A stretch of 32,000 nucleotides of DNA from Verrucomicrobiota bacterium. GTDB lineage: Bacteria; Verrucomicrobiota; Verrucomicrobiia; Chthoniobacterales; UBA6821. The position numbers and the translations under genes are program-made. Within the stretch, counting starts at the first letter, position 1. Every line of letters begins with the position of its first letter. Of the stretch, positions 1-32,000 are shown in pieces. The stretch lies in NCBI GenBank assembly GCA_008932965.1, contig WBXG01000008.1, forward strand, positions 5,023-37,022, written 5' to 3'. The notes beneath the pieces were generated by a model. That model was not told the DNA's origin. It saw only the letters and a list, made by a program, of their open reading frames with translations, and searched no databases.

Positions 1-645
1 TTTCTAGTAATTGCCGATGTAGCTCTAGATCCTTATACCTCCCATGGACACGATGGCTTGCTTAATGAGGCTGGACATATTGTTAATGATCCCACGGTTG
101 AATTACTTGCCCGTCTTGCCGTGATGGAAGCCGAGGCAGGAGCAGATATTGTTGCTCCTTCTGACATGATGGATGGTCGAGTAAGGGCCATTCGAAATGC
201 TCTTGATGCGGCCTCTCTTCAAGATCGGGGGATCATGGCCTATTCAGCTAAATACGCATCGGCCTATTATGGGCCTTTTAGGGATGCCCTTGGAAGTAAA
301 GTTGGTGACTCTCCATTAGATAAAAAAAGCTATCAAATGGATCCGGCTAATATTCGTGAAGCACTTTTAGAGGTGAAGCTCGATGAAGAGGAGGGTGCAG
401 ATATTGTAATGATAAAACCTGCAGGAGCCTACCTGGATGTGATTAGGGCAGTAAGAGAAGCAACGGATCTTCCGGTAGCTGCCTATCAGGTATCTGGAGA
501 GTACGCTCAGATCTGTGCTGCAGCACAACTTGGATGGCTTGATTACGATGCTACTCGTAACGAGGCTTTGCTCGCAATCAAGCGTGCAGGGGCCTCGATG
601 ATCCTGAGCTATTTTTCAGCAGAGCTGCTCCGGGAGTGGAAATAG
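1..645 (+). CDS. hemB: Porphobilinogen synthase (delta-aminolevulinate dehydratase), 5'-truncated by the window edge
   Basis: Frame 1 is open from nt 1 ([19 protein letters not shown]...). It carries PBGS hallmarks: the PYTSHGHDG region, the Schiff-base lysine context IVMIKPA, and SGEYA. Stop at 643-645. Confidence 0.9.
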
Positions 646-766
646 AAATAGGGGTAAGTTTTCCGTTTTTAATGGGATAAGAATATTTTTATTTTTTTAA
701 CATGGGGCATTGGCTTTAATTTTTTCATGCTATAGACTCTTTGCCCAATCATTTCATTTTTTATTC

Positions 767-2152
767 ATGTCTTCTTCCTCTCCCATAAAACGTAAAGTCG
801 GCTTGGTTAGTCTAGGATGTGCCAAAAATCTCGTTGATGCTGAGATTCTTCTTGGAGATGCTGCTCGTCATGGGTACGAGCTAACTCAAAAAAATGAAGA
901 GGCCGATGTCGTGCTCGTTAATACCTGTGGCTTTATCGATCTTGCCAAGGAAGAGAGCATTAATGCCATTTTAGAAGCCCACCGACAACGGCTTCATGGA
1001 AGCAAAACAGAGCAGAAAATTGTGGTCGGGGGATGTCTTTCACAGCGTTATTCAGCAGACCTAGCAAAGCAGCTTCCTGAAGTGGATGCTTTTTTGGGGC
1101 TTGATGAGATCTCGCGCGCTGGAGAAATATTTAATCGGCTTTTTGAGGAGGATGTTTCTCAAGAAGATAGGGTCACTGTTTCCCGTCGTGCTGCCTACAT
1201 TCCTGATTTTGATACTCCCCGTGTGCGTCTCACCGCAGCTCATACGACCTATGTCAAGATTGCTGAAGGGTGTAATCATCCCTGTTCCTTCTGTGTCATC
1301 CCACGTATGCGGGGACGACATCGTAGTCGTACCATAGAGTCTGTAGTAAAAGAGGTCCAGGGACTCGTTGTCTCTGGGGTCAAAGAAATTAATTTAGTCA
1401 GCCAAGATACAACCTATTTTGGAATGGATCAGTGGGAAGAGAAAGCAGGCCCACGTCAAGAAGTCGATGCTGCCCGTGGTCCTAGTTTGATTGGTTTACT
1501 CGATGCATTGGGCAAGATCGAGGGAGATTTTTGGATACGACTTCTTTACACACATCCTGCTCACTGGAGTGATGATTTAATTGCTGCTATTGCCCGTAAT
1601 CCCAAAGTGACACGTTATATTGATATTCCCCTCCAGCATATCCATGAAGAGATGCTGGCCGCTATGAAACGTGAAACAGGTCGTCAACATATCGTGGATC
1701 TCATAGCTCGCCTTCGTTCAGGTATTCCAGAGCTTGTTATTAGGACAACCTTTATTGTCGGATTTCCGGGAGAAACCGAAGAGCATTTTGAGAGCCTGCT
1801 TGATTTTATACGTGAGACTCGTTTTGAAAGGTTAGGGGTTTTCTCTTACTCACGTGAAGAGGAATCACGTGCCGCTAAAATGCCACATCAAATTCATGGC
1901 AACACCAAGCAGCGTCGTCTTCGAGAGGCAATGCTCTTGCAGCAGCAGATTGCACGTGAGTGGGCTGAGTCACAAGTGGGAAAAAAGGTAAAGGTTCTTG
2001 CTGACACTGCTTACTTAGGCAGGACTCAAGGAGATGCCCCGGATGTAGACTGCCGGGTTCATTTTGTGAAGCCTGTGGCACCTGGTAGTTTTGTGAATTG
2101 CGTCATTACAGGAACACGTGATTACGATTTAGTAGGAGATGAGATTCGCTAG
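767..2152 (+). CDS. rimO: Ribosomal protein S12 methylthiotransferase RimO (radical SAM, MTTase family with C-terminal TRAM)
   Basis: N-terminal VGLVSLGCAKNLVDAE is the RimO-type UPF0004 motif. The radical-SAM CX3CX2C motif is present (CNHPCSFC), and there is a C-terminal TRAM-like region. I prefer the ATG at 767 (MSSSSPIKRK...) over the TTG at 710 in the ORF track. Confidence 0.85.
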   Translation: MSSSSPIKRKVGLVSLGCAKNLVDAEILLGDAARHGYELTQKNEEADVVLVNTCGFIDLAKEESINAILEAHRQRLHGSKTEQKIVVGGCLSQRYSADLAKQLPEVDAFLGLDEISRAGEIFNRLFEEDVSQEDRVTVSRRAAYIPDFDTPRVRLTAAHTTYVKIAEGCNHPCSFCVIPRMRGRHRSRTIESVVKEVQGLVVSGVKEINLVSQDTTYFGMDQWEEKAGPRQEVDAARGPSLIGLLDALGKIEGDFWIRLLYTHPAHWSDDLIAAIARNPKVTRYIDIPLQHIHEEMLAAMKRETGRQHIVDLIARLRSGIPELVIRTTFIVGFPGETEEHFESLLDFIRETRFERLGVFSYSREEESRAAKMPHQIHGNTKQRRLREAMLLQQQIAREWAESQVGKKVKVLADTAYLGRTQGDAPDVDCRVHFVKPVAPGSFVNCVITGTRDYDLVGDEIR

Positions 2153-2329
2153 CCCGAATATTTTATTCCGATCACCTGCGTAAGTCGGGAAGCCAGATGA
2201 ATGCTGCGTTAGACTCACATTTTAACTTGGACATTAGGAATGCATACAGCCCAGGCTCAAAATGCTCACTCACCTTACCCTATCAGCCTTCACGGCCTCC
2301 TCGTCACGATTCAGTATAAAATATCTGGG
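2152..2329 (+). mobile_element. MITE-like repeat, copy 1 (178 bp, subtype A, degenerate TIRs), flanked by TA at 2150-2151 and 2330-2331
   Basis: The left end is gcccgaatattttattcc and the right end is cagtataaaatatctggg, which are inverted repeats. The internal sequence aligns at roughly 84% over the left 82 nt with copy 5 (31165-31424). Confidence 0.8.
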
Positions 2330-2410
2330 TATAGTGTATTAAATTGAAAAGAGCTAGTTTATCACGTACCCCTTTCCATTAAATACACTCTATCACCCTT
2401 TAGCTTTTAA

Positions 2411-4252
2411 ATGATCGTATCTTCCATGCTTGGTTTCCCCATTTTTCTTTTCTGCTTTTTTTGCTCCACGTTGCTTCAAGCGTCAACAACTACTCAAAAC
2501 CTTCAAGCTCTTCAACCTGCTCTTTATGCCGATTTTTTGAATGAAAATGGACAGAGCGATCCGGAGCATTACTATGAGGCGACTAGCAAGATAGTACGTA
2601 TGGGTGAGCCAGGAATGTATCACTATTCCATCATGAAATCGTCTGAGGATTCACTTTTTTTTGTCAGTCCTATCTATCTACCCTTTTTTGTTAACTGGAT
2701 GTACCACAAGGAGCTCGCAGAGAGAGGTCCTGATTCAACAGATGTAACAATACCGAAGCTTCTTTTAGTAAAAAATTCGAATTCTACTAATTCGATCGTG
2801 GGAGTTTTTGACAAGGAACTCATTACTAGCATCGATGAAGAACTGAAATCCAATCAGTTTACATTCATGATGAAGGATACATCAGTTGACTTAAATCCCA
2901 TCACGGATGAGACCCCAACGACCTCGTATTCTGATAATATTAAATTACTTTTTTTGGGGCTACTAGTTTTAAGCATAGAAGGTAACCAGATGTACAACAT
3001 TCATGTAGAAAAAAAAGCTGCAAAAGAACAACTTCCTCTACTCAGCGAGGAGCAAAAAAGGAGGGAGGAGCTCTTTTTAAAATTACATTCAGAGTATAGT
3101 TATGAGGAAGATCAGCAACACAACATCTCGGCTCTTGAGAGCATGAGAGAACAGGCTAACGATAATGCCAAGAATGCCTATAAAATTCAAAAAAAACAAA
3201 CTCTGATCTCTAGTGACCCGGAGAATGACCCTGGACTTCAAGAGAGTAAGAGTCAGCGTGAATACTGGATTTATCAAAAGAAGAGCTTGGGTTTGAGATT
3301 GGAAAAAATAAAATTTTTGAATTTCAATAATTCTTTGGAATCACCTGACACAGAGTTTGAACAGGGTTCAAACCACTCGCTCACTGATCATGCGCAAGAT
3401 ATGTCGAAATTTATTAGAAATCTTCATATTAAAAATCTTTCTAGCAGAGGAAAAGATTTATTAGATACTCAAGCAAGACTTAAGAGTGAGGGGGCTAGTG
3501 AGAAAATAAAAATATTATGGTCACAGTTTACCTCAAGAGAGGATGCTGAGATTTTAGAAGAAAAAGCATGGGGGAGAATGGCAAAAGCATTTTATCAAGA
3601 ACAGTCAAAACAGACTAGGAATGCATTATTAGAGGCTGAATTAGAGGCTGAAAAGAAGTTCAAAACATCTCCTCCTAATGATAGCTATTTCGACATGTTG
3701 ATAAAAGCAGCAGAAAATGCCTGGCATGCTTCAAAGGAAGAGTATGAAGCTCATGACAGTAATCAAACTGCGGAAGGATTTGACCTTCAATTGATTCATG
3801 ATTTTTTACAACGTAGAATGGAAGAGTTTCAAATTAAAAAACAGAAACAGGATTTAGTGCCCGAGATTCAAAAGCTTGTAACCAGGATTCAAGAAATAAA
3901 AAATAATCGCACCTTGGAAATGGGAGATTTGGTGGTTGATACCTTGAATAATGCCCAAAAAATGCAAGCAACAATAGAAACGTTCAATAATACACATTTG
4001 GCATTAAGTGATTACCAAGAAAAAATAATGAAGGAATCAAATAAAGAGAAATCTAGTGTTTTTTTATATTCGGCTTTAAGTGGTTTTAAATGTTATCACT
4101 CTCCTGATAGTGAGGATCCATTTGATAATGTCTGGAGAGAAACGGTAGAGTGTTTTCAAGGTAATTATAACTTGCTTCAATTTTGGTCTAGAAAGCATCC
4201 CGAAACAGGTATTCCAAGTCAGAGTAGACAAAATAGAAGAGCAACTTTATAG
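2411..4252 (+). CDS. Hypothetical secreted protein, Lys/Glu/Gln/Asn-rich, probably coiled-coil; no family recognised
   Basis: This is a 613-aa uninterrupted ORF with a hydrophobic N-terminal signal-like segment (FPIFLFCFFCSTLLQAS). The rest is strongly charged and helical-looking. It is markedly more AT-rich than its neighbours. Confidence 0.6.
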   Translation: MIVSSMLGFPIFLFCFFCSTLLQASTTTQNLQALQPALYADFLNENGQSDPEHYYEATSKIVRMGEPGMYHYSIMKSSEDSLFFVSPIYLPFFVNWMYHKELAERGPDSTDVTIPKLLLVKNSNSTNSIVGVFDKELITSIDEELKSNQFTFMMKDTSVDLNPITDETPTTSYSDNIKLLFLGLLVLSIEGNQMYNIHVEKKAAKEQLPLLSEEQKRREELFLKLHSEYSYEEDQQHNISALESMREQANDNAKNAYKIQKKQTLISSDPENDPGLQESKSQREYWIYQKKSLGLRLEKIKFLNFNNSLESPDTEFEQGSNHSLTDHAQDMSKFIRNLHIKNLSSRGKDLLDTQARLKSEGASEKIKILWSQFTSREDAEILEEKAWGRMAKAFYQEQSKQTRNALLEAELEAEKKFKTSPPNDSYFDMLIKAAENAWHASKEEYEAHDSNQTAEGFDLQLIHDFLQRRMEEFQIKKQKQDLVPEIQKLVTRIQEIKNNRTLEMGDLVVDTLNNAQKMQATIETFNNTHLALSDYQEKIMKESNKEKSSVFLYSALSGFKCYHSPDSEDPFDNVWRETVECFQGNYNLLQFWSRKHPETGIPSQSRQNRRATL

Positions 4253-4315
4253 AAAATCTTAGTTAGATAAGTTCACTGATTCCCTCACAAGCCAATATTT
4301 TTCCCCATAGTATCA

Positions 4316-6781
4316 ATGTCATCATCATCATCGCGTCGCACTTGGAATGAAGTAATAGGACTGATCCTTATGGGGGGAGGGGTTTTATTATTGCTTGCCC
4401 TTCTCTCCTATGATCCTCGTGATCTCCCCTCATGGCTGTTTTATGCAAAATACTCCTCAACATCACCCGTTCCGCTCAATTTTGTAGGGCGTTTCGGTGC
4501 TGTGATGGCTGGACTCAGTTTCTTTCTTTTTGGAGGAGCCTCCTTTTTTGCAGCAGTAGCATTGGTTGGAATGGGACTCTCCTGTTTTTTTGGGGAGGAA
4601 TCCCCCCTTGGTATTCGTCTTGGATGGTCTCTAGTTTTTGTTTTAAGTTGGGCCTACTTTCTCGATTTCCTCGACCATTTTAAGTTTTTTTCGTCTACAT
4701 GGAAACAGACCTTAGCGATCCCTGGAGCTGGTGGATGGTTTGGCCACGCACTAGGAATTGCAATCGGTAAAAATACCATGGGACTTGTCGGTACTATTTT
4801 TGTTTTTTTAATCGCAGCATTAACAAGTTTGATTTTAGCCACGGGCTTTCATCCTATTAAAACTACCAAACAGGTTTTGGTAATAATGACAAAAGCACTT
4901 TTTCAATTAGTCCATCATTTTAAAAACCAATTTTTAGTAAAAAAATCCTCTCCCTTAAACACAAGGGAATCTGTTTCAAATTCTACTAAAAAGACTGTGT
5001 CACGTCCTAATAAAAGACCACTCAAGGAGTTCGCCCTTGAAGAATCTCTAGAGGAAGCAAGCAATCCTCCCCCTTCTTCCAATCTCCCTCTTCCAAAAAT
5101 TATTGATGCTAGTGTGCCAGCAAAAAAGCCGACCCTTGCTGAGGTGATGAAGGCCCGGCCTAAGCCCTCTTCTGCGATGGACTCAGAAACAGGATCGTTA
5201 TCTCATGTTGCCTTAGAAAACTACACTCTTCCTTCTTTTGATTTACTCGAAACTCATGAAAGCAACGATCGTCAACCTGCCGACCCGGCAGTTTTACAGT
5301 CGGTGCAGCGTGTTTTAATTGATACTCTTGCACAATTTGGTATTGAGGCAGCGCCTGGAGATATTACCAAAGGACCCACGATTACTCGTTATGAACTTTA
5401 CCCAGCAAGCGGTGTTCGCGTGGATCGTATTTCCAATTTGGAACGTGACTTGGCACGTGCCACGAGTGCAGAACGCATTAATATTTTAGCTCCTATTCCT
5501 GGCAAAGATACCGTAGGTATTGAAATCGCCAATACTACAAAAGTAACGGTGGCTATTCGTGAGCTTTTTGAAAGTAATGCTTGGCAAAGTTCGAAAGCAA
5601 AACTTCCATTAGCACTTGGTAAAGATGTCTATGGCAATGCAATTATTGCGGATCTAGCCCAGATGCCACATCTTCTCGTAGCTGGAGCAACGGGAAGTGG
5701 CAAGAGCGTTTGTATCAACTCGATTATCACCAGTCTTATTTTTAAGCATACACCAGAGACGCTTCGTTTTATCATGATCGATCCGAAGGTTGTGGAGATG
5801 CAGATCTACAACAAACTGCCACACTTGGTGACACCTGTAGTAACCGACCCCAAAAAAGTCTTACTTGCACTCCGCTGGGTCATTGATGAGATGGAATTAC
5901 GTTATAAGATTTTTGCAAAAACGGGGGTTCGCAATATTAGCGGTTTTAATGCTCGTCCTCAGCCAAATAAGGAAAAAAAACCGGAGCCTGTTGAGTCTAT
6001 CCTTGAAGAGGTAAATATCGATCCCTTGCTGGGAGGTGATTTCACTGCTGCCTCCTTGCTCGAAGAGGAGCCACCTACTGCAAAAGCAGTTCCGTATCAA
6101 TCTTCACGTGAAGAGGAAATTATTATCCCAGACTTTATGCCCTTTATCGTAGTTATTGTCGATGAGTTGGCAGATCTCATGCAAACGGCTCCTGCAGATG
6201 TGGAGTCGGCTATAGCTCGTATTACTCAGATGGCACGTGCTGCAGGCATCCATATGATTGTGGCCACGCAAACTCCAAGAGCTGATGTGGTGACTGGAAT
6301 CATCAAGGCTAATATACCCACTCGTATCGCTTTTCAAGTAGCCTCCAAACTCGATAGCCGAGTCATTCTCGACCAAAATGGAGCGGATCGTTTGTTAGGA
6401 CAGGGGGATATGCTCTATTTACCACCAGGAAGTGCTAAGGTCTTGCGTGCTCAAGGAGTGCTTGTTACCGATGAGGAGATTGGAAGGGTGGTCGATTTTC
6501 TTGGAGCGCAGAGCTCGCCAATCTTTGAACCCTCTATTGCGGCCAAACTCTCTAATGCAACAATGCCTGAGGAAGATATCACAGAGGAGGAAGAGGAGCT
6601 CGTGACAAAATGCCTGGAGATTATTCGTCAAGAAAAGAAAGCCTCTACATCGATGCTTCAACGTCGCCTTCGCCTCGGCTACACGCGTGCAGCACGCGTG
6701 GTCGATATTTTGGAGCAACGTGGTATTTTAGGACCCAAGGATGGAGCTCGCGATCGTGAAATTTTAATAGATTTGGGGTAG
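4316..6781 (+). CDS. ftsK: DNA translocase FtsK
   Basis: It has N-terminal transmembrane helices and a Pro/Ser-rich linker. Walker A is GATGSGKS and Walker B is VVIVDELADL. The C-terminal gamma winged-helix reads STSMLQRRLRLGYTRAARVVDILE. Confidence 0.95.
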   Translation: MSSSSSRRTWNEVIGLILMGGGVLLLLALLSYDPRDLPSWLFYAKYSSTSPVPLNFVGRFGAVMAGLSFFLFGGASFFAAVALVGMGLSCFFGEESPLGIRLGWSLVFVLSWAYFLDFLDHFKFFSSTWKQTLAIPGAGGWFGHALGIAIGKNTMGLVGTIFVFLIAALTSLILATGFHPIKTTKQVLVIMTKALFQLVHHFKNQFLVKKSSPLNTRESVSNSTKKTVSRPNKRPLKEFALEESLEEASNPPPSSNLPLPKIIDASVPAKKPTLAEVMKARPKPSSAMDSETGSLSHVALENYTLPSFDLLETHESNDRQPADPAVLQSVQRVLIDTLAQFGIEAAPGDITKGPTITRYELYPASGVRVDRISNLERDLARATSAERINILAPIPGKDTVGIEIANTTKVTVAIRELFESNAWQSSKAKLPLALGKDVYGNAIIADLAQMPHLLVAGATGSGKSVCINSIITSLIFKHTPETLRFIMIDPKVVEMQIYNKLPHLVTPVVTDPKKVLLALRWVIDEMELRYKIFAKTGVRNISGFNARPQPNKEKKPEPVESILEEVNIDPLLGGDFTAASLLEEEPPTAKAVPYQSSREEEIIIPDFMPFIVVIVDELADLMQTAPADVESAIARITQMARAAGIHMIVATQTPRADVVTGIIKANIPTRIAFQVASKLDSRVILDQNGADRLLGQGDMLYLPPGSAKVLRAQGVLVTDEEIGRVVDFLGAQSSPIFEPSIAAKLSNATMPEEDITEEEEELVTKCLEIIRQEKKASTSMLQRRLRLGYTRAARVVDILEQRGILGPKDGARDREILIDLG

Positions 6782-6793
6782 AGGTAGTTTCAT

Positions 6794-7504
6794 TTAGCTC
6801 TTTTTTGATGCCGTATAAATAGTGACAATCCCAAAGGTCATTGGGGCAGCAGTGGTATGAAAGAAATCACATTTTTTGAGTAAAGAGAGCATTTCTTTTC
6901 CTGAGGGAAATGCTTCAATGGAGCCTCCCATATATTCATAAGCATTACTATTTCCAGTAACCCACCCAGCAAGGTGTGGCAAGAGGTGGTGCAAGTAGAA
7001 ACGGTATAAAGGACGCAAGAGAGAGGAGGTAGGAAGTGAAAAATCGAGGATTAAAAGATGACCGCTAGGTCGTAAAATCCGGTGCATTTCTCGCAATCCA
7101 TCCTCCCAGGAAGCCATGTTGCGAAGACCAAAAGAAATGGTAACGACATCAAAAGATTTTTCTTCGTAGGGGAGGGAGAGGCCATCAGCTTCTAGGAAGG
7201 TGATTGATTTTGCAGTGATCTTTTTTTTGGCTTGTTGAATTTGTGTTAACCGAGCTTGTTCGAGCATCGGAGCACAGAAATCGACACCAATAATTTCTGC
7301 ATTAGGTAATTTTTTTCTTAGAGCAAAAGCTAAATCACCATTGCCGGTGGCAACATCAAGAATGTTTTTGGGATTCCATTGTTGCACTTGTTGAGCAACA
7401 CAATGGCGCCACCAAAAATCAAGACCAGCAGATAAAAAATGGTTTGCCATTGCGTAGCGCCTTGCAATTGAGCAAAAGAGACTTTTAACATATTCGGGAT
7501 TCAT
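6794..7504 (-). CDS. ubiE: Demethylmenaquinone / ubiquinone-menaquinone biosynthesis C-methyltransferase (UbiE/MenG family)
   Basis: It has the class I SAM-binding motif DVATGNGDLA and the UbiE-family motif ISFGLRN. The length of 236 aa fits the family. Confidence 0.85.
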   Translation of the reverse strand: MNPEYVKSLFCSIARRYAMANHFLSAGLDFWWRHCVAQQVQQWNPKNILDVATGNGDLAFALRKKLPNAEIIGVDFCAPMLEQARLTQIQQAKKKITAKSITFLEADGLSLPYEEKSFDVVTISFGLRNMASWEDGLREMHRILRPSGHLLILDFSLPTSSLLRPLYRFYLHHLLPHLAGWVTGNSNAYEYMGGSIEAFPSGKEMLSLLKKCDFFHTTAAPMTFGIVTIYTASKKS

Positions 7505-7575
7505 GAATCAAAAAACCAGTGATCAAAGAGCTGTTAATAAATATACGAGTTAAATTGAAGGCAAAAACGAAATAC

Positions 7576-7657
7576 TGCTCACGAGAGGACTCGAACCTCC
7601 ATGGAATTACCCATACGCTTCTGAGACGTACGCGTCTGCCAATTTCGCCACGTGAGC
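7576..7657 (-). tRNA. tRNA-Leu (anticodon CAG), class II with long variable arm; CCA not encoded
   Basis: The reverse complement reads GCTCACGTGGCGAAATTGGCAGACGCGTACGTCTCAGAAGCGTATGGGTAATTCCATGGAGGTTCGAGTCCTCTCGTGAGCA. The acceptor stem is 7 bp (GCTCACG/CGTGAGC). The anticodon stem is TACGT/GCGTA with loop CTCAGAA. The variable arm is 13 nt and the T-loop is TTCGAGT. Confidence 0.92.
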
Positions 7658-7667
7658 TCACTTGACT

Positions 7668-7695
7668 ATTTCAATGATTCTACTACTGCTTGCAA
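7668..7695 (-). promoter_or_regulatory. Candidate sigma70-type promoter for tRNA-Leu (-35 TTGCAA, 16-nt spacer, -10 TGAAAT)
   Basis: Read on the minus strand, TTGCAA lies at 7695-7690 and TGAAAT at 7673-7668. The -10 element ends 10 nt upstream of the mature tRNA 5' end. This rests on the motif match only. Confidence 0.3.
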
Positions 7696-7843
7696 GAGGC
7701 TGATATATACTACATCAGCGCAAGAATTGACACTCTTCCAGAATGACAGAGGGATGTAAATCATCAAAAAAGTTTAATAATTTCAATTTTTTTAAAAATT
7801 CTACTGGCGCTTTTGCACATCTCGTGGCACATATTTACTACTT

Positions 7844-9148
7844 ATGAAGTCACACAAGAATCTTACATTACTTACATTCATCATCACGCTTCCTTTTGCA
7901 GCTTCACTTCTGCAGGCTCAAATAGCACCAGCACCGATCACTACCGGTGCTCCTTCATCGGCATCATCAGCGACCAGCACCTCTGGTAGCACAGCTGAAA
8001 AAGCCCTTGCAAAGGCAAAAGAAGCAGTGGCTGCGGCAAAAGAAAAATTAGGAGTTCGTAAGGATAAAGAATCTGATCAAAAAATATCAGGAGCTTCTTC
8101 TACTGTTATCGCGCTTAAAGATCCAGTAGCAGTTGTTGATGGAGCTAAGATCTCTAAAGCCGATCTCGAGAAGGCCTTTAAGGAAGCTGTGGCCTCGAGT
8201 AATATGAATCCTGCAACACTCACTGCAGACCAAAAGATTCAAGGGTATCATCAGATTTTAGATGCTCTCATTATGGAAAAGCTTGTTGATAAAAAATCTT
8301 CAGGAGTAGAAGTTTCTGATGCTGATGTCAGTGCTGAGATTGATAAGATTAAAAAACAATTTCCCACTCCTGATGCCTTCAATGCTGAACTTAAAAAATC
8401 GGGCCAAACCACTGATCTCTTCACGGCCAATCTAAAAAAATCGATGCGTCAAACAAAATGGATGAAAGAACAAATCCAAGGTAAAGATACCGTAACAGAT
8501 GCTGATGCTCAGAAATTTTATAATGAAAATATCAAGCAATTTGAAAATCCAGAAATGGTGAAGGCCTCTCATATTCTTCTCTTAGTTCCACAAGGGGCTT
8601 CAGACTCTGTTGTAAAAGCTAAAGAGGCTGCAGCAAAAGCAGCAATTGAGAGGGCGAATAAAGGAGAAGATTTTTCAAAATTGGCTGCCGAACTTTCTGA
8701 AGAACCAGGTGCTAAACAACGTGCTGGTGATCTTGGTTTCTTTAGTAAGAGTCAGATGGTTCCTGAATTTGCCACAGCAGCCTTCGATCAGAAAGTTGGC
8801 TCTGTAAGTGCGACTCCAGTAAAAACAAAATTTGGGTTTCATATCATCAAAGTAACTGAAAAGAAACCTGCAGGAACCGCTTCTTTTGCAGAAGTCAAAC
8901 CTAACATTATTGCTTATCTTCAAAACCAGAAACGTCGTGCTGCTTTCAAAGCAGAGATGGAGCAACTGCGTCAGGCTGCAAAAATTGAAAATTTCCTTCC
9001 TGCACCAGCAATCATTACTCCAGCGACCATGAAGCCTTCGTCCCTGCCTGGTAAAGCTCCTGCTTCTTCACCTGCAGTTACAACAAAAGCCCCTGCAACA
9101 CCAACTCCTTCTGTAACTAATGCTACTCCCTCACCTGTGAAGAGTTAG
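7844..9148 (+). CDS. Secreted parvulin-type peptidyl-prolyl isomerase (SurA/PrsA/PpiD-like) with Pro/Thr/Ala-rich C-terminal tail
   Basis: It has a signal peptide (LLTFIITLPFAASLLQAQ) and a SurA-N-like helical region. PpiC/rotamase motifs are present: ASHILL, GDLGFFSKSQMVPEF and KTKFGFHIIKV. Confidence 0.85.
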   Translation: MKSHKNLTLLTFIITLPFAASLLQAQIAPAPITTGAPSSASSATSTSGSTAEKALAKAKEAVAAAKEKLGVRKDKESDQKISGASSTVIALKDPVAVVDGAKISKADLEKAFKEAVASSNMNPATLTADQKIQGYHQILDALIMEKLVDKKSSGVEVSDADVSAEIDKIKKQFPTPDAFNAELKKSGQTTDLFTANLKKSMRQTKWMKEQIQGKDTVTDADAQKFYNENIKQFENPEMVKASHILLLVPQGASDSVVKAKEAAAKAAIERANKGEDFSKLAAELSEEPGAKQRAGDLGFFSKSQMVPEFATAAFDQKVGSVSATPVKTKFGFHIIKVTEKKPAGTASFAEVKPNIIAYLQNQKRRAAFKAEMEQLRQAAKIENFLPAPAIITPATMKPSSLPGKAPASSPAVTTKAPATPTPSVTNATPSPVKS

Positions 9149-9168
9149 TTAGGAGCTGCAATTTTGAA

Positions 9169-10047
9169 TTGAATGCATCTATGATAGAAAAAGAATTACC
9201 TGCTTTGAGGCAATTTCATGCCTCAGTAGGTATTCTTGGACTTGGTATTATCGGAAAGCGGGTTGCAGAGATACTACAGAATGATAAGACCTTCTCTGTC
9301 TTTGTTTGGAACCGTTCTCCACGGTCACTTCCAAATTTCCTGGCCTCTCCTCAAGCAGTTGCAGAATCAGCAGCGATTCTTCAACTTTTTGTGAGAGATG
9401 GAGTCGCCCTACTCGAGGTTCTCGAGCAGCTCTCTCCTGCATTAAATTCGTCTCACCTTGTCTTAAACCATGCAACTGTAAGTCCACAAGAGACCCTTCA
9501 AGCCGCAGCCCTGGTCAATAAAAGAGGTGCTCAATTTTTAGATGCTCCTTTCACTGGAAGCAGGGATGCTGCTGCTGCTGGAAAATTGGTTTATTACTTG
9601 GGTGGCTCATCTGAAGCAATCGAAAAGGTCACGCCACTTCTAAAGCTTTCTTCAAAAGAGATTCTCCCTATGGGGGCCATTGGTTCTGCAACTACAGTGA
9701 AAATTGCAACTAACATGATCACCGCTGCTCAAGTCAACGCTCTCACAGAGGCCTTAACACTGCTTCAACTCACAAAAATCCCTTTGCAATCTTTACATCA
9801 AGCGTTGATTCACAATGCTGCCTATTCGCCAGTCATTGCAATGAAATTACCACTGATGTTACAAGGTAATTTTGAACCTCATTTTTCTACTAAAAATATG
9901 TTTAAGGACCTCTCTCTTGCTCTTGATCTTGCTAAAGAGCATAGCGTTGCACTTCCTTTAACAGCCACTACAGCGGCAGCCCTGGAGAATTTGATCTCTC
10001 AAGGTTTAGGGGATCAAGACTTTTCTGCATTAGCCCATTCTCTCTAA
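9169..10047 (+). CDS. NAD(P)-dependent beta-hydroxyacid dehydrogenase family oxidoreductase (3-hydroxyisobutyrate / 6-phosphogluconate dehydrogenase NAD-binding type)
   Basis: It has an N-terminal Rossmann motif GILGLGIIGKRVA, the motif LDAPFTGS, and the family's helical C-terminal domain. The start is ambiguous between the TTG at 9169 and the ATG at 9181. Confidence 0.7.
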   Translation: MNASMIEKELPALRQFHASVGILGLGIIGKRVAEILQNDKTFSVFVWNRSPRSLPNFLASPQAVAESAAILQLFVRDGVALLEVLEQLSPALNSSHLVLNHATVSPQETLQAAALVNKRGAQFLDAPFTGSRDAAAAGKLVYYLGGSSEAIEKVTPLLKLSSKEILPMGAIGSATTVKIATNMITAAQVNALTEALTLLQLTKIPLQSLHQALIHNAAYSPVIAMKLPLMLQGNFEPHFSTKNMFKDLSLALDLAKEHSVALPLTATTAAALENLISQGLGDQDFSALAHSL

Positions 10048-11183
10048 TGCTCTCAAACAGGAAGGATCCTCTTATTCCTGCTCTTGGTACTATGAGTGCG
10101 TTAGAAAATAAAGCTCTCTTAAAAAAAGCTCGGAGTGAGGGTGGCGCTTTTGCCACCGCTCCCTCTTCGTATCTCCGTGTGAGTGGAGCAGATCGTCTGC
10201 GATATTTAAATGGTCAAATCACAGCCGACCTTCGCAAGCTTTCTTTAGGGCATTCCTTGTCAGCGTGTCTACTGACTCCCAAAGGTCGTCTTGTAGCACT
10301 CCTCAGCATTACAATCGAGGGAGAGGCATTCTTAATTGAGACAGATCCTTTGATGGAAAAGGTCGTTTTAGAGCGTCTTGAACGCTATCTTGTTGCCGAC
10401 GATGTCGTCATTGAAGTGATCACTCCTCCTGATACTATCCATTTTTTTGGACCTCTTGCGCATCATCCTGAGATTGAGAATGCCCCTGGCACTCTGATTT
10501 CACGCATCGGTTTTCCCGGAAAGGATCTCACTCAGATCTTTCATACTGATTCTAATGCGTCTTGCAAAAGCCTCATAGATACAACCGGCTCGAACTTTTG
10601 TTCAAGTGGTATGAAACATATAGCCGTTGTTGAGGATCCTCCCCTTCCTAATCTGCATCAGCCTTTGCAGTCTCCTCAACACGATGAGTATGAAATATCC
10701 GACCTGGAGACCGCACGATTTTCCTCTTTGCCTTCAATTGGTCCGACAATATTACTTTCTCCCAATCTCGTAGAAATTCTGCGTATTGAGCAAAAAATTC
10801 CACGTTGGGGTTTTGAACTCACAAGTGAGACCTTACCTCCAGAAGCACGACTCGAAGAAAAATGTATCGACTATGAAAAAGGATGTTACCTTGGCCAAGA
10901 GGTTATTTCACGCCTCAAGAGTCTAGGCCATGTCAATCGCCTGCTCTATGGCTTTACTTCCAAAGAGAAAATCCTCCCTGGTATGGATATTTATATAAAA
11001 GAAGACCCATCACAAAGTGTTGGAATCATTACTAGTGCAGCATTGCAAATCGATTCTGGCTCCTTTATTGCTCTTGGCTATTTGCGACGCGGAAGTGAAA
11101 ATCGATCTCATTATATTGCTCAAGATCCTAAGTCAGTCCATCAAAGTAATATCATCATTAATAACACTCTCTCCTCTCAATAA
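10047..11183 (+). CDS. ygfZ: Folate-binding YgfZ / GcvT-family protein (Fe-S cluster repair / tRNA-modification associated)
   Basis: The hallmark KGCYxGQE motif is present (YEKGCYLGQEV), and the N-terminal region LRVSGADRLRYLNGQITAD is typical. The ATG overlaps the upstream TAA by 1 nt (TAATG). An alternative start lies at 10092. Confidence 0.8.
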   Translation: MLSNRKDPLIPALGTMSALENKALLKKARSEGGAFATAPSSYLRVSGADRLRYLNGQITADLRKLSLGHSLSACLLTPKGRLVALLSITIEGEAFLIETDPLMEKVVLERLERYLVADDVVIEVITPPDTIHFFGPLAHHPEIENAPGTLISRIGFPGKDLTQIFHTDSNASCKSLIDTTGSNFCSSGMKHIAVVEDPPLPNLHQPLQSPQHDEYEISDLETARFSSLPSIGPTILLSPNLVEILRIEQKIPRWGFELTSETLPPEARLEEKCIDYEKGCYLGQEVISRLKSLGHVNRLLYGFTSKEKILPGMDIYIKEDPSQSVGIITSAALQIDSGSFIALGYLRRGSENRSHYIAQDPKSVHQSNIIINNTLSSQ

Positions 11184-11189
11184 AAGAAT

Positions 11190-11789
11190 ATGCGTTTTTT
11201 CCCTACTTCTCTTTTTCTAGGTGTGGTTCTTTTTCTAACTGCCTGTGCTACACAACCCATTTCTACATCTTCCTCCCAAGTAGCAGTGATGCTCGTTCGT
11301 ATTGGAAATCAAAAAGAGCAACGACGTGTGGTAATCGCCTTTAATGAAAAAGCAGCTCCACAAACAGTCGCAAATTTTAAACAATTAGTGGCACGCCATT
11401 ACTATAACGGTCTTCTTTTTTATCGAGCCTTTCCTCACTCGCTTGTACAAACAGGGGATCCTCATACCCGCTACCGTGAACATGATAATTCTGGCACAGG
11501 AGGTCCAGGATATACCATTCCGGCCGAAATTAGGCTCCCTCACATCAAGGGAGCTGTAGCAGCCTCACGGCTACCTGACAAAATCAATCCTCTCCGTGCT
11601 TCTAATGGGAGTCAGTTTTATATCTGCTTAGAGCCAATGCCACAGCTTGACGGACAATACACAGTCTTTGGACATGTTACTGAGGGAATGGATGTTTTGG
11701 AATCGATGAGTCTTCTTCCTACCAACAGCAATAATTTTCCTGTAGAAAAAGTTGTTATTACCTCTTTGACATTGGAGAGCATTCTTTAA
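11190..11789 (+). CDS. Cyclophilin-type peptidyl-prolyl isomerase, probable lipoprotein
   Basis: It has a lipobox-like LFLTAC, and the cyclophilin motifs FYRAFPHSLVQTGDP, GSQFYICL and YTVFGHV. Confidence 0.88.
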   Translation: MRFFPTSLFLGVVLFLTACATQPISTSSSQVAVMLVRIGNQKEQRRVVIAFNEKAAPQTVANFKQLVARHYYNGLLFYRAFPHSLVQTGDPHTRYREHDNSGTGGPGYTIPAEIRLPHIKGAVAASRLPDKINPLRASNGSQFYICLEPMPQLDGQYTVFGHVTEGMDVLESMSLLPTNSNNFPVEKVVITSLTLESIL

Positions 11790-11812
11790 TAGATTTTTAT
11801 AAAATTAAAATT

Positions 11813-12148
11813 ATGAGCACGACAATTGGATCAACATCACGACCAACAGGAGGACTGGCCAGTACATCTAATAAACCGGCGGAAGCTCCCTCAAGCTCCA
11901 AAGGATTAAAAACAAATCCTCCTGCAGGAATTTTTGCTAACCGTGTTATTTCTCAGACAAAAAATCTAGGGCCTAAAGTGCCTGCTAAAAATAATAAATT
12001 TCCAGCTTCTGATATAAGGCGTTATGCTCCAGCACCTCCTTTAACAGAAGAGCAAGTGAGAGTAAGGGATTTTGTTCCTTTTAAAGACCTCCTAGAAGCA
12101 ACTTTTTTAGATAATCCAGAAGGAACTATTGCAACTGTTTTAGATTAA
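11813..12148 (+). CDS. Hypothetical small protein, Ser/Pro/Ala-rich and probably disordered
   Basis: This 111-aa ORF fills the gap after the cyclophilin gene on the same strand. I recognise no domain and see no clear RBS. Confidence 0.4.
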   Translation: MSTTIGSTSRPTGGLASTSNKPAEAPSSSKGLKTNPPAGIFANRVISQTKNLGPKVPAKNNKFPASDIRRYAPAPPLTEEQVRVRDFVPFKDLLEATFLDNPEGTIATVLD

Positions 12149-12171
12149 CTTGAGTAACCCATATCTTTGTA

Positions 12172-12301
12172 GCCTCGATATTTCATACTGATCGTGATGA
12201 AGAGGCCGCGAAGGCTGATGAGGCAAGTCAAAATAGGAGTCCAACGCAGTATCTATCTGACTTCTCGGCTAACGGAGTAGATTGGTATGAAATATGCGGG
12301 C
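12172..12301 (-). mobile_element. MITE-like repeat, copy 2 (130 bp, short form lacking the central palindrome), flanked by TA at 12170-12171 and 12302-12303
   Basis: The ends are gcctcgatatttcatactg and ggtatgaaatatgcgggc. The arms match the reverse complement of copies 1 and 5. For example, tatcagccttcgcggcctcttcatcacgatcagtatgaaatatcg here corresponds to tatcagccttcacggcctcctcgtcacgattcagtataaaatatctg in copy 1. Confidence 0.8.
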
Positions 12302-12825
12302 TAGGAGGAGAAAATAGAGAGCCCTTTTTCTTGATAGTGAAGCAGTTCTTGATAGAGCTGTTCTAGCCCGTTTGGAATAATACGAACTCCTGCAAGAAGA
12401 GGCATAAAATTTTGATCGTTTTCCCAGCGCGGAACGATATGAAGATGGAGATGGTCATCAGTACCTGCCCCACCAGCAGCCCCAAGGTTCAAACCAAGAT
12501 TAAAGCCATGGGCATGCACCACTGCTTTGAGAAGTCGTTGTGCATGTATGGCAAGGTTCCATAAATCGAGTGCCTCTTCCTCTGAGAGGTCACTCATTTC
12601 TGCTGTTTTTCGATAAGGAACAGCCATGAGATGTCCAGTTGTGTAGGGATACTTATTAAGGATCAGGAAAGCATTTTTACGACGAGTAACTACTAAGTGA
12701 GCTGCATCATCTGAGCTGTGAGCTGCTTCAAGTAAGAAATCATGATTCGATTGATGATCACGTTGGAAGTACTCTACCCTCCATGGTGCCCAGAGGGTTT
12801 CAAGGTTTTTTTTAGGAAATTCCAT
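12301..12825 (-). CDS. HIT-family nucleotide hydrolase/transferase
   Basis: The histidine triad HLHLHIVPR is present, and the N-terminal WAPWRVEY is typical of bacterial HIT/Ap4A-type proteins. Confidence 0.85.
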   Translation of the reverse strand: MEFPKKNLETLWAPWRVEYFQRDHQSNHDFLLEAAHSSDDAAHLVVTRRKNAFLILNKYPYTTGHLMAVPYRKTAEMSDLSEEEALDLWNLAIHAQRLLKAVVHAHGFNLGLNLGAAGGAGTDDHLHLHIVPRWENDQNFMPLLAGVRIIPNGLEQLYQELLHYQEKGLSIFSS

Positions 12826-12833
12826 GATATTTT

Positions 12834-14054
12834 TTATAAAGCCGAGATTATGGTAGCTGCAGCCTTATGGTAAGCTCCTTGGCCATGAAGTGTGGAAGTA
12901 ACTTCTGTAAGTTGTTTGCTGACCTGTTCGCAGGCTTGGGGATCTGTTAAATATCGCAGGGCCTCCTCTGCAAGTGCTCTTGGTGTTGCCTCCCTTTGTA
13001 TAAATTCCCTTACAATAAGATGACCTGCTAAGATATTGATAATTCCTAAAAAAGGGACACGAATCAATTGTTTTCCTACGACATAAGTCAGCCAAGCAAC
13101 CTTATAAACAAGGGCATAGGGAAGGGCGTAACAAGCTGCCTCCAGAGTTGCTGTTCCTGAACAAACAAGACCAAAGGTGGCGCGTTGCATGAGTTCTGGA
13201 GCTTTTCCTATCGTGATGGATATTAGAACACCAGCTTCTCGGACCATTGATTGCATCATAGCAGCAAGATAAGGAGTTGCTGCTGCCGCTTCACATCGTA
13301 TTTTGGAATCTACTTGGGTAAGCTCTCGAAAAGCCTGAAGCATGATTGGAAAAAGGTGTCGCACTTCACGTTCTCGACTTCCAGGAAAAAGGCCTAGAAG
13401 GTCATTCTCTCGCAAAAGGGGAGGGGTCTCTTTTTGGGAGGCCATGATGGTTTCCACTAGGGGATGTCCTGCAAAGGTTGTTGGGAGTCCTGAGGATTCG
13501 TAAAGCTCTTTTTCAAATGGAAAGATACAAATCATCAGATCCAGTAGTCGTGCCATTTTTGGAATTCTGTTTTTATTCCAAGCCCAGACTTGGGGGCTGA
13601 TATAGTAAAAGATTTTTATGGGAAGCTTTTGACGGCGGATTGCTTGAGCTAGACGCAAGTTAAATCCTGGATAATCAATCAAGATGATGGCCTCTGGCTT
13701 CTCCTCTTGAAGCTGGAGCAGAAATTGAGAGAACTTGGCTCGAAAATAACTATATTTTTTAAGCACATCCCAAAGACCAACAACAGCCGATTCTTCAATC
13801 CAGTTTTCAAATTGCTTGATAGGGTGATGAGGATCTGTTGTTTGTGGGTGGAAGTTCGTGTTAGATGCTTCCTGATTTTCTAATTTAGAGCTTTCTATTT
13901 GCTTGCTCAGAAAAGCTATCTGCATCTTTGAACCACCTGCTCCAATAAAAGAGATAGAGGGAACTTTCTGGATCAAAGCCTGCATCAGGGCTGCCCCGTA
14001 CGTATCACCACTGGCTTCGCCCGAGAGAATGAATATTTTTAGAGAGTGATCCAA
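12834..14054 (-). CDS. lpxB: Lipid-A-disaccharide synthase
   Basis: The N-terminal IFILSGEASGDTYGAAL, ISPQVWAWNKNR and FPFEKELY motifs are typical of LpxB (GT19). The start is an apparent TTG at 14054, with no nearby ATG. Confidence 0.88.
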   Translation of the reverse strand: MDHSLKIFILSGEASGDTYGAALMQALIQKVPSISFIGAGGSKMQIAFLSKQIESSKLENQEASNTNFHPQTTDPHHPIKQFENWIEESAVVGLWDVLKKYSYFRAKFSQFLLQLQEEKPEAIILIDYPGFNLRLAQAIRRQKLPIKIFYYISPQVWAWNKNRIPKMARLLDLMICIFPFEKELYESSGLPTTFAGHPLVETIMASQKETPPLLRENDLLGLFPGSREREVRHLFPIMLQAFRELTQVDSKIRCEAAAATPYLAAMMQSMVREAGVLISITIGKAPELMQRATFGLVCSGTATLEAACYALPYALVYKVAWLTYVVGKQLIRVPFLGIINILAGHLIVREFIQREATPRALAEEALRYLTDPQACEQVSKQLTEVTSTLHGQGAYHKAAATIISAL

Positions 14055-14108
14055 AGGAAAAAATTTTTAAATATTACAGATTACGGGTGGATCTTAATCA
14101 TCATTTAG

Positions 14109-15044
14109 TCATGCTTTGATTTCAGCGTTTTTCTCTTGAATCAATGTGGTGATCTTGAGTGCTAGTTCTAAAGCTGCAGCTGCTTCATGGCCTGTGACAC
14201 GTGGTTGAATGCCAGTGCGCGCACATTCGATAAATGCTGCAAGTTCGCGTTGCAGCGGCTCTCCTTTAATCACTGTCACTCGCTTGCGTTGGATCTCTTT
14301 TCCATTCAAACGGAGCATATATCCATTTTGTTTTTGGTAGTCTAGGGAGAGGTAGGCATCTTCTTGAAAGATACGAATTTTTCGGACTCGATCACGACTG
14401 ATACGACTGGCAGTGAGGTTAGCCACACATCCATTCTCAAAATGAAGGCGCACATTAGCAATATCCTCTCCACGGCTTAGAACGGGTATTCCAACCGGAT
14501 CAATACTCACAACGGGCGAGCGCACAAGATGCAAAATAATTTCTAAGTCATGAATCATCAAATCTAAGACGACCCCAATATCGATACTGCGATTGGGATA
14601 GGGAGAAATACGGGTTACTTCAAGAAAACGGGGGTTTTTGAGTTGTTCCTCAAGAGCCTCAAGAGCTGGATTGAAGCGCTCGACATGACCTACTTGAAGG
14701 ATTGCATGATGTTCACTTGCGATTACAGCTAACTCTTGAGCGTGTTCTGTAGTACTAGCAAGTGGTTTTTCAATGAGAAGATGTTTTCCTTTGCGTAGAA
14801 GAATGCTTCCGATTTCATGATGTGATTCTGTCGGTGTGGCTAGGGTTGCTGCTTCTACAAGGCTGGAAAATTCCTCCAGAGACTCACATGCTTTTGCACC
14901 ATATTTTGCAGCTACTTTTTGGGCAGCACGTTTGTCCGCATCAAGAATCGCCACTAGGTTGCAATGGGGTAGTTCTGAATAAAGACGAGCATGGTTAATT
15001 CCAATGTGCCCGATGCCAACAACACCAACATTGATATTTTTCAT
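14109..15044 (-). CDS. Gfo/Idh/MocA-family NAD(P)-dependent oxidoreductase embedded in the lipid A cluster
   Basis: The Rossmann motif INVGVVGIGHIG lies right after the ATG at 15044, and the EKP motif (LIEKPLA) is typical of the family. The ORF-track GTG at 15098 would overlap lpxI by 28 nt, so I prefer 15044. Confidence 0.8.
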   Translation of the reverse strand: MKNINVGVVGIGHIGINHARLYSELPHCNLVAILDADKRAAQKVAAKYGAKACESLEEFSSLVEAATLATPTESHHEIGSILLRKGKHLLIEKPLASTTEHAQELAVIASEHHAILQVGHVERFNPALEALEEQLKNPRFLEVTRISPYPNRSIDIGVVLDLMIHDLEIILHLVRSPVVSIDPVGIPVLSRGEDIANVRLHFENGCVANLTASRISRDRVRKIRIFQEDAYLSLDYQKQNGYMLRLNGKEIQRKRVTVIKGEPLQRELAAFIECARTGIQPRVTGHEAAAALELALKITTLIQEKNAEIKA

Positions 15045-15070
15045 AGGAGGATTGATTTCTTGCTTTGCTA

Positions 15071-15976
15071 CTAATGATTCTGCTTTGAAACTCCCCACAA
15101 CGTGATGCCGAGCTCGCTTGCACGCTGCTGGAGCTTTTCTTTTTCAAGGAGTAAAGTGACATTTGCCTCTAGAGCGATCAGTGTGACTCCTGATACAGCT
15201 GCTGTCTCTAGGGTGCGTATCCCAATGACTGGAACATCAAAGCGCATATCGTGATGGGGTTTAGAAACCTTCACCATACATGCCTTGCCTTGGCCTAGCA
15301 TTCCTCCACGTTTAATGGTCTCATCGGTTCCTTCAAAACCTTCCACAGCAAGTACCGTTCCACGTTTGACAACGACGGTTTGACCAATGTTAAGTCGACT
15401 GACCTCTTTGGCGATACCATGACCCAAAGTAATATCCTCGAGCTGACGGGCATTAGGCTTGGGACCTGCAATGAGTCCAGGAGAGGCTAAGTGGCTTTCT
15501 AAAAAAGTTGTAGCTGGAAGAAGTGTCACTCCTGCTTTTTCCAATTCAGATGCTAATGTTGCAAAAAGAGTTTCTGCATTGCGTTCTTTGAGTTGTGCAA
15601 GAAGAAGGAGTGTTTTGAAATCAGGACGTAAATCAAAAAGATTTTTTGGGGCAATCTGACCAGCCATGATTCCGTGAATTGCTCCGCTTGTACGGGAAGC
15701 ATTGAGTAACTTTCCAACCTGGCCTACACGCATCCAAATGATTTGATCAACATAGTCTGCTAATGTTGGATCTGTCTCGTTTTCAAAGGCAGCAACCACA
15801 ATACGTTCTACGCCTGCCGTGCGTGCCTCCTGCGCAACGAGGAAAGGATACTTTCCATTGCCTGCAATGAGGAAGAGGCTGGAAACAGAAGGCTGGAGGT
15901 TAGAGCTCGAAGGCATATTAGCTCGAAGATTGAATTTCATAGTGTTCTTTTCTATCTTGATGGATTTTTCTGACAC
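15071..15976 (-). CDS. lpxI: UDP-2,3-diacylglucosamine pyrophosphatase LpxI (DUF1009 family)
   Basis: The LIAGNGKYPFLVAQEAR N-terminal motif and the placement between leuS and lpxB fit the LpxI family. The start is uncertain among GTG 15976, ATG 15940 and ATG 15916. Confidence 0.75.
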   Translation of the reverse strand: MSEKSIKIEKNTMKFNLRANMPSSSNLQPSVSSLFLIAGNGKYPFLVAQEARTAGVERIVVAAFENETDPTLADYVDQIIWMRVGQVGKLLNASRTSGAIHGIMAGQIAPKNLFDLRPDFKTLLLLAQLKERNAETLFATLASELEKAGVTLLPATTFLESHLASPGLIAGPKPNARQLEDITLGHGIAKEVSRLNIGQTVVVKRGTVLAVEGFEGTDETIKRGGMLGQGKACMVKVSKPHHDMRFDVPVIGIRTLETAAVSGVTLIALEANVTLLLEKEKLQQRASELGITLWGVSKQNH

Positions 15977-16055
15977 GAACTTTTAAGTGATTTGATCGTT
16001 AAAAAACGCGTTGCCCTTTGTTCTTCACTCTTTACGTTGTAGCTGGAAACGCCAG

Positions 16056-18614
16056 CTACGACTTGAGAACAATATTCACAAGCCGTCCTGGAACCACGAT
16101 AACCTTTTGAATCTTTTTATGTTCAAGATGAGGGGCCACTGAAGGATTGTGGAGTGCCGCTTGTTCCACCTTCTCTTGAGAAGTTGTTGAAGGCAAGGTG
16201 AGGCGTGTGCGTATTTTTCCATTCACTTGAACTACATAAGTAATCTCTTCAAAAAGTAGATACTCTTCGTTCCATGTTGGCCACGAGGACTCAGAGGCTA
16301 AAGATCCAAGCGCTCTTACGCTTGGAAATTTCTCTGCAAGATACACCCAGAGCTCTTCGGCAAGGTGAGGTGCAAATGGGCTTAAGAGCTGAAGAAGGGT
16401 CTGGACTGCCTCTAGAGGTGTAGGAGTGGCCGTTGCAAACTCATTCACGAAAATCATCATTTGCGAAATGGCTGTATTAAAGGAGAGAGCCTCAATATCG
16501 CAAGTAATTTTTTTAATCGTGCTATGGACCACACGACGCTGTGCGCCGGTAAGAGGTTGTTCCATAATATTAGCATTAACCTGAAAGATGTTTTCAGGAG
16601 TTTCAGATAAAATGAGGCGCCACACGCGTCCAAGAAAGCGATAAATTCCTTCCACTCCAGTAATACTCCATGGTTTGGAATGTTCAAGTGGACCCATGAA
16701 CATCTCAAAAAGCCGCAATGCATCAGCACCATACTGTCGAATCACTTCATCAGGACTTATCACATTTCCACGACTCTTTGACATTTTTTGCCCATCTGGA
16801 CCGAGGATCATTCCCTGATTAACAAGGCGTTGGAATGGTTCCGCTGTGCATACATGTCCAAGATCAAAAAGGGCCTTGTGCCAAAAACGAGCATAGAGAA
16901 GATGGAGAACAGCATGTTCAGTACCTCCAACATAGAGATCGACCTCTCTCCAATACTCTTGAACCTCTTTTCCAACAAAGGCCTCTTGATTCTTGGGATC
17001 GCAAAAGCGCAGGTAGTACCAGCAAGAACCAGCCCACTGGGGCATTGTATTGAGTTCCCGAGTTGCTTGATGAGAATAGCGAACCCATTCATGTGCTTTT
17101 GCTAGTGGTGGCTCTGCCGTTCCTGTTGGTTTGAAATCCTCCATTTCAGGAGGCTCAACAGGAAGCTCACTCTCGCTTAGAGCACGGTGTGCTCCCTTTT
17201 CCCAAATAATAGGAAACGGTTCGCCCCAGTAGCGTTGGCGTGAGAAGAGCCAATCGCGGAGTTTGTATTGAATACAGGTACGTCCCATTCCATTAGCTTC
17301 AAGCCAGGAGATAATTTTTATTTTAGCATCGATAGCATTAAGTCCATTGATTAGCGGAGAGTTGATAGCCTCACCATCAGTCGCATTAAAAGGAAGTGAT
17401 AAGGAGGGGGTTGTTTTAATAACTGGGGAAATAGGAAGAGAAAATGTTCTCGCAAACTCATAGTCACGCTCATCATGAGCAGGAACAGCCATGATGGCAC
17501 CAGTTCCATAGTTCATCAGCACATAGTCAGCAACCCAGATAGGAATTAATTCTTTGTTGATCGGATTAATACAATCTAGCCCTAGAGAGATTCCTGTTTT
17601 GGTTTTTGCCAAATCGGTGCGCTCTAAATCGCTTTTGGCATTGCAACCATTGCGGTAGTCGTTGAGGGCTTTACGAACATCAGGTGAAAGATCAAGTTCC
17701 TCAAGGAGGGGATGCTCTGGGGCCAAGACTAAATAAGTTGCTCCATAAAGAGTGTCAGCACGTGTGGTATAAACGGTAATTGTTTTTTCAGGTTGATTTT
17801 GAAGAGAAAAAATAACCTCGGCTCCTTGGCTGCGGCCAATCCAATTACGTTGTAGCTGCTTGATCGATTCCGGCCAGTCCAGCCCCTCAAGATCGTGAAG
17901 TAAGCGATCAGCCAGTGCTGTGATTCGAAACATCCATTGACGCATCGGACGACGTTCTACGGAAAACCCCCCTACTTCACTCTTTCCATTAAGAACTTCT
18001 TCGTTTGCTAAAACTGTTCCCAGTGCGGGACACCAATTCACAGGAGTATTGGCAACGTAGGCTAAGCGAACATGATCCGGTTCTTTTCCTTGATAACTTG
18101 AGATCGGCTCAATTTTACACGTGACTGGATTATACCATGCATGGTAGAGCTGCAAAAATATCCATTGTGTCCAGCGAAAATAATGTGGGTCAGTTGTATT
18201 AACCTCACGTTCCCAATCGTAGCTAAACCCTAGTAACTGGAGCTGTTCTCGAAAACGAGTGATATTTTTTTCTGTGGTGACTCTAGGGTGTTGCCCCGTT
18301 TTGATCGCATACTGCTCTGCAGGGAGTCCAAAGGCATCCCAGCCCATGGGATGAAGTACATTTTCTCCACGAAGACGATAATAGCGGGAAAGAATATCGG
18401 TGGCTGTATATCCAACTAGGTGTCCCACATGTAATCCATTTCCACTCGGGTAGGGAAACATATCGAGAATGTAACGTTTTTTGGCTGATGGATCAAAGCC
18501 ACTCTCTCCTGGATTTTTAGCACGAAATGCTCCTGAGCGAAGCCAATATTCCTGCCAGCGAGGTTCGAAGTCGCAGAAAGGATAGCGTTTAGAGTTGTGT
18601 TCTGTGGATGACAT
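16056..18614 (-). CDS. leuS: Leucine--tRNA ligase
   Basis: It has the HIGH motif (GLHVGHLVGY), the KMSKS motif (QKMSKSRGN) and a CP1 editing domain. I take the ATG at 18614 (MSSTEHNSKRYPF...). The 74-aa extension in the ORF track overlaps rdgB and looks non-coding. Confidence 0.95.
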   Translation of the reverse strand: MSSTEHNSKRYPFCDFEPRWQEYWLRSGAFRAKNPGESGFDPSAKKRYILDMFPYPSGNGLHVGHLVGYTATDILSRYYRLRGENVLHPMGWDAFGLPAEQYAIKTGQHPRVTTEKNITRFREQLQLLGFSYDWEREVNTTDPHYFRWTQWIFLQLYHAWYNPVTCKIEPISSYQGKEPDHVRLAYVANTPVNWCPALGTVLANEEVLNGKSEVGGFSVERRPMRQWMFRITALADRLLHDLEGLDWPESIKQLQRNWIGRSQGAEVIFSLQNQPEKTITVYTTRADTLYGATYLVLAPEHPLLEELDLSPDVRKALNDYRNGCNAKSDLERTDLAKTKTGISLGLDCINPINKELIPIWVADYVLMNYGTGAIMAVPAHDERDYEFARTFSLPISPVIKTTPSLSLPFNATDGEAINSPLINGLNAIDAKIKIISWLEANGMGRTCIQYKLRDWLFSRQRYWGEPFPIIWEKGAHRALSESELPVEPPEMEDFKPTGTAEPPLAKAHEWVRYSHQATRELNTMPQWAGSCWYYLRFCDPKNQEAFVGKEVQEYWREVDLYVGGTEHAVLHLLYARFWHKALFDLGHVCTAEPFQRLVNQGMILGPDGQKMSKSRGNVISPDEVIRQYGADALRLFEMFMGPLEHSKPWSITGVEGIYRFLGRVWRLILSETPENIFQVNANIMEQPLTGAQRRVVHSTIKKITCDIEALSFNTAISQMMIFVNEFATATPTPLEAVQTLLQLLSPFAPHLAEELWVYLAEKFPSVRALGSLASESSWPTWNEEYLLFEEITYVVQVNGKIRTRLTLPSTTSQEKVEQAALHNPSVAPHLEHKKIQKVIVVPGRLVNIVLKS

Positions 18615-18663
18615 GAAAATGTAAGGAAGCGATAAAACATTTGAGATTATCAAACAATTCTTT

Positions 18664-19284
18664 ATGACACAATCCTCTATCAAACCAATTGCTCTCCTTC
18701 TCGCAACTCGCAACCAACACAAAACGTATGAAATCCAAAAGATGCTCGGAGAGATGGCACATGTTACAGATGTTACAACATTTCCAGTCTTGCCAGAAAT
18801 TGAGGAGACAGGCTTGACCTTTGAGGCCAATGCCATCCTTAAAGCTGAAGGAATCTCGCTTCACGTTCCTGGATGGGTCATAGCAGATGATTCCGGTTTG
18901 GAAGTCGATGCTCTTGGCGGAGAACCTGGAATCTATTCTGCTCGCTATGCTGGCCCTGGGCGTTCTGATCTTGAAAATACACTTCTGGTTTTAAAAAAAA
19001 TGGATGGCATTCCTAAAGTCCAGCGAAGAGCACGCTTTCGATGTGCTCTTGCACTTGCTCGTGAGGGTAAAACGGTGGCGCTTTTTGACGGAACTGTGGA
19101 AGGATCCTTGATCGCAGAGCTTGAAGGGGAGAGAGGTTTTGGGTACGACCCCATTTTTATACCTCAAGGATATTCAGAAACTTTTGGACAACTTTCAGAG
19201 GAGATAAAAAACAGAATAAGTCATCGCGCTTGTGCGCTTGAGCAATTCAAAGAATGGTGGAAGGAACAAGAAAATAATAAATGA
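18664..19284 (+). CDS. rdgB: Non-canonical purine NTP pyrophosphatase (dITP/XTP pyrophosphatase, Ham1/RdgB family)
   Basis: The ATRNQHKTYEI N-terminus, DDSGLEVDALGGEPGIYSARY, GFGYDPIF and SHR motifs are typical of RdgB. Confidence 0.88.
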   Translation: MTQSSIKPIALLLATRNQHKTYEIQKMLGEMAHVTDVTTFPVLPEIEETGLTFEANAILKAEGISLHVPGWVIADDSGLEVDALGGEPGIYSARYAGPGRSDLENTLLVLKKMDGIPKVQRRARFRCALALAREGKTVALFDGTVEGSLIAELEGERGFGYDPIFIPQGYSETFGQLSEEIKNRISHRACALEQFKEWWKEQENNK

Positions 19285-19292
19285 TGATCTTT

Positions 19293-20394
19293 TTAAGAGC
19301 GCAATTTTGCCTCTATAAAAAGATCAATTTCTCCATCCATAACCCCCATAACATCGCTTGTTTGAGTCTCGGTACGATGATCTTTAACCATTTGGTAAGG
19401 CTGAAAAACATAGGAACGAATTTGACTTCCCCAAGCAATTTCACCCTTTTCCCCGTATTGACGATCCAGCTCTGCCCGTTTTTTATCAGCTTCAAGATGA
19501 TAAATTTTAGCCTTGAGCATCTTAAGAGCTAGGACTCGGTTCTTCAATTGGCTCCGTTCTGCCTGACAGGCTACAACGACCCCTGTAGGAACGTGTGTCA
19601 TGCGCACTGCTGTTTCGACCTTATTCACGTTTTGTCCTCCCTTGCCTCCGGAGCGATAGGTATCAACACGGATATCTTTTTCATCGATTTCAATGGGGGC
19701 ATCCTCGATATCTGGAACCACATCAACGCTTGCAAAGGAAGTATGGCGTCGTTTATTAGAATCAAAAGGTGAAATACGTACCAACCGATGAACACCACAC
19801 TCTGTTTGTAAGTACCCAAAAGCATACTTCCCTTTTACAAGCAAGGTGATCGATTTAATGCCGGCCTCATCTCCCTCTTGAACATCGATGATGCTCGAGG
19901 TAAAACCGCGCCGTTCCATCCAGCGTTGATACATGCGAAGTAACATTTCTGCCCAGTCACAGGATTCAGTTCCACCAGCTCCTGCATGAATCGTAAGAAA
20001 GCCATCCGCACGATCAAATTCCCCAGAGAGTAACTGCAAGAGTTCAAACTGCTCAATCTCTTTGGTGAGTTTTTGAAACTCCTCCTCCACTTCACCGGCG
20101 GCAAGGATCTGCTGCTCGGGAGATGTTTCCTCTTCTGCCATCGATTTAAGAAGCTCCAAATCCCTGGATCGCTCTTCAAGAGCGGAGAGGGGAGTGAGCT
20201 TGGAGCGAAGCTCTGAGATGCGCTCCACATCTTTCTGAGACTTTTCGCGATGGTCCCAAAAATCTGGGAGTGTCATGCGGGATTCAATTTCTTGAAGCTC
20301 TTGAATTAAACGAGGAGCGTCAAAGAAACCTCCGCAAACTACTGAGACGTTCAGTGAGGGCGGAGGGGTCTAGTGTAGTGAGATCAACAGACAT
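19293..20394 (-). CDS. prfB: Peptide chain release factor 2, requires programmed +1 ribosomal frameshift (join 20394..20323, 20321..19293)
   Basis: ORF0 runs ATG(20394)...AGG TTT CTT TGA (24 sense codons). The +1 frame continues [23 protein letters not shown]... It contains the SPF motif (RISPFDS) and the GGQ motif ([10 protein letters not shown]). The joined product is about 366 aa. Confidence 0.93.
20319..20333 (-). promoter_or_regulatory. prfB +1 frameshift cassette: SD-like GGAGG, slippery CTT, in-frame TGA followed by C
   Basis: The minus strand reads GGAGG TTT CTT TGA C. This matches the canonical RF2 autoregulatory site CUU UGA C with an upstream internal Shine-Dalgarno. Confidence 0.9.
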
Positions 20395-20456
20395 GTTTGC
20401 ATTAAAAATGGATGAGAGAAAATATTCGAGCTAAAAAACCTCTTTTTTTAAATAAA

Positions 20457-20484
20457 TTGACAAACTTAAATTTTTCTCTATTTT
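20457..20484 (+). promoter_or_regulatory. Candidate sigma70-type promoter for the 20548 gene (-35 TTGACA, 16-nt spacer, -10 TATTTT)
   Basis: TTGACA lies at 20457-20462 and TATTTT at 20479-20484, in a very AT-rich divergent intergenic region. This rests on the motif match only. Confidence 0.35.
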
Positions 20485-20547
20485 AAAAGATCCTCTAAAA
20501 AAACTTCTTATAAAAAATTATAAAAATATTAACTCTTCAATTCTCCT

Positions 20548-21273
20548 ATGAACTTATCAAGATCCTCCGTTCTTATTTGCAGTGCACTAGCTTTTGTGCT
20601 CCTCACAACTTCAAGTTCCTTTGCGCAACCTGAACCATTATATAGCAACAGTCCCTCTGTAATTAATAATTCTCCAAACTTACCTACGTCTGTTGTTGCT
20701 GATGGTAATAACTTTTATGCTATTGCTAGTGATGATGAAGGCAATTGGAGCTTCTGCTCTTCCAAGCAAGACTCCAGCCATGAAAGTAATATGAACCATG
20801 CTTGGGAACAGAAAACTGTTTTTTCTGGAGCTTCACTGAGCCGCATTGCTCTTAAGCCTGATGGTCTCATCATTACTGGAAAAATCATTACTGGAAAATA
20901 TTACAACTCCTATTTTCTACTTGTTTCCAAGGATTGCGGAGCTAGTTGGATTGAAGAGAGAGCAATTCATAAATCAAACAGCATTGGCTCTGATGATTTT
21001 CAATATTCCTACAAAGAGGCAGCTGGTATTTGGGAAGGTTATCCCGTTCATGATCCCGTTCATTTTGTGAGTATTGGTTCCGATGAAAATGAAGATCAAT
21101 CCTCCTCATTTGCACTCTTTTTTCGTAATAACGAATTTATCGCAATAGGTTCAGATTCCTTCAATCCACCAGTCGATCCCTACTATCCTATCGGTTCTGA
21201 TAACATGCTGCATGGTACTTCTCTTCCAGTAAATGACCTCAGTGTTGAATTATTAAGAAACTTGTTTCTTTAA
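20548..21273 (+). CDS. Hypothetical secreted protein with one Asp-box (BNR-like SKDCGASW) and a five-fold I-[GA]-S-D motif
   Basis: It has a signal peptide with an AXA site (SSSFA|QPE). One SxDxGxxW Asp-box is present, plus the motifs AIASDD, SIGSDD, SIGSDE, AIGSDS and PIGSDN. The GC content is low. Confidence 0.65.
   Translation: MNLSRSSVLICSALAFVLLTTSSSFAQPEPLYSNSPSVINNSPNLPTSVVADGNNFYAIASDDEGNWSFCSSKQDSSHESNMNHAWEQKTVFSGASLSRIALKPDGLIITGKIITGKYYNSYFLLVSKDCGASWIEERAIHKSNSIGSDDFQYSYKEAAGIWEGYPVHDPVHFVSIGSDENEDQSSSFALFFRNNEFIAIGSDSFNPPVDPYYPIGSDNMLHGTSLPVNDLSVELLRNLFL
20869..20898 (+). repeat. Perfect in-frame 15-bp tandem duplication (atcattactggaaaa x2) encoding IITGK-IITGK
   Basis: The two units at 20869-20883 and 20884-20898 are identical on direct reading. 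Confidence 0.9.
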
Positions 21274-21293
21274 AGATAATTTGTAACTCAGAG

Positions 21294-21327
21294 CATCCTG
21301 GATACTCCTCCAGGATGTTTTGCTTTT
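21294..21327 (+). terminator. Rho-independent terminator after the 20548-21273 gene
   Basis: A perfect 9-bp stem catcctgga/tccaggatg has a 6-nt loop (tactcc) and is followed by ttttgctttt. Confidence 0.8.
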
Positions 21328-21341
21328 ATAGAGGGGCTCCC

Positions 21342-23216
21342 GTGAATCGAAAAATAATTTGCCTTCTAGCAATTGCATTTGGATTTTTTGTTGGTTTTTT
21401 CCAAATTCATAATGCAGATATCTGGTGGCATATTGCTTGGGGAAACAAGATGCTTGAACAACTCAGGATCTTTCCTGATGCAGAGAGTTTTTATTTTACT
21501 CCCATTAGCATTGCTTATCTACTTGATCTTCCAAATACCTTTTTAGGAGATTGCGGTTTTGCTCTCCTCTATAAACTTGGAGGAAACCTAGCTCTCCAGC
21601 TCTCTGTATTAGTGAGCTTGTTCTTAGGTGGTGCATTTGTCATCCTTGTTCCACTTGGAAAAGAGATCCTTCAAAGTAAATGCAAGCTGGTTTTTGCGTT
21701 ATTACTTTTTTTTGGATTATGCCTGGGAACAAGTCAACTTCAACTAGTACGCAATTCGCTCGTTTCATTGCTCCTCTTTCCAATTGTGCTTGGTATTTAT
21801 AGCTTGCATATCCGCACCCAAGAGAGAAAGCTTCTTATTTTATATCTAGGAATCTTACTAATTTGGTCCTGCATTCACTCCTCCTATATACTAGGAATTA
21901 TTTCTTTGCTATTGCTATACTGCGCTCTTTTTTTAAGTAAAAAAAATCAAAAACTACTTAGCCTCAAGCACCTTCTTGCTACTCTTGTAGTACTTATTTT
22001 TACAATGAGTGTTTCGTTAACCTATAGCTGGCAGGTAAGGCAGCTTATTAATACTCCAATCAATCATAGTTGCAAAATCATCGCTCAAGAATTTGAAAGA
22101 ATTCTAACTGCTAAATCTAACACACTTTCCTCTAAGGCTCCTGCAGCTTCTTTAGTACAACCTCAGCTCCTTAAGCCTTTTTGGAGCGATAACTCTGTTA
22201 GTGGTGACTTTACTCCTACCTGGAAAACCTGGCGCCATCCAGCTGCGTGGAGCTCTTTCTTACTTTCTTTCATAGCACTCCTAACATTATTGGGCAGCAG
22301 GAGTTCAAATAGATTAGGAATGTTCCTGTTACTCGCTTTTACAAGCTATTTTGGGTTCTGTTATTTTCGAGGGACTGGCTATGCAGCCATCACAGCTGTT
22401 TTCGTTATTGCTTCGATCTGCTCTACCCTCTCTCTTCCCTCTTCAGTGACTCTTTTGTGTCATACATTTTATGAAGTGGAGAAAAAAATATATTCATTTT
22501 GTATTATTGTTTCTCTTTTGGCAGTAGCAGGATCGATTTACCTGATCATGGCAAGGAAAAGCGAGTTTTTCTTCATGGAGCGGGGAAGAGTTTTTGGTAT
22601 TGGTGAGGCGGTTGTTTTCGAGAAGGGCATCTATGATTTTGTAAAAAACCATTATCCTAATGAGCCTTGCTTCACAACAATGGTTACTGGAAGTTATGCT
22701 CTGCTAAATTGGAAAGATCAAAAAAAAGTATTTATCGATGCTTTTTTTGCTCCTCATCCCAATGCTCTATGGAGTGATTATTATGAGGCTCCTAAAACCC
22801 ATGAAATGACTCCATTAGAGAACTATGGAATTCAATTAGCCCTTATTGAAAATAGTCGTCTTGATTGGCAAAATTTATTTTTAATGGCTCCTCTTTGGAG
22901 ACCAATTGCCATTGGCCTTGGGGCGACCTTATATCAAAAACAAGAAGATACAAGCATGGCAACCTCCCTTAATATTTTATTTACCTTAAAGGATATTCAA
23001 AAACTTCCCTCAACCACAGGACAACGTGCAGCTGCAGCAGCCTTTTATAACTCTATTCTTGCATTGCAACTGGGTGGAAATTCAGCTCTTGCTGGAGCAG
23101 TGATCCAAGATCATCCCGATCTTTTTAAAAATTTAGTAAATTACCTAAGCATCTCTCAACAGAGCAATATCAGGCAAACGCCACCTGGTATTTTACCAAT
23201 TACATTACTTCCTTAG
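21342..23216 (+). CDS. Large polytopic membrane protein (>=10 predicted TM helices plus a C-terminal soluble domain of about 200 aa); possibly a GT-C-like glycosyltransferase, family not recognised
   Basis: The ORF is long and hydrophobic. I prefer the GTG at 21342, which has AGAGGGG 5 nt upstream. The ATG at 21315 in the ORF track lies inside the upstream terminator stem. Confidence 0.7.
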   Translation: MNRKIICLLAIAFGFFVGFFQIHNADIWWHIAWGNKMLEQLRIFPDAESFYFTPISIAYLLDLPNTFLGDCGFALLYKLGGNLALQLSVLVSLFLGGAFVILVPLGKEILQSKCKLVFALLLFFGLCLGTSQLQLVRNSLVSLLLFPIVLGIYSLHIRTQERKLLILYLGILLIWSCIHSSYILGIISLLLLYCALFLSKKNQKLLSLKHLLATLVVLIFTMSVSLTYSWQVRQLINTPINHSCKIIAQEFERILTAKSNTLSSKAPAASLVQPQLLKPFWSDNSVSGDFTPTWKTWRHPAAWSSFLLSFIALLTLLGSRSSNRLGMFLLLAFTSYFGFCYFRGTGYAAITAVFVIASICSTLSLPSSVTLLCHTFYEVEKKIYSFCIIVSLLAVAGSIYLIMARKSEFFFMERGRVFGIGEAVVFEKGIYDFVKNHYPNEPCFTTMVTGSYALLNWKDQKKVFIDAFFAPHPNALWSDYYEAPKTHEMTPLENYGIQLALIENSRLDWQNLFLMAPLWRPIAIGLGATLYQKQEDTSMATSLNILFTLKDIQKLPSTTGQRAAAAAFYNSILALQLGGNSALAGAVIQDHPDLFKNLVNYLSISQQSNIRQTPPGILPITLLP

Positions 23217-23298
23217 AGCTTATTAAAAGAGTTATAGCAAGGTGTAGTGTCAAGAACGAGAACATAGCTGGCAAAAGCAAGGCCGCTGGGTAGACTTA

Positions 23299-23478
23299 AC
23301 CCGGATATTTCACACTAAATCTATTACGGCTTGTGGAAAGCTCATCATTACTGCGTTGGTCTCGAATTGTGATTTGGGCAGTATGAGACATACAGCCCGG
23401 TATCCCAATCCTTCGCCCGCCTTGTACTAATAAGCTTTGCACGGCGCCTCATGACGATTCAGTATGAAATATCCGGGC
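23299..23478 (+). mobile_element. MITE-like repeat, copy 3 (180 bp, subtype B), flanked by TA at 23297-23298 and 23479-23480
   Basis: The ends are acccggatatttcacac and cagtatgaaatatccgggc. The central hairpin is gggcagtatg-aga-catacagccc. It is the reverse complement of copy 4 over its full length. Confidence 0.85.
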
Positions 23479-23480
23479 TA

Positions 23481-23530
23481 GTCCTAATAAGCTTTGCATG
23501 GCACCTCACGACACTTCAGTTTGAATTTTT
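23481..23530 (+). repeat. Partial tandem duplicate of the right arm of copy 3 (degenerate terminal repeat)
   Basis: The segment gtcctaataagctttgcatggcacctcacgacacttcagtttgaattttt aligns with 23424-23473, gtactaataagctttgcacggcgcctcatgacgattcagtatgaaatatc. Confidence 0.7.
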
Positions 23531-24405
23531 TAGCTTAGATGATCAAATCCCTTGCTAAGTTCTGTCGAATATTGATCGGCAGAAGTGATGCTCCCAATGG
23601 GGGTGAGAGGTAATGTTGGGAAGTTTCTTTTCCAATCTGCATCGATTTTGGGCCAAGTTTCAGGTGCAATAGTGACTAACAATTCATAATCTTCTCCATC
23701 ACTCATGGCCTCTTCGATAGTAACACCGTCATGGCAAGGGATTGTATTTTTTTCAAGAGTGAAGCTACAGCGACTTGCTTTTGTAAGACGTGGCAGGTCA
23801 CTGCCAAGTCCATCACTTAAATCCATCATGGCATGAACACCCCGCTGCCCTGCTAACCACTGACCTTCGGCGAGGCGAGGAAAAAAGTTAAGGTGGTGTC
23901 CACTTTGCAGTGAACCTCCAAGTCGACCGGTCACACAGATGAGATCCTCTTTTCGCGCCATGCTGCGAAGAGAAGAGCGCTTGCCGGTAGAACCAGTGAT
24001 TGTAACAGAAATAAACAATCCTCCAGGAGAGCGAGTTATTTCTCCCCCAACAACAACAATTCCAAAAGTACGCGCTGCTTTTCCAAATCCATGAGCAAGT
24101 TGCAACCATTTTTCTTGTTGAAAAACAGCAGGTGCTGCAACGGTGATTAAAGCATGCTTTGGAATAGCACCCATGGCAGCAAAGTCACTAATGCAGCGGC
24201 AGAGGGCCTTCCAGCCAACCTGAGTTAGATCAGCCCCAGCATTAAAATGGATTCCCTCAACTGTGGCATCGGTTTTGAGGACTAGTGATTGGTTTCCTTT
24301 AGGTGGTTTGACAATGGCACAATCATCACCACTTCCCACGATTACTGAAGGGTCATGAATTGGTAGCTCGTAACGCAGAAGCTCAAGAAGAGAATCTTCA
24401 TTCAT
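23530..24405 (-). CDS. thiL: Thiamine-monophosphate kinase
   Basis: It has an AIR-synthase-related fold signature, with the N-terminal GSGDDCAIV and the DLSDGLGSDL motif. The ATG overlaps the upstream gene's stop (ATGA). Confidence 0.85.
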   Translation of the reverse strand: MNEDSLLELLRYELPIHDPSVIVGSGDDCAIVKPPKGNQSLVLKTDATVEGIHFNAGADLTQVGWKALCRCISDFAAMGAIPKHALITVAAPAVFQQEKWLQLAHGFGKAARTFGIVVVGGEITRSPGGLFISVTITGSTGKRSSLRSMARKEDLICVTGRLGGSLQSGHHLNFFPRLAEGQWLAGQRGVHAMMDLSDGLGSDLPRLTKASRCSFTLEKNTIPCHDGVTIEEAMSDGEDYELLVTIAPETWPKIDADWKRNFPTLPLTPIGSITSADQYSTELSKGFDHLS

Positions 24406-25211
24406 AGGGATCCTTTTTGAAGGAGTAGCAGTAGCACAATCGAAATACTATTAAAAGTAGCATGAACGCAAATATTGGCCCAAAGTGAACCTGTTCGTTC
24501 ATAGAGTAAGCAGAGCATTACGGCAAGCAATCCAAGTCCTAGCATCGAGGGGAGATGTAGATGCACTGCTGCAAATAAAACAGAAGTCACTATTATTGCT
24601 GGGAGACGCCCTGTAAAGCGACGTAAGACGCTATAGAGATAACCGCGAAAAAGAAACTCCTCAGCACAGGGAGCCACTATCACGGCCATGACAATGATGG
24701 CAAGACGTTCTTTAAAAGCGGGATGGGTTAAAAAATAGGTCACCACTGCTTGTGTCTCATCGCTACTGCCAAAGAGAATTTCGATTGTTGCTTGGCTCGC
24801 CACAATAAGTGGGTAGGTGACAAGCAGCCAGAGAAGGGCTTTTTTAATAATTTGGAGAGGATTTGATGGAGTGAGTCCAAAAAGTTTTATCGGAGATAAA
24901 TGCCGTAGTGAGAGAAAAGAACAGATTCCCCCCACAATTAAAAAATAAAGGACTCCGTTGATGAGAATAGCAGATAGGGTGATGTCTTGATCCTTTCCAA
25001 AAGAGGTAATGATCACACAAAGAAACCATCCAATTAAGAGCATTGCAACGAGAGCATCGAGAAGAGTGAAGGGTCCTGTCTTTAAAACAGCTTTGCGAGT
25101 AACTCGACAGGCGATCCATCCATAAAAAGTGAAAAGGGATGCTAAGAAGAAAGTGATTCTTATTTCAGTCATGATGGAAGAAGAAAAATAGGTGCATAAC
25201 GACATAATCAT
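24402..25211 (-). CDS. CPBP-family intramembrane glutamic endopeptidase (CAAX protease / Abi family)
   Basis: It has multiple TM helices. The conserved motifs are EEFLFRGYL, FAAVH and H..FN (CVHATFNS). Confidence 0.85.
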   Translation of the reverse strand: MIMSLCTYFSSSIMTEIRITFFLASLFTFYGWIACRVTRKAVLKTGPFTLLDALVAMLLIGWFLCVIITSFGKDQDITLSAILINGVLYFLIVGGICSFLSLRHLSPIKLFGLTPSNPLQIIKKALLWLLVTYPLIVASQATIEILFGSSDETQAVVTYFLTHPAFKERLAIIVMAVIVAPCAEEFLFRGYLYSVLRRFTGRLPAIIVTSVLFAAVHLHLPSMLGLGLLAVMLCLLYERTGSLWANICVHATFNSISIVLLLLLQKGSL

Positions 25212-25229
25212 AAGTGACTAAAAAATTTA

Positions 25230-25409
25230 ATTCGGATATTTCATACTGAAGTGTCATAAGGTGCTGTGCAAAGCTTATTAGTAGAAGGTGGGTGAAGGAT
25301 AGTGATTCCGGGCTCTATGAGTCCCTACTTTTCCTATCACCATTTAAGGACGAAATAGCAATAATAAGGTTTCCACGAGCTGTAATGAATTTAGTATGAA
25401 ATATGGGGT
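25230..25409 (-). mobile_element. MITE-like repeat, copy 4 (180 bp, subtype B, inverted relative to copy 3), flanked by TA at 25228-25229 and 25410-25411
   Basis: The ends are attcggatatttcatactg and tagtatgaaatatggggt. The left end lies 18 bp upstream of the CPBP start codon. Confidence 0.85.
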
Positions 25410-25558
25410 TAAGTATGTTCACAAAAACTTCAGCGTCAAATTCAATATAGAGTCATTGTCTTGTGAATAACTTGGGAATAAATGGGAATGAATCCCAAGA
25501 GAGCTTCTCTCTTTTCTAAGCTGGATTATTAACGTTGGTTGTTTTAGAGATAGAGTTT

Positions 25559-26950
25559 ATGTCAAAAGTTGAATTACGTGCAAATCTGGAGAAGCTTGGG
25601 GTTCACCCGAGTAAAATGTTAGGTCAAAACTTTCTCTTAGATTCTAATTTAGCACGAGCTATCGTTGCTGACAGTAATCCTCAGAAAGGGGACCATTGCG
25701 TTGAGATTGGGCCTGGAATGGGAGCTCTTACCGAGCATCTTTACAACTCTGCGGCATCTCGTATTACCCTTATTGAGCGAGACCATCGTTTTGTAGCAGC
25801 ACTGAAACAACGCTATGAAAGTTCCCGTGTTCGTGTGATCGGTGGCGATGCTGCCAAAATTGATTTAAGAGAATTGTATGGATATGGACCTATCAAAGTC
25901 ATTGGTAATCTCCCTTATAGTGCCTCCACAGCAATTATTGCTCGTTTTACAGAAGCTCTTTCACCCGCTTCCAGCCTTGTTCTCATGCTGCAACGAGAGG
26001 TTGCTCAAAGATTGGCAGCTACTCCCGGAGATGACGATTATGGGGCCCTTACTGTTTTGTTGGGACGACGTTGGTGTGTGAAGAAAAAGCGTATCGTCCC
26101 TCCTGATGTTTTTTGGCCTCGGCCAAGTGTTGAGTCAGCTGTGGTCAAAATAACACGACGTCCTATTCAAGAAATCCCTCCCTGCAATGAGGCGTTTTTT
26201 CACGATATGGTTCGGCTTGGGTTTTCCTCGCGACGCAAGCAACTTGGTTCATTGCTAAAAACATCTTCCTCTCGATGGCTCCAAATAGTAACTGACTTAG
26301 GGTATCCCCCGACGATTCGTGCTGAAAATCTCAACATCAAGGAGTGGTCTTTTTTAGTGAATCAACTCTCCCTTGTGAGTCCGGAATCCAAGGAAGAGTT
26401 ATTCGATGTTGTTGATGAAAATGATATTGTTGTTAGCTCGCAAGAGCGACATTTTGTTCATGTGAATAAGTTGTTGCATCGTGCTGTTCACATATGGATT
26501 TTTAACAATCGTGGAGAACTCTTTCTTCAAAAGCGTTCTTATTGGAAAGAAAATCATCCAGGTCTCTGGTGTTCGAGTGTTGCTGGGCATGTCTCCGCTG
26601 GTGAAAACTACTTGGAGGCAGCAAAAAGAGAATTATTCGAAGAGTTAGGAGTAAATGTTCCGCTCCAACTCATCCACAGGATTCTGGCAAGTGAAGTGAC
26701 CGGACAAGAATTTGTTGAATGCTTTGTTGGCATTGCAGAAGAACCCTTTTTTTTGGATCCAGAGGAAATTGAAACAGGTGCTTTTTTTCATCCAAGATTG
26801 ATTCAAGAATGGATTGATATTCATCCTGAAGAATTCACTCCACTCTTCAAAGTAATTGCAAAGAAATTCTTAAATGAGCCAGAATGTCTCTTTAAGTCAG
26901 AAAGTTTGGGACATAACATCCCATTTAAAGATCTTAAAAAATCAAATTAA
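25559..26950 (+). CDS. rsmA: Fusion protein: 16S rRNA (adenine1518/1519-N6)-dimethyltransferase RsmA/KsgA (N-terminal ~275 aa) + Idi-like Nudix hydrolase domain (C-terminal ~180 aa)
   Basis: RsmA motifs are LGQNFLLD, EIGPGMGALT and GNLPYSAS. The Nudix box is GHVSAGENYLEAAKRELFEELGV, preceded by LHRAVHIWIFNNRGELFLQKRS. It is a single uninterrupted frame. I prefer the ATG at 25559 over the TTG at 25535. Confidence 0.85.
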   Translation: MSKVELRANLEKLGVHPSKMLGQNFLLDSNLARAIVADSNPQKGDHCVEIGPGMGALTEHLYNSAASRITLIERDHRFVAALKQRYESSRVRVIGGDAAKIDLRELYGYGPIKVIGNLPYSASTAIIARFTEALSPASSLVLMLQREVAQRLAATPGDDDYGALTVLLGRRWCVKKKRIVPPDVFWPRPSVESAVVKITRRPIQEIPPCNEAFFHDMVRLGFSSRRKQLGSLLKTSSSRWLQIVTDLGYPPTIRAENLNIKEWSFLVNQLSLVSPESKEELFDVVDENDIVVSSQERHFVHVNKLLHRAVHIWIFNNRGELFLQKRSYWKENHPGLWCSSVAGHVSAGENYLEAAKRELFEELGVNVPLQLIHRILASEVTGQEFVECFVGIAEEPFFLDPEEIETGAFFHPRLIQEWIDIHPEEFTPLFKVIAKKFLNEPECLFKSESLGHNIPFKDLKKSN

Positions 26951-27034
26951 ATTTTTAGATATATCTTATCTGTTTTACTATAAACATATTACAAATATTA
27001 AAAAACCTGGCATGAGATATGCTACATCATTGGC

Positions 27035-28993
27035 ATGTCTACTAACTCACGAAAAATACTAGGAATTGACTTAGGAACAACCAACTCCTGCATGTCGGTC
27101 ATGGAGGGTTCTGAACCTGTAGTCCTTGAAAATTCAGAGGGTGCCCGCACCACTCCTTCTGTTGTTGCTTTTACTAAGAGTGGTGAACGCCTTGTTGGAC
27201 AAGCTGCAAAACGTCAAGCAATCACGAATGCTCAAAACACGATTGCATCGGTCAAACGCTTCATGGGAATGAGGTTTGATGAAGTCCGCAATGAACAAGA
27301 TCGTGTCCCTTATAAATTAGTTAAAGCTGCTAATGGTGACGTCCACATCCAAGTTGAAATGGAAGGGAAGCCTAAGACTTTCTCACCGCCTGAAATTTCA
27401 GCAATGATTTTAGCAAAACTCAAGGCAGATGCAGAAGCTAAATTAGGGGAAAAAATTACTCAGGCTGTAATTACTGTGCCAGCATACTTTAACGATTCTC
27501 AACGTAATGCAACTAAAGATGCCGGCAAAATTGCAGGCCTTGAAGTGCTTCGTATCATTAATGAACCGACTGCAGCCTCCTTGGCTTACGGTCTAGAAAA
27601 AGAGAAGGACGAAAAAATTGCAGTCTACGATCTTGGTGGTGGTACATTCGACATCTCTGCACTCGAGCTAGGTGATGGTGTCTTCGAAGTGAGAGGAACC
27701 AATGGTGATACTCATCTAGGTGGTGACGATTGGGATTATCGGATCATGGATTGGATTATCAAAGAATTTCAAAATGAATCGAGTATTGATCTCACAAAAC
27801 AACCTGATGCCGTTCAGCGAATCAAAGAAGAGGCTGAAAAGGCAAAAATTGCCCTCTCTTCGACCCAAGAGTATGAGGTCAATTTGCCCTTCGTAACCGC
27901 AGATGCAACGGGTCCAAAGCACATTCAGAAAAAATTGACACGTTCCAAACTTGAACAACTCACAGATGATTTGTTCCAAAGAACCATTAAACCTGTAAAA
28001 GATTGTTTAAAAGATGCAGGCTGGAACACTGGAGATATCAGTGAATTAGTTCTTGTTGGTGGTATGACAAGAATGCCCAAGGTCATTGATACAGCACGTT
28101 CTCTTATTGGAAAAGAGCCACACAAAGGGGTAAATCCTGATGAAGTTGTCGCTATTGGAGCTGCTATTCAAGGTGGTGTGCTCCGCGGAGATGTGAAAGA
28201 TGTTCTCTTGCTTGATGTGACACCATTGACTCTCTCGATCGAGACTGCTGGTGGGGTGGCCACAGCAATGATCCCTCGCAATACAACGATTCCAACAAAA
28301 AAATCACAAACCTTCTCCACCTATAGTGACAACCAGCCAGGGGTAGAAATCAAAGTGATTCAAGGGGAGCGTCCGCTTGCTCGTGATAACAAGCAGCTAG
28401 GGGTCTTTCATCTTGATGGAATTCCACCAGCTCCTCGTGGGGTTCCTCAGATCGAAGTCTCATTTGATATTGATGCGAATGGCATTCTTCATGTAACTGC
28501 AAAAGATCTTGGTAGTGGCAAGGAACAAAAAATTTCTATTACCGGGTCTAGTGGCCTTAGCAAAGAGGAGGTAGAGCGGATGCAGAAAGAAGCTGAGTCA
28601 CATGCTGAAGAAGATAAAAAAGCAAAAGAAGGCATTGAGATCCGCAATAATGCAGATACTCTTGCCTACCAATGCGAGAAGCAACTCACAGAACTTGGTG
28701 ATAAAATCGATGGGGCTTCCAAAAAAGAAGTTGAAGACGATATCGCTGCTGTTCGAGAAGCTCTAAAAGGATCTGACATCGAGGCAATCAAATCTTCCTA
28801 CGACAAACTTCAAACTAAATTCCAGGAAATTAGCACTGAACTCTACAAAAAAGCAGCATCAACTACAAGTCATGAAGAGGCCAGCTCTGAAGCCGGATCT
28901 GCTCATGCTTCATCACACTCAGAAGAGAAAAAAGAGGGGGATGTCGTTGATGCAGAATTCGAAATTGTTGATGATGAAAAAAAGAAAAAATAA
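27035..28993 (+). CDS. dnaK: Molecular chaperone DnaK (Hsp70)
   Basis: It has the [16 protein letters not shown] and [13 protein letters not shown] motifs and an acidic C-terminal tail. Confidence 0.97.
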
Positions 28994-29073
28994 TTTCTGA
29001 ACACTTTTGAAACTTTTAACAGCCGCTAAACGGCTACAATTAACTAACCAAACAACACGGAGGAAATAAACAC

Positions 29074-29367
29074 ATGGCAGTAAATATCCAACCTCTCGGC
29101 GATCGCGTTTTAGTACAACCGGTCGATGAGAAAGAAGTCAAAAAAGGTGGTATCATCATTCCAGATACTGCTAAAGAAAAACCCCAGGAAGCTAGAGTCA
29201 TCGCCTTAGGTACAGGAAAACTTGATGATGAAGGAAAGAAAATAGCATTCACCGTAAAGAAAGGAGACCTAGTGCTCATTTCTAAATATGGTGGCACAGA
29301 AGTCAAAGTTGACGGTGACTCCTACCTCATCATGCGCGAAGATGATATTCTTGGTATCATCGGTTAA
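29074..29367 (+). CDS. groES: Co-chaperonin GroES
   Basis: It is 97 aa, with [12 protein letters not shown] and the mobile-loop region [23 protein letters not shown] lies 9 nt upstream. Confidence 0.97.
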
Positions 29368-29389
29368 TTTGGCCAAAGCAAAACTCTAA

Positions 29390-31063
<1,674 letters not shown>

Positions 31064-31106
31064 GTTAGTATTTGAACAGTTTGTTCATTTCCCAAAATTA
31101 ATAAAG

Positions 31107-31136
31107 AAGCCACGTCGCAAGGCGTGGCTTTTTTGG
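31107..31136 (+). terminator. Rho-independent terminator after groEL
   Basis: The stem aagccacg/cgtggctt (8 bp) has an 8-nt loop and runs directly into a T-tract (tttttt). Confidence 0.8.
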
Positions 31137-31164
31137 TTAATAGATATTGCTATAGAGAGGGTTA

Positions 31165-31424
31165 ACCCGGATATTTCATACCAATCACCTGCGGAAGCCG
31201 GGAAGTCAGATGGATGCTGCGTAAGACTCCTATTTTGACTTGGACAGTATGTACTCATACAGTCCTGAGTCAAAATACTTGTCTGGGTTGACTCGCTCGC
31301 TCCCGCTCATCTCGCCCTTTCAGGGCTTCCCAAGGGGCAGCTCCCCCTGAGGTTTCCTGACCGCCGGTGGTGCCCCATTAGCCTTTGCGTCTTACTTGTT
31401 ACGATCAGTATGAAATATCCGAGG
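31165..31424 (+). mobile_element. MITE-like repeat, copy 5 (260 bp, subtype A with a GC-rich extra segment of about 80 bp), flanked by TA at 31163-31164 and 31425-31426
   Basis: The ends are acccggatatttcatacc and cagtatgaaatatccgagg. A long imperfect foldback lies at 31233-31275. The extra segment lies within 31277-31376. Confidence 0.85.
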
Positions 31425-31503
31425 TAATACGATCTTCTGCATTGCTTTTAAAAAAAATCTCTGGGCTCTTTCCTCTATCTTCTAAATAATTTGAATGTAA
31501 ACT

Positions 31504-31902
31504 ATGCACCAAGAAAATAGTATGAACTCCATAAAAAAAACCTCTCTCGACTCATATCCCTTTCCGATCGGGCCTTATTCTATTGCAAGAAAGTTGGGTA
31601 ATACCCTCTATCTTTCCGGTCAAATTGGAATCGATCCCGAAACAATGCAGCTTGCGAATGGAATCGAAAAACAAATGCACCGAGCTTTTCAAAATATGCA
31701 GGCTGTTCTTGCTGATGTTGGTGCAACTTTTAAGAATGTTGTCAAAATAACCATTTTTATTACCGACATGAACACTTTTCCATTAGTGAATCAAGTCATG
31801 TCAGAATATTTTTCAGAACCTTATCCAGCGCGTAGTACGCTTGGGGTAAAAGAACTTCCAAAGGGTGCTGTAGTCGAGATTGAAGGGATTGCCGAGTTGT
31901 AG
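31504..31902 (+). CDS. ridA: RidA/YjgF/UK114-family reactive-intermediate deaminase
   Basis: LYLSGQIGIDPET, ARSTLGVKELPKGAVVEIEGIA and the size of about 130 aa are typical. An alternative start lies at 31522. Confidence 0.88.
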   Translation: MHQENSMNSIKKTSLDSYPFPIGPYSIARKLGNTLYLSGQIGIDPETMQLANGIEKQMHRAFQNMQAVLADVGATFKNVVKITIFITDMNTFPLVNQVMSEYFSEPYPARSTLGVKELPKGAVVEIEGIAEL

Positions 31903-32000
31903 TCTCGAATGGTGATTGGGGCTCTATGAGTCCCTGCCGCCCAAGTTAAAATGGGAGTCTAACGTAGCATCCATCTGGCTTTCCGGTCTTCGCAGTAGAT
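31903..32000 (-). mobile_element. MITE-like repeat, copy 6 (subtype A, inverted). It starts at the palindromic core directly after the ridA stop and is cut by the window edge.
   Basis: The reverse complement atctactgcgaagaccggaaagccagatggatgctacgttagactcccattttaacttggg... aligns with the left arm of copies 1 and 5. The arm and TIR expected on the ridA side are absent. Confidence 0.7.

Follow-up and report, generated by a model that had tools for sequence, protein, structure and literature searches.

Repeat copies in the window

The window, that is, the whole stretch of 32,000 nucleotides analyzed here, carries seven copies and one fragment of a repeat family, located between and inside its genes, and repeats account for ~4% of its length. 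Each open reading frame of the window either fell into a housekeeping family or remained without a Pfam match, in agreement with a preliminary description of this DNA, which had detected no transposase in it. Copy 1 (2149–2333 with flanks, plus strand; element 2153–2329, 177 nt) directly follows rimO (710–2152), the stop codon of which (TAG, 2150–2152) is part of the left flank CTAG (2149–2152); the right 4-mer, TATA (2330–2333), is degenerate. Copy 2 (12169–12304, minus strand; element 12173–12300) is reduced to 128 nt by an internal deletion and is flanked by GTAG (12169–12172) and CTAG (12301–12304), positions 12301–12303 representing, on the minus strand, the TAG stop codon of a HIT-family gene (12301–12825). 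Copy 3 (23296–23481, plus strand; element 23300–23477, 178 nt), flanked by TTAA (23296–23299) and CTAG (23478–23481), is adjoined by the fragment (23482–23526, plus strand), the right arm of another copy which has lost most of its TIR and terminates 4 nt short of the thiL stop codon (gene at 23530–24405, minus strand). Copy 4 (25227–25412, minus strand; element 25231–25408, 178 nt) lies between the divergent genes for a CPBP protease and rsmA-nudix with TTAA on both sides (25227–25230 and 25409–25412). The long form, copy 5 (31162–31427, plus strand; element 31166–31423, 258 nt; flanks TTAA 31162–31165 and GTAA 31424–31427), is located 3′ of the groEL terminator and owes its length to a nested GC-rich module of ~84 nt at ~31285–31368. 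Copy 6 (31903–32000, minus strand) begins right behind the RidA stop codon (31900–31902); it is shortened internally on the RidA side, and its other side is cut off by the window end. The remaining copy (10527–10707, plus strand; element 10531–10703, 173 nt) is situated inside a YgfZ/GcvT-like ORF (10047–11183), and both its flanks, CTCA (10527–10530) and CTGG (10704–10707), are decayed.

An nhmmer profile built from the alignment of the window copies detected the seven copies with E values of 5e-51 to 1e-20 (8e-42 for the copy in the YgfZ gene and 1.4e-20 for copy 6) and the fragment with 1.6e-6, the latter match spanning 23477–23526. Analysis of the window for repeats yielded the direct families D1–D6 and the inverted families I1–I8, the fragment corresponding to D2 and I7. 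Repeat families, alignment, and nhmmer agree that the six loci listed in the preliminary description are homologous. Their ends, however, had been placed 1–4 nt off, since the element proper is bounded by CCCG... and ...CGGG with the TA lying inside the flanking 4 nt, and the copy within the YgfZ gene had been missed.

The core TIRs comprise 16 nt, 5'-CCCGGATATTTCATAC...GTATGAAATATCCGGG-3', with a pairing of usually 14–19 bp, and the terminal stem was paired in ~97% of the cells in an alignment of 74 copies. Allowing up to three mismatches, the terminus CCCGGATATTTCATAC occurs 12 times in the window compared to 0.20 expected occurrences, a number reached by 0 of 100 shuffles. Between the TIRs, two diverged, interchangeable arms enclose a small central hairpin. 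The palindromic cores agree with those given in the preliminary description. The copy alignment revealed several types of left and right arms which are freely recombined, so that the earlier division into two subtypes, A and B, proved too simple. The unit is most commonly 176 nt long (37 of 104 copies; range 124–295 nt), which together with a 4-bp duplication amounts to 180 nt or 60 codons. Of 74 copies, 38 have an open frame (+,2) and 29 an open frame (-,2). ORFs across the copies are either host genes that read through them or short ORFs in these two stop-free frames, which gene callers annotate as hypothetical proteins of 57–111 aa; none of the copies holds a transposase gene.

Occurrence in related genomes and age of the copies

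The 17-mer terminus was concentrated in the Chthoniobacterales/Spartobacteria MAGs Kiruna_bin-02438, Tobar2m-G38, and Deming_bin.170 and was further present on one contig of SMAG_U8253. On the fetched loci, nhmmer produced 190 non-overlapping matches, 114 of them full length. About 185 further copies lie on ~70 loci of MAGs from four or more uncultured relatives within the Chthoniobacterales (Verrucomicrobiota), ~170 of the 190 matches having been placed in loci of these MAGs; this bears out the high genome-wide abundance predicted earlier from the window. Unrelated taxa with single terminus matches gave 0 nhmmer matches.

Most copies in the window look old. With the exception of copy 3 they are 73–85% identical to their nearest relative, and decayed flanks are found at several of them (TATA, GTAG, GTAA, and CTCA/CTGG). 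We hold it quite possible, though we lean against it, that the family is a fossil which transposed in an ancestor, the copies in the window's genome being immobile relics spread by descent and recombination only. Besides divergence and flank decay, this would fit the lack of a detectable transposase, the remnant of a copy which a relative of 61% amino-acid identity carries at the position of the window's YgfZ insert, and the absence of presence/absence differences among six ~99%-identical strains (contigs L001–L006), which, because all six carry the window's copies, hold no information on empty sites. Copy 3 points in the other direction, as it shares 96% identity with copies of MAG Tobar2m-G38, a species with genes ~88% identical to those of the window. 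Among copies of the Kiruna and Tobar MAGs, identity to the nearest neighbour reaches 98% (median 91–94%), and nested insertions occur; these high-identity and nested copies argue for fairly recent activity in the clade. At the 3′ end of the HIT gene, where copy 2 occupies the stop codon in the window, two copies lie ~115 nt away in the Kiruna MAG, and the site is free of repeats in the Tobar MAG.

Target-site duplication and IS1380-type termini

The four bases outside CCCG...CGGG were compared in 104 full copies. Matching pairs were TTAA/TTAA (25), CTAG/CTAG (21), CTAA/CTAA (9), and TTAG/TTAG (1), and the mirror pairs CTAA...TTAG and TTAG...CTAA were absent from the 104 copies. In 68 of 81 copies, the outer-left base agreed with the one preceding the right TA (Fisher p = 8e-11), and a further Fisher test of direct-repeat flanks resulted in p = 1e-8. 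Since the flanking 4-mers match directly and never as mirror images, the TA forms the middle of a direct duplication of 4 bp, YTAR. As a second line of evidence, the nested copy at 2528–2706 of locus L066 has CTAA on both sides, and intact paralogues of this site, including copy 1 of the window, carry a single CTAA and thus represent the empty site. In ~10 places, one YTAR is common to two abutting elements. Being short (<~500 bp) and devoid of a transposase, with TIRs, a target-site duplication visible against an empty site, and many dispersed copies, the repeats are MITEs. On this point, a noncoding, multicopy mobile element with TIRs and a duplication, the preliminary description was right; its TA-only duplication and its assignment to IS630/Tc1-mariner-type elements such as the Correia elements did not stand.

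Full-length elements with the same 16-nt termini, 1.58–2.09 kb apart, were obtained on metagenome contigs L171, L176, L131, L168, L179, L180, L122, and L099. Their flanks are CTAG/CTAG (L168, L176, and L179) or CTAA/CTAA (L180), and near matches elsewhere. Between the MITE and the elements on L131, L168, L171, and L176 the termini are identical in 16 of 16 nt. The ORFs of the latter four (471–504 aa), to which the family-library test was applied, matched NF033539, the IS1380 family transposase, with 344–428 bits at a cut-off of 180, and also PF13701; L099, L122, L179, and L180 were matched to transposases of this type by tblastn. Consequently, each full-length element recovered with these termini encodes an IS1380-family transposase, where an IS630 element had been anticipated. 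With ends that begin in CC and a duplication of 4 bp, the repeats conform to the IS1380 family.

Taken together, it is very probable that the repeats constitute a family of ~176-nt MITEs with a 4-bp YTAR duplication and ends in common with IS1380-family insertion sequences, mobilized in trans. Both the mobilization in trans and the nature of the transposase acting in this lineage we infer. An IS1380-type DDE transposase supplied in trans would bind the TIRs and insert the element at a YTAR tetranucleotide by a 4-nt staggered cut, as a result of which YTAR would be duplicated. The similarity of the IS1380 elements to the MITE stops after the ~16–19-nt terminus and does not point to a particular parent element. 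The elements with matching ends are located on contigs of higher GC content (0.49–0.69), probably from other organisms. A search of the window and of ~680 kb from repeat-bearing MAG loci detected neither an IS1380 nor any other transposase, a weak kind of evidence as the MAGs are fragmented and the loci were read in 8-kb stretches. Following orphan TIRs towards an autonomous partner led only to solo ends, mini-derivatives of 58–110 nt, or truncated copies. The split-copy candidate L060 turned out to be a chance pairing around housekeeping genes, the candidates L067 and L053 were without transposase, and viral contigs contained no match to the terminus.

A YTAR duplication has no power to name the transposase family by itself, because IS5 duplicates 5'-YTAR-3' as well (PMC5009759). 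Descent of the MITE from an IS5-family (IS5-group) element, likewise YTAR-targeting with a 4-bp duplication, was considered on these grounds but abandoned after IS1380 elements had turned out to possess the identical ends; we now judge it very improbable. No IS5-like transposase was found beside these TIRs, tblastn with InsH was negative, and the full-length elements with these termini all belong to IS1380. Moreover, IS5 ends start with GG, whereas the ends described here start with CC.

Even less can be said for a MITE mobilized by an IS630/Tc1-mariner-type transposase, inserting at TA with duplication of TA only, as in the Correia elements of Neisseria. All ten TA positions named for the five complete intergenic copies of the window are correct, in the wider family TA is present at 89 of 104 left and 94 of 104 right ends, and NTAN targets are preferred by IS630-type elements. 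With a 2-bp duplication, the base inside the TA would belong to the element and the base outside it to the target, and mirror flank combinations should consequently be common; however, the 56 direct 4-mer matches, nine of them CTAA/CTAA, are opposed by not a single mirror pair (p = 8e-11), and the transposases encoded between these termini are of the IS1380 and not of the IS630 family. The reassignment from IS630/mariner to IS1380 and from TA to YTAR changes both the transposase to be sought and the prediction of insertion sites.

That the repeats are primarily structured RNAs or regulatory hairpins (REP/ERIC-like terminators or mRNA stabilizers), kept by selection and not mobile, is most unlikely: folding is strong (copy 5, -103.7 kcal/mol, z = -5.7; other copies, -40 to -86 kcal/mol), one strand folds consistently better, and many copies sit right after stop codons, but Rfam gave no match, either at its gathering threshold or with the limit relaxed to E <= 1, and conservation across 74 copies is confined to the TIR stem and a central hairpin of 3–5 bp (alifold consensus energy, -13 kcal/mol), with compensatory change essentially absent and no covariation beyond the TIR stem in alifold and pair counts. 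In addition, there is free exchange between arm types, copies are found in either orientation, within coding sequence, and inserted into one another, orthologous intergenic regions differ in repeat content, and promoter-like or terminator-like sites are not enriched, so that the syntenic, covarying RNA put forward earlier as the alternative found no support.

In the literature searched, we came across no account of a Verrucomicrobiota MITE family or of any MITE derived from IS1380. The mobile family reported here may therefore be the first documented case of such a MITE, although the kind of element is well known.

Insertion at stop codons and in genes, and comparison with known systems

Many copies begin exactly at the stop codon of a gene, because the duplicated YTAR holds TAA or TAG and restores the stop. 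Of 254 element ends, 38 (~15%) have a flank whose TAR terminates an ORF of at least 100 codons, compared to 13 and 11 for the other two frames. An insertion on a stop codon would regenerate the stop on the gene side and would consequently be harmless, offering a simple mechanistic reason for copies piling up at gene ends.

At least 11 copies are read through inside genes, and all 11 listed are in one frame relative to the TIR. The genes concerned encode YgfZ, GlnD (L027), LMW-PTP (L026), an AddB-like protein, a permease, RnpA, and others, and the genic share of the sampled copies is ~6%. An insertion in a gene can be read as an insert of ~60 residues because 180 nt equal 60 codons and one frame per strand is usually free of stops. 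The inserts follow the consensus L-(T/A)-R-I-F-H-T-D ... (Y/C)-E-I-(S/C)-G-L. In the YgfZ/GcvT-like ORF of the window, the copy (173 + 4 = 177 nt, or 59 codons) is in frame and forms residues ~161–220 (LTQIFHTD...HDEYEISDL), a segment which orthologues of 290–310 aa lack in the alignment; NCBIfam matches of the protein are split accordingly (residues 44–123 and 243–348). In an AF2 model the insert is predicted as a low-confidence loop, with pLDDT < 50 at residues 165–223 compared to 77–94 over residues 21–160 and 301–370; residues 255–295, outside the insert, are also below 50. The relative with the YgfZ remnant (L097) retains 69 nt of an arm type different from that of the window's insert; the two could represent either one ancient insertion or two at one site. 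The LMW-PTP domain in L026 is split by the insert and the orthologue in L019 is without it. When 5.8 billion proteins were searched with a profile of the insert peptide, only 45 short hypothetical ORFs were matched and the long genic cases were missed; being blind to these known cases, the search is no gauge of the prevalence of genic insertion. As the repeats break MAG assemblies and inflate conserved proteins (YgfZ, GlnD, and RnpA), we advise that they be masked in annotation pipelines.

Correia elements (CREE) and other IS630-type MITEs resemble the repeats in length (100–260 nt), in TIRs of ~16–26 nt, in a copy number of hundreds, in the TA that borders either end, and in forming subtypes whose ends can be exchanged; Correia elements, however, duplicate TA only, whereas the repeats duplicate the 4-bp YTAR and correspond to another transposase family, IS1380. 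The YTAR motif and the 4-bp duplication are as in IS5 of the IS5 group (PMC5009759), whose type of transposase is not associated with these termini.

In their behaviour, the repeats resemble the Rickettsia palindromic elements (RPEs), short palindromic repeats which are often found in frame in unrelated housekeeping genes, where they contribute a conserved peptide without destroying the protein (PMC10969869). By analogy, the copies described here are in frame in unrelated genes, the 11 genic ones in a single frame, and in-frame colonization of genes, best known from Rickettsia, is thus seen in another phylum. In contrast to RPEs, the host belongs to the Verrucomicrobiota and not to the Alphaproteobacteria, the repeats possess clear TIRs, duplicate a defined 4-bp YTAR, and can be linked to an IS family, and only ~6% of the sampled copies are genic; we do not class them as RPEs. 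Conceivably, though we consider it unlikely, the family is a second, independent RPE-like system whose unit length and stop-free frames were selected for survival in coding sequence or on stop codons. If so, it would be a regular source of ~60-residue peptide inserts in the housekeeping proteins of a Verrucomicrobiota clade. Some of the inserts appear to have been kept for long, the YgfZ site being occupied in lineages only 61% identical in this protein.

A further close relation is to the IS1380 family (e.g., ISEcp1 and ISPme1), the 1.6–2.1 kb NF033539/PF13701 metagenomic elements sharing the 16-nt termini and the YTAR flanks. In comparison to these, the MITE is ten times shorter and without a transposase, similarity ends after ~16–19 nt, and no partner was found in the same genome. 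TTAA, the target that piggyBac duplicates, is the commonest target of the repeat family. In piggyBac phylogenies, IS1380 transposases form the prokaryotic outgroup (PMC10813416). If the tie to IS1380, a bacterial relative of piggyBac, holds true, the family would provide a bacterial model of TTAA/YTAR-targeting, frame-preserving transposition.

Repeat copies in the window and in related genomes

Six repeat loci had been recognised in the preliminary description (copies 1 to 6, delimited here as 2149-2333, 12169-12304, 23296-23481, 25227-25412, 31162-31427 and 31903-32000). They were recovered as direct (D1-D6) and inverted (I1-I8) repeat families and, being alignable over their full length (alignment A2), are homologous. 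With a profile of A2, seven copies (E = 5e-51 to 1e-20) were retrieved from the window, together with a fragment at 23482-23526 (1.6e-6); the rest of the 32 kb gave no convincing match. The additional copy, overlooked before, lies at 10531-10703 inside the ORF 10047-11183 (ygfZ) and extends an observation that was otherwise confirmed: all ten TA positions named were correct, the central palindromes were as described, and the foldback of copy 5 is strong (−103.7 kcal/mol, z = −5.7). The terminal motif CCCGGATATTTCATAC occurred twelve times in the window at up to three mismatches compared to 0.20 expected, a number reached in none of 100 shuffles.

The window (GC ~43%) carries the housekeeping genes rimO, ftsK, a UbiE-type methyltransferase gene, tRNA-Leu, a SurA-like PPIase gene, ygfZ, cyclophilin, HIT, lpxB, lpxI, leuS, rdgB, prfB, thiL, rsmA, dnaK, groES/EL and ridA. 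Its YgfZ is identical to a protein of a "Verrucomicrobiae bacterium" MAG, and the relatives of YgfZ are Chthoniobacterales. Six metagenome contigs ~99% identical to the window hold the same copies at the same places. Four of these contigs (L001-L004) have, between ftsK and the methyltransferase gene, an additional 2.07 kb (L001 4684-6750) containing an S8 peptidase gene. This segment is absent from the window (6776-6796), and its junctions show neither a MITE nor a duplication. Upstream of copy 2, a hypothetical ORF (11813-12148; L001 11767-12234) is 132 nt or 44 codons shorter in the window than in L001, by an in-frame deletion between the short direct repeats CTAGAAGCAA and CTATAGAAGCAA that has no relation to the MITE. 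For prfB (19293-20276, minus strand) the profile match begins only at position 33; upstream (~20300-20315, minus strand) lies GGAGGTTTCTTTGAC, the well-known programmed +1 frameshift site of RF2, in which a Shine-Dalgarno-like GGAGG precedes CUU UGA C. The single 471-aa ORF 25535-26950 fuses RsmA/KsgA (residues 24-277) to a Nudix/IPP-isomerase-like domain (residues 285-441).

In a scan for the 17-mer terminus, in which each species was represented by one genome, the matches listed lay mostly in the Chthoniobacterales/Spartobacteria MAGs Kiruna_bin-02438, Tobar2m-G38 and Deming_bin.170 and in one SMAG_U8253 contig; the other taxa among these matches had single terminus matches, and nhmmer found the repeat in none of them. 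The fetched loci yielded at least 190 non-overlapping nhmmer matches, at least 114 of them full length. Nearest-neighbour identity reached 98%, with medians of 94% (Kiruna) and 91% (Tobar), compared to 73-85% for the window copies, which by this measure appear older; the exception is copy 3, 96% identical to Tobar copies. Long-form MITE copies, including copy 5 (31285-31368), contain a second small repeat, GC-rich and ~84 nt long (TTGACTCGCTCGCTCCCGCTC...CCGCCGGTGGT). It occurs at 24 places in L007-L096, in either orientation and at one of two internal positions, and is rare outside the MITE.

Target-site duplication and transposase family

The ends of 104 full copies were aligned, the conserved element extending from CCCG to CGGG. 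The four bases outside form direct repeats, TTAA/TTAA in 25 copies, CTAG/CTAG in 21, CTAA/CTAA in nine and TTAG/TTAG in one. Mirror flanks (CTAA...TTAG, TTAG...CTAA), expected if only TA were duplicated and the element ends varied, were not found among the 104. Of 81 copies, 68 have the same base before the left and right TA (p = 8e-11) and 63 the same base after them (p = 1e-8). A natural experiment confirmed the 4-bp duplication: around the nested copy L066 2528-2706 the host copy reads ...GAGT CTAA (element) CTAA CGCAGC..., and its intact paralogues, window copy 1 included, read ...GAGT CTAA CGCAGC... with a single CTAA. The 2-bp TA duplication proposed earlier is therefore to be replaced by one of 4-bp YTAR. 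Over all element ends the flanks were TTAA (110), CTAG (80) and TTAG or CTAA (57), and at ~10 places two abutting elements had one common YTAR.

The duplication alone leaves the family undecided, because IS5 duplicates YTAR (PMC5009759) and IS711 the TA of YTAR (PMC2266754). When metagenomes were scanned for YTAR followed by CCCGGATATTTCATAC, many contigs contained two such ends facing each other, 1.58-2.09 kb apart. Family libraries were run on four ORFs of 471-504 aa (L171, L176, L131, L168). Their scores were 344-428 bits against a cut-off of 180 for NCBIfam NF033539 ("IS1380 family transposase"), and PF13701 was matched at E = 1e-133 to 1e-163; by tblastn, thirteen loci carried an IS1380-type transposase. 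The TIRs of these elements are 16-24 bp long and share their 16-nt core with the MITE; the flanks are CTAG/CTAG (L168, L176, L179), CTAA/CTAA (L180) or near matches. The ends and target behaviour of the MITE are therefore those of an IS1380 subgroup, and from these features we assign the family to IS1380-type MITEs with a 4-bp YTAR duplication. Thus the earlier reading as MITEs was right, but the attribution to IS630/Tc1-mariner, as in Correia-like elements, was wrong. PiggyBac duplicates TTAA. IS1380 transposases are used as its prokaryotic outgroup (PMC10813416).

Similarity between the MITE and the transposase-bearing elements stops after ~16-19 nt. The contigs with transposase have a higher GC content (0.49-0.69) and probably derive from other bacteria; a transposase was detected neither in the window nor in ~680 kb of sequence from MITE-bearing MAGs. 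A different MITE family of ~176-184 nt, which likewise ends in CCCGGATATTTCATAC and is flanked by YTAR, was observed on metagenome contigs of other organisms (GC 0.40-0.55; L102, L104, L113, L114, L123, L126, L130, L165, L177, L182, L187, L189, L200). The terminus is therefore widely shared, and MITE use of the IS1380 terminus is widespread.

Copies within and next to genes

YTAR includes TAA or TAG, and duplication of the tetranucleotide leaves a gene with its stop codon. In the window, the stop codon of rimO (2150-2152) comes from the left flank of copy 1, and that of HIT (12301-12303, minus strand) from the right flank of copy 2; copy 6 starts directly after the ridA stop codon. In the whole family, the flank TAR terminates an ORF of at least 100 codons at 38 of 254 ends, compared to 13 and 11 for the other two frames.

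Elements of 176 nt are the most frequent (37 of 104 copies). With the duplication they add 180 nt, equal to 60 codons, a frame-preserving length that may be either selected or accidental. Each strand has one frame that is free of stops in 38 and 29 of 74 copies, respectively. Because of these two frames, the hypothetical proteins of 57-111 aa annotated by public gene calls at intergenic copies in Verrucomicrobia/Chthoniobacterales MAGs (P0121-P0165) are an annotation artefact. No fewer than 11 copies lie inside long ORFs that continue through them; in each case the frame relative to the TIR is the same, and it encodes L-(T/A)-R-I-F-H-T-D ... (Y/C)-E-I-(S/C)-G-L. Profile matches flank the insert on both sides in GlnD; in a LMW phosphotyrosine phosphatase it splits the Pfam domain, and an orthologue in another MAG lacks it. 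Further host genes encode an AddB-like protein, a permease and RnpA. The rnpA gene of Kiruna_bin-02438 (L060 25-624, minus strand) contains more than one in-frame MITE-derived segment upstream of the conserved KRVGNAIVRNRVKR motif.

In the window YgfZ, ~60 residues at the exact insert point are missing from orthologues of 290-310 aa (alignment A1). An AlphaFold model from a shallow alignment gave pLDDT < 50 for the insert (residues 165-223) and also for residues 255-295 outside it, most of the remaining protein being confident. The two closest relatives carry a 69-nt left-arm remnant of a different arm type at the same site, which may reflect one old insertion or two independent ones. Downstream of ygfZ and the PPIase gene, a copy follows the same small hypothetical gene in L097 (2271-2456) and in the window (12173-12300); the next gene differs (PAD_porph and HIT, respectively), and the L097 YgfZ is 61% identical. 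Common ancestry or repeated targeting may account for this.

Comparison with structured RNAs and known repeats

That the family represents a conserved structured RNA rather than a mobile element, the alternative raised in the preliminary description, is not supported. Rfam gave no match, either at the gathering threshold or with E <= 1. Among 74 copies, conservation is confined to the terminal stem and a very small hairpin in the centre, and compensatory changes are essentially lacking. Several arm types combine freely, copies occur in both orientations, inside genes and nested within one another, and promoter-like or terminator-like sites are not enriched. The orthologous region downstream of the HIT gene also varies in content: the window has copy 2 at the stop codon, the Kiruna MAG has two other copies at a distance of ~115 nt, and the Tobar MAG has no copy there.

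As a MITE family, the repeats belong to a well-known kind of element; in the searchable literature, no MITE family published for Verrucomicrobiota and no IS1380-derived MITE was found. The YTAR duplication and IS1380-type ends distinguish them from Correia-like elements (IS630/Tc1-mariner, TA duplication). In behaviour they partly resemble the Rickettsia RPEs, for which frequent in-frame insertion into genes has been reviewed (PMC10969869).
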